Virus record (IMG/VR): IMGVR_UViG_3300048079_000024
Coordinates: 1-51,599 of that record
Reading direction: 5' to 3' (one strand)
Length of the DNA: 51,599 nt
DNA from: a virus
Taxonomy: Duplodnaviria > Caudoviricetes
The notes beneath the pieces were generated by a model. It was given only the letters and a program-made list of their open reading frames with translations, did not search any database and was not told the origin of the DNA. Both the position numbers and the translations under genes were made by a program. Shown one piece after another: positions 1-51,599 of the stretch (position 1 is its first letter; every line of letters begins with the position of its first letter).

Positions 1-203
1 GAGCGATGCACAGGTGTTGACCGTGATCGTGCTGCTGTACGTCGCGGTGTCAATGCTGGCAAATCTTCGGTAGCAGCAGCAGAGAAGATGCACAGGGGCA
101 GACCATCGCCCTTGTGCATTTTTTTTTATTTGCGTCCCTGTTACTGTGATCGTTGCCACGAGCGAGGGGGCAGGCCCCCCCAGGCGTGCGCGAGAACCGG
201 ACG
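1..203 (+). repeat. Terminal direct repeat, left copy
   Basis: Identical to 51396-51599 except T9 versus T10 in the terminator T-run. Confidence 0.97.
88..127 (+). terminator. Rho-independent terminator (within terminal repeat)
   Basis: ATGCACAGGGGC-8 nt loop-GCCCTTGTGCAT stem (one G:U pair), followed by a T-run. Confidence 0.9.
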
Positions 204-318
204 AAGTGCCTCCTATATCCGCGCTATATTTTTTCCGAAGCTGTCTGATGGGTGTGACGGATGCGACTGTCGAACGAAGGGTTCGATATATCAAACGATT
301 CGTCTGATGGAGGCCACC

Positions 319-350
319 CCTTGACACGCAACTTCGCAACCTGCTACTCT
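319..350 (+). promoter_or_regulatory. Putative late-arm promoter, sigma70-like
   Basis: TTGACA (321-326), N18, TACTCT preceded by TGn. A related copy lies at 3616-3647. Confidence 0.6.
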
Positions 351-461
351 CTACCCGACCAATGCTAGGGCTCCCCGCCCCGGCAAAGGTGCTCTAGGGA
401 TGCAGCCCTCACGTGAGGGTCGGGCCTCCAACGCGGGGGTTGCATCCTGGACTCATACTCG

Positions 462-587
462 ATGGAGGCACGGGTGGATCTGTGGAGCAAGCAGCACGAG
501 GGTAAGTGGGTCGAGTGTAAGAAGTGCCACATACGGTACTGCTCGGAGTGCTACGCGAGATGCCCGCAATGCGCTGAGGGTGGGTGA
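462..587 (+). CDS. 41-aa Cys-rich micro-protein (3 x CxxC)
   Basis: Manual translation MEARVDLWSKQHEGKWVECKKCHIRYCSECYARCPQCAEGG; TGATG overlap with the next ORF. Confidence 0.55.
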   Translation: MEARVDLWSKQHEGKWVECKKCHIRYCSECYARCPQCAEGG

Positions 588-667
588 TGGGAGCAGCAGT
601 ATCGATCGCGGTGATGTTGATTGTCACGCTCACGTTCATGGTCGTCGCGCGGAGGAGGGGAGACTGA
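587..667 (+). CDS. 26-aa single-TM micro-protein
   Basis: MGAAVSIAVMLIVTLTFMVVARRRGD; TGATG overlaps at both ends. Confidence 0.5.
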   Translation: MGAAVSIAVMLIVTLTFMVVARRRGD

Positions 668-1155
668 TGGCGTTCGCCGGAACGAAGCTCGCCCCCCGGC
701 ACATCCTCATGGCCTACATGCGCGCCAGCGGCGTCAAGCAGGTGGAGACCGCCCGTCGCTTGGGGATGAGCCCGAATGCAGTCTACATGATCTGCTCATC
801 CCCCTTGTTCCAGCTCCAGGTGCAAGAGATTCAGAAGCAGATCCGCGACGGGGCCGTGGAAGATGTGCTGGACCTCATTCGGCTCGAAGGCCCCGCTTCC
901 GTGCGGACACTCGTGGAGTGGCGCGATCAAGTTGACGAGCCTGCGGTCAGCCTCAACGCGGCGAACTCCCTCCTCGATCGCGGGGCTGCCCCGAAGAAGC
1001 ATCAGGTCGAGGAGGACCGCACGCTGCGGATTGTGATCGGGCGCGAGGAGTCAGAGGTGATGCGTGCCATCGTCAAGGAAGCCGGGTTCGCGATCGATGT
1101 GACGCCGCGCGGGCGATTGCTCGCAATGGTGCCAGACGAGGAGGACGGCGCGTGA
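667..1155 (+). CDS. Putative terminase small subunit (N-terminal HTH)
   Basis: GGAGGAGG RBS before ATG 667; HTH-like QVETARRLGMSPNAVY; TerS-like 'AANSLLDRG'; lies upstream of TerL. Confidence 0.7.
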   Translation: MAFAGTKLAPRHILMAYMRASGVKQVETARRLGMSPNAVYMICSSPLFQLQVQEIQKQIRDGAVEDVLDLIRLEGPASVRTLVEWRDQVDEPAVSLNAANSLLDRGAAPKKHQVEEDRTLRIVIGREESEVMRAIVKEAGFAIDVTPRGRLLAMVPDEEDGA

Positions 1156-1182
1156 TAGTAAACCTAAAAGGAGGGAAGGATC

Positions 1183-1530
1183 ATGGCGTACAAGAGTAAC
1201 CCAGCAAAGGGCAAGCCGTCCGAGACATTCTTTTTTCGCAAGGGTGCAACGCATGAGGAGACCAGGGCGCTCCAGCTCACCGATGCCGAGTTTGAAGCTT
1301 TCCGCGCCAACGAAGAGGCTCTGTCGATCGGTGAGCGGGGGCTAGGTAATCAAGTGCTCACCGTGGGCATGGACTGGGAGCACATGCTGTCCACGCTTCC
1401 CTTCGATCTGTCCACGGCTGACCCCGTGTTGCTGGCAGCATTCGAGCGGCTCGGGAAAGCTACCCTCACGCTGTCAGATCAGATCCGGGTGAAGTTCAAT
1501 CAGCCGATTGATCCTGGGTTTGGTGGTTAG
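1183..1530 (+). CDS. Hypothetical protein
   Basis: Strong RBS (AAGGAGGGAAGGA); 115 aa; fits gene tiling. Confidence 0.75.
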   Translation: MAYKSNPAKGKPSETFFFRKGATHEETRALQLTDAEFEAFRANEEALSIGERGLGNQVLTVGMDWEHMLSTLPFDLSTADPVLLAAFERLGKATLTLSDQIRVKFNQPIDPGFGG

Positions 1531-1544
1531 GGGCAGAGTGACAG

Positions 1545-2720
1545 ATGAGCGTCCGTGAGTTCGTCGATGCGATTGCAAAGGGTGAGCTGGTCGAGGACGA
1601 GCTGCTCGTGGACCGCAAGACGGGTCTCGTCCGACAAGCGGGCACCGTCGATGGCGGGGATAGCAAGTTCATCCTGAAGTTCCGCGAGGCCGCTGAGCGA
1701 TCCCTGTACGTGTTTGCGAAGGCCGTGCTCGGGCTCGACCGGCTCACCCATCATTTACACTTGCCCGTCTGCCAACTGCTCACGCGCATCCCGCCCTATC
1801 GCAAGCTCGTGCTCCTGCCCCGCGATCACCTGAAGTCGAGCATCGTTGCGAAGGCTCTCCCCATCCACATCCTCATCCAGCCGAAGGAGAACAACATCTA
1901 CATCCCCAAGCTCGACGGGGCCTCGACGCGCATCCTGCTCTCGAATGAGACGGCCACGAACGCCGAGCACTTCCTGCGCTGGATTATGGCGAAGTTCGAG
2001 ACGAACAAGTTACTGCGGGCACTCTGGCCGCATCGGTGCTGGAACAACCCCCGCCGCGAATCGAAGAAGTGGCAGGAGAAGGAAATGATGATTCCGCGTG
2101 ATGAAGACTTCCCCGAAGCCAGCATCGAGACCATCGGCGTCGGGGGCGCGATCACCTCGCGGCATTACAATGTGCTCATCAAGGATGACTTGATCTCCAT
2201 TGAAGCCGCGAACTCCCCCGTTGTCATGCAGACCGCTGTGGAGTGGCACAAGGCATCGCGGGCGCTGATGGACGATCCTGATAAATCGCTGGAGTTCATC
2301 ATTGGCACACGCTGGGCGGTGTACGATCTGTACGAATACATCGAGCAGGAAGATCCCTCGGTGGAAGTCTACAAGCGAGCGGGTGTCGAGGATGGGGTCT
2401 CGATCTGGCCCGAGATGTTCTCCCTGGAGACCCACGCGCGCCTGCGAAAAGAGTTCGGGACGCTGTACCCGTTGTTGTATCTGAACAATGCCACAGACCC
2501 CGCGTTGACGGACTTCGACTTGGAGGAGATCCGCATCTTCAACGTCGAGGGAGACAAGATCACATTCGAGGAGACCGAGCAGGATTTGCTGCTGCACAAG
2601 GAACAGAACACGCCCGCGCAGTCCCCGGATCTCCCGCGCGGCACCGTGCTCACACGCGACACGTGGGGACAGATGATGGGACGAGGCAAGCAGGAATACT
2701 TGAGGCTCAAATATGGCTGA
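1545..2720 (+). CDS. Terminase large subunit, ATPase half
   Basis: Walker A-like LLPRDHLKSS, GVGGAITSRHYNVLIKDDLI (Walker B), coupling motif IIGTRW. Confidence 0.88.
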   Translation: MSVREFVDAIAKGELVEDELLVDRKTGLVRQAGTVDGGDSKFILKFREAAERSLYVFAKAVLGLDRLTHHLHLPVCQLLTRIPPYRKLVLLPRDHLKSSIVAKALPIHILIQPKENNIYIPKLDGASTRILLSNETATNAEHFLRWIMAKFETNKLLRALWPHRCWNNPRRESKKWQEKEMMIPRDEDFPEASIETIGVGGAITSRHYNVLIKDDLISIEAANSPVVMQTAVEWHKASRALMDDPDKSLEFIIGTRWAVYDLYEYIEQEDPSVEVYKRAGVEDGVSIWPEMFSLETHARLRKEFGTLYPLLYLNNATDPALTDFDLEEIRIFNVEGDKITFEETEQDLLLHKEQNTPAQSPDLPRGTVLTRDTWGQMMGRGKQEYLRLKYG

Positions 2721-3351
2721 GCTAGACCTGAGCCTCTTGAGCACGTGCTATGCCTTCTGTGACCCAGCGGGAAAGAGAAAGCCGGGCGAGACCCTCAAGC
2801 GGGTGCGGGCACGTTCCGCCATCATCGTCGTGGCCCCCGATCACCTGTCGCGCATTTTCGTGTTGTATGCTTGGGCCAAACGCTGCTCGACGGACGAGAT
2901 GATCGAGCAGATCTTCGAGACCCAGGAGCGATTTCGCCCCCGGATCTTCGGGGTCGAGGCGAACGCGATGCAGTCCTTGTTCGCCGATGCGATTCGCCGC
3001 GAGTCCCGGATGCTCCAGAAGCGCATTGCTCTGCTCCCCGTCACACAGCCCACCGGCATCGATAAAGACTTTCGCATTCGGGCCGCACTCCAGCCGGTCA
3101 TCGCCTGGGGGCGTCTCTTCATCCAGGAGCACCAGACGGATCTGCTGCATGAGCTGACCTCGTTCCCGATGTCTGCGACCAAGGATCTCGTGGATGCGTT
3201 GGCGAGTGCGATCGCTCTCGTGCCGCAGAAGCCCACGCGCCGCCAGCATGACGAGGAGATCCAGAAGCTCGCTGCGTACTTGCGGAACTCGGGTGCGCCT
3301 GCGGCGTACATCGAGCAGCGAATCTCCGAACTCGCACTGAGGAAGAACTGA
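2713..3351 (+). CDS. Terminase large subunit, RNase H-like nuclease half
   Basis: FCDPAG, GVEANAMQ, K..RI, ELTSFP..KDLVDALA motifs; own GAGG RBS. Confidence 0.88.
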   Translation: MAELDLSLLSTCYAFCDPAGKRKPGETLKRVRARSAIIVVAPDHLSRIFVLYAWAKRCSTDEMIEQIFETQERFRPRIFGVEANAMQSLFADAIRRESRMLQKRIALLPVTQPTGIDKDFRIRAALQPVIAWGRLFIQEHQTDLLHELTSFPMSATKDLVDALASAIALVPQKPTRRQHDEEIQKLAAYLRNSGAPAAYIEQRISELALRKN

Positions 3352-3621
3352 ATGATTGAGTGGTTCCAGCTTGCTGTTGCCATCTTGAGTTTGATTGCAA
3401 TGGCGGTCGTCCTCCCACTGTATAATTCGATGCGGCGGCTTCGGTCGAACGAGATCCACGCACTCCAGGGAGACATCGCAGCACTCAAGCAGGATCTCGT
3501 CCGTATCGAGGCAACCCTCCATGAGCGGGTGGACGGGATCGTTCACCGCCTCGATACACACATCCAGTGGCATCTCAATCAAGCGATGAAGGGCAATCCT
3601 TCCACGCAGGAAGGCCCTTGA
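3352..3621 (+). CDS. Membrane protein with N-terminal TM helix and coiled coil (holin/antiholin-like)
   Basis: Hydrophobic N-terminus followed by heptad-like region; abuts the TerL stop. Confidence 0.6.
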   Translation: MIEWFQLAVAILSLIAMAVVLPLYNSMRRLRSNEIHALQGDIAALKQDLVRIEATLHERVDGIVHRLDTHIQWHLNQAMKGNPSTQEGP

Positions 3622-3647
3622 CGTGCAACGATAGAACGTGCCACACT
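3616..3647 (+). promoter_or_regulatory. Putative late promoter, second copy
   Basis: CCTTGACgtGCAACgatagAACgTGCcACaCT aligns with 319-350; lies mostly in an intergenic gap. Confidence 0.5.
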
Positions 3648-3686
3648 AGCAGCGACCATTAACCCTTCACCGTAGAGGAGATAGAC

Positions 3687-3854
3687 ATGGCAGATCGTGA
3701 AGCAGGACTCGCACGGGCCAAGTCCAAGGAGATGTCGAACCAGCCACAGGGACGGTCGGGCAGCGGCACGCAGAAGAACAAGGGGCCGGTTAAGTCCGCG
3801 CAGGGCAACCCCACGCGCTCGGGTGGGATCAACCGTCCGACAAAATCGGGGTAA
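3687..3854 (+). CDS. 55-aa basic disordered protein
   Basis: GAGGAG RBS; MADREAGLARAKSKEMSNQPQGRSGSG...; below the ORF-track cutoff. Confidence 0.7.
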   Translation: MADREAGLARAKSKEMSNQPQGRSGSGTQKNKGPVKSAQGNPTRSGGINRPTKSG

Positions 3855-3860
3855 CAAGCC

Positions 3861-4286
3861 ATGATTCGATTGTGGCTTGCTGTATCTATTCTCGTTCTTG
3901 CCCTCTCCGCCAGCCCGCTGCTTGCCCAACCCCCGAGTATTGGCGGAGGACTCGTTGACGAAGTTGGCGTGTGGCGACCTGTCCAGCGATCTTTCGCGGA
4001 TGCGACCATTCTCGGGGATACCGAGATCGTCGCAGCGCAGGGGGCGGGCGTCCGCATCCGCGTGCTCGGTATCCATTGCCAATCGCTACTCGCGGTTACG
4101 TTGAAGCTCAAGAGCGCAGGAGCTAACATCATCAGTGCCGCGTTCGCGGTTGGGGCCGCCGGGAGTCTGTCAATGTCGTACAACCCGCACGGGTGGTTTC
4201 AGACGAACGCAAACGAAGCCCTGAACCTGAACCAGAGTGCCGCCGTGAATACGGGATGCCAGGTTGTGTGGGTGAGGGCAGCATAG
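3861..4286 (+). CDS. Putative virion/secreted beta-rich protein with signal-peptide-like N-terminus
   Basis: MIRLWLAVSILVLALSASPLLAQ followed by a beta-rich domain. Confidence 0.65.
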   Translation: MIRLWLAVSILVLALSASPLLAQPPSIGGGLVDEVGVWRPVQRSFADATILGDTEIVAAQGAGVRIRVLGIHCQSLLAVTLKLKSAGANIISAAFAVGAAGSLSMSYNPHGWFQTNANEALNLNQSAAVNTGCQVVWVRAA

Positions 4287-4287
4287 A

Positions 4288-4626
4288 ATGATCCGGTTGA
4301 AGGAAGGCGTCCGCGTCCACGGTATTCAGCCGGAGATTGTGCTCGCCATCGCGGTCGCCCGTGATGTCTGGCTCCGGCACAGTGCGGACGAGCTGGTGAT
4401 TACCAGCGTCACCGATGGCGTGCATAAGCGGGCGAGTTTTCACTACAGCGGCAATGCTGTGGATTTCCGGGTGCATAACTTGCCCGCTGTCTACCGTGCC
4501 GCTGCCGTCGTCGAACTGAAGGAGAGACTCGGGCCAGACTACGATGTGATTCACGAGTCGGCAGGACAGCCGAACGAACACGTCCACGTTGAGTTTGAAC
4601 CGAAGGAGCCATACCGTGCCGGTTAA
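4288..4626 (+). CDS. Peptidase M15-like (Zn DD-peptidase fold) endolysin
   Basis: VITS..DG.H...SFHYSGNAVDFR ... HVHVEF (H-x6-D and HxH Zn ligands). Confidence 0.8.
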   Translation: MIRLKEGVRVHGIQPEIVLAIAVARDVWLRHSADELVITSVTDGVHKRASFHYSGNAVDFRVHNLPAVYRAAAVVELKERLGPDYDVIHESAGQPNEHVHVEFEPKEPYRAG

Positions 4627-4804
4627 GGTTCGGAAGGCGAATGGCTACCGAGTGAGCACGCCGCACGGAACGAAGGCAAAGTCTACCTCGAAGAAGAAAG
4701 CGATGGCGCAGAAACGGCTGCTGAATGCTGTCGAGCATGGGTTCAAACCAACGGGCAAGCGTCGCGGTCGCCGCGCGCGCACCCGCCGTGTGAGGTCGAG
4801 CTGA
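4616..4804 (+). CDS. Small highly basic protein
   Basis: AAGGAG RBS then GTG 4616; K/R-rich, 62 aa. Confidence 0.65.
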   Translation: MPVKVRKANGYRVSTPHGTKAKSTSKKKAMAQKRLLNAVEHGFKPTGKRRGRRARTRRVRSS

Positions 4805-5506
4805 TTGGCAACCGTCAGCGAACTCGGCGAGACGTGGAACACGACGGCGGGTAATAAAACTGTCGCAGCAACACCCGCTGTTGATGACCTTATCGTTGTC
4901 GTCCACGGCATGTCGGGATTCGCTGGCGGCGATACCAGTGTTATTACTGATGACCAGGGAGGCACGTACACGCAGATCGGGGCGAACCCGCTCTCCTCGG
5001 GAGGCGGTACTGCCTGTGCTCTCTGGATTTCGATTCGTAATGCTTTAATTGCCTCTGCTGTTTCAACAATTTTTACAGCAACGAATGTTGGAGATACCGG
5101 CGGCGGGTTGACTGTCCTGAAAGTCACGGGCATGACCCGAGCGGGCGGAAATGCAGCAAGGCAAAGTGTTGGAGAGAGCACACAAACCGAGAGCCCCGTT
5201 GTCTGCACGTTTCCTGCTGCCCCGCTCACAGCGAATCCCTGCATCGCTGGCGTATTCGGGGAGGACAATCCTGCGGCCCTTGGTGCGCCGACAAGCTGGA
5301 CAGAGACGACTGATACCGGGTGGGCAACCCCTGCTACGGGTATTTGGGTTGGCTTTAGAAGTTCGGGTGAAACGAGTGCGGCAATTACTTGGGCCTCTGG
5401 CGCATTCATTGACCACAATGAGGGCATGGTGGAACTGGACACATCGGTTGATCCAGTAGAGCTGCGGGCTGCAATTAAGCCACAGTTCTACGCGCATCAA
5501 TACTGA
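4805..5506 (+). CDS. Putative virion accessory/fibre domain protein (T/A/G/S-rich)
   Basis: 233 aa, beta-rich composition; similar in style to 6534-7196. Confidence 0.65.
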   Translation: MATVSELGETWNTTAGNKTVAATPAVDDLIVVVHGMSGFAGGDTSVITDDQGGTYTQIGANPLSSGGGTACALWISIRNALIASAVSTIFTATNVGDTGGGLTVLKVTGMTRAGGNAARQSVGESTQTESPVVCTFPAAPLTANPCIAGVFGEDNPAALGAPTSWTETTDTGWATPATGIWVGFRSSGETSAAITWASGAFIDHNEGMVELDTSVDPVELRAAIKPQFYAHQY

Positions 5507-5507
5507 G

Positions 5508-6533
5508 ATGAAAACAACATACACACTCCAGCACGGCCTGTGGCTCCCTAAGCGGCAACTGAGGCGAGGGTTCGGAGACGTGGTGGCATCCCTCACAAAG
5601 CGATTGAGCGTTACGGAGTGCGGAGGATGTTCACGCCGCCGAGCTACGCTGAATCGGTGGTTTCCATCCTTGGAGCCGTTTGCGCCTCCATCAGCGCAAA
5701 GAGGGTTTGCCGATGGCCCCGTTAGGCTTTTTGGTTCTAAAGTACGAACGGGATCAGGCGGAGCCGGTGCCGGAGGGGGCGGCGGTCCTGCTCTTGCAAA
5801 CTGCTGCCCAGGTGTCGGCGGAGGATGTCCAGGCAGCAACCCAAGTTACGTTCTACTGCGAGACAACTTCGACGATGTTGGTGGTTTCAGCGAGGACTGC
5901 TGGGCTGGTGGACTATGGAAGGAACCGACGCGGTGGACACAGGAAACAACCATCGTTGCTCAAGGGACGGGTTCGCTCCGGCTGGAGTACGCGGCAAATA
6001 GCACCGGACCCGGATTTGAGCAGGCCGATGATTATGCGGCCAATCGTGAAGTCTATGTCGCGTACAAGGAGCGTCTTTCGAGTGGATGGCAGGTAAGCGG
6101 TGTGGGTCAGAAAGGGATGAAGAACTTTGCAACTGGTGTTACGGAGAATCAGATTGAGATGCGCATGTCCCTTTTCGGTAATGGCTATCATTTCAATACT
6201 GAATCTGGTATCTCGCCGGAGCTGACCTCACCCAAGACGGTCAAAATGTGGTTGCCAGATAACACCTGGGTCTGCATCGAGGGGCGCATGAAGTGGAACA
6301 CAGCTGGGCAGTCTAACGGTGAGTGGCAAATGTGGAACGACGGAGTATCCCAATTCACGGAGACTGGCCTAAACTTTACAGATGATTCACGGCTGATGAC
6401 GGCTATTATGATTAGTGCCTACTACAACCAGCAAGACCCATGCACGGAAGCAAGCCCGTGTGCGCCAGCAGCGATCCAGTATCGTTACATCGACGATCTC
6501 ACGGTGAGTACGCAGCGAGTGGGGTGTACCTAG
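5508..6533 (+). CDS. Polysaccharide-lyase/ConA-like jelly-roll protein with Cys-containing N-terminal extension
   Basis: GSLRLEY, VYVAY, WVCIEGRMKWNT.GQSNGEWQMWNDG, YIDDLTVS motifs; Gly-rich linker. Confidence 0.6.
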   Translation: MKTTYTLQHGLWLPKRQLRRGFGDVVASLTKRLSVTECGGCSRRRATLNRWFPSLEPFAPPSAQRGFADGPVRLFGSKVRTGSGGAGAGGGGGPALANCCPGVGGGCPGSNPSYVLLRDNFDDVGGFSEDCWAGGLWKEPTRWTQETTIVAQGTGSLRLEYAANSTGPGFEQADDYAANREVYVAYKERLSSGWQVSGVGQKGMKNFATGVTENQIEMRMSLFGNGYHFNTESGISPELTSPKTVKMWLPDNTWVCIEGRMKWNTAGQSNGEWQMWNDGVSQFTETGLNFTDDSRLMTAIMISAYYNQQDPCTEASPCAPAAIQYRYIDDLTVSTQRVGCT

Positions 6534-7196
6534 ATGGCATTCCCAGTTGTTGACTCGCGAGCTTTATCACAGACCACACCCGCCAATACTTCCCATGTGG
6601 TGACGCTGCCATCTGGATCGGGCGGTATCGTCATCATAGCGGCAGGGTTCAACGGAGAAGGCGGGCTGCCGGTTATTACATGGCCCGGCAGTATGACCGA
6701 GTTCTACACAGGCACCAATGTATTCATCAAACATGCTGGGGCCTATGGCACTCCGGGTGGAAGCAGCATCACAATTACTACGGACTTGAGTATCAAAGCC
6801 GCTTTCATCGCATGGCGTATTTCCGGGGCCGAAAACCCGGCAACACAACCGCCCGAGGCTGGCCTTGCAACTGGTACGAGCACCACGCCCGATCCTCCAA
6901 GCCTGAGTCCTACTGGGGGCGCAAAGGACTACCTATGGATTGCTGCGACTGCTGGTGTAAGCGGTCAGGATGTTACGGCGGCTCCTGCGAGCTACACGGA
7001 CTTTCAGGATTCTACTACTGGAATAGCAGGCGACGACGTTACGACAGCCAGCGGCGAAAGATCCCTGAATGCGGCCTCCGAAGATCCGGGCACTTTTACT
7101 GCCGTTGATTCAGAGCGTTGGGTCGCAGCAACCATTGCCGTGCATCCATCACCGGCAGTCGCCGTAGAACTCCTCGGCGCGATGGTCACGGGCTGA
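6534..7196 (+). CDS. Putative virion accessory/fibre domain protein
   Basis: 220 aa, T/S/A/P-rich; PDPPSL.P...DYLWIA...EDPGTFT. Confidence 0.65.
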   Translation: MAFPVVDSRALSQTTPANTSHVVTLPSGSGGIVIIAAGFNGEGGLPVITWPGSMTEFYTGTNVFIKHAGAYGTPGGSSITITTDLSIKAAFIAWRISGAENPATQPPEAGLATGTSTTPDPPSLSPTGGAKDYLWIAATAGVSGQDVTAAPASYTDFQDSTTGIAGDDVTTASGERSLNAASEDPGTFTAVDSERWVAATIAVHPSPAVAVELLGAMVTG

Positions 7197-7468
7197 TGGG
7201 ACATCTCATTTGCTGGGATGAAGGCGGCGGTAGCAAGCACACACGCGAGTACGATACGGTCTCATGCTCGCACTGTCAGAAGGTGATGGAGAAGAAACGG
7301 TGGAAGGCAGTCGGGCACTGGTGCTTCGTGTGCGGGAAGCCTGCGTGCGGTGAGGACAATCCTGCGTGCCATATCAAGTCACTGAAAGGCTGCGTCCCGT
7401 TTATGAAGAAGGTTGAGCAGGAGTTGGCGCGGAGTCGGTTCTATATCGAGGCTGGGGGGGTACGGTGA
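7196..7468 (+). CDS. Zn-finger-like protein
   Basis: TGATG-coupled start at 7196; CSHC, CFVC and further Cys residues. Confidence 0.7.
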   Translation: MGHLICWDEGGGSKHTREYDTVSCSHCQKVMEKKRWKAVGHWCFVCGKPACGEDNPACHIKSLKGCVPFMKKVEQELARSRFYIEAGGVR

Positions 7469-7590
7469 ACATAGTTGTTGGTCTTTATTTTTGCCTGGTG
7501 ATCCTCTACATCGTTTTTGCGGTTCGCCTTTGGAGGGAACAGGATAGGCTTATGAGAAAGATGGATAAGATTGAGCGGCGTCATGTATAA
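7465..7590 (+). CDS. 41-aa single-TM protein
   Basis: GTGA overlap; MNIVVGLYFCLVILYIVFAVRLWREQ... Confidence 0.55.
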   Translation: MNIVVGLYFCLVILYIVFAVRLWREQDRLMRKMDKIERRHV

Positions 7591-8026
7591 GCGCATTGGC
7601 ACCTACAAAGGCGACGTGGATTTTCTGTTGTCCCAGGCAAGCCGCGTGGGAATGCACCCGAGTGGCAGCGGCTACACATGCAGTCCTCGGGATCAGACAA
7701 AGGAGTTGTATCTGCCGCTCGTCAAAGATGTGTTCCCCGGCAACTGCACCGGCTTGTTCCTCGCGATCATCTGGCCGCAGGGAAACATTCCGCCGCACGG
7801 CGCAAGTGGCATTGGCGAGGTCATCGCAGACGGCTCGATGCGTTATCATCTCATTCTCAAGACGAACCCGAAGTGCTGGAACATGCACGATGGCGACTGG
7901 CAGCAATTAGAGGAGCGCGGCATTTACGAGTTTGACCCGCGCAAGGTACACGCCTCAATCAACTGGGGCAAGGAGTGGCGGGTGCATCTCGTGGTGGACA
8001 TAGATGGAGGAATGAAGAATGGGTGA
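7583..8026 (+). CDS. Aspartyl/asparaginyl beta-hydroxylase-like Fe(II)/2OG oxygenase
   Basis: P.G.IPPH...RYHL.L.TN...G.IYEFD..KVHASIN.G...RVHLVVD cupin pattern. Confidence 0.8.
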   Translation: MYKRIGTYKGDVDFLLSQASRVGMHPSGSGYTCSPRDQTKELYLPLVKDVFPGNCTGLFLAIIWPQGNIPPHGASGIGEVIADGSMRYHLILKTNPKCWNMHDGDWQQLEERGIYEFDPRKVHASINWGKEWRVHLVVDIDGGMKNG

Positions 8027-8327
8027 AGTAAACCTGCATTGGTGTAGCTGCGGCGAACGCTGGGGCCACGGACAACTCGCAGACGTATTGGAGGCAGAGC
8101 GCCATCATGGGATGGGGCACAAGTGCTATGTGAGCGAGTTGGGGGCGTATCTCATCGGCAAGGGGGTCGTGCTGGAGGATGTGCCCCAGGTGAACGATCC
8201 CTCACGGCCACTAGACGAACAGAAGAAAGGAGGAGGAACAGTCGTCGAGTTCTTGTCGCATGTAGATGTGGAGGACATGATGCAGATTCACCAAGGAATT
8301 GAATCCATGAAGCGAGGAGGTGAGTAA
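8019..8327 (+). CDS. Hypothetical protein (Cys/His-containing)
   Basis: GGAGG RBS; overlap with the previous gene. Confidence 0.65.
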   Translation: MGEVNLHWCSCGERWGHGQLADVLEAERHHGMGHKCYVSELGAYLIGKGVVLEDVPQVNDPSRPLDEQKKGGGTVVEFLSHVDVEDMMQIHQGIESMKRGGE

Positions 8328-8329
8328 AC

Positions 8330-8788
8330 ATGGCAGGCTACAACACAAGCAGAGCAGCGTTCACACCTTCGGCCACGCAGAGCCTTCTGCTCGACGCCGA
8401 CACCGCTGGTGACTACGGGAAAGTCACGAAGGCCACATGGGGTGGGGAACTCGTCACCTCGACAGCGGCGCGGACACGATGGGTGCGGCCCTCGACTGCG
8501 GGATCTGGTATCTTCACCGCCGTCGTCATTCAAGGGAGCCATCCATCAAACACCGCTCGGCTGCGGACGGGAACCTACGCGACACCACCGACCATCCCGG
8601 CTGCGCCAGAAGCCCTTCTGGGTATTTCCTGGAACCAGCATGGCGGCGGTGGCATCTGGTCGGCCTCGCAGCCTGACGAGGAGTGGGCTTGTCTGAATGG
8701 CGTCGGCCAAGCGCAGATCTCGTGTGTGCAAGATGTGGGCGTCGCTGCAACATCCATGAGCACCAGCGTCCACTGGCGAGAAGACTAA
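8330..8788 (+). CDS. Putative virion protein
   Basis: GGAGGTGAG RBS; 152 aa, beta-rich. Confidence 0.7.
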   Translation: MAGYNTSRAAFTPSATQSLLLDADTAGDYGKVTKATWGGELVTSTAARTRWVRPSTAGSGIFTAVVIQGSHPSNTARLRTGTYATPPTIPAAPEALLGISWNQHGGGGIWSASQPDEEWACLNGVGQAQISCVQDVGVAATSMSTSVHWRED

Positions 8789-8793
8789 CCCTT

Positions 8794-8833
8794 TGTAGAG
8801 TCGGACGGGAGTTCAAGCCTCTCCCGACCTACA
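8794..8833 (+). ncRNA. T-loop minihelix-like intergenic hairpin
   Basis: TGTAG-a-GTCGG-ac-[GGGAG TTCAAGC CTCTC]-CCGAC-CTACA. Confidence 0.4.
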
Positions 8834-8846
8834 GGAAGCAAAGCAT

Positions 8847-10445
8847 GTGTCGTCATATAGCTATGCTGGAAACTATGGCTACAAATGGCGGCGATACCGA
8901 GAGGCGTCGTTCGTTCTCGGCCTCTCGAATAGTATCCCAGGCAAGATTGACGCTATCAGCCGGGGTCGATCCGGCCCCTCGCTGCCTTTGCGAAAGCCGT
9001 TCACTCCAGCATCAGCTATGTATGCTCCCCCACCTGAAGCAGCCGTGGTTGCCGATGATGTTGAGTTACGGCGATTCGCAACCGTGCAAGACCCACAGAG
9101 AGTTCGCCCGACTATTGGGTGGGTTCTCTCGCCCCAGGTTATCGAAGATGTCACGGTTGAGCTACGGCGATTCGCCGCTGGTCCAGATCGGTCACGGTCT
9201 ATCCTGCACGACAGATCTCAAATATACATTCCGCAGATTGCCGAAGAGTTCAGTGAGGATCTCCGACACTTCACTATTGCTGCTGACCGGCAGTTCGCTC
9301 GCCCTGTCATCGGATGGATACTTCCTCCGCAGCTTGCCGAAGCAGCCGCAGAGGTCGAGCGGCAGACATTCATTTCGTCCTCAGACTTGTCGCGTCGGGT
9401 CCTGCCGCTGCACTCGTGGGTTGTCGGCCCCCAGATCATCGAAGATCTCACCGAAGAACTACGGCGCTGGTTACTTCCCTCTGATAAGCAGCGTGGCATC
9501 CTCACCTACGACTCTCGCGCTTGGGCACCCCAAATTGAGGCAGTCGCTGCCGAGGAACTTGAGCTTCGTCCGTTCATCCTCACAGCAGACAGACAGCCGC
9601 GCATCCGATTACCCATTGCCTTTGTGCGAGGACATGCGGGGCCTGCTGGCGTCGTCGTCATGCCAGAGGAACTTCAGCGGTTCCTACTTGGGCAGGATCG
9701 CATCAAGGAGCCTTGGAAGCTATCGGGGATGTTCCCCTATGCTGTCGTTCCTGACGTGGTTCCAGAAGAGGCCATTATACGCTTCCTGCTCTCAGGACCG
9801 GCCAGGGCTCCCAGATATGCAGAGGATGTTTCCTGGTTCGCAGGCTCCCCACTCAGCGAGCCAGAGGATCTTGAGGTACTGCGGTTCCTTCTGTCTGCAC
9901 CACGCTCAACCGCATCTCGATTCACCGAGGCTGTCCAGGTACGACACCCTCAAATGCCGGAGACTCCGCTCCTGGAGGAGCTACGACGGTTCCTGGTTGG
10001 GCAGGATCGTCAGCCTGGGATTGAACCTCATCTTTGGGTGCTCGGTCCTCAAATCGCTGAGTCGGCGGATTTGCCAGAGCAGTTGCGTAAGTTTTTGTCA
10101 GGGAGCGACCGACAATTTGTTCGCCAAGTGCTCTCTTCAGTGCTCGGTATCCAGCGAGAAGAGGACATCTCTCCCGATCTACTGCGGTTCCTTGCTGGGA
10201 GCGACAGACAGCTCCACGTGCGCCCGGTCATTACATGGATGCTCCCGCCGCAGATTGGGGAAGTTGTCGAGATGCCCATTGAGCTGCTCAAGTTCGTTAC
10301 TGGTGCCGTTGCACTTCGCAGAGCGTTCTTCAATATCACCGGCATCTGGCTTCCAGAGGACTTCTTCTCAGCAGCCGCGCCGCCTGTCACTGTGCGGAAG
10401 GAATGGCGCAAACAGCAATCGTGGCACCGGCATAGGAGTCAATAA
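8847..10445 (+). CDS. Tandem-repeat protein (about 13 x ~33 aa)
   Basis: Recurring E-L-R-R-F-x4-D-R-x7-9-W-x2-3-P-Q-I unit. Confidence 0.8.
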   Translation: MSSYSYAGNYGYKWRRYREASFVLGLSNSIPGKIDAISRGRSGPSLPLRKPFTPASAMYAPPPEAAVVADDVELRRFATVQDPQRVRPTIGWVLSPQVIEDVTVELRRFAAGPDRSRSILHDRSQIYIPQIAEEFSEDLRHFTIAADRQFARPVIGWILPPQLAEAAAEVERQTFISSSDLSRRVLPLHSWVVGPQIIEDLTEELRRWLLPSDKQRGILTYDSRAWAPQIEAVAAEELELRPFILTADRQPRIRLPIAFVRGHAGPAGVVVMPEELQRFLLGQDRIKEPWKLSGMFPYAVVPDVVPEEAIIRFLLSGPARAPRYAEDVSWFAGSPLSEPEDLEVLRFLLSAPRSTASRFTEAVQVRHPQMPETPLLEELRRFLVGQDRQPGIEPHLWVLGPQIAESADLPEQLRKFLSGSDRQFVRQVLSSVLGIQREEDISPDLLRFLAGSDRQLHVRPVITWMLPPQIGEVVEMPIELLKFVTGAVALRRAFFNITGIWLPEDFFSAAAPPVTVRKEWRKQQSWHRHRSQ

Positions 10446-10990
10446 TGGCGAAAACACGTAAGGAACATTTGGAGGATCAGCAGAAGCTCGAAGAGTCGTG
10501 GCGGGCAGTCCATAACCTCTGCGCGGGGTTCGAGGGCATGCTCGATCTCCGGGATGCGCTCGTGGTCGCCCTAGAGGAGAGCAAGACCCGCATCGAACGG
10601 TTGGCTGAGCTTGACAAGTTGATCGAGTCAGCTCAGACTGAAGTAGGCCGGTTGTCCGATCAGAAGAAGAAACTCGATGTTGATGTGAAGAAGGCCGGTG
10701 AGCGTGTCGAGCAGACAGAGCGGCAGGCTCACGACAAAGTGAGGGCTGAACTGGACAAAGATCTCGCTGGCGTCAAGACTGCCCTAGATGCGGCTCGGAG
10801 TGAATTGAGGGCATTCGAGGAGAGTGCAGCAATCAAGAAGGTTGAATTGAACCGCGACTTCGATACGAGAAAGGCTGAGTTCAACAGTGCGCTCGTCGAG
10901 CTGAGCAAGGATGCCGCCAACAAGCGTCGAGAGCTGGATCAAGTCACGCAGCAGCTTCGTGCGCTTCGCTCTGGCATTCCTGCTGCATAG
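10445..10990 (+). CDS. Long coiled-coil protein
   Basis: TAATG overlap; E/K/L/A heptad composition. Confidence 0.8.
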   Translation: MAKTRKEHLEDQQKLEESWRAVHNLCAGFEGMLDLRDALVVALEESKTRIERLAELDKLIESAQTEVGRLSDQKKKLDVDVKKAGERVEQTERQAHDKVRAELDKDLAGVKTALDAARSELRAFEESAAIKKVELNRDFDTRKAEFNSALVELSKDAANKRRELDQVTQQLRALRSGIPAA

Positions 10991-10999
10991 GAGGGGACG

Positions 11000-11281
11000 A
11001 TGGCGAACGATCTGACGAAGAATCCTTGGAGGGTGGACACCCCAGGAGCGTCTGTGCTCGCTGCCGATCGTATCTATGTCAAGGGTGTACGCTGGGTCGG
11101 GGCGACCACGGCGGGGCACGAAGCGATCATCCAGGATAAGAACAACCGTAACGTGTGGCGCTCTCTCGCAGCCGGGGCGAACAACGTCGAGTCCGACTTG
11201 ATCGAGAGCATCCCCGGCTACTGGGATGGCATGAAAGTGCCCACGCTCGGAAGTGGCGAGCTGTATATCACTTACGACTAG
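11000..11281 (+). CDS. Hypothetical (probable virion) protein
   Basis: AGGAGG RBS; 93 aa. Confidence 0.75.
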   Translation: MANDLTKNPWRVDTPGASVLAADRIYVKGVRWVGATTAGHEAIIQDKNNRNVWRSLAAGANNVESDLIESIPGYWDGMKVPTLGSGELYITYD

Positions 11282-11290
11282 GAGGCTGTG

Positions 11291-11446
11291 ATGCCGAAGA
11301 ATGTTGGGTACGGCTCGGACACTGCGTTCCCGCGCAAGAGCCCAACGATCCACGAGCAGACGCAATCGGTACGGATGAAGCGTGCCATCGGGAGCCAGAA
11401 TCGCAAGCCTGCGGGGAGCACGAAGACTCCTCGCAAGGCCATGTAA
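11291..11446 (+). CDS. 51-aa basic protein
   Basis: AGGAGG RBS; MPKNVGYGSDTAFPRKSP... Confidence 0.65.
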   Translation: MPKNVGYGSDTAFPRKSPTIHEQTQSVRMKRAIGSQNRKPAGSTKTPRKAM

Positions 11447-11465
11447 TGAAGGGAGGTGAGGCTGA

Positions 11466-11666
11466 ATGGATTGGATCACGTACATTCTCACGGGGGGATT
11501 CCTCAAGGGCTACCGGACGCAGATTGCCGCTGCGCTCTTGGTCCTCAACGTGGTTGCTGGGTATCTCATGGGCGACATTGGTTTTGTTGAGGCTCTCAAG
11601 CAAAGCTGGGAGCAGATCGTGATCGCCTTTGGGCTCCTGGCTTCGTCTGTCCACAAGGTGAAGTAG
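11466..11666 (+). CDS. Putative holin
   Basis: 66 aa, two TM segments, LKGYRT motif, upstream of the spanins. Confidence 0.6.
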   Translation: MDWITYILTGGFLKGYRTQIAAALLVLNVVAGYLMGDIGFVEALKQSWEQIVIAFGLLASSVHKVK

Positions 11667-11719
11667 GCAAGGTGGCAGCGGGGCTGCCAGCCCCGTGGAC
11701 TCATAGGAGCGTGTGAACA

Positions 11720-12010
11720 ATGGACCCGATCACGGCGATTCTCGGCTCGAAGCTGATGATGTATATGATCTTCGGTACGTTCGCCGTACTGACTCTCTAT
11801 GGCACGTACCGTCTCATCCGACGTGCTGGACGCAAAGATGCCGAGAACGCCGCCATCATCGAGGGGCAGGATAAGGCCCTGCGTGGCTCCGAGGCTGCTC
11901 GGAGGATAGAGGGTGAAGGTGCGAAGGTCAGAGATCAGATTACTGGGGGCAGTCCTTCTCCTCATGTCAAGCTGCGCGACAGCAAGGTTGACAAAACTCC
12001 CCCTGCCTGA
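11720..12010 (+). CDS. Putative i-spanin (Rz-like)
   Basis: N-terminal TM plus helical periplasmic part; overlapped by a lipoprotein ORF. Confidence 0.6.
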   Translation: MDPITAILGSKLMMYMIFGTFAVLTLYGTYRLIRRAGRKDAENAAIIEGQDKALRGSEAARRIEGEGAKVRDQITGGSPSPHVKLRDSKVDKTPPA

Positions 12011-12194
12011 GTGTCCGCAGGATCGGGTGGAGCTGTCGCACGGCTGGGTCATGGGGACAGGGTTGATCCAGAATGGTGTGCAGGGAATATGGGGGATGAC
12101 TGTGCAGGATCGCAAGGATTATGAGCGGTGGGTGCAGGACTGGAAGACGTGCGCTCAGGCTAGAGGAGTTGTCATAGAGGAGGCAAATCGCTGA
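11913..12194 (+). CDS. Putative o-spanin (Rz1-like lipoprotein)
   Basis: LLGAVLLLMSSC lipobox-like sequence, Pro-rich LPLPECP; overlaps the 3' end of the i-spanin. Confidence 0.6.
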   Translation: MKVRRSEIRLLGAVLLLMSSCATARLTKLPLPECPQDRVELSHGWVMGTGLIQNGVQGIWGMTVQDRKDYERWVQDWKTCAQARGVVIEEANR

Positions 12195-12574
12195 TGCCAT
12201 CCATCCGCATCGCACTCAGCGTCGAGGTTGACGGTCAGCCCGTGCCAGGGACGCCGATCGTCCGTCGTCTCACAGCGGATGAGGTGCAGCAGTTCGATTT
12301 CGAGAAAGCGGGCGATGCCGATGCTGTCACCTTTACGGCGCTTCCCGCCGATCAGCTCGCCGAGATCCAGATGCTTCTCTTGCAGTCCGACAAACTCATT
12401 ACCTTGCGTCTCCAGAACCAGTCTGACGCAGGATTGAAGATCAACCCTGGTGGTGTGGTCTTCTTACTCAACGTAGACATCGACGCAGGTGCGGGGGCTC
12501 TCAACGCGAAGATCAACAGCAATGTGGCAGCAGGCATCCTTGCAGCCATTCGCGGCCTCGCGGGAGGCACCTGA
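12194..12574 (+). CDS. Hypothetical (probable virion) protein
   Basis: TGATG-coupled on both sides. Confidence 0.75.
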   Translation: MPSIRIALSVEVDGQPVPGTPIVRRLTADEVQQFDFEKAGDADAVTFTALPADQLAEIQMLLLQSDKLITLRLQNQSDAGLKINPGGVVFLLNVDIDAGAGALNAKINSNVAAGILAAIRGLAGGT

Positions 12575-14439
12575 TGCCTCGATACCTGGATTACTTCGAG
12601 CGACCGGAGCCCCTCGTTCTCAACGACGCGCAGGTGGTCTCGTTGAAGCAGTGGCTCATGGATGAGGTGGAGGCTGCGGTCTCTGCACGCATGGAGCAAG
12701 AGCGTGTCTGGCGTGACGTGCTCCGTATGTACGAGGGTGTCCCCAAAACTGAGGTGCGGAACGTCCCGATCGAGAATGCCCCGAACATCGAAGTCACGCT
12801 CGGGGCGATCGCCTCCGATGCCATCTACGCACAGGCTGTAGACACCCTCTTCAACATCTCGCCGCTCATCACTGTGCGGGCCACGGACAGGATGAATGTT
12901 CCGTCCGCCAAGGCGATGCAACGATGGGCGAATTGGGTCGCGGACAACCAATCGAAGCTCCGCCCGGCAGCCGAGTCCACCGTGCTCGATACTGTGCAGC
13001 TCGGCACGGGGGTCTACTACATCCCGTGGGTGGAATGGACGAAGAAGACCCGGATCGCCCGCGTGCTCAGTCGCGGTCCTGTCATCTTCAGCATCCCGCC
13101 CGAAGATGTCTTCGTACCGGGGGGTGCGAACGTCGATGTGCAGACGGCTCAGTGGGTCGGTGTACGCTTCTGGCTGTCTGAAGGCGAGTTTGCCTCGCGG
13201 GCCAAGCGTCACGAATGGAACACAGACGGCGTGATGCCTGCGGGCACCGTAGGCTGGGTCCGCTCGCACCGGGAGATGCTGGGGCGCACCTCATCGAGCC
13301 GCACGATTGGATTCAACTATGAAACCTTCGACATCTACGCACTCTTCGATATTGACGACGATGGCGAGGAGGAAGATCTGCTCATTCACTGGGATCGCTC
13401 CTCGCACAATATCATGGGTGTCTGGTACAACCCCTTCGACAACCGCCCGCTGGAGCCCATGCGCTACCAGTTGCGCCCGCACCTCTTCTACGGCATCGGT
13501 GTGATCGAGATGGTCAAGCCATTCGAGGAAGAGGCCACAGAGATCCACAATTACCGCATGCTCAACATGCTCCTGGCGAACTGTCGCTTCTGGAAGGGCC
13601 GCACCGGGACCACCGCAGATGGCGAGCTGCGGATTTGGCCTGGCAAATACTTAGAGATGCAAGATCCTGAAGATCTCAAAGGCGAAGCAATGGCCGAGGT
13701 CTATCCGTCCATCTTCCAATCTGAGTCCATCCCGATCGCGCTCGCTGAACGCCGCACAGGTGTCAACGAGATGTCGTATCCGCGTCCGTCCCAGGTGCTC
13801 GGCTCGCGCACGCCGGGGATCACCGCGCTCTCCATGATCCAGATGACCAATCGCCGGTTCACCCCTGCCTTCGATCAGATCCGCATTGGGTCGGCGAAGG
13901 CGATCATCCAGTGTATGTATCGTTATCAAGAACGCCTGCTCGCCAACGATACTCGGGTCGAGGAGAACATCCGTTCCGTGTTGGGCACACGAGATGGTGC
14001 CCTCGTCATCAATGCTTTGAAACGCCCCGACTTCGATGAAGCTGTCGCTATCGAGATGACGGCTTCCGGGGCCACGACAAACCGGGATGCTGATCGCCAG
14101 AATGCGATCATGCTCGTGAACATCCTATCGAGCTACTACCAGAAGACACTCGAACTCGTGATGATCGCCTCAAACCCGCAGACACCCCCTGAAGTTCGGG
14201 ATGTTGCTACGAAGATTTCAGGCGCGGCTTCTGAGATCATCGAGCGGACCATCCGCACGTTCGATCAAGTGCGCGATCCGCAGACGTTCATTATCGATGT
14301 GGAGCGGGAGATAGATGCGCTGCCCGGCCTGGACCAAGAGGGGGTGTCAGGATTGACAGGACTCGTCTCCCGTTTTGCACAAATGACAGCAGGGGAGGGG
14401 AATGGTGGCGCTATGGGCGGAGTACCTCAACCGGGATAA
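12574..14439 (+). CDS. Portal protein
   Basis: 621 aa; D.VQLGTG, P.D.F, PHLFYG.G, ERRTGV and TA motifs of podovirus-type portals; precedes scaffold and capsid genes. Confidence 0.85.
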   Translation: MPRYLDYFERPEPLVLNDAQVVSLKQWLMDEVEAAVSARMEQERVWRDVLRMYEGVPKTEVRNVPIENAPNIEVTLGAIASDAIYAQAVDTLFNISPLITVRATDRMNVPSAKAMQRWANWVADNQSKLRPAAESTVLDTVQLGTGVYYIPWVEWTKKTRIARVLSRGPVIFSIPPEDVFVPGGANVDVQTAQWVGVRFWLSEGEFASRAKRHEWNTDGVMPAGTVGWVRSHREMLGRTSSSRTIGFNYETFDIYALFDIDDDGEEEDLLIHWDRSSHNIMGVWYNPFDNRPLEPMRYQLRPHLFYGIGVIEMVKPFEEEATEIHNYRMLNMLLANCRFWKGRTGTTADGELRIWPGKYLEMQDPEDLKGEAMAEVYPSIFQSESIPIALAERRTGVNEMSYPRPSQVLGSRTPGITALSMIQMTNRRFTPAFDQIRIGSAKAIIQCMYRYQERLLANDTRVEENIRSVLGTRDGALVINALKRPDFDEAVAIEMTASGATTNRDADRQNAIMLVNILSSYYQKTLELVMIASNPQTPPEVRDVATKISGAASEIIERTIRTFDQVRDPQTFIIDVEREIDALPGLDQEGVSGLTGLVSRFAQMTAGEGNGGAMGGVPQPG

Positions 14440-14641
14440 TACGGCACTCAGTGACTTCTTGGCTGAATTGAACAAGTTGGAGTTGGAACAGGTCGTGAAG
14501 ATGATGAGTGACCCGTGGGAGATGGTCCTGGAAGCGCGCGGCGCAAAGAAAATGCTTGCTTTGTTGCAGCGCATGGCTACACTGAAGCAAAGGGAGGAGG
14601 AGTCTCATGCCAGATATAGTAGACAAGCCCAAGGAAGGTGA
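14402..14641 (+). CDS. Small helical protein following portal
   Basis: GGAGG RBS; typical position between portal and scaffold. Confidence 0.7.
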   Translation: MVALWAEYLNRDNTALSDFLAELNKLELEQVVKMMSDPWEMVLEARGAKKMLALLQRMATLKQREEESHARYSRQAQGR

Positions 14642-15386
14642 GGGAGCGCCAGTAGTGGCACCCGTTGTGAGTCCAGATGTCACTGCCCTCCAGACCACAC
14701 TGGCCGGGCTCGCAAACCAGATGCAGTCGCTCCAGACGGGGTTCAATGCACTCGTGGCTGATCGGCAAGCGGCTGCGGCCCGTGGCGAACCTATCAAGCT
14801 GGCCCCCCGCGTGACGGATGAAGAGATCAACGACGCCTACGCGCAGGGGAACGCGGCTCCGGTGCTCCGCCGATTGCTCGGAGAGGCTGTGGAGGATGTT
14901 GTGACGAAGCACGTCACCCCACTCCAGCAAATCGGCGTGCGGTCTATCTCGGGGCTGACTAAGGAACTCACCAAAGGGCAGATGAAGTATTACGAGCGGT
15001 TCAAGGACGAGATCGACAAATACATCGACCAGATGGACCCCGAGGCGCGGATGAACCCGGCAGCCCTGAAGATCGCGCACGATGTCGTCGTGGGCCAGAA
15101 GACAGATCTGCTCGTGAAGGAAGCCGTCGAGGCGGGTCTGCGTCAGGCAGCCGAGGGTGCTGGCGGGAAGCCAAATCTCCCTGGCTCCACGGTGAAGCGT
15201 GGCGAGGGCGAGGGGAAGATCCCCACCGCTGAGGAACTCTTTGGCAAGGATTCCGCAAACGCGCTGCTGTCGAAGGGTGTGACCGAAGACGAGTTCGCCA
15301 AGAGCCTCGGTCATGCAGATTGGCCCGCGTACGTGAAGCTGTATAACGAACAGGAGGCTGCGCTTTCAGGAGGGAAAGCGGCATGA
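14607..15386 (+). CDS. Putative capsid scaffolding protein
   Basis: Helical, charged, 259 aa; between portal and MCP. Confidence 0.65.
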   Translation: MPDIVDKPKEGEGAPVVAPVVSPDVTALQTTLAGLANQMQSLQTGFNALVADRQAAAARGEPIKLAPRVTDEEINDAYAQGNAAPVLRRLLGEAVEDVVTKHVTPLQQIGVRSISGLTKELTKGQMKYYERFKDEIDKYIDQMDPEARMNPAALKIAHDVVVGQKTDLLVKEAVEAGLRQAAEGAGGKPNLPGSTVKRGEGEGKIPTAEELFGKDSANALLSKGVTEDEFAKSLGHADWPAYVKLYNEQEAALSGGKAA

Positions 15387-16024
15387 CGAAGATCATCAAG
15401 AACCCGAACCAGCGTCCACTCCCTCCGCCTGGGGCTGCTCGCCAGGAGGAGTTATCCCGTCGTACGGACGAATTAGAGCAGCTCGCCGAAGAGATGGGCG
15501 AGAATGTGGGCGTGGTTGACCCCAGCGCATTCGAGGTAGACCCCGCTCTCTCTGCCCGGTTCAATGAGCTGGAGGTCTCAAACCGCGATTCCGCGTACGC
15601 CTACTGCTGGGTTTTCACCGGGCAGCTTGGCCGCATGGTCAAGATGAAGACAGTCGAGGGTTGGGAAGTTGTGTCCGGCGACATGGAAGAAGCTGCGGAC
15701 CTGAAGCAGCCAGATGGCACCCGTCGCCTGGGTGATGTGCTGCTCATGCGGATTCGCAAGGACCGGAAGCTCCTGCTCGATCGCAAGGACCGTGAAAGAC
15801 GCGATGCCCAACAGGGGGCGGTGACGGCGCAGCTTGAAGAGATGGGCGCGCAAGCTGCCAAGCATGGGGTCATCGTGCATACGGGTCAGAGTGTCAGCCC
15901 TGACATGCTGAAGAGAATGGAAGGCCGTGCGTCGGCACGTCGCGCAGCGGTGGGCGCTGTGGACCAGATGATCCGCAAAGGTCGTGTGCCGGGTGTTCCC
16001 ACGCCCGGTCGAAGAGGGAGGTGA
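15383..16024 (+). CDS. Head-module hypothetical protein
   Basis: ATGA overlap; Y.W...GWEVV...GDVLLMRI pattern common upstream of capsid genes. Confidence 0.7.
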   Translation: MTKIIKNPNQRPLPPPGAARQEELSRRTDELEQLAEEMGENVGVVDPSAFEVDPALSARFNELEVSNRDSAYAYCWVFTGQLGRMVKMKTVEGWEVVSGDMEEAADLKQPDGTRRLGDVLLMRIRKDRKLLLDRKDRERRDAQQGAVTAQLEEMGAQAAKHGVIVHTGQSVSPDMLKRMEGRASARRAAVGAVDQMIRKGRVPGVPTPGRRGR

Positions 16025-16029
16025 GATAA

Positions 16030-16524
16030 ATGGCAGTCGGTACGCTTCTGTCCAACGCATTCGGGATTGAGCCGCAACAGCGTGAGGGATTGTATTCCAC
16101 CCCTATGCGCGAGGCTACGGAGGGAGCCACGCAGGTGTTCAAGAAAGGGGCGCTTCTCATCAATTCGGCTGGGCATCTCATCGTTGCCGCTGCGGACGCG
16201 GTTGCAGGCATCGTCGGCGTCGCTGCTGAAGCTGGGCACAACGCGGGTGCAGGCGTGAAGACAGTCAAGTATTACCCCGCACACCCGCACGTGGTCTTCG
16301 AGGCAACTCTGGAGGACCAGCTCAACGAGAACCATGTGCTCGTCGCCGCGAATCGCTGGGCGGCATTTGCAATCCAGCTAGACACACCGGGGAACTTCTA
16401 CCTCGACGAGAACGATACGACCAACGTGGCCGCGCGCGTCGTGGCATTCAAGGATGCTCTCGGGACGACTCGGGCGCGCGTGCTGTTTCAATTCCTGATC
16501 GACACGACCATCTACGGTACATAA
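16030..16524 (+). CDS. Putative capsid decoration/cement protein
   Basis: 164 aa directly before MCP; F.KG.L...IVGVA.E pattern. Confidence 0.6.
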   Translation: MAVGTLLSNAFGIEPQQREGLYSTPMREATEGATQVFKKGALLINSAGHLIVAAADAVAGIVGVAAEAGHNAGAGVKTVKYYPAHPHVVFEATLEDQLNENHVLVAANRWAAFAIQLDTPGNFYLDENDTTNVAARVVAFKDALGTTRARVLFQFLIDTTIYGT

Positions 16525-16543
16525 AAGGAGGTGAGCAGACACT

Positions 16544-17440
16544 ATGCCAATCAATAGGGGAGGTTTTGCACCGCTCCTTGCCGTCGATCTGCGCCAGGTC
16601 TACATCGAGACCGGCAAGGAACGTCCGTTGGAATACCCGCTCCTGTTCAACGTGGACAACATGGAGTGGAACCCGGTCAAGGATCAGCAAATCGCAGGGC
16701 TCGGCACCATGCCCACGAAGCCAGAGGGCGAGCAGTTCAAGCTCGACGAGCCCGTGCTCGGCGGGACGAAGGAATACCTCGCGGACCCGTTCGGCCTTGC
16801 CACCGAAGTTACCTGGGAGATGTGGCGTGACGAGATGTACGGGATCATGCGGGAACTCGTCGCCGAAATGCAGCGGGCCTCACGGAACCGGCAAGAGGTC
16901 GATGCGTGGTCCGTGGTCAACAATGGCTTCGACAACGCTTTCCCCGGTTTCGATGGGGTGTCCCTGTTCAACACGGCGCACCCTGGCATCCGTGAGGGTG
17001 CTCAGGCCAACCGCCCATCGCCGGATGTGGGCTTCAGCATCACCGGCATCCAGAACTCGATCACCCGGTTCGAGGGGATGGTCAACTCGCGGGGTATGCC
17101 TCGGTTGATGACCCCAGTGATGGCTGTCATCACTGCGACCAACAAGTACGCGGCCCGCGAGATCCTGGGGTCGAGCGGAAAACCGTTCACGGCGGATAAC
17201 GAGATCAACGCGCTCGTGCAAGAGGATCTGTCGTGGATGATTGCCCACTACATCACCACACCGACCAACTGGTTCCTCGCCGCAGCGAAGGGCATCCACG
17301 ACCTCAACTTCCTGTGGCGGGATATGCCCATCTTCGACGCCTTCGATGACCCGTGGACGAAGAATGCTGTGTTCACGAGTTATCAGCGTCACACCAAGGG
17401 CTTCGGGTCATACCGAGGCGTGGATGGCTCAACCGGCTAA
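16544..17440 (+). CDS. Major capsid protein (Mu gpT-like HK97 fold)
   Basis: KPEGE, FGLA..VTWEM..D, DGVSLFNTAHP, DNEIN, ITTPTNWFL, G..G.TG C-terminus; strong RBS. Confidence 0.85.
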   Translation: MPINRGGFAPLLAVDLRQVYIETGKERPLEYPLLFNVDNMEWNPVKDQQIAGLGTMPTKPEGEQFKLDEPVLGGTKEYLADPFGLATEVTWEMWRDEMYGIMRELVAEMQRASRNRQEVDAWSVVNNGFDNAFPGFDGVSLFNTAHPGIREGAQANRPSPDVGFSITGIQNSITRFEGMVNSRGMPRLMTPVMAVITATNKYAAREILGSSGKPFTADNEINALVQEDLSWMIAHYITTPTNWFLAAAKGIHDLNFLWRDMPIFDAFDDPWTKNAVFTSYQRHTKGFGSYRGVDGSTG

Positions 17441-17445
17441 CTGGC

Positions 17446-17502
17446 GTCTAGTGCCACACGGAGGATCACCGGCAGACTAGACCTGCTACGCCTCCGAGGA
17501 GG
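17446..17502 (+). promoter_or_regulatory. Structured intergenic RNA element, possible pseudoknot controlling the downstream RBS
   Basis: Stem GTCTAGT-GCC/GGC-AG-ACTAGAC; loop CGGAGG is complementary to CCTCCG next to the SD. Confidence 0.45.
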
Positions 17503-17507
17503 GTCAC

Positions 17508-17939
17508 ATGGGTAGATCAACTTTCTCCGGCCCAGTTGCAGGCGCATACGTTCCGTTCCCGATTCCGATCATTGGCTCGGCTGAGACACCGGGTGCTGTC
17601 ACGATTACGCACCGGCTCCAGATCCCGTTCGCGTGTCGCTTGCATGAGGTGGGCATTGCCTGCCACTCATCGGCGGGTGGGGCGTCTCGGCCCACCGTGC
17701 AGATCACAGACGGCACGAACAACCTCTTCAGCGGTGCCGTGAGCGTGGTGAGTGCGGGTGCTGTTGCTGTCACGCCTACATCATCGCCGAGTCTCGTGGC
17801 AGCTCAGCGGACCCGCGCGAAAGGGGACATCCTCCAGATCGCAGTGACATTCGTGGCGACTGAGGCCGTACAGGGCTTGGTGATTACGCCCGTGTTCGCC
17901 ACGCGCGGGCACGTGGTCGCGCTGGCGGCTAACGACTAG
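17508..17939 (+). CDS. Putative minor capsid/decoration protein
   Basis: N-terminal STFSGPV motif typical of genes following podovirus MCPs. Confidence 0.65.
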   Translation: MGRSTFSGPVAGAYVPFPIPIIGSAETPGAVTITHRLQIPFACRLHEVGIACHSSAGGASRPTVQITDGTNNLFSGAVSVVSAGAVAVTPTSSPSLVAAQRTRAKGDILQIAVTFVATEAVQGLVITPVFATRGHVVALAAND

Positions 17940-17949
17940 GAGCACACAC

Positions 17950-18144
17950 ATGGCTGGTCTCGGATTGTATGCTGTCGCCCGCGCCGTCGTGCAGGGCGAA
18001 CAGAAGATCGAGGACGTACCGAGGAACGTCCGGCAGAAGGTCGCCGACATCGCAAAGGTCATCCGTGCGTCCGAACCCAAGCTCGGCGCGGCTCCCATCA
18101 AGAACAAGCGTGCGGGCATGATTCGGCGCGTGCATTCGGCCTGA
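17950..18144 (+). CDS. Small basic hypothetical protein
   Basis: GGGAG RBS; fits gene tiling. Confidence 0.7.
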   Translation: MAGLGLYAVARAVVQGEQKIEDVPRNVRQKVADIAKVIRASEPKLGAAPIKNKRAGMIRRVHSA

Positions 18145-18146
18145 CC

Positions 18147-19079
18147 GTGGCAACCATCCTTGAGATTGCGCGATCGTCCCTCGCGGCGGTCAACACCGAT
18201 GCGAACGTGCTACTCGCGGCGCGGTGGGTGAATGATCGCTTCAGACAACTTGCTTCACGCGCCCGCCTCCGTAGTCTCCGTCAAGTTGGCAGTTTGGTTC
18301 TTCCCGCCCCCGTGACCGCTGGTGTTGCTACGATTACTCGCGGCTCGAAGTTCGTCACGGGGGATGCGACCGCACAGGCGGCGTGGTCTACAGCACTCGA
18401 AGGCCAGCACTTCAAGGCGCGCGTAGTCTGGTATCAAATCACCAAGGTCCAAGGGAATCAGCTCGAACTCGAAAACCCGTTTGCCGAGGATGATGTGGCT
18501 GATGGTTCGTACCGAGTGGTGCAGCGATACACGCCGCTCGATGAGACCGCCCGCTGGTTGGGGGATTTCGTCCACATGCGCCGCCGCATGCCGATCGATC
18601 GTGTGTCGCTGCCCGAGTTGAACATCTACGCCCCTGAGCGGCAACACGTCGGCGTGGGACCGTATGTGTATGTTGAGACCACCAGTGCAGCCTCCGGCGC
18701 GAAGCGGGTCGAGCTGTATCCGTATCCCTCGTTGACTGAGTTCATCAGTTACGTTTTCTGGTCTGTGCCTGCGAACATGGGGCCGCACGATCACGTGCCC
18801 GTCACGATCGACCCGTACATGCTGAAAGAGGGCACGCTGATCGACATCATGCGCTACGAGATGGCGAAGGCAGCGAATGCAGGCCGGGAGAACATGGCCG
18901 CATTCTGGCGTAATGAGTACCGGGCGCAGTCTACCACCTGGGAGAAGACGATGCTCGAAGCAATCCGCGCCGATCGGGGCAGTGATGACATGACTTTCAT
19001 CCTGGAGCGCCACGGGTTGCGCCCCGCTGGCGACATTCGTACTGCTCGGGACTATGTGCTGGCAAACTGGCCGAGGTGA
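18147..19079 (+). CDS. Putative head-tail adaptor protein
   Basis: T.LEIA N-terminus, WVND, ELYPYP, helical C-terminus. Confidence 0.6.
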   Translation: MATILEIARSSLAAVNTDANVLLAARWVNDRFRQLASRARLRSLRQVGSLVLPAPVTAGVATITRGSKFVTGDATAQAAWSTALEGQHFKARVVWYQITKVQGNQLELENPFAEDDVADGSYRVVQRYTPLDETARWLGDFVHMRRRMPIDRVSLPELNIYAPERQHVGVGPYVYVETTSAASGAKRVELYPYPSLTEFISYVFWSVPANMGPHDHVPVTIDPYMLKEGTLIDIMRYEMAKAANAGRENMAAFWRNEYRAQSTTWEKTMLEAIRADRGSDDMTFILERHGLRPAGDIRTARDYVLANWPR

Positions 19080-19082
19080 GAC

Positions 19083-19412
19083 GTGTGGGTTATCGCTGCT
19101 CTGATGCTTCTGCTCGCGGGGTGCGGCCCGCGCGAAGTGAAGGTCATCCGCACCTACGAGTTCAGTCCGGGCGTGAACATGACGATGCCGAAGGGTCAGA
19201 TCATCCAGATCCGCGTGATGTATGTCCCCCGAGAGCAGATTCACGAGATTGCCCGCAATACCTTCGAGCGGGATGGACTGCCGTTCAACCCGGCGTATCG
19301 TTACGAGGGATTCTTCGACTACCGCACGCGCACGCTCTACTGCGAGAAGTGGGACGCGGTAATCTGTGGGCACGAGTTATTCCACGCGACTGATGGAGAT
19401 TGGCATAAATAA
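19083..19412 (+). CDS. Lipoprotein with HExxH motif
   Basis: LLLAGC lipobox; GHELFH near the C-terminus. Confidence 0.7.
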   Translation: MWVIAALMLLLAGCGPREVKVIRTYEFSPGVNMTMPKGQIIQIRVMYVPREQIHEIARNTFERDGLPFNPAYRYEGFFDYRTRTLYCEKWDAVICGHELFHATDGDWHK

Positions 19413-19996
19413 TGTCGTTCACGGCACAAGAACTGACGGATGATCTGCTGAGGCGTGTACGCGACGCTGGTGGAGGGATGCACTCGCGTACGTTTGCCCG
19501 CAGTATTCTGTCCAAGGTGCAGCAGTCGGTCAATGCGAAGTACCGTAATGCACTAGAGTTTACGTTCCTCACTACTGAGAAGCTCCGACAGATTTATTCG
19601 ATCTCTGTCTCACTACCCTCTGCTCTCTTCGTGGATGCTGTTCGGGTGCCCGGTTTTGATACTGAGGGGGGGCGTGACATCCCCTTCACCCGCTGGCGCG
19701 AGTTGTCGCAGGGTGATCCACAGTGGTTCCGCCGCCAGGGTGATCGTATCGAGGTTTTCTCACTCATCGGTCGAGATCTCCTCGTGCTGCACCCCGCGTT
19801 GCCGGTTGCGACTACGGTGAATGTGCTGTATACGAGGATTACTACCGCTTGGACGAGTGAAACAGACGTGACCGAGATCGACGATGATCTCGTGCCCGAG
19901 ATGATGCGGTTGTCGGAAGCAGTGTTGCTCACAGTTGGCAGGCGTCTTGAGCAGGTGAAGGCCATGATCCAGCCGGAGGGAGCTGCTGTTGCCTAA
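19412..19996 (+). CDS. Putative adaptor-like tail protein
   Basis: TAQEL...R.RD N-terminus; DPQW; LHP..P; V.Y. Confidence 0.55.
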   Translation: MSFTAQELTDDLLRRVRDAGGGMHSRTFARSILSKVQQSVNAKYRNALEFTFLTTEKLRQIYSISVSLPSALFVDAVRVPGFDTEGGRDIPFTRWRELSQGDPQWFRRQGDRIEVFSLIGRDLLVLHPALPVATTVNVLYTRITTAWTSETDVTEIDDDLVPEMMRLSEAVLLTVGRRLEQVKAMIQPEGAAVA

Positions 19997-20630
19997 GTTA
20001 GATGTCCTCAGCTTGGCGAATGATCTCTCGCTGGCTCAAGCAGACCAGACGATCCTCGGGGATCTGTACGATGATCTCATGCTCGAACTCGGTCGAATCG
20101 AGCCGTGGCTCACCTCTGTTGCCATGATACAGTCACTCAACGGAACATCGTCGTACGTGCCGCAGCCAGAAGTCATTGAGATTCTATCAATCTTCTACGA
20201 TGAGAATCATCTCTCGCAGGTGGGCGAGCAGGAACTCGAAGATACCGAGGAATTGTGGCGTGACATCAAGGGGCATCCGATCGTTTTCACCATCGATGAT
20301 GAGAACCGCAAGGTGTTCCGTGTCTATCCGAAACCGGACGCGGACGGTGCTGCCTTCGGCGGGGGACTCGGCGAGATTACCTATGCTGAGGCGATCTATG
20401 GCGGGGATGTTCCTCTTGGATCTGCATTTTCAACAGGAGCGATCTCGTTGTTGTATTCCTCGAAGCGTGCGAGCTTTCTCCCGTACATGGAGTTCCCAGT
20501 TGCCTTCCTGCTCCTTCAGCGTGAGTTCATGCTGGAATCCGCCCACCGCGATGAGGGGTTCGCGTCCGCATGTGGAGCGTTGGGCACCCTATTCATGGAG
20601 ATGATCCGCGATGGCCGTGGGGTCTTCTGA
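19989..20630 (+). CDS. Putative adaptor-like tail protein
   Basis: W....G.P..F....FRVYPKP pattern. Confidence 0.55.
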   Translation: MPKLDVLSLANDLSLAQADQTILGDLYDDLMLELGRIEPWLTSVAMIQSLNGTSSYVPQPEVIEILSIFYDENHLSQVGEQELEDTEELWRDIKGHPIVFTIDDENRKVFRVYPKPDADGAAFGGGLGEITYAEAIYGGDVPLGSAFSTGAISLLYSSKRASFLPYMEFPVAFLLLQREFMLESAHRDEGFASACGALGTLFMEMIRDGRGVF

Positions 20631-20760
20631 AATCAAACCGATCACGCGCCAGGTGAACACGGTCGAGGATCTCCGCCGCGAGGTGAATGAGATCGTTGTC
20701 CAGATGAACCGAGTGATCGCTGAGATCATCATGCGGCTCAGCGTGGGGCCAAGGGGGTAG
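20611..20760 (+). CDS. 49-aa coiled-coil protein
   Basis: Manual translation MAVGSSEIKPITRQVNTVEDLRREVNEIVVQMNR...; fills the gap. Confidence 0.6.
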   Translation: MAVGSSEIKPITRQVNTVEDLRREVNEIVVQMNRVIAEIIMRLSVGPRG

Positions 20761-20763
20761 CGT

Positions 20764-21309
20764 ATGTCCGTACTTGGTGCAGGGGCAGGCAGCGGATACC
20801 CGACCGCGATCGATACGAAGCAGACGTTCACGAACGGGCCGAATCCACTCCCGGACACGAGCACACGCATCGACTCTGAGGCGATGAATGACGCGCTCGA
20901 TGCAATCGTGAAGCTCCAAACAGAGCTGGGGATCAACCCGTCCGATGCTGCCGATGACAGTGTGACCCCTGCTGACGCTGCGGCAACTGTGCTCGTGAAG
21001 TTGAATATGATCTTGACTCGCTTGAAGGAGATCATCAGTGGCAGCGATTGGAAGGATGCCGTCTCGATCACGTTGAATGCTCTCGCGGCGCACCGCGCGC
21101 GGCACATCTCGGGTGGCGCGGATGCCTTCTTGAGCACGGATGTTCTGGAATCAGCAGCAAGGAGGGTCCAAGAGTCGGGTGGCCCTACAATACTGTCATT
21201 TGCTGCAATCCCGGATGGCACGTTTCCCAAGCGTGTTGGTGCTGAGTTTGTAGGTGTGGCTACGCCAACAACTGATACGCTGGCGAGAATCATGGCGCTC
21301 GTGATGTAG
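20764..21309 (+). CDS. Putative tail fibre/spike N-terminal or anchor protein
   Basis: YPTAID, N...DAIVKLQTELG, H.A.H..GG.D motifs. Confidence 0.6.
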   Translation: MSVLGAGAGSGYPTAIDTKQTFTNGPNPLPDTSTRIDSEAMNDALDAIVKLQTELGINPSDAADDSVTPADAAATVLVKLNMILTRLKEIISGSDWKDAVSITLNALAAHRARHISGGADAFLSTDVLESAARRVQESGGPTILSFAAIPDGTFPKRVGAEFVGVATPTTDTLARIMALVM

Positions 21310-21319
21310 GAGGAATGAA

Positions 21320-21811
21320 ATGGCTGTTCAGTTTTTCAGGGCAGGTGCATTCGGAACTGATGTCATTACTGATTTCATTGTCTTGTGGGGAAAGGTGTCG
21401 GTGGACAACAATGTTACGCACTTGAGAAAGTTCCACGCGACTAGTGGGTATCAGGTAACTGCGGGTAAAACGCTACATCTGGTTAAGCTCAGATACTCTT
21501 TTGATTTTTCAAGCACATTTTCTGTTGCCCTGAAGATGGGGTATGCTGATAACGATGTAGGCTTGGATACGGCGACTGCCCGCACGAACCCTGTGATGGC
21601 GTTCGGACTAGATGACACCTCCAAGAATGGCATCACTGAAGTTGTGTCTTATGGCTCTGCTGGTATGGTAGTTGATGGGCTCAAAGATGCAGACCACGCC
21701 TTCGTTGGACCCCTTTCTGTTGCTTCAAAGTTTCCTTTCGCCCGAGTTAATTCTGGTGCATTTGCCTCTTCAGGGATTTTCTCAATCTTTGCGTGGTGTA
21801 TCGAGGCGTAG
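21320..21811 (+). CDS. Putative receptor-binding/tail tip domain
   Basis: Beta-rich; visibly more AT-rich codons than its neighbours. Confidence 0.55.
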   Translation: MAVQFFRAGAFGTDVITDFIVLWGKVSVDNNVTHLRKFHATSGYQVTAGKTLHLVKLRYSFDFSSTFSVALKMGYADNDVGLDTATARTNPVMAFGLDDTSKNGITEVVSYGSAGMVVDGLKDADHAFVGPLSVASKFPFARVNSGAFASSGIFSIFAWCIEA

Positions 21812-23482
21812 ATGGCTCTCAAACAATTCAACAATTTCGACCGTCGCCTCTGGCTCAGTGGGCCGAAGGAGACGATGCCGCGTGATGCGCTCCGCCGAGC
21901 CCGTGGCGTGCAGCCTCGGTGGGCTCGTTCCATTCGATCTCGGCCTGGCTCGGTGGATCTGTTCTCCATCTCGGCCCACTCGCTCATGCGATTTGCTGGA
22001 TCTCGGTTCCAAGGGTCCAGCGGTGAGTTCTACCGGAGCGGGATCTCGATCAAGTCAGGACTGAACGGCAACCGTCTCGCGTTCCTTCGTATGCCTCCGA
22101 CCCCTGGCACGATCGACTTCCTCTTTGTCGCTGGTGGCGGGATGCTGTTCAAAGTAGATCAGGCAGGTCTCGTCTCAAATTGGGGTATTGCAGCTCCCGC
22201 AGATGGTATGACTGCGGCGGATGGCGGCGCGGGAGCACTGAGTGGTGTCTACAAGTATCGTGTCACATTCAAAAACACAGTCACGGGACATCGATCGAAT
22301 GCGAATCCTACTACTGTCACCACGGCGAGCTTGACCAACCGAGCTGTTCTTCTCAGCAGCATACCCACGTCATCAGATCTACAAGTGGACGCGCGGGAGA
22401 TTTGGCGAACGGTCACAAATGGATCAGTCTTCTTCCTGTTGACGACGATTTTCGGGAACACGATCACCACGCTGACGGATAACATAGTTGACGCGAACCT
22501 CTCTCCTACGCAGCTTCCCACCGATAACCTGCCCCCTGATGCCACATTCTTCGACGTAGCAGGTCCGCACGCTGGCCGGGCGTGGTGGCTCGATTCAACG
22601 GCGGGCAAACGGGGGCGGATTCTCTACTCGCCCATCGGTCGGCCTGAGTCCATCGTCGGCTTCATCGAGCCCACCAATGACGATGATCCCATGCAGAAGA
22701 TCGTCTCGTGGGGCGGCTCTCTGTGGGGATTCAGTGCGACACATCTGTTCCAGATTCTCGGCGATGATGAGCCTTTCGTGTTCGTTGAAGTGTCTGGCGC
22801 GCAGGGAACGGGGAGCCCGCACACGGTCACACCAACACGCATCGGTATCATGTATCAGTCAGAAGATGTCATGCTGTTCGATGGGGCGCGATCCAACCCA
22901 TTCGCTCACGATGCGATTCACCCAATCTTCCACGGGGAGACTGTCGAGAACATCTCTAGCTTCTCGGGTATCGTGGCGACTGAGACAGAGAATGAATACG
23001 TCATCTCTGATGGCTCTCAGACTCTTGCTGTGGATCTCACCGAGGGGACATGGCGGGATCTCGGCATTGGATGCAGTGCGCTCTTCTACGAACGGGATAC
23101 CAAGAGCTTCATTGCCTCGTTCGCCAGCAAGGTGCGTCGGCTCGAAGTCCAGGGTCAAATATCAGATGGGGGTACACCCATTCCTTTCGAGGTGGAATCA
23201 CCGGGTGAGCAGATCGGCTTCGAGCAAGAGGGTATAGTGCAAATGGTCATCATCGATGCGATCACGAACGGGCAGACATTGACCCCGCGCCTCATTTTGG
23301 ATGACGTGGAGACTGTGCTCGCTGCTGTCAACACGGCGTCTCGGCAACGGGTGGAGTACCCGATCGGCAAAAAAGGCAAGATTGTCAGCGTACGGCTCAC
23401 CGGCAGTCTGTCCGATAAGGTTGAGGTTTTCAGCATCGGCATCGAGCACGTGGCGGGCGTCCCTGCCCTAGCGAGGGCGTGA
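21812..23482 (+). CDS. Tail nozzle/stabilisation protein (P22 gp10 / T7 gp12-like)
   Basis: 556 aa; RILYS..GRPES, G..SP..V and GIMY beta-propeller-like motifs; inserted Y.Y.VTF domain. Confidence 0.7.
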   Translation: MALKQFNNFDRRLWLSGPKETMPRDALRRARGVQPRWARSIRSRPGSVDLFSISAHSLMRFAGSRFQGSSGEFYRSGISIKSGLNGNRLAFLRMPPTPGTIDFLFVAGGGMLFKVDQAGLVSNWGIAAPADGMTAADGGAGALSGVYKYRVTFKNTVTGHRSNANPTTVTTASLTNRAVLLSSIPTSSDLQVDAREIWRTVTNGSVFFLLTTIFGNTITTLTDNIVDANLSPTQLPTDNLPPDATFFDVAGPHAGRAWWLDSTAGKRGRILYSPIGRPESIVGFIEPTNDDDPMQKIVSWGGSLWGFSATHLFQILGDDEPFVFVEVSGAQGTGSPHTVTPTRIGIMYQSEDVMLFDGARSNPFAHDAIHPIFHGETVENISSFSGIVATETENEYVISDGSQTLAVDLTEGTWRDLGIGCSALFYERDTKSFIASFASKVRRLEVQGQISDGGTPIPFEVESPGEQIGFEQEGIVQMVIIDAITNGQTLTPRLILDDVETVLAAVNTASRQRVEYPIGKKGKIVSVRLTGSLSDKVEVFSIGIEHVAGVPALARA

Positions 23483-23952
23483 TGTTAGTCTACAAGCCAT
23501 CTCCCGAGCACGACATGGCCCTCGTGCGCTGGTGGATGGACCTGTATAACAGTGGCGAGATCGAGCGGGTCTTCTCACAGAGTGTCGTATCCTTCGTGGA
23601 CTTCCTCTCGCTGTTCCTGCCCCCGAAGACGCTCGTGTTCGAGCACGACGAGCTGGGAATCTGGCTCGCAGCCTGGTTCGATCCCGTCATGTCGGGCGCG
23701 TTCATGGGCTTCTGGATCGCTGAGCGAAAACGACGCACCCGAGATGCGTATAGAGCAGCCATGAAGATCTACGACCTCGCTCTCGCGGAGTGGCCGGTCC
23801 TCATCGGCGTCACGCGACAGAAAGAATTGCTGGACATCCACGAGAACATGGGCTACGTTTCCAATGGCACGATTCCCCACCTGTGGGATGGTCAGGACGC
23901 GTATGTGCTTTGTCTAACCAAGGAGAGTTTGCGTGGCAAAAGGCGGCGGTAA
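23479..23952 (+). CDS. GNAT-like protein (T7 gp13-like position)
   Basis: FWIAERKRR...MGY...G; located between nozzle and ejection genes. Confidence 0.55.
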   Translation: MMLVYKPSPEHDMALVRWWMDLYNSGEIERVFSQSVVSFVDFLSLFLPPKTLVFEHDELGIWLAAWFDPVMSGAFMGFWIAERKRRTRDAYRAAMKIYDLALAEWPVLIGVTRQKELLDIHENMGYVSNGTIPHLWDGQDAYVLCLTKESLRGKRRR

Positions 23953-24466
23953 GGGTGGCGGCGGGGCTTCAACGAGTGGCAGTCAAGCCCTCGAAAACCT
24001 GACATCGCAGCTCACGGCTGAATCGGCTCCCTCACGCCAGGAGATGTTCCGTCAGGTGCTCGAAGGCTTGCAGACGGGAGGCATCGGCGCGCGCATTCCG
24101 ATTGTGTCGGCTGGTCAAGAAGCCTCCCGGCTTGCTACGTCTCGTGCGCTCCAGGGCACCACGGAAAGCCTGTCGCGCTCTCGCCTCGTCGGCACCCCAT
24201 TCGGGGAGCGCGTGCTTGCAGAGACTCGGATGGCTGGCGAGTTGGAGACGGCTGGTATTCCCACTCGTGATACTGCCCGCATCATCGAGACGTTTCCAGG
24301 GATCGCTACGGGCACAGCGACTCCCATCATTGGAGGGTTGGGCTCCCTTGCACAGACTCAAGCTAGCATGGTGAACACGCAGACTGCGGCGAAGGCGAGT
24401 CAGACGGGTGCCATGCTGAGTGCTGGCGGATCGATTGGTCGTGGATTCGTTGGCAGACCAAAGTAG
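23933..24466 (+). CDS. Putative DNA ejection protein (small)
   Basis: MAKGGGKGGG N-terminus; G/A/S/T-rich. Confidence 0.6.
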   Translation: MAKGGGKGGGGASTSGSQALENLTSQLTAESAPSRQEMFRQVLEGLQTGGIGARIPIVSAGQEASRLATSRALQGTTESLSRSRLVGTPFGERVLAETRMAGELETAGIPTRDTARIIETFPGIATGTATPIIGGLGSLAQTQASMVNTQTAAKASQTGAMLSAGGSIGRGFVGRPK

Positions 24467-24476
24467 GAGGTGACGT

Positions 24477-25652
24477 ATGCCTGTTAGAGCAATCATGCCG
24501 CTGCTCGCTGTGCTTGGCCTGGGTGCTGCTGGGGGTTTCTCCGAGCGCACCGGGGAGATCCGCGAGGAACAACGGCGCAAGGACTTCGATTCGTTCAACG
24601 CCATCGTGAAAGCTGCGTCCGCTGCGGGTGAGACAGATTTCTTCACCCAAGAAACGATGAAGAGCTACAAGAAACTCGGAGGAGATGAGGGCTCATTCGA
24701 TGTGTTCCGACAGGTTGCCGCCGCCCCGCTCACACAGGAGCATCGTCAGACAATGCTCGCATCGATTCTTGCCGAGCGGGAGCAAGCAAAGACCAAGGGT
24801 GCCGTCGCTGGCGCGCAGCGTCAGGCTGTCGAGGAAGGTGGGCTGGAGGGGTTGACTCGTGAAGAGCGGGTCGGCCTCATCTCACCTGCGGCTGCTCAGG
24901 CTGGCATCGGCGCGAGACAAGTCACCGTGCAGGAGCAAGAGTTACCGATCAAGAGACAAGAAGTAGCAGTCAGGAGCCGACTCGCGGACATCCAGGATCG
25001 CCAGCTTACGCTCGAAGCCAAACTTGGGTTCGGGAAACTTGATGTAGCTAAGCAACTTGCAAATCTGGAGGGAACCAAGACTAAGCTACTAGGAGAACAA
25101 CTCCGTGGAAATCTCTCCGGCGAACTCATTACGAAAGGGGGGTTCCCTGCTGGTGAGGCAGCCGCACTCGCTGACCACATGCTCGGTCGCAAGACGATCA
25201 CTGATGAGAAACTGCTTGCGAAAGTGCCCGCAGCTCGTGCAGCTATGAGTGATGTCAACGGCAGGCTCTCGCAATCGCTCAACTTGAACCAGGAAGCGAA
25301 TAAGCTACTCGACAAGATCCAGCGTCCGGGTAAGGGCGTGACGATCTCTGCGGCGGATAAAGCGAGTGATGTTTCCCAGTTCAACTCGCTGATGATCGAG
25401 AGCTTGAAGCTGCGCGCGTCCGTGCAGCAGATGGACGACGCTGAGATCACTCGATACCTGAGAAACAATCTGAGGTTCTTCACGAAGAAGGGCGACATCG
25501 TTTCGTTCAATGAAGGTGAAGCGATGAAGCTTGGAGTAGAGGATTACATCACAGATCCCCGGCAATTCGGGCTCGGTGCTGAAAGCCTCGGTGACAGGCC
25601 GGGTTCGCGGAAGTTCCTCGGAGAGTTCACAGGCACAGCAGCGGGGCCGTAG
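24477..25652 (+). CDS. Putative DNA ejection protein (middle)
   Basis: Hydrophobic N-terminus, helical, 391 aa; position. Confidence 0.6.
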   Translation: MPVRAIMPLLAVLGLGAAGGFSERTGEIREEQRRKDFDSFNAIVKAASAAGETDFFTQETMKSYKKLGGDEGSFDVFRQVAAAPLTQEHRQTMLASILAEREQAKTKGAVAGAQRQAVEEGGLEGLTREERVGLISPAAAQAGIGARQVTVQEQELPIKRQEVAVRSRLADIQDRQLTLEAKLGFGKLDVAKQLANLEGTKTKLLGEQLRGNLSGELITKGGFPAGEAAALADHMLGRKTITDEKLLAKVPAARAAMSDVNGRLSQSLNLNQEANKLLDKIQRPGKGVTISAADKASDVSQFNSLMIESLKLRASVQQMDDAEITRYLRNNLRFFTKKGDIVSFNEGEAMKLGVEDYITDPRQFGLGAESLGDRPGSRKFLGEFTGTAAGP

Positions 25653-28600
25653 ATGCCAGATCCGCATCCGCTCTTCCTGCAACTCCAGAAGATCACCCGC
25701 AGTCCCGAGTTTGCCCAAATCCCCGACCGCGAGAAGGTTGCCTCCGTCAGATCCTTCCTCGCTGCGAATCACGAACAGTTCGGTCAATTCAGTGATATGG
25801 ACCAATCGCTGCTCGCAGCGGACATCTTAAAGCAGGCTGCTCCAGGCATGGCCGAGCGCGTCGGGTCTGCTTTCCCGATACTCAGCAGCAGGGCCATTGC
25901 GGCGTACCGAGGCGAGGCAGTCCCCGGTGCGATGGGCATGGGTCTGGAACGTGGGCAAACATCGGGCGTCGTCGGCGTCGGTGAGGGGATAGCAGGCATC
26001 GAGATCCCTGAGACCGATCAGACCCGCGAACAGATTATCGCTGAACGCCGGAAAGCAATCGCAGAATCCCCCGCGTGGTCTCGTGCGGCTCTCTCAATGG
26101 TAGGCGAGATCACCGAACTCGCTGCCATCTTCGCCGTCGCGGGTCCAGTAGCCGACAAGATCGTGAGCACCGCCATGCGTCCCGTAGCCTCGATGACTGC
26201 CGAGGCATTCTTGAAGGGCTCCGAGACGTTGGCGCGCCAGGCGGCAACCCAAGCCTTCAAGACCCACGTTGCCAAGCGACTGACCACGGACGTACTCGCG
26301 GGCGAGATGTTCGGCATCCTCGATGCGATGGAGACTCAGCAGATCCGCCCGCTCGATCAGTTCATTGTGAACCCGCTGGCGATGGCGTCCCTTGGTGCAG
26401 CATTCATGGGCGCAGGTCGAGCGATGCGTCGATTCGGTCCCCTTCGCATTCAGGAAGCTCAGCAGTTCACACAGATCGATCCCAGCCTCCAGGGTGTCGC
26501 GCGCGAGGGCCAGCGATTCGTGAACCTCCTGGCCGATCGCATGAAGATGCCCCGTGATGAGGCGGGCGAGATGGTCTTCAAGACGATGACGGGCACCGCG
26601 TCTGTTGATGAGATGTACGTCGTCCGCAATTTGCTACAGGCCAACCCTGAGTTCCTGAAAGATGAGTTCGGGCTGCACCTCGTCCGCATGATGAAGCCCG
26701 TGTTGCAGACGAACATTCGCGTTGCTGATGTCTCCCCGTCTATCACTTTCGAGGAGGTTCGCACACGGCGCGAGCAGACGGTGCGCCCCCGCAGCGTGGA
26801 CGTAGCCGAGTTTGAAACGCTGGCTCAACGTGCTCGGAATGGAGAGATCCGTATTCTGAACGCAGAAGGCCCCGAAGAGTTAGTCGGTCGCTTCCGTCCG
26901 ACCGGGCCGACCGCTGAGGCTCCCGTGCCCACCGTTGCACAGGGCACCGAACCCTTCCCGACTGCCGCGAGTGTCGCTGCGGGCCGGACTGAGGGCGCAC
27001 CTGGGCCTCGCCCAATGGAGCCTGAGCCCACGATCCTCGGTCAGCGTCCTGAGCCAGCACTGGCTCCCACAGCCGCCGATGTCGCTCGTCAGAGGGCCGG
27101 GATGCCTCCCACACCGGCCCCCATCGGTCCTGAGCCATCTCCCATCCTTGGACCCTCTGGCGAGCGGCTGTTTCGTGACCGGCTGATCGAGTCGCCCCGT
27201 GCCACCGAGATGTCTCCTGCTGAGAGCATCGAGCGGGTTGTCCTGATGCCCACGGCGTTTGATGTGGCGGCTGCGCGGGCCGATCGGATCACTACGCCCG
27301 CCCTGACGGACCCCACACGCCTACCCCCGAACCCCGAGGGCTTCCTGCTGGATCTAGGCTATAACGTGTCAGCCTTGCAACCCAGCCAAAAGACGCGGTT
27401 TCTCGCCGATGTTGACCGCCTAATGGACATCGAGCTGGCTTACCGAGGCGTCGATTCAACCGGCATGAGCCAGGCCGAGAAGACGAGGCTCATCCAGATT
27501 GTGCCCCGCGAGCCCCCAGGCCCCTCTCCTGGGGCGATCATCCCCGTCACCACCACAGATGCTCCGTCTGGTCCCCTGGTCCCTGGAGGTCAGGCCAAGG
27601 TCATCAGTGTGGGAGATCCCCGAGGGGTGGCCCTGACTAGCCGGGGAAGAACGATCGTCACCCCACCCCGAGCAGACGGCAGCGTGACCATGCCCAAGGA
27701 GCTGCTGGCCGAGGGAGCCCGACCAGGCGCACCCGTGGGGGAGATCCCCCTCGAACTCGTCAGCAAGCTCCGCCAGGGTTCAGAGGTCGTCACGATCCCG
27801 CGTACTCGACCTGGAGATCCTGAGCGTCGGCTCATCACGAATCCCACACCCGAGAGCGACACCCTCACTGTGACCGATCAGGTGACAGGCGAATCTTTCA
27901 CCGTGACGATGGATCACATGGTAGATCTCCTGCGCTCGGGTCAGATTGCCCCGTGGCGTCCGGGCATTTCATTCTCGACCAGCGAGCAGCTTGTCGGGGA
28001 TGCCCGCACGATCAATCAGACGATGCGGGGCATGAAGAAGTCTGACCCCGCACAATTCCGCGAGCTGGACAATCGCCTGTCTGCGATCATCACCGAGTTG
28101 CAGCGTCGCTCGGGTCGCCTCGGAGATCCCATCCCTACAACCGAGAAGAAAGTCAGCTCGATGTTGAAGATTCTGTCTGAGCAGCGGGGCGCGGTGAACT
28201 TTGGCACGCAGGGCGAACCCCTGCCCACTCGCTTGACCCGACTCCCCAAGGATAGCCTCGTGGGGTCTGAGGCAGGCGTGATCGGCGGCACGGCATCTAT
28301 GGCCGAAGATGGCCGCATCGTCGTGAAGATCCCGTTCGGGGGTGATCGAGGCACGATGACCGTGGTGTATGCCAACGAAGCTGCCGCCGACATGGGCCTG
28401 CGGGACATCATGGCGCAGCAGCTAGAACACACCCGCCTGACCGAGATCGCCGAGCGTGCGGCCACCACGCGACGGCTGACGCCCCCCTCATCGAACCCGC
28501 CCCCGAGCGTGCTTGATCCCACGGGCGAACTTGATCGTGTCATCCACGGGGAGAACGCCGCTCCCATGAACAGCCCTGCCTGGTTTGCCAACGGCAAAGA

Positions 28601-30452
28601 GTTTCCCCTGGAGAAGTTCATCCTGCCTGCGGAGTCAAAGCTGATCCGCCTCGGCGAAGAGGGCCGCAAGCTCCGAGACTTGCTCGTGCAGACCCGTGAT
28701 ATGTGGGAGATGTCCACGGGCCGGGATGTCGTCGCTACCGAGCGCACCCTTGCTCGATTGAACAAAGCTGACATCTTGCCTGGACCCAAGGGTGAGAAGA
28801 GTCTGTTCTACCGTATGATTGAGGACGGCGAAGCAGGCCCCGCAGAGGTCCACGGCGCGTACCGTGAGCTGCGGGCCATCCTCGATCGTCAGTACGAGTC
28901 AGGCCGCATGCTGCTTCCCGACCTCGCCCCCTTCGAGGCGAACTACATGCCCCACCGTTTCGAGTGGGAGAAGATCACGAACGTCCGCTCGCGGGAGTTT
29001 GGGCGATTCGTGCAGGGGCTCATGGACAGCCAGAGCATCTCGAAGGGAGAAGCAGAGAATCTTGCTGCCCGCATCCTAGAGAAGCGTCGGGGTGCGCGCA
29101 TTAGTGGGTCACTGGAGAAGGACCGAATCAATCTACCCGGCTACATCACGGACACCCGGCGCGCGATGGTGGCGACGATCAGTATGAACAATCGCCGACT
29201 CGCGGAGGCTCAGGTACTCGGGCCGAACTATGAGCGTGCCCTCGATGCCATCAGCAAGATCCGCAATCAGTACGGAGACTACGCAGGGGACTACGCGAAA
29301 TCCATCTTCGAGCTGGAGACAGGACTGCGCCAGCCACAGATGTCCTCGATCACCCGTGGGCTCATCAAGTGGCAGGCGGCGAAGCTCTCTCTCTCGGTGA
29401 TGGCGAATGCTACCCAGCCTGCGAACACCCTCATGCGGACGAACCTCTCCGCTTTCTCTCGCGCACTGTTTGACGTAGTGAAGAATCCAAAGCGTGCTGC
29501 CGAGGAGGCGCGTGGCGTTGGTGCGGTCGCCTACGACCTACTCTCGGAACTGATGGGAGAAGGAATCCGCGTCCCTTACGAGGGGACCGCAGCGACCGTG
29601 TTCGGGAAGGGGAAAGCTGCCATCGAGCAGATGTCCACGTCATTGTTCAACCTCGTCGAGACGTACTCGAATCGTTCCATTTCTGTGAAGGCAGGTCAGT
29701 ATTACTTCGATCAGCAAGTGGCTGCGCTCAAGCTGAATCCCACGCATGCTCGGACGATCGCCCGCCTGCGTGAGATGGGCTTCTCGAAGGATACTGTATT
29801 GAAGGCTGCCGAGGGTGATCTGAATGTGATGCGGGATCTCGCCGGGAAGCGGATCTCCGACTCGACCCAGTTCCGGGGCACCCCGTTGAAGATGCCTCTG
29901 TTCGCCAGCGAATCCGAGTTCGGGCGTCTCGCATACCAATTCAAAACTTTCGCCGTCAACCAAGCTCGGTTCGTCATCAACGAGCTGACGGCGTACAAGC
30001 GGGGGGATTTGCCACGGACGCTGCGTGCCCTCGCGGTCCTGACGACGGTGTACCCGACTGCGGGCATCGGCATCAACCGTGCGCGCAAGTTCCTCATGGG
30101 GCCAACTATTGCCTCAGACGCCATCGACCAAGCGTTTGAAGACCCCACCTTCCGTAACTGGCTCATCGCGGGCACCTACGCGCTCACCATGTCCGGCGCA
30201 CTCGGGATCACTGCTGACATCGCGGCAACTGCGGCCAGCGGCAATGAGTTTGCCCTGCGGCAGTTCGCTATTCCACCTGCGGCGAGTACCATGTTGAACA
30301 TGGCGAGCATTGCTGGCTCTGTGGTCCGTGGCACCCTGAATCAAGATCCCGAAGACTTCGAGAAAGCCTCACGCACATTCGCCCGCGAGTTCGGTGGACT
30401 CGGGCTCACCGCCAGCAAGGCAGTGTTCGGGGAGGCAGGTCTCGGCGAGTAG
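25653..30452 (+). CDS. Large internal virion/ejection protein
   Basis: 1599 aa, last late gene; NYMPHRF, QFKTF motifs; hydrophobic C-terminal segments; Pro-rich centre. Confidence 0.7.
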   Translation: MPDPHPLFLQLQKITRSPEFAQIPDREKVASVRSFLAANHEQFGQFSDMDQSLLAADILKQAAPGMAERVGSAFPILSSRAIAAYRGEAVPGAMGMGLERGQTSGVVGVGEGIAGIEIPETDQTREQIIAERRKAIAESPAWSRAALSMVGEITELAAIFAVAGPVADKIVSTAMRPVASMTAEAFLKGSETLARQAATQAFKTHVAKRLTTDVLAGEMFGILDAMETQQIRPLDQFIVNPLAMASLGAAFMGAGRAMRRFGPLRIQEAQQFTQIDPSLQGVAREGQRFVNLLADRMKMPRDEAGEMVFKTMTGTASVDEMYVVRNLLQANPEFLKDEFGLHLVRMMKPVLQTNIRVADVSPSITFEEVRTRREQTVRPRSVDVAEFETLAQRARNGEIRILNAEGPEELVGRFRPTGPTAEAPVPTVAQGTEPFPTAASVAAGRTEGAPGPRPMEPEPTILGQRPEPALAPTAADVARQRAGMPPTPAPIGPEPSPILGPSGERLFRDRLIESPRATEMSPAESIERVVLMPTAFDVAAARADRITTPALTDPTRLPPNPEGFLLDLGYNVSALQPSQKTRFLADVDRLMDIELAYRGVDSTGMSQAEKTRLIQIVPREPPGPSPGAIIPVTTTDAPSGPLVPGGQAKVISVGDPRGVALTSRGRTIVTPPRADGSVTMPKELLAEGARPGAPVGEIPLELVSKLRQGSEVVTIPRTRPGDPERRLITNPTPESDTLTVTDQVTGESFTVTMDHMVDLLRSGQIAPWRPGISFSTSEQLVGDARTINQTMRGMKKSDPAQFRELDNRLSAIITELQRRSGRLGDPIPTTEKKVSSMLKILSEQRGAVNFGTQGEPLPTRLTRLPKDSLVGSEAGVIGGTASMAEDGRIVVKIPFGGDRGTMTVVYANEAAADMGLRDIMAQQLEHTRLTEIAERAATTRRLTPPSSNPPPSVLDPTGELDRVIHGENAAPMNSPAWFANGKEFPLEKFILPAESKLIRLGEEGRKLRDLLVQTRDMWEMSTGRDVVATERTLARLNKADILPGPKGEKSLFYRMIEDGEAGPAEVHGAYRELRAILDRQYESGRMLLPDLAPFEANYMPHRFEWEKITNVRSREFGRFVQGLMDSQSISKGEAENLAARILEKRRGARISGSLEKDRINLPGYITDTRRAMVATISMNNRRLAEAQVLGPNYERALDAISKIRNQYGDYAGDYAKSIFELETGLRQPQMSSITRGLIKWQAAKLSLSVMANATQPANTLMRTNLSAFSRALFDVVKNPKRAAEEARGVGAVAYDLLSELMGEGIRVPYEGTAATVFGKGKAAIEQMSTSLFNLVETYSNRSISVKAGQYYFDQQVAALKLNPTHARTIARLREMGFSKDTVLKAAEGDLNVMRDLAGKRISDSTQFRGTPLKMPLFASESEFGRLAYQFKTFAVNQARFVINELTAYKRGDLPRTLRALAVLTTVYPTAGIGINRARKFLMGPTIASDAIDQAFEDPTFRNWLIAGTYALTMSGALGITADIAATAASGNEFALRQFAIPPAASTMLNMASIAGSVVRGTLNQDPEDFEKASRTFAREFGGLGLTASKAVFGEAGLGE

Positions 30453-30614
30453 TCACTGTTTTCTTTCCTTCCATGCCTTCACCAAATCTAAGATACTGTC
30501 TATCCTCCTCAAGATTGCGTCCTGAAATGGCCCAGGTTGGAGTCCCCCAGCTACGCCGAGAAGCTGATCTATATATTCCTTAATCCACTCTAAGGAAATG
30601 GTGCTCTCTACCAC
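30453..30614 (-). CDS. Small hypothetical protein
   Basis: C-terminal part of the 219-aa track ORF; GTG start overlapping the previous stop. Confidence 0.5.
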   Translation of the reverse strand: MVESTISLEWIKEYIDQLLGVAGGLQPGPFQDAILRRIDSILDLVKAWKERKQ

Positions 30615-30793
30615 GTAGACCACCCTGCCATGTTCGCTTTCAGGAAGCAGCCTGTCTTCACCAGGCCATCCGACACCGCCGTGTACGTGAAGATGAGCAT
30701 GGTTTCGTTGTCCACGGTAATGTGGACGCTCCTGAATGTGTACGTCTCCCCCATCTGTGTGAAGATGCACAATCCCATTGCTAGCCCCATCAC
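30608..30793 (-). CDS. Small hypothetical protein
   Basis: GGAGGAG RBS; GTGA overlap. Confidence 0.65.
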   Translation of the reverse strand: MMGLAMGLCIFTQMGETYTFRSVHITVDNETMLIFTYTAVSDGLVKTGCFLKANMAGWSTW

Positions 30794-31977
30794 TTCTGCT
30801 CCTCCTCCACCTCCACCTTCCTGACCCCACGCCAGGCGTACAGTGTTCCCCCTCGTCCCGTCTCCGTCGTGCTCCGCATGATTTGCTTCCCTTGCAGAAG
30901 CGTATTGATGGCCGACCGCACTTGATCCGCTGTTGCCCCCGTGGTCCGCAGCAAATGTGAATGCGTGATCCGCCCGTGCCGCTTGATGAGATCCGCGATC
31001 TTGTACGCCATCTCATTGTCCGGGGTGATCTTCGCGGCTTGCATGACCCGTGGTAGGTTTCGGGAGGCATCCGCTGCGAGCTTCTGTCCTGCGGCAATAT
31101 GGTGCTTGTCAATCACGAGTGAGCTGTTGTCCGCGAGGGACGCCACCATCGCAAACTTCAGCAGCATGTCGTGTTCCCGGCTCCAGGTGGCCTCCATCTG
31201 TGGGCTGTCTGGCTTCGGGCGTTGCATGTACCAGTAGTGCTCTCGCTCGATCGCCTGCGCTGTCTTCTGGAATTGCCCTTTCAGCATGGTGATCTCATGC
31301 AGCCGGGCGACGAGATGCTCGGACACCTCCTCCACATCAGGCGGGTACGTGATCTCGGGCACCCGCTTTTCGTAGTCGCGTGTAGCATGAATGACAGAGA
31401 TCCGGGCGAACGCGCCCCCATGCACCTCATCAGGTCTTACTGAGTGCATCAGCCAATCTAACGTGGAGCCTGCGATCCAGTTCAAGCACGGACTCTTCAC
31501 CACCACGTGCCCGGATGTCACCGTACCCTCGTGTATATCCCCGTAGTCCTCGCCCTCCCACAGTTTCGTCATGGTCTTCATAAAAGCCTGAGCGACATCA
31601 CCGCTCCCTACATCAGCGGATAGTTCAGGATTGACGAGGTACATTACTCGCCGCTCTTTCTTGCTCAAGTATCGGGTGAGATGCTGCCCCGTGGTCTTGC
31701 CCACGTACCGATGCACGAGGGGCACCCGCTCGATGAGCCGGAGCGCGGTCTTGATCGCCTGCCCCTTGCCCGAGCCTGAAGCCCCAACGAGGATCGTATA
31801 CATGTTCGGGAAGATCCGGGCGGTACGAAACTTCTGCGTCCACACGCGGTCCCCGGCACACGCGGCGATCATCGAGATGCAGGACCAGAGGTAATACTCG
31901 TCTGGTACTTCGCTCTCGCCGACGTGGTGCATGAATAGAGATATAAGGTTGCCCGTCTCCTCAAGCGCACTTTTCAT
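30790..31977 (-). CDS. DUF3987-like P-loop ATPase (putative replicative helicase) with C-terminal wHTH
   Basis: ESEVP..Y.LW, PNMYTILVGASGSGKG, P.LN.IAGST..W, GG..AR motifs. Confidence 0.75.
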   Translation of the reverse strand: MKSALEETGNLISLFMHHVGESEVPDEYYLWSCISMIAACAGDRVWTQKFRTARIFPNMYTILVGASGSGKGQAIKTALRLIERVPLVHRYVGKTTGQHLTRYLSKKERRVMYLVNPELSADVGSGDVAQAFMKTMTKLWEGEDYGDIHEGTVTSGHVVVKSPCLNWIAGSTLDWLMHSVRPDEVHGGAFARISVIHATRDYEKRVPEITYPPDVEEVSEHLVARLHEITMLKGQFQKTAQAIEREHYWYMQRPKPDSPQMEATWSREHDMLLKFAMVASLADNSSLVIDKHHIAAGQKLAADASRNLPRVMQAAKITPDNEMAYKIADLIKRHGRITHSHLLRTTGATADQVRSAINTLLQGKQIMRSTTETGRGGTLYAWRGVRKVEVEEEQK

Positions 31978-32140
31978 CGGGTCGCTTCGTCTTGAAGGGG
32001 ACACCGAGGGCGACCATCAATTTACACCTGTGGTGGAGAATGCTCCTTACGTCTTGGTGGCAGTATGAGCAGTGATGTAGTCTGTCCTCACAATACTGCC
32101 TATGATTCTTTTTGAAGGTCCAGCAGGGAGAACGCGGCAT
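31961..32140 (-). CDS. 59-aa Cys/His-rich protein
   Basis: AAGGAG RBS; MPRSPCWTFKKNHRQYCEDRLHHCSYCHQD...; fills the gap. Confidence 0.5.
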   Translation of the reverse strand: MPRSPCWTFKKNHRQYCEDRLHHCSYCHQDVRSILHHRCKLMVALGVPFKTKRPDEKCA

Positions 32141-34592
32141 CCGTGAACTCCTTTCTGTTGGGCAACCGCTTGTATTCCAGCTCAGCCTTCCACATGGAGC
32201 CCAGCGAGAACTCAGTCCAGATCGTCACTGGCTCACCGTAGTAATAGATTGGCTGCTCCAAGCTGGACTGCAAGAACACGGCGATGTCCCAGGCATGCTC
32301 GGGTGGCGTGGAGATCCAGAGCCCGTCCTGCATGTGCAGGTTGATCGCAGGCTTGATCCCCGCGTGCGAGTGTGCGTGGCAGCAAGGTTTCAGTAGATAC
32401 TCGTCGGCGGGAATGAACCCCCACAGGTTCATCAGGATGGCAATGTCCGACTGCGGCCTCCAGGCATACGCGCGCCGGTACAGGTCATCGTCCAGCCGCT
32501 CGTACTCGAAATCGATGATCGCGCCCCAAATGTTCGAGAGGCATCGATTCCGCATCACCTCCGATCGGGTCTCCTTGTGGTAGACCTCCTTGATCTCCGG
32601 GGAATCTGCGTGCAGCTTGTCAATGATCCGTTGTGCCTCCTCGGAGGGGATGACGTAGCCTTCCTTCAACAGTTCATCGGAGAGCCGCCGCCCGTGCATG
32701 TCATAGTTCGTGGCATGCTTCGCTCGTTTGCCCAGGTATCGCTGATCGTAGTCCACCTCATCGATCGGTGTCCCGAACGCCACGTGCGCCGAGTGCTTGT
32801 GCGCGTCCCACTCATCCGGGTGCAGTCGCGCGAGATTGATGAGCCGCTTTGACCGTGTGAGCATCTTCACCACGCGATCTTCTGCCTGGCTCAGATCCAC
32901 ACCCAGGAAGACGCACCCCGGATCTGGCTTCACGATGTCTCGGAGTTCGCGGTCGAAGTTGTGGGGGCTAGCTCCTCGCTTGGCGGGGTTCTTCGAGGCC
33001 CGCATACGACACGTCTCAGCATACGGCCCCATTGTGAAACGCCAGCGGCCATCCGGGTCCAGACGCTCTTCCTTGAGGAAGCGGGCCACGGTGGCTGTTC
33101 GCCTATGGTCCAGGATAAGTGCTCCAGCCTCCGCAAGTTGGGGCTTGTTTGGATAGCGAAGTAGCAATCGTCGGACAGCAACCTCGTTGGTAGTGGCTCG
33201 TCCCGTCTTTCGATTGAGTATAGGGGGAAGCCGAAGCGTAGTGTAGAGGAAATGCTTGAGCTTTTTCGTGGAGAGATCCGTCTTCCCGTAGAGCGGTTCG
33301 CCTGCGATTTCCGTGAGCCGATCTTGCGCGTTGATGACCCGCGCCTGGAGCGCCGCGAGCTTGTGCCGTCTCTGATGGTCATCGAGACCCACGCCATGCA
33401 GCATGATTCGCAGAATTGGAGCGAACAGTTGTCGATAATATCGGTTGTAAAACTCCATCCGTCCGGCAGCAGCGAGCCGCACGTGCAGCGTGTCGCTAAG
33501 TTCTCGCTCGACGGCGGCATCAATACCACAGTAGGTCCAAAGGGCTTCCTCGTCTGAGGCATACTTCATCACCTCCTCGGGATCTTTCGTCTCATCCTTC
33601 CAGTATGGTTGCCGCGTGAAGATGCTCGCCATGTACGCCAGATCGTGATTATCCACGGGATCGAGGCAGTGATGTTGTGCGAGGCAATCCCACACGAAGT
33701 TGGTGATCTCACACCCGTTACGCGAGAGGTGCCAGGCGTCATAGAGCCAGTTCTGTCCGATCTTCTCCAGGCCACTCGCCATCAGTGTGCGGATCGCATC
33801 CCACACGTGGCGCAGTACGTAATCATCTTTCCAGTATGAAGGCGTCGTCGGGACGGTCATGCTGAACGCGGGGTCGTTAGAGAAGCCAACGCAGAGGATG
33901 AAGTCAGGGAGGTTCTCGATGTCTACAGCGATGGGTTCGCCGAGCTTGATCGCGCCATGCACGTAATCGTACACATCATCGAGTGTGGGCCGGATGAAGT
34001 GCTCACGCTGGGGCAGGCGTAGCTCCCGAAACGTGGCGTCGTCTGCAATCCGTGTCCAGTCGAGGATGCACGCCCGCTCCCAATTCCGCTGCTCGACCAC
34101 GCCCTCGTCGCGTTTGCGAGACGCGCGCCACAATGTGTGCGCCGGATGGATGGTGGGGATGACCTTGATCTCGCGTCCACGTCTGTCTGTGTAACTGTAG
34201 ATCGAGCCCCGATGCGAGGTGATCCCAGGCTTCTTTTCGCCCTGCCGAAACTTCCCTTGACCCGTGAGTGCGTATAGCGCCTTGTTGCCAGTCGGAACGA
34301 TGAGCCACGGATCTGTCAAGGCAGCCAGGCGATCGTGCAGCTCGTTGATCCAGTGCTCGATCTCATCCTTCGGGACAGCATCGATCCCTTGACGCGGCCA
34401 GTATGGATAGACATTCGTGATGTAGAAGTTGCTGCGAAGGAGCCCGACACGCGGCCACCAATTCTGTTCGAGTTTCTGGCCGCTCGGGCCGACGAATGGG
34501 CGCAGGAGTTGATTCTCCCAGCGACCGGGGGCTTCCCCGACGAGGACGATCCGGGCGTTCGGGCTGCCCTCATCAGGGACGAAGTTTGTCAT
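32100..34592 (-). CDS. Uracil-DNA glycosylase (family 4-like) / 3'-5' exonuclease / family A DNA polymerase fusion
   Basis: LVGEAPG, PFVGPSG, YITNV, TIHPA (UDG); VDIE, QNWLYD, YCGID (Exo I-III); DLSQAEDR (motif A), R..GK...HATNY (motif B), MQDG (motif C). Confidence 0.92.
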   Translation of the reverse strand: MTNFVPDEGSPNARIVLVGEAPGRWENQLLRPFVGPSGQKLEQNWWPRVGLLRSNFYITNVYPYWPRQGIDAVPKDEIEHWINELHDRLAALTDPWLIVPTGNKALYALTGQGKFRQGEKKPGITSHRGSIYSYTDRRGREIKVIPTIHPAHTLWRASRKRDEGVVEQRNWERACILDWTRIADDATFRELRLPQREHFIRPTLDDVYDYVHGAIKLGEPIAVDIENLPDFILCVGFSNDPAFSMTVPTTPSYWKDDYVLRHVWDAIRTLMASGLEKIGQNWLYDAWHLSRNGCEITNFVWDCLAQHHCLDPVDNHDLAYMASIFTRQPYWKDETKDPEEVMKYASDEEALWTYCGIDAAVERELSDTLHVRLAAAGRMEFYNRYYRQLFAPILRIMLHGVGLDDHQRRHKLAALQARVINAQDRLTEIAGEPLYGKTDLSTKKLKHFLYTTLRLPPILNRKTGRATTNEVAVRRLLLRYPNKPQLAEAGALILDHRRTATVARFLKEERLDPDGRWRFTMGPYAETCRMRASKNPAKRGASPHNFDRELRDIVKPDPGCVFLGVDLSQAEDRVVKMLTRSKRLINLARLHPDEWDAHKHSAHVAFGTPIDEVDYDQRYLGKRAKHATNYDMHGRRLSDELLKEGYVIPSEEAQRIIDKLHADSPEIKEVYHKETRSEVMRNRCLSNIWGAIIDFEYERLDDDLYRRAYAWRPQSDIAILMNLWGFIPADEYLLKPCCHAHSHAGIKPAINLHMQDGLWISTPPEHAWDIAVFLQSSLEQPIYYYGEPVTIWTEFSLGSMWKAELEYKRLPNRKEFTDAAFSLLDLQKES

Positions 34593-34815
34593 CTCGATGC
34601 GCGAGTTCGTACTTCGTCAGAATGTAAATGATGCCTTCGCGTACCATCTCGCCGATCGACCTTCCTTGTTTCCGGGCGAGTGATTTCAGCTCTGTATGAA
34701 TGCTCGGGGTTATTCGTATATTCAAGTCGTGTGTTCTGCCTTCTGTTTCCATCCCAGCCCCCATCGTAGTTCGGGCGGAAAGCACACAAAGCACGCGAAT
34801 GGTTCGCTCGGCCAC
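34573..34815 (-). CDS. Ribbon-helix-helix DNA-binding protein (start uncertain)
   Basis: LNIRITPSIHTELKSLARKQGRSIGEMVREGI. Confidence 0.75.
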   Translation of the reverse strand: MAERTIRVLCVLSARTTMGAGMETEGRTHDLNIRITPSIHTELKSLARKQGRSIGEMVREGIIYILTKYELAHRDDKLRP

Positions 34816-34869
34816 ATCATGCTATGTCCATTTATACAGGTCCATTCGTACCATAGTACTGCCACCCCA

Positions 34870-35112
34870 TCACCCTCCCTCCATAATCTCCAATACCTGC
34901 TTGACCATCGTGCGCCAGCCCCCTGGTCTTCCTGGGCGATGGAACATGGGAGACTTTCGCGTGATGCAGAGCAGATCGTAGGCCCGCTGCAAACGATCTT
35001 TCAGGATTGCTAGACCAAGATCATCGAATCGTCCAACAGTGGTCTTCTGAATAGTACGAGACGAATCGTCAGTTGCTCTCCCATCTCGTGGTGGTGTGCG
35101 GAGTCCGGTCAT
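34870..35112 (-). CDS. Hypothetical protein
   Basis: GGAGG RBS; tiling. Confidence 0.55.
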   Translation of the reverse strand: MTGLRTPPRDGRATDDSSRTIQKTTVGRFDDLGLAILKDRLQRAYDLLCITRKSPMFHRPGRPGGWRTMVKQVLEIMEGG

Positions 35113-35113
35113 C

Positions 35114-35407
35114 TTATCCCCCTCCCTGACGGGCGCGGATGGCGGCGGCTATTGAGATTGGACAATATGTTAAGCCGATGCATTTGTTGTCTTCTTTGGT
35201 TAAAAGATAGCAATAACAACCCAACTGCTCGATCTTGGCCGCCTCCTCCATCACGGCGGCGGTGATGGCTTCTTCGTGCTCCTGCTTCACTCTAAGGAAC
35301 TCAATATCTGTCAGCACCTTTCGTGCCTTGAGGGCGTCGATGACGGCTTGGCATTGAGCGCAGCAGAAATCGCAATCTATTCCATGCGTACCAGTTTTAA
35401 GCATCAT
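35114..35407 (-). CDS. Cys-containing hypothetical protein
   Basis: ATGA overlap; MEEAAK...IAAAIRA motif common in small phage proteins. Confidence 0.65.
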   Translation of the reverse strand: MMLKTGTHGIDCDFCCAQCQAVIDALKARKVLTDIEFLRVKQEHEEAITAAVMEEAAKIEQLGCYCYLLTKEDNKCIGLTYCPISIAAAIRARQGGG

Positions 35408-35667
35408 CTCCCCTCCACAGCCTTGCGGGCGGCGGCGAAGGCGTGATCCCACGGAGCAGGGCCAGCCCACCACGGACCTTGTTCGTGTGGCTCCTCCATC
35501 AACTGAATAAATCTCTCCCACTGCTCAGGTGGTGATTGTCGCGCCATCGCATCCACGACGAGGCCGATGCCGTGCCAGGATTGCAACTGGCCTTGCGATA
35601 CAAACCCCTCAGTATAGGGCCACCTCAACAACTCCTCGGCCACCCACTTGAGCAACGTGTCAGTCAT
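35404..35667 (-). CDS. Hypothetical protein
   Basis: ATGA overlaps. Confidence 0.65.
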   Translation of the reverse strand: MTDTLLKWVAEELLRWPYTEGFVSQGQLQSWHGIGLVVDAMARQSPPEQWERFIQLMEEPHEQGPWWAGPAPWDHAFAAARKAVEGR

Positions 35668-35891
35668 AGGCGATGGGCTCCTTGCGGCTTTTGGGGCGGC
35701 TTACCAGTGAACCTAACGGCGATCCGAAAAGTGGATCTGTTATCTTCGGGCCATTTTTGCAACTCGACTGGTCCGATCACGACGACCTTGCCCCCATTAG
35801 CTAATATGTAAGCATTGGCGGCTTCGAGGAGACCGTCCAGTTCATTGCCTTGGCCTATCCACACTGCTTTAGCCAACCTTCGCTTTGCCAT
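35664..35891 (-). CDS. Hypothetical protein
   Basis: TGATG-coupled start MAKRR. Confidence 0.6.
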   Translation of the reverse strand: MAKRRLAKAVWIGQGNELDGLLEAANAYILANGGKVVVIGPVELQKWPEDNRSTFRIAVRFTGKPPQKPQGAHRL

Positions 35892-36112
35892 CACCCCATA
35901 TCCTCCCCGCCACTGTCGGCGTCGGCAGCAATTGCAAGACACTCCGTTGCTTCACGAGATGGGATGGAGTCCTTGAACACCATTCGGGTGCTATGAGACG
36001 TCTCTGCGAGGCGGTTTCTAATCAATAGGTCAAGGTCTCGTTCAAACTCCTCCCACAACCCAACGTCTCCTGGCCCCCATTTCACGAAAAAGATGTCAGG
36101 CGTCATCGTCAT
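35891..36112 (-). CDS. Hypothetical protein
   Basis: Tiling; GGAG RBS. Confidence 0.55.
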   Translation of the reverse strand: MTMTPDIFFVKWGPGDVGLWEEFERDLDLLIRNRLAETSHSTRMVFKDSIPSREATECLAIAADADSGGEDMG

Positions 36113-36488
36113 GGTCTGGCCTTTCTCCTTGATGCACCGAGTTCTCCCTGTCCTCTGGGGTCTCTCGTTCCCCTACCGCAGGCGTGGACACCCCCCTGGC
36201 GAAGGCGAGAGCTTCCGCTACGTCGTTGGCATGGGCCTCAATGAACGTCCACTCGTCCGTATCGGGGCGACGCATAAGGGCGTTTTGACACGCCCCCACC
36301 ACCCGCCGCAGGGCTTCTTTGGCAGCATCGCGTTCGTTTATAAGTCGCGCCTGCTCACTAATGTTTGTCGTATTGCATCCTTGCAACCGCTCGACCTCAG
36401 CCTTGTGGACGGCAATCAATTCTTCACACTTCTTGGCGTATCCCTTCAGGGCCGTGTTGGCAATCTCGTATCGTGCGAGGTCGTCCAT
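36096..36488 (-). CDS. Helical hypothetical protein
   Basis: AAGGAGG RBS before ATG 36488. Confidence 0.65.
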   Translation of the reverse strand: MDDLARYEIANTALKGYAKKCEELIAVHKAEVERLQGCNTTNISEQARLINERDAAKEALRRVVGACQNALMRRPDTDEWTFIEAHANDVAEALAFARGVSTPAVGERETPEDRENSVHQGERPDHDDDA

Positions 36489-36533
36489 CACTCCTCCTTC
36501 GCCAACGCCTGCCGTATCTATGTATAATTCCAT

Positions 36534-36596
36534 CCGCGCACGGGCCAGATTTGAACTGACGAGTCGAGTCTACGTGGTCCCACTCGCCGTGCGCGG
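36534..36596 (-). ncRNA. tRNA-like element (10-bp acceptor-like stem, one hairpin, canonical T-arm)
   Basis: CCGCGCACGG..CGAGT/ACTCG..GTCAG TTCAAAT CTGGC CCGTGCGCGG on the minus strand; intergenic. Confidence 0.55.
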
Positions 36597-36601
36597 GTTC
36601 C

Positions 36602-36796
36602 CTACTTCTTCACTGCTGCTGGTGCCGGTGCCTTGTCATAGATGCCTCCCACCGGCTGACAGTTGCTCGGCCAATACTTGACGCCATCCCTCATCAGGGG
36701 CGGCTCCTGACCAAACTGGGTCTCGCAGTAATACTTCGGCGCGCAACCCACCAACGCCACCGCGATCAGGACAATCATGGGAATGAGCCTCTTCAT
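36602..36796 (-). CDS. Small lipoprotein
   Basis: MKRLIPMIVLIAVALVGC lipobox; GGAGGTGAG RBS. Confidence 0.8.
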   Translation of the reverse strand: MKRLIPMIVLIAVALVGCAPKYYCETQFGQEPPLMRDGVKYWPSNCQPVGGIYDKAPAPAAVKK

Positions 36797-36812
36797 GTCT
36801 CTCACCTCCCTT

Positions 36813-37625
36813 CTATTTCTTGGCTGGTGCTGGCACACTCACCGGCGTAAAAGGCTTGGCGAACCCGGTGATGTGTACGATCAGCTCACCTTCAACCCTC
36901 GTTGAGCTAAACCCGGTGCCCCCACCGATCGCCGGGGCAACCCCATACGGGCTGTTCTGCGAGGCAGCAGAGGGGATGACGGATGCAGCGATGGAAGGGC
37001 CGATGGAGAACCCCTTATAGGTGCTGACCCCTCGAATAGCAAAGGTCACTTCGCCGATCTCCACGCCTTCCTCCATTGCTCGGTATGCAGCCTCGCAGAC
37101 GACCGTAGTAAACGCGGGATCGTCGTCGTCTCTCGCCTTCGCTGTGCCCAAGAACCTACCCGTTGGTACTGAGGTATCCTTTTGAAGCTGCGGGTACATC
37201 AGCTCGATCACGCGGTCTTCCCTCTTCGCTGTGATGATCGCCGGAGATGTCCCGTCCCACGAGTCGGATATTCCAGACCTGCGGCACCGTGCAGCTTCCT
37301 CGAACGTCAACCGTGTCGGCACGAACCGCCCTGGAGAGCTGATCCATCCATCCGGCTTATATGGCTGGACGGCATCAGGTAGCCACATGAACCACGGTGC
37401 GTCCAGGAAATCCCGAGGTGTCTCTACGACCTGGACGTTATACACGTCAGACCTCTGGCTTTGGCCCTGTCCCTGCTGTACGTCCACGTCCACCTTCTGC
37501 TTGACATCGACATCGACATTCCCCCGCCGATGCCCTGGCGGATCATGGTCCGGTCGATGGTGTGCATAGGCGTGATCGAAACCTAACAGCGTCATTGCTG
37601 CTAGCAGTACGAGAATCCTTTTCAC
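36813..37625 (-). CDS. Secreted/outer-membrane-associated protein
   Basis: GTG start after AGGAGGCCCGA; signal peptide ending AYA; His/Pro-rich N-terminus. Confidence 0.7.
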   Translation of the reverse strand: MKRILVLLAAMTLLGFDHAYAHHRPDHDPPGHRRGNVDVDVKQKVDVDVQQGQGQSQRSDVYNVQVVETPRDFLDAPWFMWLPDAVQPYKPDGWISSPGRFVPTRLTFEEAARCRRSGISDSWDGTSPAIITAKREDRVIELMYPQLQKDTSVPTGRFLGTAKARDDDDPAFTTVVCEAAYRAMEEGVEIGEVTFAIRGVSTYKGFSIGPSIAASVIPSAASQNSPYGVAPAIGGGTGFSSTRVEGELIVHITGFAKPFTPVSVPAPAKK

Positions 37626-37733
37626 TGTCGGGCCTCCTGTGTGAAATGTGAAGGCGCGGGCCGGACTGCTTCCGTTGGCAAACGAGGCGTCATCCACCAA
37701 CCTTCCGCCCTCGACACCCGCGCCCCCACTGGT

Positions 37734-38483
37734 TTACTCTTCGCCTCCCCCGTGCGCCTGCACATGCTGTGCGAACTCCGCGCGCGGGACACTCTCTCCG
37801 CACACCGCGCACTTGGTCATCGCTCCCGCTGCTCCACCCTTCTTCGGGTTCGCCGGAGGTGGCGCAGGTGCCGCTGGTCGCCCCGGAGCTGGTCGGGCCG
37901 CAGGGGCAAGACGCTGCGGGGGAGCAGCCGGAGCAGCAGCTCGTGGTGCAGCCGCCGTCCTCGGTGCCGCCACTGGAGCACGCGCCGGGACACGACCGCG
38001 CGCCGCAGCAGGCTTCTGTTCCAACCCCACTTCACGCTCACCGAGTGCGTAGTACCCGTTGATCTGGTTCATGGGCGTGCCCCGCTTGGTGATCTGCTGG
38101 CCCACCACAGCAATGAGCTGCTGCCCTGTCGCCACCGCGCACATCTCATCGATGTCGTCGGACATCGGCACCTGGGCAGCTTTGAACATCCGCTTCAGTT
38201 GACGCGCCCCGATGGAGTTCTTCCAGGTCTCGGGATCTTCCGCTTGCGGGTCGTCTGCCGTACCGATCACGAAGTAATCGTACTGCGGGTAGCCCACGTA
38301 CGGCTCCGGCTCGGCAATCGAATACTGGGCACGGTACATCAGACATCCCGCAGGGAGCACAGCTTCGGGGCCACCCGCCGTCTCTGTCTCGACGGCCTCA
38401 ACGATCTGGAGAGCGTAGGCCCCATCGGGGACGAGAACCATCCCCTCTGCAATGTTGTCATGCGGCCATTGTCTCGGACTCAT
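37734..38483 (-). CDS. DUF669-like SSB with Pro/Ala-rich linker and C-terminal C2H2-like finger
   Basis: LVPDGAY.L.IVE...NQINGY; CAVC..HVQAH; close to the AAA gene. Confidence 0.65.
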   Translation of the reverse strand: MSPRQWPHDNIAEGMVLVPDGAYALQIVEAVETETAGGPEAVLPAGCLMYRAQYSIAEPEPYVGYPQYDYFVIGTADDPQAEDPETWKNSIGARQLKRMFKAAQVPMSDDIDEMCAVATGQQLIAVVGQQITKRGTPMNQINGYYALGEREVGLEQKPAAARGRVPARAPVAAPRTAAAPRAAAPAAPPQRLAPAARPAPGRPAAPAPPPANPKKGGAAGAMTKCAVCGESVPRAEFAQHVQAHGGGEE

Positions 38484-38498
38484 GGTAATCGGGCCTCC

Positions 38499-38699
38499 TT
38501 AGTCGAGTGGTGTGCTTGCCAACTTCTGTCCCTTGGTCTTGACCTTCGCCCTGCTAGTTCGGCTCGGATTACTCTTTCTCTTGCTGCGGGTGTTCGCCCG
38601 CCGCTTCGGACGGAGCAGCCCGGACTCCTTGACGGAATCCAGGATTGCCTGGCCGATCTCAGCCAGCAGAGCGGTCCTCTCGATCGGGCTCTTTGCCAT
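38499..38699 (-). CDS. Small basic protein
   Basis: AAGGAGGTGAG RBS. Confidence 0.7.
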   Translation of the reverse strand: MAKSPIERTALLAEIGQAILDSVKESGLLRPKRRANTRSKRKSNPSRTSRAKVKTKGQKLASTPLD

Positions 38700-38952
38700 C
38701 GTCTCTCACCTCCTTTCTTTTCAAATGTTCGGGCGAGTAGCAATACAGGATCGTTCCCCACCTGATAACGAACTCCTGGTCGCCCTCGCTATCGTACTCG
38801 CCATCGACGCGAATGACCTCCTCGACGATGTGGCGAGCACGGATGATCGTTCCGTCCTCCAGCATCAATCGACACCACGGCTCCTCGAAGAAGACGGGCG
38901 TGATGAGGGTGCCCTCGCGCTTCTCACCGCGCCATGTGATCGGGCGTTTCAT
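38659..38952 (-). CDS. Hypothetical protein
   Basis: ATGA overlap; EPW....LEDGT.IR motif. Confidence 0.7.
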   Translation of the reverse strand: MKRPITWRGEKREGTLITPVFFEEPWCRLMLEDGTIIRARHIVEEVIRVDGEYDSEGDQEFVIRWGTILYCYSPEHLKRKEVRDDGKEPDREDRSAG

Positions 38953-39812
38953 CCCTCCCACTCCCCCCACAGTGCTTGATAGTGCTGCGGGCAGCGATCG
39001 GGCGCACTCACCTGCGTCGAGCAGTTCCACATGTTATCCATGCGGGTCTGCAACAGATGTAGCCGCTCGTTCGCTTCGCCCTTGTCCACGTAGGCCCGGT
39101 AGAACTCCCCGTACGCCGCCGCAAAGCTCTTCCGCATGCGCCCAGGCAGCGCGGGATTCCGCACGAAGAACCCGTGGGCCTCATCCTTGGCCTCATCGAT
39201 GTGACAGAGCACGACCACGTTCATCGGAAATCCCCCGAACCGGATCATCAGCATCTCTTCGAGGGCATCCGTGCTGCTGGCCCACCATTGCCGGGGATCT
39301 CCGGTCATCGGGTTCATAATGTATTGATCGTACTTCCGCGCGGCGATCTCCATGAACGTCGTCGAGTCCGCGACCACCGTGGCCCACTGGTCATACTCCT
39401 TCTGGAAGATCGACATGCGGTGCAGAAATCGCCAGTACGCATCCACGAGGGTCTGATCGGTCACATCGTACATGATGCGCCCGCGCTCCTTGCCACTCTC
39501 TTTCCCCGAGCGCAGGGCCAAATGCGGCGTACTGAACTCATTGTGATAATACTCGATCTGGATAATCATCTCGCCCGTCTTGCGCGACTTCACGTGGCGA
39601 ATGGGTGTTCCAAATTGGTCCACCATCAGCTCAGAGGGATCGCCCCGCTTCAGGTACGGGGTTTCCTTGCCGAAGGGATCGAAACAGAAGACGATCATCG
39701 GCTTCGGCCACGTCGCGGCGAAGGTGGATTTTCCGGCACCACTATCGCCGTACGTCGCGCAGTGTACGGGCGGGAAGATGATCGGTTGCTCGGGGATCTG
39801 CGCTTCAGCCAT
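38949..39812 (-). CDS. AAA_24 / Sak4-like ATPase (recombination)
   Basis: YGDSGAGKSTFAATWPKP, TVVADS.T, VVVLCH; near SSB and nuclease genes. Confidence 0.8.
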   Translation of the reverse strand: MAEAQIPEQPIIFPPVHCATYGDSGAGKSTFAATWPKPMIVFCFDPFGKETPYLKRGDPSELMVDQFGTPIRHVKSRKTGEMIIQIEYYHNEFSTPHLALRSGKESGKERGRIMYDVTDQTLVDAYWRFLHRMSIFQKEYDQWATVVADSTTFMEIAARKYDQYIMNPMTGDPRQWWASSTDALEEMLMIRFGGFPMNVVVLCHIDEAKDEAHGFFVRNPALPGRMRKSFAAAYGEFYRAYVDKGEANERLHLLQTRMDNMWNCSTQVSAPDRCPQHYQALWGEWEG

Positions 39813-39978
39813 TGGGAGCCTCCTCTGCTGGTGCTCGCTGCGGGCGCTGTTCTCGGCACGTCTGCGAATGAGTAATCACGTCAGCTCCCATCAACAAACA
39901 ACCGCACGCTCTGCACTTTGCGACTACCACGATGTAGTTACCTGTTGCCCCCTGCTGGGGAGATTCGTACTCAATCAC
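39805..39978 (-). CDS. Small Zn-finger-like protein
   Basis: CRAC..H...C; GGAGG RBS and GTG start. Confidence 0.55.
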   Translation of the reverse strand: MIEYESPQQGATGNYIVVVAKCRACGCLLMGADVITHSQTCREQRPQRAPAEEAPNG

Positions 39979-40186
39979 TGGGGGCCTCCGTGTCCGTATA
40001 GAACAGATCGATGCGGACCTGCGCGTTGCCGATGCGGTAGATGACAGCGCGGGGTAGACCCTCCTGTTGTGCAATCTCGATCTTCTGCATCTTCGTGGTC
40101 CGCACGAGGTCTACAGCTCGATTGATTCCAGCCACCATTCCGTCGCACCTCTTCTGTATCTCTCTTATTTTATCTGGTGGACACAT
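39971..40186 (-). CDS. Hypothetical protein
   Basis: GGAGGGAG RBS. Confidence 0.6.
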   Translation of the reverse strand: MCPPDKIREIQKRCDGMVAGINRAVDLVRTTKMQKIEIAQQEGLPRAVIYRIGNAQVRIDLFYTDTEAPSD

Positions 40187-40206
40187 CGTGCTCCCTCCGA
40201 CTGTCA

Positions 40207-40416
40207 TCACGTCCTCCGCGCCACGCCAGCGTTGGCCCACATCACCACTTGCTCCAGGTACGTGATGGCAAGAGATTGCTCCCGAGACTCGGGCGTGTTG
40301 TAGACGATATACAGCGCGAGAGCCTTCGCTTGGTCCCGGATGCGCGTATAGGTGTCTAGCTGCTGCGAACTCGGGGGATGGTGCGTGAACCGGGTCTCGA
40401 TCTCTTTGTCATCCAT
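40207..40416 (-). CDS. Acb2/Tad1-like helical hairpin protein (putative anti-defence nucleotide sponge)
   Basis: RFTHHPP...Q...Y..IR..AK.LA...PESREQSLAIT.LEQ..MWANA.VAR signature, recalled from the Acb2/Tad1 hairpin family. Confidence 0.65.
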   Translation of the reverse strand: MDDKEIETRFTHHPPSSQQLDTYTRIRDQAKALALYIVYNTPESREQSLAITYLEQVVMWANAGVARRT

Positions 40417-40600
40417 GTCGGGCCTCCTCTTTCGATTTCATTGTCAGCAGCACATGGATCAAGGTCTTGTCAGCTCGCTGGTAGACGACTGCCTTCTCGA
40501 CGATGCACCCTCCCCGAACCTCGATGACCTCTTCTGAACCTTCATCGTGGATCTTCTTCACAGCCTCAGTGATTCGACTGATGAGCCCGTTTCTGCCCAT
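40409..40600 (-). CDS. Hypothetical protein
   Basis: GGGAG RBS; tiling. Confidence 0.65.
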   Translation of the reverse strand: MGRNGLISRITEAVKKIHDEGSEEVIEVRGGCIVEKAVVYQRADKTLIHVLLTMKSKEEARHG

Positions 40601-40609
40601 GTCTGCTCC

Positions 40610-40825
40610 CTACCCTGTGCAAATGCAGCCGCGCACGATGGGGCCGCACCATCCATAGTCCTGCTCGGCGCAGCACATTCCGCTGAAGGTGCGACAGCAA
40701 CAGGTGATCTTGCCATCTGCATCCTTCGCGCACACTCGACGTGGTATGTCTGCGAAGATCATCGCGCCTGCAAACAGCAACCCAATCAGAGCTATAGTTA
40801 CTAGCACCATTCTCAACATCATCAC
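40610..40825 (-). CDS. Small secreted Cys-rich peptide
   Basis: Hydrophobic leader, then 9 Cys in about 40 aa. Confidence 0.7.
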   Translation of the reverse strand: MMMLRMVLVTIALIGLLFAGAMIFADIPRRVCAKDADGKITCCCRTFSGMCCAEQDYGWCGPIVRGCICTG

Positions 40826-41790
40826 GGACTCCTATGCGTTGCGAGCGTCGGCTGATCTCTCAACTGCCACGGATGCCACGGATCTTGCACGAGCATGCTG
40901 TCCACCATCTGCGCCTGTCTGCCCGTGGAGCAGAAGTCATAGAACCCGCAGAACGTACACGCCCCGTTGAACTTCCCTTGTGTCCGTACCTTCTGGATCA
41001 GTTCGATGTCCCCATACTTATACAGCAGATCTCGATACCGCTTCGCCAGGTGGATCGCTGTCTTGTGCCACTCCTCGATTTCCTCGGGCGTGCGCGTGAC
41101 GGGGAACAACTCGAACTTTGCGTGCAGATCTCCGCACTCTGCGTATACCGTCCCGTGCTCCTTGCACTTGCGCGAGTCATCGCTGGGTAGCTTGCTCAAC
41201 TGAACGGCATCGATGAACGCCCCGCCGATCGGATGCTTGATGTGCTGCTCCGCTGCCCAAATGTACCCCGAGATCTGCGAGCCCATCTTGAACTGCCGCT
41301 TCCACCAGTCTGAGATCTGCCCGCGAAACTTCCGATCAACGATCCACGGGAAGTCATGCGTCTTGGAATGCACGATGGCATCCATGCGCCCCACGAACAG
41401 GAACTCCCCCGCGTCGTCGAGCGGATAGCCGAACCCCACCTCCACGAGCTTCGGGTCCGCCGTGAATGGCAACGTCGAGAGCGGGTGCGTCTCCAGGTAA
41501 CGCCCGAGCACCCGTGCCACATTCCAGTACGCCAACCGATCGTCGGGCATCACGTTCTCGTCGGCCCACTCTTTGTAGAGATCCTGGAAGTGGGCTAGCA
41601 CATAGGCATCGGGATACCCCCGCAGATGCATGGCGAGGGCTTGATGTCCCGCATCGCCCGAGCGCAGGGTGGCCCGCTCTTCCGCCGAGGCGTAGTCCAG
41701 AATGTACCGGAGCACGGCCTGCGTCGAGCACTCAGCGACGGACTTCAGGATCGAGTTGTCAACGTGAATCGGGCCTCCATCAAGCTGCAT
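40822..41790 (-). CDS. PD-(D/E)XK nuclease (RecB/Cas4-like exonuclease)
   Basis: G..GH.AL, VEV.F, GRMDAIV, IVDRK, Q..GY, CTFCGFYDFC. Confidence 0.85.
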   Translation of the reverse strand: MQLDGGPIHVDNSILKSVAECSTQAVLRYILDYASAEERATLRSGDAGHQALAMHLRGYPDAYVLAHFQDLYKEWADENVMPDDRLAYWNVARVLGRYLETHPLSTLPFTADPKLVEVGFGYPLDDAGEFLFVGRMDAIVHSKTHDFPWIVDRKFRGQISDWWKRQFKMGSQISGYIWAAEQHIKHPIGGAFIDAVQLSKLPSDDSRKCKEHGTVYAECGDLHAKFELFPVTRTPEEIEEWHKTAIHLAKRYRDLLYKYGDIELIQKVRTQGKFNGACTFCGFYDFCSTGRQAQMVDSMLVQDPWHPWQLRDQPTLATHRSP

Positions 41791-41795
41791 GATCC

Positions 41796-41939
41796 CTACC
41801 CCTTGCCCTCTTGAGACTTGCCGAAGGCAACCAAAAGCCAGATCAAGTCTTCAGCATCTTGCTCGGTTGCCTCGGGAAACCGCTTGAGAAAGTTATGTGC
41901 TGCAACACTAGGGTCAAGCGTTATCCGTATTGGCTCCAT
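41796..41939 (-). CDS. 47-aa hypothetical protein
   Basis: Manual translation MEPIRITLDPSVAAHNFLKRFP...; fills the gap. Confidence 0.5.
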   Translation of the reverse strand: MEPIRITLDPSVAAHNFLKRFPEATEQDAEDLIWLLVAFGKSQEGKG

Positions 41940-41944
41940 CTCTG

Positions 41945-42187
41945 TCACGACTGCGGCATCGTTCCAGGCAGGAAGATCGCAGGCGTCACCCGCTTCTCGC
42001 CCACGATGCGGCTGGCAATCTGCGCCTCAGCGATCATCTTCACCATCTCCATCATGCCGAACAGGTGTACGTAATTGTCCGGCTCCACCTTGAAATGGAT
42101 CTGCCCCGTTTCATCCATCGTGATGAGCACCTGGGCGATGACCTTCTTCGGTTGCAGCTGCGGACCAGTTCCCTCGTTCGTGCTCAT
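41945..42187 (-). CDS. Hypothetical protein
   Basis: GGGAG RBS. Confidence 0.7.
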   Translation of the reverse strand: MSTNEGTGPQLQPKKVIAQVLITMDETGQIHFKVEPDNYVHLFGMMEMVKMIAEAQIASRIVGEKRVTPAIFLPGTMPQS

Positions 42188-42196
42188 GCTCCCCCC

Positions 42197-42391
42197 CTAT
42201 CCCGCCAGACTGCGCGTGCCTCGGGCCTTGAACACTTGATCCTCGACCACCTTCAGGCCGATGGACAGCCCCTCGGTGACGATGGACTCCATCGTGGTGT
42301 CCTTCAAAGACGCCAGCACTCGAATACGGCTCCGCATTTTCGCGGGAAAGTTTCGATGCGTATAGATCACCGTCTCAGCCTTGTTTGCCAC
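42197..42391 (-). CDS. Putative RHH-like DNA-binding protein
   Basis: RNFP..MRSRIRVLA.LK..TME.IV.E.L pattern. Confidence 0.6.
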   Translation of the reverse strand: MANKAETVIYTHRNFPAKMRSRIRVLASLKDTTMESIVTEGLSIGLKVVEDQVFKARGTRSLAG

Positions 42392-42548
42392 CTAGCTCAC
42401 CCCCTCCCACTGGTAGCTCTAGCAACCGTTCGATGTTCCGCAGCCGCTCCTCTGCGACGAGGAGCACGGTCTGCATGACGGCGAGGCAATTCGTCATTGC
42501 TGCCCCTACCTGACGTAACAGATTGATCTCATCCTGGATTGGTGGCAT
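42375..42548 (-). CDS. 57-aa helical protein
   Basis: GAGGAGG RBS; MPPIQDEINLLRQVGAAM... Confidence 0.6.
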   Translation of the reverse strand: MPPIQDEINLLRQVGAAMTNCLAVMQTVLLVAEERLRNIERLLELPVGGGELGGKQG

Positions 42549-42563
42549 GAATGCCCTCCTCCT

Positions 42564-42812
42564 CTATAGTGCGTGCCCCTCATACTGCCGCTGCGGAAAC
42601 TTTGGCCTCCCTGGCTTGAGTCCTCGCAGCATTTCAATCTCGTACTTCGCCCACAGGACCGCCGAGTAGGCATCCCATGTGGCCTCGTTGCACGCGCGGA
42701 CGTTCGCCCTCGCTTCGTCGATGGCGACTACGGCATCGAAGACGAACACCCCGAGCCAGAGAACAAAACCTGCTGCCAGCGCGATTGCGGCTGCTGCCGC
42801 TGCTCTGTTCAC
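42564..42812 (-). CDS. Membrane-anchored hypothetical protein
   Basis: N-terminal TM; GTGA overlap. Confidence 0.6.
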   Translation of the reverse strand: MNRAAAAAAIALAAGFVLWLGVFVFDAVVAIDEARANVRACNEATWDAYSAVLWAKYEIEMLRGLKPGRPKFPQRQYEGHAL

Positions 42813-43204
42813 GATGCCCTCCGCAGTTGCACGGCTGTCTTCATGCTCGACCGCTCACGCACAGACACCCGCGCGAATTGCCCGCGCATGATGTCCTCAT
42901 AGTCTGGCCCGCCCTTGCCACCCTCGGGGTTCTTGCACGGCGCACACAGGGGGCCAGGGTTCTTGTCGCGTAGGTAACACGCGCATCGGCGACAGCGACC
43001 ATTCTCCCGTACAGCCCCCTGCGTGAACCGTCTGACTTCTTCCACCGTGTACCACCGCGATTGCTTCCGTGCTTTCGGGGTGACAGTGGCCCTTAGCTCT
43101 CCTGCGCGGGTCATCTTGTTCACCACCCAGCGAGAGCGACCGAGCAGCTCCGCGACCTGCGCGGTGCTCAGCAGGCCGTTCTCATCACTTCGCTTTCTCC
43201 GCAA
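42809..43204 (-). CDS. Excisionase/MerR-like HTH protein with C-terminal Zn finger
   Basis: LLSTAQVAELLGRSRWVVNKM.RAGEL.A; CRRC..CAPC. Confidence 0.75.
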   Translation of the reverse strand: MRRKRSDENGLLSTAQVAELLGRSRWVVNKMTRAGELRATVTPKARKQSRWYTVEEVRRFTQGAVRENGRCRRCACYLRDKNPGPLCAPCKNPEGGKGGPDYEDIMRGQFARVSVRERSSMKTAVQLRRAS

Positions 43205-43499
43205 GAACGATCAGCTCCTTCTTCGGGACGGTGACTCGGCTAGCGAGTTCCTCATCCACGACTCGGGGGCCACACCGCTTTGCGACCACTTCCTTCCAGG
43301 ACACACGCTCGGCCACGTGCTTCGTCTCTACTCCCGCATGCAACGGGCCGCGCTCTTGCTTCTCGCCCTTCTCGATGCGGTCGATCAGGGCACCCTCGTT
43401 GAGACGCTCTTCGATCTCCAGGAGTTCAAGATCCTTCTTCATCTGCGCGATGTTCCGGCGCAGCTTCTCGATGCCTTTCAACTCTTGCTGCTTCACCAT
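43185..43499 (-). CDS. Coiled-coil hypothetical protein
   Basis: AGGAGGCCCGA before ATG 43499. Confidence 0.7.
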   Translation of the reverse strand: MVKQQELKGIEKLRRNIAQMKKDLELLEIEERLNEGALIDRIEKGEKQERGPLHAGVETKHVAERVSWKEVVAKRCGPRVVDEELASRVTVPKKELIVLAEKAK

Positions 43500-43627
43500 G
43501 TTCGGGCCTCCTTCTTTATTACCTCGCGCCACTTCCTCCACCTGGGACGATCTACCCTCTTGCGGGACGGCAGTAGCCCTTTGGCTTTGGCGATCCGCCT
43601 CTCGTATGTCCGTAGCAGGTTACTCAA
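43493..43627 (-). CDS. 44-aa basic protein
   Basis: TTG start after AAAAAGGAGGCCCGA, just downstream of a promoter. Confidence 0.55.
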   Translation of the reverse strand: MSNLLRTYERRIAKAKGLLPSRKRVDRPRWRKWREVIKKEARTW

Positions 43628-43658
43628 AATCGGGCCTCCTTTTTCGGTTGGTGCGATG

Positions 43659-43698
43659 AGTTTACTTTATCCGATTCGCCTATGTCAAGCATTTTTTT
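43659..43698 (-). promoter_or_regulatory. sigma70-like promoter for middle genes
   Basis: A-tract, TTGACA (43688-43683), N18, TAAACT. Confidence 0.65.
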
Positions 43699-43864
43699 CG
43701 CCTGTAGATTCGGCTACTTGCGGCTCCCCAATTCCCGGCGTCAGCTTATCCTTGGCTTGGGCGTACTCCCGATCCCATCGCCCAACGATCTCGGTCAGAT
43801 TCTCGACGGCGACAGCGATCCGATCTAAGGATCGACACATCCAGATTTCATGGTCGATATTCAC
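43685..43864 (-). CDS. 59-aa hypothetical protein
   Basis: GTGA overlap; SLDRIAVAVENL motif. Confidence 0.6.
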   Translation of the reverse strand: MNIDHEIWMCRSLDRIAVAVENLTEIVGRWDREYAQAKDKLTPGIGEPQVAESTGEKNA

Positions 43865-44073
43865 GCGCGCTTCCTCCCCCTGGCGACCGGCCTGACCGCC
43901 AGTACGGCCACGATCCGCCGCGTCTGCTTGTTATCTGAACACTCCAGGCACAGCCGCTCGTCGATCTTCTCCCAGCCTGTACGGTGGCCTGGGTTGCGTG
44001 TCACCCACATCTCGATCTTGTTCCTGCGGTAGTACCACTTCCCGCAATTCGTGCATGCTCGCTGTGCCATCAC
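43861..44073 (-). CDS. Zn-finger protein
   Basis: CTNC...CLEC. Confidence 0.7.
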   Translation of the reverse strand: MMAQRACTNCGKWYYRRNKIEMWVTRNPGHRTGWEKIDERLCLECSDNKQTRRIVAVLAVRPVARGRKRA

Positions 44074-44312
44074 TTCCTCCCATGCGCCTGCCGCATGTGC
44101 AGGTACATCCCGATCTTCTTGTACCGCTTCTTGCAGATCGTGCAGGTTGCGTATTTGTATTTGCGCTTCGTGCTGTTCTTCTTCTCCTCACTCGGGCGCA
44201 GAGCGCGCCGGAAGTACGTCAGCGCGATCTCGTGCCCCCCGACGACGAGGGTGAGTCCCTCCTTCTTCAGAAGGCTCACGTCTCCAGAGTTTAGCTCGAT
44301 GATCTGTCTCAT
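44070..44312 (-). CDS. C2H2 Zn-finger-like protein
   Basis: CTIC...HMRQAH; GGAGGTGAG RBS. Confidence 0.7.
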   Translation of the reverse strand: MRQIIELNSGDVSLLKKEGLTLVVGGHEIALTYFRRALRPSEEKKNSTKRKYKYATCTICKKRYKKIGMYLHMRQAHGRK

Positions 44313-44318
44313 ACGCTC

Positions 44319-44543
44319 TCACCTCCTCTGCCGCCGCAGCATTCGCAGCATGCGCTTGGTCTCTTCGATGCGCGCCATGATCCCGATAGCCTGATTGCTC
44401 CCAACAGGGACGCTCTCCAGCACGATCATCAGCGTCCCGAGCCGCGCCTCCAGTGCGCGTATAGAGTCATTCAGGGCTTGCCGTCGCCGTTCTGCTTCCT
44501 GCGTGGGCAAGCGTGATCCCCTGAGCGGTTCGGTCATAGTCAT
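44319..44543 (-). CDS. Helical hypothetical protein
   Basis: ATGA overlap. Confidence 0.6.
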   Translation of the reverse strand: MTMTEPLRGSRLPTQEAERRRQALNDSIRALEARLGTLMIVLESVPVGSNQAIGIMARIEETKRMLRMLRRQRR

Positions 44544-44737
44544 CCCCCCTTCCTCAATGCTCGCTCGTACTCTACTGTCCATCCTGCCCAGGTGAATTGT
44601 GGGCAGGGGCAAGTAGTGCATGCGCCGTGTCCCTCAGCGAAACGAGGCTTGTGCTGCGAATGCGGCCCATCTCCCGTATGTCCGCACGCGCACACGGAAT
44701 GTGGGGCGTCATACTCTGCGGGCTTCTTCGCCATCAT
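44540..44737 (-). CDS. Cys/His-rich small protein
   Basis: CACGH...H...GACTTCPCPQF. Confidence 0.7.
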   Translation of the reverse strand: MMAKKPAEYDAPHSVCACGHTGDGPHSQHKPRFAEGHGACTTCPCPQFTWAGWTVEYERALRKGG

Positions 44738-44964
44738 CGCTCCCTCCGCAGCGTCATCGTCACGCGGTACGGGCCGTCACCCATCTTGAGCTTGATCCCT
44801 GTGATCCGCGTGAAGTAATCCGAGCACACGGCCCCCGAGATACGGCGTGTTGACTCGTTGAAGTACGTGAACCCCCCATCCACCCTCTTCTTCGGTTTTG
44901 CTGGGAAGGCGCGTACTACAGCCGAGCCGCGAGACCTCGCCACCCAAAACGTTTTCGCTTTCAT
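44734..44964 (-). CDS. Basic hypothetical protein
   Basis: AAGGAGG RBS. Confidence 0.7.
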   Translation of the reverse strand: MKAKTFWVARSRGSAVVRAFPAKPKKRVDGGFTYFNESTRRISGAVCSDYFTRITGIKLKMGDGPYRVTMTLRRER

Positions 44965-44976
44965 CGTTGCCTCCTT

Positions 44977-45393
44977 TCACACCATCTCATCCATGCCGCT
45001 TGCCATCACTTCATCCTCGAACGTGCCTTCTGTCTCCTCGCCGCAGGAGCATTTCACCTGAGCCTGCACGGACACTCCATAGTACGAGCGCATGTAGCGC
45101 GCCAGTTTGATCTTGCGCCCGTGTCGGTCGTGCGTCTGCGAACGCTGGGTCATCTCGCTGTTGCTAGCTTCAACTTCCAGCGAATGTTTCTCACCCTGGT
45201 GTTTCTCCGCCCAATCGGAGAGATCAACCTCTGCGTCAAAGTTAGCCTCTTTCAATTCCGTGCCGCACTCCGCGCACGTGAGCACGATTCGCGCTGTGCC
45301 CGTGACCATGCCATCCTCGTCCACCTCCAGGTCCACTTCTGGCTCGGTGGAATCATCGTAGCTCACGAACTTGTTACAGTCGGGACACCGCAT
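44977..45393 (-). CDS. Acidic Cys-containing protein
   Basis: MRCPDC, CAEC, CSC; very D/E-rich. Confidence 0.7.
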   Translation of the reverse strand: MRCPDCNKFVSYDDSTEPEVDLEVDEDGMVTGTARIVLTCAECGTELKEANFDAEVDLSDWAEKHQGEKHSLEVEASNSEMTQRSQTHDRHGRKIKLARYMRSYYGVSVQAQVKCSCGEETEGTFEDEVMASGMDEMV

Positions 45394-45481
45394 ATCGTCA
45401 CCCCCTTCTGGAGTGGAGCCAGCCCGCCGTGCGGTCATTTGGTGCCAAGGGCACACATGCGAACGAGCCAGCCCCTCTCGT

Positions 45482-46210
45482 CTAGCTGCTGAAGAACCGC
45501 CCGAGCCGCTGCAAGTGGGCCATCGCGGCTTGTGGCGGGGCACCCTTCAGTGCTCGCGTGCAGGCGTTATGCGCACCCCACTGTGAACGGGGTATACAGT
45601 CTTCATACCCCAACTCCTGCGCCTTGAAGAAGTTACTCGCCACCTCGTTGAACAGCGTGTGCGACAGGATGCCCTGCTGGAAGATGTCGAAGATCAGGGC
45701 CTTCGCTGCCTCGCCGTCCACGCGCGCTGACTTCATCGCCCCCACGGAGTGATCGAACACCCGGCACGCCTGAAAGTACCGATCCAGGCCACTGTCGATC
45801 TCATAATTCAGTGACAGTCGCCGGTAGTGGGCCGCGCGCACGATTTGGCTCTCCCCGCTGAGGGCCAGGTTGTCACAGATGAAGATCCGCGCGCCGACCA
45901 CGAGATGAATTGCCAGGCTCCGATCATGCGACGTGCGGAATCCGAGGGACCGTCCGTATTCTTTCTGACCGTTCGCACCCGTCAAATCGAACAGCCCGAA
46001 CAGCTTGTTATTCGACGGATTCAGGGCCAACTGTTCCCGCTCGATGGTGATGCCCTTTGCCGCGAGCCGGTCAGAGATGACCTCGACTAGCTCGGGAAAC
46101 GCCACGGCACGATAGGTGCGCGTGGTCACAGGCGTCTCCACCTGGGCCAGTTCCGCCCGTGTCACCAGACGTGAGCCACGATGCAGGACGATGTTTGACT
46201 TCGCTTCCAT
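45482..46210 (-). CDS. DUF932-like protein
   Basis: LGFRTSHDRSLA...GARIFICDNLALSG...H; W.AHNA.T.ALK. Confidence 0.75.
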   Translation of the reverse strand: MEAKSNIVLHRGSRLVTRAELAQVETPVTTRTYRAVAFPELVEVISDRLAAKGITIEREQLALNPSNNKLFGLFDLTGANGQKEYGRSLGFRTSHDRSLAIHLVVGARIFICDNLALSGESQIVRAAHYRRLSLNYEIDSGLDRYFQACRVFDHSVGAMKSARVDGEAAKALIFDIFQQGILSHTLFNEVASNFFKAQELGYEDCIPRSQWGAHNACTRALKGAPPQAAMAHLQRLGRFFSS

Positions 46211-46223
46211 TGTGGGCCTCCTC

Positions 46224-46298
46224 TCACCCTCGTATGAGGGCGATCACGATTGCCGTTGCTAGGATTGCTAGCCACGCCAGTATGTACCTCCATACCAA
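46224..46298 (-). CDS. 24-aa single-TM peptide
   Basis: GGAGGTGAT RBS, TTG start; MVWRYILAWLAILATAIVIALIRG. Confidence 0.55.
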   Translation of the reverse strand: MVWRYILAWLAILATAIVIALIRG

Positions 46299-46302
46299 GG
46301 CA

Positions 46303-46617
46303 TCACCTCCCCTTCGCGCGCTTCCAGATGTTGTGCTTCTCTGTTGCAAGAGCCTTAGCGTATTCCTCGAAGCCATTGGTGGCATCACCCACGGTGAAGC
46401 CAAGGTGCCCCTGCACATCGTCCAAAGCCTCCCGCGCGATTTGGGGGTAGCTGTGGTGATCGACTGGCTTGTATTCACCATCCTCTGTGCGGAACGGGCA
46501 CCCGCGCGACCGCGCGACCTTCGCCGCCGGTCACAGGCCCACGCCCACTTTGCCCCACAGGCGACCGAAATACCGTGCTGTCTTGGCAAGAGCGATCTCT
46601 TTCTCAGTCAGCGGCAT
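46303..46617 (-). CDS. Candidate selenoprotein (104 aa, in-frame UGA at codon 29); alternatively a nonsense pseudogene
   Basis: MPLTEKEIALAKTARYFGRLWGKVGVGL-UGA-PAAKVARSRGCPFRTEDGEYK...KRAKGR; read-through tiles the gap exactly; SECIS-like hairpin downstream. Confidence 0.6.
46497..46533 (-). promoter_or_regulatory. Putative bacterial SECIS element
   Basis: UGA CCGGCGGCGAAGG UCGCGC GGUC GCGCGG GUGCC; apical loop GGUC at +20..+23. Confidence 0.55.
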
Positions 46618-46618
46618 G

Positions 46619-46975
46619 TCAGTCCCTCACCCTGCGCTCCACGTCCCGCGCGTAGTCGAACTCTCGTGCTTGCAGAATCTCCCACAGACCAGGATTCAGC
46701 ACGACGGGCTTGTGCTCCTCGTGCGTGATTGTCGTCGGCGTCTGCACGTCCAAGAATCGCGCCGTCAGCACGGGCACCCGACCGCGCGCTTCCCTGGTCC
46801 ACTGTTCCTCGTACCGCTCCAGGATCGCCGCTTCGCCCTCCGTGATGCGGTGCGCGTGGCCTGTGGCTTCCCCACGCTGAATGATGCGGGACTCGTTCTG
46901 CTTCAGGTTGTTCAAATACTCGCCGCGCTCCGAACGCCGAAACAGCATGTCTCCGTGCCTCACGAGATCCTTCAT
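46619..46975 (-). CDS. His-rich conserved hypothetical protein (R[QH]GD / GE.TGH.H / HEEH family)
   Basis: RHGDM, GEATGHAH, THEEH, L.PG.W...QAREFD...V.D. Confidence 0.75.
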   Translation of the reverse strand: MKDLVRHGDMLFRRSERGEYLNNLKQNESRIIQRGEATGHAHRITEGEAAILERYEEQWTREARGRVPVLTARFLDVQTPTTITHEEHKPVVLNPGLWEILQAREFDYARDVERRVRD

Positions 46976-47184
46976 GGTGTCCCCCTTTTCAGTATACGTG
47001 CGAGTTTCTCGTTCCATGCTCTCTCCCGAATGATCCGGCTTGCCTCGTCTCGGTACTTATACAACGCTTGGTACAGTGCCTCGGCCTCCTTTCTCTTGGC
47101 TTCGAGCGCGTCGATGCGCGCGGCCAAGTCTTTGAGAAACGGTGTCGGGCATTTCTGCAAATCTGCGAGACTCTGAATGCTCAT
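46972..47184 (-). CDS. Coiled-coil hypothetical protein
   Basis: GGAGG RBS; ATGA overlap. Confidence 0.65.
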   Translation of the reverse strand: MSIQSLADLQKCPTPFLKDLAARIDALEAKRKEAEALYQALYKYRDEASRIIRERAWNEKLARILKRGTP

Positions 47185-47185
47185 G

Positions 47186-47974
47186 CTACGCCTCCGCTGC
47201 GATCCGTTCCAGATACTTCGGCGTCTGAAACATCCAATCGAGCGCGTCCGAGACTGTGGCACACCCTGGCTGCACGGGGTGAATGTACGTCACCTGCGTA
47301 CTCGGACAGACCATCTTCAGCGCGGTGATGGACTGCATTCGACTCAAGGAATACGAGATCAACTGGTACTCCCCGTGCGTGTCGATCACTGCCGCCTCTA
47401 CGTCAGTCAGGAACCGCTCGATCCCGTACACCTTCGCCATTGCCATGCGAACCGTCACGTTCTGCTCACTCTGGATCATGCCCAGCGTCAACGGCTTGCG
47501 GAGTTTACCCCCGCGTCGCGCTTTGAGAATCCAGAATCGCTCTTTGTACCGCTCCCGTCGCTGTGCGTTGACCTCTGCGCGATGCTCCTTCATCGCCTCG
47601 GCAGGATCAGTGCCACCCTCGATTTCACCCTCGGGCGTGATGGTGATAACATCGTGCGAATCGAACACTGTCTGCGCGCCACGCTGCCACCCTTGCCCGA
47701 GCGCGACGTATCCCCCGTACATGCTCGCATGCGACCATACCTGCCACGGGCGAGGGAGAAACCTGTTCAGCCGATCCTTGGTTGTGATAGTATTCCACCC
47801 ACCCATGCAGAGCCGCACCGTCCCGTCTGCACGCAGCGTGATGATGCGCGTGCTGTGGAGACGCACGTAGATCGCTGTCCCGACTGCATCCCGCTCCAGG
47901 TACGTGTTTCGTGCAATGCGGCGCGACTTCTTACATCGCCCCTGCAACTGTCGGTCTGCCTCGGCGTAGGTCAT
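47186..47974 (-). CDS. Two-domain protein with DUF6745-like C-terminus
   Basis: N-terminal NT..VRLH.T.I..GGW.T.TTK.R.N; C-terminal EQN..VR....YG.ERFL...M.CPST...Y...V.P....DAL.W.F. Confidence 0.65.
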   Translation of the reverse strand: MTYAEADRQLQGRCKKSRRIARNTYLERDAVGTAIYVRLHSTRIITLRADGTVRLCMGGWNTITTKDRLNRFLPRPWQVWSHASMYGGYVALGQGWQRGAQTVFDSHDVITITPEGEIEGGTDPAEAMKEHRAEVNAQRRERYKERFWILKARRGGKLRKPLTLGMIQSEQNVTVRMAMAKVYGIERFLTDVEAAVIDTHGEYQLISYSLSRMQSITALKMVCPSTQVTYIHPVQPGCATVSDALDWMFQTPKYLERIAAEA

Positions 47975-48183
47975 CGCTTCGCCCTCCGTGGGGTGAATGG
48001 AGTCGCGTCAATGCCGATCTGCTCTGCGATGGTGGGCCTCCCGTACTCCATTGTCATCCCCGCTGCGTCAGTGATTAACTCCACGAGCGCACGGTCATAC
48101 TCAGGGTTCTCGCCGTCCTCAGACTTGAGATCTCGCGCCAGCTTGATTAGACGCGCGATGCTCACTGCGTTGGTTGCCATCAC
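47971..48183 (-). CDS. Hypothetical protein
   Basis: ENPEYDRA.VEL motif; overlaps. Confidence 0.7.
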   Translation of the reverse strand: MMATNAVSIARLIKLARDLKSEDGENPEYDRALVELITDAAGMTMEYGRPTIAEQIGIDATPFTPRRAKR

Positions 48184-48395
48184 ACATCCCTCCCCACAAT
48201 CGGCACGTCACTCGCCGATGAAATGCTCACCTGACTGCCGCGTGCCTCGAACTCCACGTCCTCGCCGTTGGGCCTCTGGAGCTTCTTCGCAGTCTTTTCG
48301 AGCGGCTCAATGAGCGCACGGCTGGCATTGACCATGACCACGCGCCACAGTTTGCTCTGGTAGCGTATGATGTCACCCTTGCGGAGTCTCAGCAT
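48180..48395 (-). CDS. Small SH3/KOW-like beta protein
   Basis: LRKGDIIRY...WRVVMVN; TAATG overlap. Confidence 0.6.
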   Translation of the reverse strand: MLRLRKGDIIRYQSKLWRVVMVNASRALIEPLEKTAKKLQRPNGEDVEFEARGSQVSISSASDVPIVGRDV

Positions 48396-48613
48396 TATGG
48401 CAACCCCCTCACTCTGCACTCGTTCTCGAATGCACGCGCCCGTCCGAGCGGCCACGAGCCGATCACTGCTTGCTGGAATTGACGAGCGATCAGCCGCCGC
48501 AACTCGTGCCCGTCCCATTCCTCGGGCCACTTCTCGCAGTCTCGAATCAGGTCACGCCTCACGTTCTCAACTAGCTCATTGACAAACTGCACCTTTGCAC
48601 CCAGGTCTAACAT
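48395..48613 (-). CDS. Hypothetical protein
   Basis: PEEWDGHELR motif; tiling. Confidence 0.65.
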   Translation of the reverse strand: MLDLGAKVQFVNELVENVRRDLIRDCEKWPEEWDGHELRRLIARQFQQAVIGSWPLGRARAFENECRVRGLP

Positions 48614-49182
48614 CCCGCCCCCACTTTCTCGGCGTAGTGCTTCGCCGCGTTGCGCGCTTCCTCCAGGGCATACTTCCCCCCATAGAAGCCCCAACACGAG
48701 TCTATGTGATCCCCGCCTGTGTCCTCGATGACGTACCCGTACACGTCGCCGCTCAGGTATTGGTCATACGTGTCCACTTCCTGCTCCAGCACGCGCTCAA
48801 CCTTCGCACGCAGAGCCTTGGTCATGCGCTTCGCTTTGTATTCCTTCAGGGCATCCTCCGCGGTGACGTAGATGAACCCGACCTTGCCCGAGTCGAACTC
48901 TGCGTGGCCTTGTGACAGCAATCCCTGGAATGAGCCCACCTTCATCCGCAGCCCCGAGTGATCGTACAGGTACAGAGGCAAAGAGATGTTGTTGTCTGCC
49001 ACCTCGACCAGCATTGCCTCCTCGATGCTGAGCCCGTGTTTATCCCCTAGCTCATACCGCCGGTGAAAGCACACCATCGTCCCGAGATTGTCCCACTCAC
49101 GCGGGCTCTCAGGCTGCTCGTCCTGGTACAGCTTGATCGTGAGTCCTTGGTACTGCTCCGTCTCGACTGCTTGCTGCCTCAT
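48607..49182 (-). CDS. Conserved mobile-element early protein
   Basis: SPREWDNLG, PLYLYDHSG, DSG.VGFIY, YDQYL.G.VYGY, DSCWGFYG. Confidence 0.75.
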   Translation of the reverse strand: MRQQAVETEQYQGLTIKLYQDEQPESPREWDNLGTMVCFHRRYELGDKHGLSIEEAMLVEVADNNISLPLYLYDHSGLRMKVGSFQGLLSQGHAEFDSGKVGFIYVTAEDALKEYKAKRMTKALRAKVERVLEQEVDTYDQYLSGDVYGYVIEDTGGDHIDSCWGFYGGKYALEEARNAAKHYAEKVGAGC

Positions 49183-49337
49183 GCTCGGTCCTCCTTTCTC
49201 AGCACCGCGTTGATGTGCTTGTCCAGCTCTGCCCGATTCTCGCGCACGAATGCGGTCAGGTTCTTGCGCGCTCCTTTCCACGTCAGGTACAGCGTCTCGT
49301 CGTTCAGCACCCACAGCTTGCGCTCGTCATCGTTCAC
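49179..49337 (-). CDS. 52-aa hypothetical protein
   Basis: GAGGAGGTG RBS; WVLNDETLY motif. Confidence 0.65.
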   Translation of the reverse strand: MNDDERKLWVLNDETLYLTWKGARKNLTAFVRENRAELDKHINAVLRKEDRA

Positions 49338-49349
49338 GCGGGCACCTCC

Positions 49350-49658
49350 TCACCGTTCGATGGGCACACAAATACAATTCGTGAGGTGCAACTTGCACCC
49401 TTCACAGATCACCAGCGGACACTCACTCGCCGCGTGCCAGTGGTGCGCGTAGAAGGTTGTGATCTGGCTGTAGTCATACAGCCCATGCTTCACGGGCACC
49501 CTGAACTCATTGGGCCGTGTTTTCCACGTCTGCGTCTGTCCGTTGCGCCGCCAGATTTCTTGTTTGATGGTGACGCCGCCCCGTGGTCCGACGATCCGCT
49601 TGCATGTGCCCACATGAAACTCCTGCTCGGTCATCGCTTGCGCTTTGGTCAGCATCAT
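49350..49658 (-). CDS. Hypothetical protein
   Basis: WRRNG.TQTWKTRP.EFRVPVKHGLY; C-terminal Cys cluster. Confidence 0.7.
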   Translation of the reverse strand: MMLTKAQAMTEQEFHVGTCKRIVGPRGGVTIKQEIWRRNGQTQTWKTRPNEFRVPVKHGLYDYSQITTFYAHHWHAASECPLVICEGCKLHLTNCICVPIER

Positions 49659-49846
49659 GGTGCCTCCTGTCTCAGTGGAATGCCCTTGAAGTCGCTTCGT
49701 TTGTATCCCCAACTCTTTATCATTGTACGGCGGTGCTCGGGGTCGTCACACTTGCATGATCCATCCTCGCGGTAGTGCTCAGGTATCAGGATGACGAACC
49801 GACACTTCAGGATGTCGGACTGTCGAATGATCTTCACGTCCATCAT
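49655..49846 (-). CDS. Hypothetical protein
   Basis: C...I..PEHYR.DGSC.C; ATGA overlaps. Confidence 0.65.
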   Translation of the reverse strand: MMDVKIIRQSDILKCRFVILIPEHYREDGSCKCDDPEHRRTMIKSWGYKRSDFKGIPLRQEAP

Positions 49847-49974
49847 CGCACCTCCATCACCGTCTTGATCCACCCGTACCAAGCCAAGCACCAATCACAC
49901 AACACGCTCGGCTTATCCTTTCTCCGCGTGATCCGTGGGTAGCATCCGTGGCACCAGACCTTGCGATTTACCAT
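49843..49974 (-). CDS. 43-aa Zn-ribbon-like protein, first gene of the leftward early operon
   Basis: AGGAGGCCCGA RBS; CHGC...CDWC. Confidence 0.6.
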   Translation of the reverse strand: MVNRKVWCHGCYPRITRRKDKPSVLCDWCLAWYGWIKTVMEVR

Positions 49975-50033
49975 GATCGGGCCTCCTCTCTGTGTGCTGC
50001 TTATCACCTAAACGGGGATTTCCGCTCGCCTAA

Positions 50034-50062
50034 AGTATCGTACAGGGGTCGAATCTTGTCAA
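50034..50062 (-). promoter_or_regulatory. Leftward early sigma70 promoter
   Basis: TTGACA-N17-GATACT. Confidence 0.75.
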
Positions 50063-50480
50063 GAAAAATCGTAAAACCGCTCTCGATTCGCGGGCTTTGC
50101 TAGCATTGTCAGGCGCGTCCGACTCGTCTGATTTGCCTCGAAAAACCGATTTTCGGCCCCGGTGCCCGAACACAGCATTCGCAGATCCAGCAGCATCCGT
50201 GCGTGTTTGTCTGTCAGTGTCAGATGTGACAGTTTCGATGCGTGGGTGAGGGCTACTTTGCCCAATGCTCACACGCACATGCCAGTCATCGCTTAGACGG
50301 AAAATCGAACTGTCTGATGAGTGCGAAGGCTTGTGAAATCACACACATGCTTGTCCATCATTCGACGGCGAACGTTCGACGTGAGATCGAGGCACCCTTG
50401 GGGGTAGCTAAAGAGATCTAGCTAGAGAGCTAATCACACTTGTCTGATATTGAGACCTAGAGAGTATATTGAGTAGTAGA

Positions 50481-50575
50481 GTTAGTTAGTTAGTTAGTAG
50501 ACTCCATTTCTTCGCGATGAGTGGTATAAGGGGGTGCTTATCATACGTCGAATGGATGACATCGAATGGATGACA
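50481..50575. repeat. Short tandem repeats in the AT-rich control region
   Basis: (GTTA)4 at 50481-50496; TCGAATGGATGACA x2 at 50548-50575. Confidence 0.85.
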
Positions 50576-50799
50576 GCGAGGTGCGCGTGAATAATGCGTT
50601 TACAGCGTTCGGACATTCGATAGCAAGTCGAATGATGGACATGGAAGCGTATAGAACTGTTCACGTATAGAGCATTTCAGAAACAGTCGAATGAGACAGA
50701 TCGCACGTATACAGGTAAAGTGCTGCTGGTACTGGGCTATGTGATGATCCCACCCTGGACCTGGGTTCGGGAAAATGGTCGAATCTTTGTCTGACGAGC

Positions 50800-50828
50800 T
50801 TGACAAGTCAGATGCCCCGTCTTATACT
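50800..50828 (+). promoter_or_regulatory. Rightward early sigma70 promoter
   Basis: TTGACA-N17-TATACT. Confidence 0.85.
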
Positions 50829-50899
50829 TTGGGCGAGGGCGAAAACGGCGTCGGGCCGTTCCCGACATGTAGTTAGCTGATAAGCATGGGAGGCGTACC

Positions 50900-51148
50900 A
50901 TGAACGGGAAAGACCAGATCGTGCATGCTCAGGCCGTGGCGACGTACAAAGAGTTCCTGGAGTCAGCATCAGAGCAGACCGAGAGGGGCATCAACATCGC
51001 CCTGGCAAATCCTGACTTGTTCGAGGTGGAGAGGTGGACTGGTATGGGTATAGAAGTTGGCGAGATCCACATCAAGTGCCCTGCCATGTTCACCGAGGCC
51101 GTGGCGATGTACGGGACGGAGCAACAGAGAGCGGCGATTCTCAACTGA
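50900..51148 (+). CDS. Early hypothetical protein
   Basis: GGGAGG RBS, downstream of a promoter. Confidence 0.75.
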   Translation: MNGKDQIVHAQAVATYKEFLESASEQTERGINIALANPDLFEVERWTGMGIEVGEIHIKCPAMFTEAVAMYGTEQQRAAILN

Positions 51149-51150
51149 GC

Positions 51151-51179
51151 TTGACAAGTCCGACGTGTCGCACGATACT
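51151..51179 (+). promoter_or_regulatory. Second rightward early promoter
   Basis: TTGACA-N17-GATACT; shares GAGCTTGACAAGTC with the 50800 promoter. Confidence 0.75.
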
Positions 51180-51227
51180 GTCGGCGATGGTCGCAATACC
51201 GCGACCCTCACACAAGGGAGGATCGAC

Positions 51228-51392
51228 ATGAAGGCAACATTGAAGGGCAACATGCTAGTGATCGAGATAGCACTGGACAAGGGCAAGCCGAGTAGCACGG
51301 GGAAGAGCATCATCCGCTTCTCGTCTCGGGGATTCCAGCATGTCTCCGATGGACTGCGGGCGAACGTCACGGTGATCGCGCCGGTGAAGTAG
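51228..51392 (+). CDS. 54-aa early protein
   Basis: GGGAGG RBS; L.IEI.L...PSSTGKS...SS.G. Confidence 0.7.
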   Translation: MKATLKGNMLVIEIALDKGKPSSTGKSIIRFSSRGFQHVSDGLRANVTVIAPVK

Positions 51393-51393
51393 C

Positions 51394-51468
51394 ATGAGCG
51401 ATGCACAGGTGTTGACCGTGATCGTGCTGCTGTACGTCGCGGTGTCAATGCTGGCAAATCTTCGGTAG
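51394..51468 (+). CDS. 24-aa hydrophobic peptide
   Basis: MSDAQVLTVIVLLYVAVSMLANLR; lies between the previous stop and the terminator. Confidence 0.35.
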   Translation: MSDAQVLTVIVLLYVAVSMLANLR

Positions 51469-51599
51469 CAGCAGCAGAGAAGATGCACAGGGGCAGACCA
51501 TCGCCCTTGTGCATTTTTTTTTTATTTGCGTCCCTGTTACTGTGATCGTTGCCACGAGCGAGGGGGCAGGCCCCCCCAGGCGTGCGCGAGAACCGGACG
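51396..51599 (+). repeat. Terminal direct repeat, right copy
   Basis: Matches 1-203 with one extra T. Confidence 0.97.
51483..51523 (+). terminator. Rho-independent terminator of the rightward early unit
   Basis: 12-bp stem plus T-run. Confidence 0.9.

What the first reader, a model, noticed from the sequence alone, without database searches (positions are those of the whole stretch)
46303..46617. Candidate phage-encoded selenoprotein: in-frame UGA followed by an fdhF-like SECIS hairpin
Seen: an ATG at 46617 (-), right after the upstream stop at 46619, opens 28 codons, hits TGA (46533-46531) and continues 75 more sense codons to a TGA at 46303. That stop overlaps the perfect RBS (GGAGGTGAT) of the next gene. 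After the UGA there is no in-frame ATG, and no GTG/TTG until codon 65, so read-through tiles an otherwise unexplained ~230-nt hole in a densely packed operon. The context is GL-U-P-x9-C-PF. The RNA after UGA is CCGGCGGCGAAGGUCGCGC-GGUC-GCGCGGGUGCC: a 6-bp upper stem with loop GGUC at +20..+23 and a weaker lower stem GGCG/UGCC. Established: the E. coli fdhF SECIS has GGU at +12..14 and GGUC at +19..22, and bacterial SECIS models place a G-starting apical loop roughly 16-37 nt after the UGA. Inference: the phage uses host SelA/SelB/tRNA-Sec (none recognised here) to make a novel redox or metal-binding early protein, or uses Sec availability as an expression switch. The viral selenoproteins I know are poxviral GPx. 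A competing hairpin (GACCG-GCGGC-GAAG-GUCGC-G-CGGUC) that includes the UGA could also modulate read-through.
Basis: partly seen in the sequence, partly recalled or inferred. Interest (0 to 1): 0.92.

Follow-up and report, generated by a model that had tools for sequence, protein, structure and literature searches.

The report
Phage gene with conserved selenocysteine codon
A small phage gene is interrupted by a UGA stop codon that distant relatives keep at the same position and that is followed by the kind of RNA hairpin bacteria use to insert selenocysteine, so it is most likely a selenoprotein gene carried by a bacteriophage.

Summary
On the minus strand, ATG 46617 opens 28 codons, then TGA 46533-46531, then 75 codons to TGA 46305-46303. 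The same frame scores as coding on both sides of the TGA.

The window alone shows little: the hairpin is no more stable than shuffles, and 4.4% of the window's TGA triplets pass the published bacterial SECIS rules.

Comparison decides it. A full HMMER search found small proteins that align across codon 29, with Cys or Ser there. A DNA pattern that left codon 29 free retrieved 36 family loci. Of 32 unique sequences including the window, 19 carry TGA at that column, at a median pairwise identity of 36%. Ten of 17 complete TGA-type genes also end at TGA, and TGA is the window's commonest stop, so the genetic code is not reassigned.

A hairpin meeting the bSECIS rules follows 18 of 19 TGA members and 1 of 13 others. 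The read-through protein folds as one confident domain with no known fold.

Best reading: a new phage selenoprotein family that depends on the host's SelB. The host, actual selenium insertion and the protein's function remain untested.

The parts
46306..46617 (-). Coding sequence of the 104-residue read-through protein (U at codon 29); member of a previously unnamed small-protein family
   Evidence: same frame coding on both sides; family profile matches 46306-46617(-) at E 1.4e-28 with 1 TGA inside. AlphaFold2 pLDDT 91.9, pTM 0.84 as one domain.
46531..46533 (-). In-frame UGA, proposed selenocysteine codon 29; N-cap of the predicted helix 30-37
   Evidence: The same column is TGA in 19 of 32 unique family sequences. 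Helix limits.
46502..46517 (-). Proposed bacterial-type SECIS hairpin: 6-bp stem UCGCGC/GCGCGG, loop GGUC (46511-46508), 19 nt between the UGA and the loop
   Evidence: -8.5 kcal/mol, passes the published constraints. The same position and loop type recur in 13 of 19 TGA members. It is not part of the window's minimum-free-energy fold.
46506..46534 (-). Competing hairpin that sequesters the UGA (loop GAAG)
   Evidence: minimum-free-energy and centroid structure of 46470-46545(-). I did not check whether relatives conserve it.
46303..46305 (-). Terminal TGA stop of the gene, inside GGAGGTGAT (46310-46302)
   Evidence: Homologues end at the same place (...RAK/RAKGR), so this TGA is a true stop.
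46624..46628 (-). GAGGG ribosome-binding-like motif 6 nt upstream of ATG 46617; it lies at the end of the upstream gene
   Evidence: Read from the sequence.
46619..47017 (-). Upstream gene, 132 aa, phrog_27831 (unknown function); its TGA stop lies 1 nt before the ATG
   Evidence: relatives in 58 viral contigs.
46224..46298 (-). Probable next gene: 24-codon hydrophobic ORF from TTG 46298, 7 nt after GGAGG
   Evidence: Read. Its frame is the best-scoring frame at 46287-46257. No homology test was run.
45482..46210 (-). Downstream gene, 242 aa, DUF932
   Evidence: PF06067, E 2.1e-6.

Best explanation
Codon 29 (UGA, 46533-46531, minus strand) of a 104-codon early-region gene of a complete tailed-phage genome is a selenocysteine codon.

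Proposed mechanism. During infection of a Sec-decoding bacterium, the host's SelB carrying Sec-tRNA(Sec) binds the hairpin that starts 13 nt after the UGA (loop GGUC, 19 nt after the UGA). It then delivers selenocysteine, so the ribosome makes one 104-residue protein instead of a 28-residue peptide. The phage encodes none of the machinery itself.

The selenol sits at the N-cap of helix 30-37, in the motif G-L-U-P-A. In this position the helix dipole, together with a neutral residue at position 31, would favour a reactive selenolate.

Shown here:
- the conserved UGA;
- Cys-containing homologues;
- a hairpin specific to the TGA members;
- a single-domain fold that spans the UGA;
- standard use of TGA as a stop elsewhere.

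Inferred only: SelB dependence, actual Sec insertion, a redox or nucleophilic role, and the host.
For: 1. Family. phmmer against 1.84 billion proteins gave 15 hits. Eleven are 48-150-aa proteins aligning across codon 29, with E7, W21, G22, P30, A35, R38, G39 and F42 invariant.

2. Conserved UGA.
- A degenerate DNA pattern with codon 29 left free hit 3 viral, 64 metagenome and 22 genome loci.
- A family HMM split them cleanly: members score at least 29 bits, the rest under 20. Members are 3 of 3 viral loci, 33 of 64 metagenome loci and 1 of 22 genome loci.
- 21 of the 33 metagenome family loci have TGA at the column.
- Of 32 unique sequences, 19 have TGA (window included), 2 Cys, 6 Ser, 2 Thr, 2 Ala (one gene counted twice) and 1 Gly.
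- The 17 complete Sec-type proteins share 26-96% identity, median 36%; only 3 of 136 pairs exceed 80%.
- On the maximum-likelihood tree, Sec versus non-Sec needs 10 changes (8-12 in bootstraps, at least 3 forced by well-supported branches).

3. Not another genetic code.
- 10 of 17 complete TGA-type genes end at TGA, 5 at TAA and 2 at TAG. L102 (TGA stop) and L072 (TAG stop) both end ...RLREAV.
- In the window, 28 of 54 coding-like ORFs end at TGA, and the frame after a TGA stop mostly scores as non-coding.

4. Hairpin.
- I implemented the bSECIS rules quoted in PMC13188914 (passages): loop 3-9 nt, stem 4-16 bp, G in the first two loop positions, 16-37 nt from the UGA, and at most -7.5 kcal/mol.
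- 18 of 19 TGA members pass, against 1 of 13 non-TGA members; uncorrected Fisher p = 7e-7.
- 13 of 19 have a 6-8-bp stem ending at +22 with a 4-nt loop (GGUC, AGGU, AGAU or GGUU).
- Synonymous sites co-vary: Ala GCG goes with Arg CGC/CGU (12 of 12), and Ala GCC with Arg CGG/AGG (5 of 7), p = 0.0018.
- Minimum free energy of +10..+51 averages -14.4 against -10.0 kcal/mol, p = 5e-4.

5. Sec and Cys forms share U/C-P-A. None of 17 Sec forms has an acidic residue at position 31. Eleven of 15 Ser/Thr/Ala/Gly/Asp forms have E or D there.

6. One domain. pLDDT 91.9, pTM 0.84.
Against: - The host is unknown. The nearest cultured phages share only about 25% identity in PolA, so the presence of selABCD could not be checked.
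- The phage has no selA, selB, selD or tRNA-Sec.
- There are no expression or selenium data.
- In the window the proposed hairpin is the weakest of its class (-8.5 kcal/mol, 6 bp) and is absent from the minimum-free-energy fold, which pairs the UGA instead.
- Much of the pairing follows from conserved amino acids: non-TGA members still pair in 69% of cells, against 82.7% in TGA members.
- The phylogenetically independent test is underpowered: 3 pairs on supported branches, p = 0.25.
- Ser, Thr, Gly, Ala and Asp at the Sec column are unusual for a catalytic Sec.
- The sample is conditioned on a pattern that fixes A35, R38 and G39.
- L079 (Ser) keeps a perfect hairpin, and L102 (TGA) fails the strict rule.
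Confidence: 0.78

Rival explanations
1. The conserved UGA is a programmed leaky stop. Read-through would be by a standard near-cognate tRNA, perhaps helped by the downstream hairpin, and would set the ratio of a 28-residue peptide to the full protein without any selenium.
For: A conserved UGA with a downstream structure fits read-through signals as well. The next base is always C, because Pro30 is nearly invariant. From memory, UGA-C is a weak terminator in E. coli; I did not test this. No Sec machinery could be tied to any member.
Against: The closest non-TGA forms have Cys with the same U/C-P-A context, which is the usual Sec signature. The hairpin meets each bSECIS constraint, including a fixed 19-nt spacing in 15 of the 18 that pass, and a G in the first two loop positions. 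The first 28 residues are part of one folded domain, so a free peptide product has no evident role.
Confidence: 0.13
2. The gene is dead or mis-assembled: a recent nonsense mutation or a sequencing error turned a Cys or Ser codon into TGA.
For: TGA is one base from TGC, TGT and TCA, all of which occur in relatives. The public protein collection holds only a 40-residue C-terminal fragment of this gene (P0003).
Against: TGA stands at the same column in 18 other unique sequences at a median identity of 36%, with both halves conserved. An independent contig at depth 22 shows no variant. The coding signal continues after the TGA.
Confidence: 0.01
3. The phage or its host reads every TGA as an amino acid (a table 4 or 25 style code, or genome-wide stop-codon recoding as in some phages).
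For: Small residues (Gly, Ser, Ala) occur at the column in some relatives.
Against: TGA ends 28 of 54 coding-like ORFs in the window, and the frame after those stops mostly scores as non-coding. Ten of 17 TGA-type family genes end at TGA where homologues end at TAA or TAG. The upstream gene's TGA lies 1 nt before this gene's ATG.
Confidence: 0.01
4. There are two separate products: a 28-residue peptide and a C-terminal protein started at an internal codon after the UGA, which assemble without being joined.
For: An in-frame TTG at codon 65 gives the 40-residue ORF that gene callers report.
Against: TGA-type relatives conserve no in-frame start after the UGA. Residues 30-64, including the invariant A35, R38, G39 and F42, would go untranslated. 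The model is one domain with strands and helices from both sides.
Confidence: 0.03

Closest known systems
Bacterial selenoprotein genes with an in-ORF SECIS (bSECIS consensus; E. coli formate dehydrogenase genes as the type case)
   Same: An in-frame UGA aligned with Cys in homologues. A stem-loop inside the ORF, 19 nt after the UGA, with a 4-nt loop that has G in its first two positions. It meets the consensus quoted in PMC13188914 (passages read; tested).
   Different: The gene is carried by a phage that has no sel genes. The protein family has no Pfam, PHROG or PDB relative. The stem is contiguous, without the bulged U that I recall for fdhF; that feature is recalled and comes from no call. 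Non-Cys replacements occur at the Sec column.
Poxvirus glutathione peroxidases (molluscum contagiosum, fowlpox)
   Same: A virus-borne gene with a Sec-UGA that relies wholly on the host's insertion machinery. In fowlpox the SECIS also lies in the coding region (PMC8310308, passages read).
   Different: Those are captured cellular GPx genes of eukaryotic viruses with eukaryotic SECIS elements. This one has a bacterial-type hairpin, a phage background and a protein with no recognisable cellular homologue.
Redox proteins with a Cys or Sec at the N-terminus of a helix (thioredoxin-fold CxxC/UxxC proteins)
   Same: The model puts residue 29 at the N-cap of helix 30-37. The Sec and Cys forms lack a neighbouring acidic residue. 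That this geometry lowers the pKa is general knowledge, not a result here.
   Different: There is no thioredoxin fold and no fold match at all (best Foldseek E 0.77 in PDB, VIA Z 3.7). No conserved second Cys: C40 of the window is not conserved.
Programmed UGA read-through in phage Qbeta (coat protein extended to A1; recalled, from no call)
   Same: A phage gene whose full product needs a UGA to be decoded.
   Different: There the identity of the inserted residue is immaterial and the extension is a separate domain. Here the UGA lies inside one compact domain, at a column that is Cys in relatives.
Pfam DUF6197
   Same: Two of 39 family members give a weak match, best E 2.4e-4.
   Different: The window's protein gives no match, either directly or in a six-frame search at E up to 1. 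None of the 20 members rescanned singly matched. I did not take this further.

Membership tests
Bacterial-type selenoprotein gene (Sec-UGA plus bSECIS) | In-frame UGA with coding signal and homology on both sides | tested here: met
Bacterial-type selenoprotein gene (Sec-UGA plus bSECIS) | UGA conserved in orthologues and aligned with Cys in other homologues | tested here: met
   19 of 32 unique sequences have TGA. Cys in L061, L069 and, in P0005, P0008, P0009, P0010, P0018. Ser, Thr, Gly, Ala and Asp also occur.
Bacterial-type selenoprotein gene (Sec-UGA plus bSECIS) | Downstream stem-loop meeting the consensus: loop 3-9 nt, stem 4-16 bp, G in the first two loop positions, 16-37 nt from the UGA, at most -7.5 kcal/mol (PMC13188914) | tested here: met
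   Window: 6 bp, loop GGUC, spacing 19, -8.5 kcal/mol. 18 of 19 TGA members pass, against 1 of 13 non-TGA members and 4.4% of the window's TGA triplets.
Bacterial-type selenoprotein gene (Sec-UGA plus bSECIS) | selA, selB, selC (tRNA-Sec) and selD available in the translating cell | not testable with these tools
   Host unknown. None of the four is found in the phage genome, and no tRNA-Sec in 35 family loci.
Bacterial-type selenoprotein gene (Sec-UGA plus bSECIS) | Selenium shown in the protein (75Se labelling or mass spectrometry) | not testable with these tools
   Needs an experiment.
E. coli fdhF-type SECIS (features recalled from memory, not from a call) | GGUC-type apical loop about 20 nt after the UGA | tested here: met
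   Loop GGUC at 46511-46508, which is +20..+23 counted after the UGA.
E. coli fdhF-type SECIS (features recalled from memory, not from a call) | Unpaired (bulged) U in the upper stem | tested here: not met
   The window's stem is 6 contiguous pairs with no bulge.
Genome-wide stop-codon reassignment (TGA read as a residue everywhere) | TGA not used as a stop, and in-frame TGAs in many genes | tested here: not met
   28 of 54 coding-like ORFs end at TGA. 10 of 17 family genes end at TGA.
Poxvirus-type viral selenoprotein (glutathione peroxidase) | Homology to GPx | tested here: not met
   No Pfam family at E up to 1. No family shared by more than 2 of 39 members.
Pfam DUF6197 | Match to the family model over its cut-off | tested here: not met
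   No match for the window's protein. 2 of 39 members match at E 2.4e-4 or weaker.

The most novel reading that the evidence does not exclude
This is a widespread family of bacteriophage selenoproteins with a new fold. Its production is gated by the host's selenocysteine machinery and selenium supply. The UGA-SECIS would then act both as a catalytic upgrade (a selenolate at a helix N-cap) and as a host- or selenium-sensing switch for an early gene. The gene would also mark its phages as infecting Sec-decoding bacteria. The Ser/Thr/Gly-Pro-Glu relatives would be non-reactive forms, in which the same position is only a helix cap.
Probability: 0.3. Interest if true: 0.92.

Novelty: new variant of a known kind. 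Interest (0 to 1): 0.86.

Why it matters
- The viral selenoproteins named in the review I read are poxvirus glutathione peroxidases (PMC8310308, passages).
- A 2026 review of the prokaryotic selenoproteome, the BSepDB paper and the deep-Sep paper contain no occurrence of 'phage' or 'viral' (term counts).
- Four full-text searches found no paper on a phage selenoprotein. Subscription journals and supplementary files were not searchable.
- If confirmed, this extends UGA-to-Sec recoding to bacteriophages and adds a selenoprotein family with no recognisable fold.
- It would also give a sequence marker that restricts the possible hosts of such phages to Sec-decoding bacteria.
- Standard gene calling hides the family: the public protein collection holds only a 40-residue fragment of this gene, and only the non-TGA relatives appear there as full-length proteins.

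Tried and rejected
**Searches with the window's own sequence that found nothing**
- blastn (distant mode) and tblastn against 50,697 phage records: no match.
- Pfam and PHROGs on the read-through protein: none.
- Word-indexed protein search: 2 candidates, none scored.
- Single-sequence scan of viral contigs: 38 stretches, none related.
- tblastn of the protein against 58 loci that hold relatives of the upstream gene: best E 0.56.
- Rfam at E up to 10 over 45900-47100: one chance lncRNA row.

**Other scans**
- The downstream DUF932 gene gave no viral-contig relatives.
I used a degenerate DNA pattern instead.
- A TGA-specific relaxed pattern in viral contigs: 0 of 11 hits are family members.
- Profile search of the word-indexed collection: 5 proteins, 1 of them new.

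**Fold and family searches**
- Foldseek against PDB, best E 0.77. BFVD, best E 0.32. VIA-align against 48,161 chains, best Z 3.7. None is meaningful.
- Profile against PDB sequences: best E 0.74.
- ESM Atlas with the natural Cys homologue P0008: best score 0.87, only unnamed viral clusters, so a lead at most.

**Host**
- Portal relatives at 48-50% identity are fragments (9-64% complete) with no family gene. The same search does find the window's gene.
- 401 genomes of the phylum of the one MAG that holds a member: only that MAG matches.
- No synteny between the window and the other family loci.

**Folding and consensus structure**
- RNAalifold on the 19 TGA sequences gives only a weak 5-pair consensus (-3.0 kcal/mol), because two pairing registers coexist.

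**Rows left out**
- P0004, P0013 and P0014 (long tandem-repeat proteins hit in several short stretches) were left out of all alignments.
- A4 also omits P0003 (the window's own fragment), P0007 (same protein as L061), P0012 (a 48-aa fragment), L093, L101 and L111 (cut by contig ends), and the duplicates L060, L078, L080, L084 and L121.
- A3 omits L093 (same gene as L098).

Full report
**What the window is.** The window is a whole IMG/VR virus record of 51,599 bases, rated 100% complete by CheckV. It encodes an SU10-type portal, a capsid protein, a UDG-PolA fusion, a DUF3987 protein, a PD-(D/E)XK nuclease and an AAA_24 ATPase, so it is a tailed phage. The finding lies in the minus-strand block of small genes next to the replication and recombination genes.

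**The observation.**
ATG 46617 follows the upstream TGA (46621-46619) by one base. Then come 28 codons, TGA 46533-46531, and 75 more codons to TGA 46305-46303, which lies inside GGAGGTGAT.
- The first in-frame alternative start after the UGA is TTG at codon 65.
- A codon-usage log-odds scan, trained on 13 long ORFs of the window, makes this frame the best frame both before the UGA (46617-46587) and after it (46527-46362). Scores are weak in all frames for about 30 nt around the UGA.
- The hairpin is as described: UCGCGC, GGUC, GCGCGG at 46517-46502.
- The competing hairpin that contains the UGA is the minimum-free-energy and centroid structure. The 76-nt segment is no more stable than its shuffles (z = -0.32).
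- A separately assembled contig of the probable source run carries the same sequence at depth 22 without variants. It may rest on the same reads.

**Why the window alone cannot decide.** With a strict implementation of the published bacterial SECIS constraints, 78 of the 1782 TGA triplets of the window (4.4%) have a qualifying hairpin. For 2.6% it is at least as stable as this one. The case therefore rests on comparison.

**Relatives.**
- The phage database, Pfam, PHROGs, the word-indexed protein search and a single-sequence scan of viral contigs all found nothing.
- An exhaustive phmmer search of 1.84 billion cluster representatives found 15 proteins at E up to 0.001. One is the window's own 40-residue C-terminal ORF, which is all the public collection holds of this gene. 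Three are long tandem-repeat proteins that I set aside after reading them. Eleven are proteins of 48-150 residues that align across codon 29.
- In their alignment E7, W21, G22, P30, A35, R38, G39 and F42 are invariant. Column 29 is Cys in 5, Ser in 4, Gly in 1 and Asp in 1.

**The conserved UGA.**
- Predicted-protein databases cannot hold full-length TGA forms. I therefore back-translated W-G-x4-G-x-x-P-x3-(xTx)-A-x2-R-G-x2-F into a DNA pattern with codon 29 left free, and scanned the collections. This gave 3 loci in viral contigs, 64 in metagenome contigs and 22 in genome contigs.
- A family HMM separates them cleanly: members score at least 29 bits and the rest under 20. Members are 3 of 3, 33 of 64 and 1 of 22.
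- Of the 33 metagenome members, 21 have TGA exactly at column 29, with conserved sequence on both sides.
- After collapsing identical 105-nt segments, 32 sequences remain including the window: 19 TGA, 2 Cys (TGT, TGC), 6 Ser, 2 Thr, 2 Ala (one gene counted twice) and 1 Gly.
- The 17 complete TGA-type proteins share 26-96% identity, median 36%, and only 3 of 136 pairs exceed 80%.
- On a maximum-likelihood tree of 39 members the TGA state is scattered. It needs 10 changes (8-12 over bootstraps), and the well-supported branches alone force at least 3.
- A nonsense mutation or an assembly error cannot explain this.

**Not another genetic code.**
- In the window, 28 of 54 coding-like ORFs end at TGA, 16 at TAG and 10 at TAA. 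The frame after TGA stops mostly scores as non-coding.
- Ten of the 17 complete TGA-type family genes themselves end at TGA, at the point where relatives end at TAA or TAG.

**The hairpin.**
- The consensus quoted in a 2026 review (PMC13188914, passages and the Fig. 2 legend) asks for a 3-9-nt apical loop, a 4-16-bp stem, a G in the first two loop positions, 16-37 nt between the UGA and the loop, and at most -7.5 kcal/mol.
- Allowing only contiguous stems, 18 of 19 TGA members pass (L102 fails). Fifteen of the 18 have a spacing of exactly 19 nt. Only 1 of 13 non-TGA members passes (L079, a Ser form). The uncorrected Fisher test gives p = 7e-7.
- Thirteen of the 19 have a 6-8-bp stem ending at +22 and a 4-nt loop (GGUC, AGGU, AGAU or GGUU). 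Four use a shifted register with a 7-9-nt loop. L073 and L103 have other hairpins.
- The two registers correspond to coordinated synonymous choices. Ala35 GCG goes with Arg38 CGC/CGU in 12 of 12, and Ala35 GCC with CGG/AGG in 5 of 7 (p = 0.0018). No non-TGA member has a G at the third position of Arg38.
- Caveats. The conserved residues V-A...R-G by themselves give 69% paired cells in non-TGA members, against 82.7% in TGA members. RNAalifold finds only a weak consensus. The phylogenetically independent test has only 3 usable pairs on supported branches: the hairpin goes with TGA in 2.8 of them on average, p = 0.25. The pattern used for retrieval fixes A35, R38 and G39. In the window itself the hairpin is the weakest of its class.

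**The protein.**
- With the 39-sequence alignment, AlphaFold2 gives one compact domain (pLDDT 91.9, pTM 0.84). It has helices 5-11, 30-37, 57-71 and 81-102 and strands 42-45 and 48-51. Residue 29 is thus the N-cap of helix 30-37, and the first 28 residues belong to the same domain.
- No fold or family match is meaningful. Two of 39 members touch DUF6197 weakly, and the window does not.
- Sec and Cys forms share U/C-P-A. None of 17 Sec forms has an acidic residue at position 31, whereas 11 of 15 Ser/Thr/Ala/Gly/Asp forms have Glu or Asp there.
- My inference, from general knowledge of helix capping: Ser, Thr, Gly or Asp followed by Pro-Glu is an ordinary N-cap motif. Those relatives may therefore use the position structurally, while the Sec and Cys forms place a reactive selenolate or thiolate at the helix end.
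- No second Cys is conserved. The function is unknown. My working guess is a single-selenol redox or nucleophilic protein of the early or recombination module.

**Context elsewhere.** L125 has an SbcC-like ATPase and an HNH/NUMOD4 endonuclease near the gene. L084 has a PD-(D/E)XK nuclease and an AAA_24 ATPase, as the window does. The loci share almost no other proteins with the window.

**Machinery and host.** No selA, selB, selD or tRNA-Sec is in the phage. No tRNA-Sec is in the 35 family loci scanned. The host could not be determined. This is the main gap.

**Literature.** Full-text searches for phage or viral selenoproteins returned only papers on eukaryotic viruses. A review of viral recoding names only the two poxvirus GPx genes (passages). 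Three recent papers on bacterial selenoproteomes do not contain the words 'phage' or 'viral' (term counts). Subscription journals and supplementary files were not searchable.

**Verdict.** I put Sec recoding by the host's SelB at about 0.78, non-Sec programmed read-through at about 0.13, and the remaining readings at 0.05 together.

Noticed in passing
window 46224-46298 (-): A 24-codon, strongly hydrophobic ORF (TTG start 7 nt after GGAGG) lies between the selenoprotein candidate and the DUF932 gene. Its frame is the best-scoring one there. The ATG that overlaps the stop (TGATG) opens only 11 codons.
   Followed up: partly
window 2713-3621 (+) and 18147-19412 (+): Two gene pairs are separated only by a TGA, with the next coding-like ORF in the same frame (89 and 110 codons). 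They are probably adjacent genes with their own starts. I did not check them for read-through.
   Followed up: no
L079:449-496 (+): A Ser (TCC) member keeps a perfect 7-bp hairpin with loop AGUC at the SECIS position, the only non-TGA member to do so. It may be a recent Sec-to-Ser replacement.
   Followed up: no
L101 and L066: Two close relatives with nearly identical N-termini differ at the column. L101 has TGA-CCC-GCA (U-P-A) with a hairpin. L066 has GGG-CCT-GAA (G-P-E) without one that passes. L101 also has a tRNA-Leu(TAA) gene just upstream.
   Followed up: partly
L074:3663-4205 (-) (same gene in L080, L084): This TGA-type member carries a C-terminal extension of about 75 residues with a Cys/His-rich stretch, 181 aa in all.
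   Followed up: no
window 46303-46425 (-): The public protein collection holds only this 40-residue TTG-started fragment of the gene (P0003). Standard gene calling truncates the family's TGA members.
   Followed up: yes
window 32100-34592 (-): An 830-residue fusion of a uracil-DNA glycosylase domain with a family-A DNA polymerase. The nearest cultured relatives are at about 25% identity and include Desulfofustis and Microcystis phages.
   Followed up: partly
window 46619-47017 (-): The upstream 132-residue gene (phrog_27831) has relatives at 25-36% identity in 58 viral contigs. None of those loci holds the selenoprotein family.
   Followed up: yes
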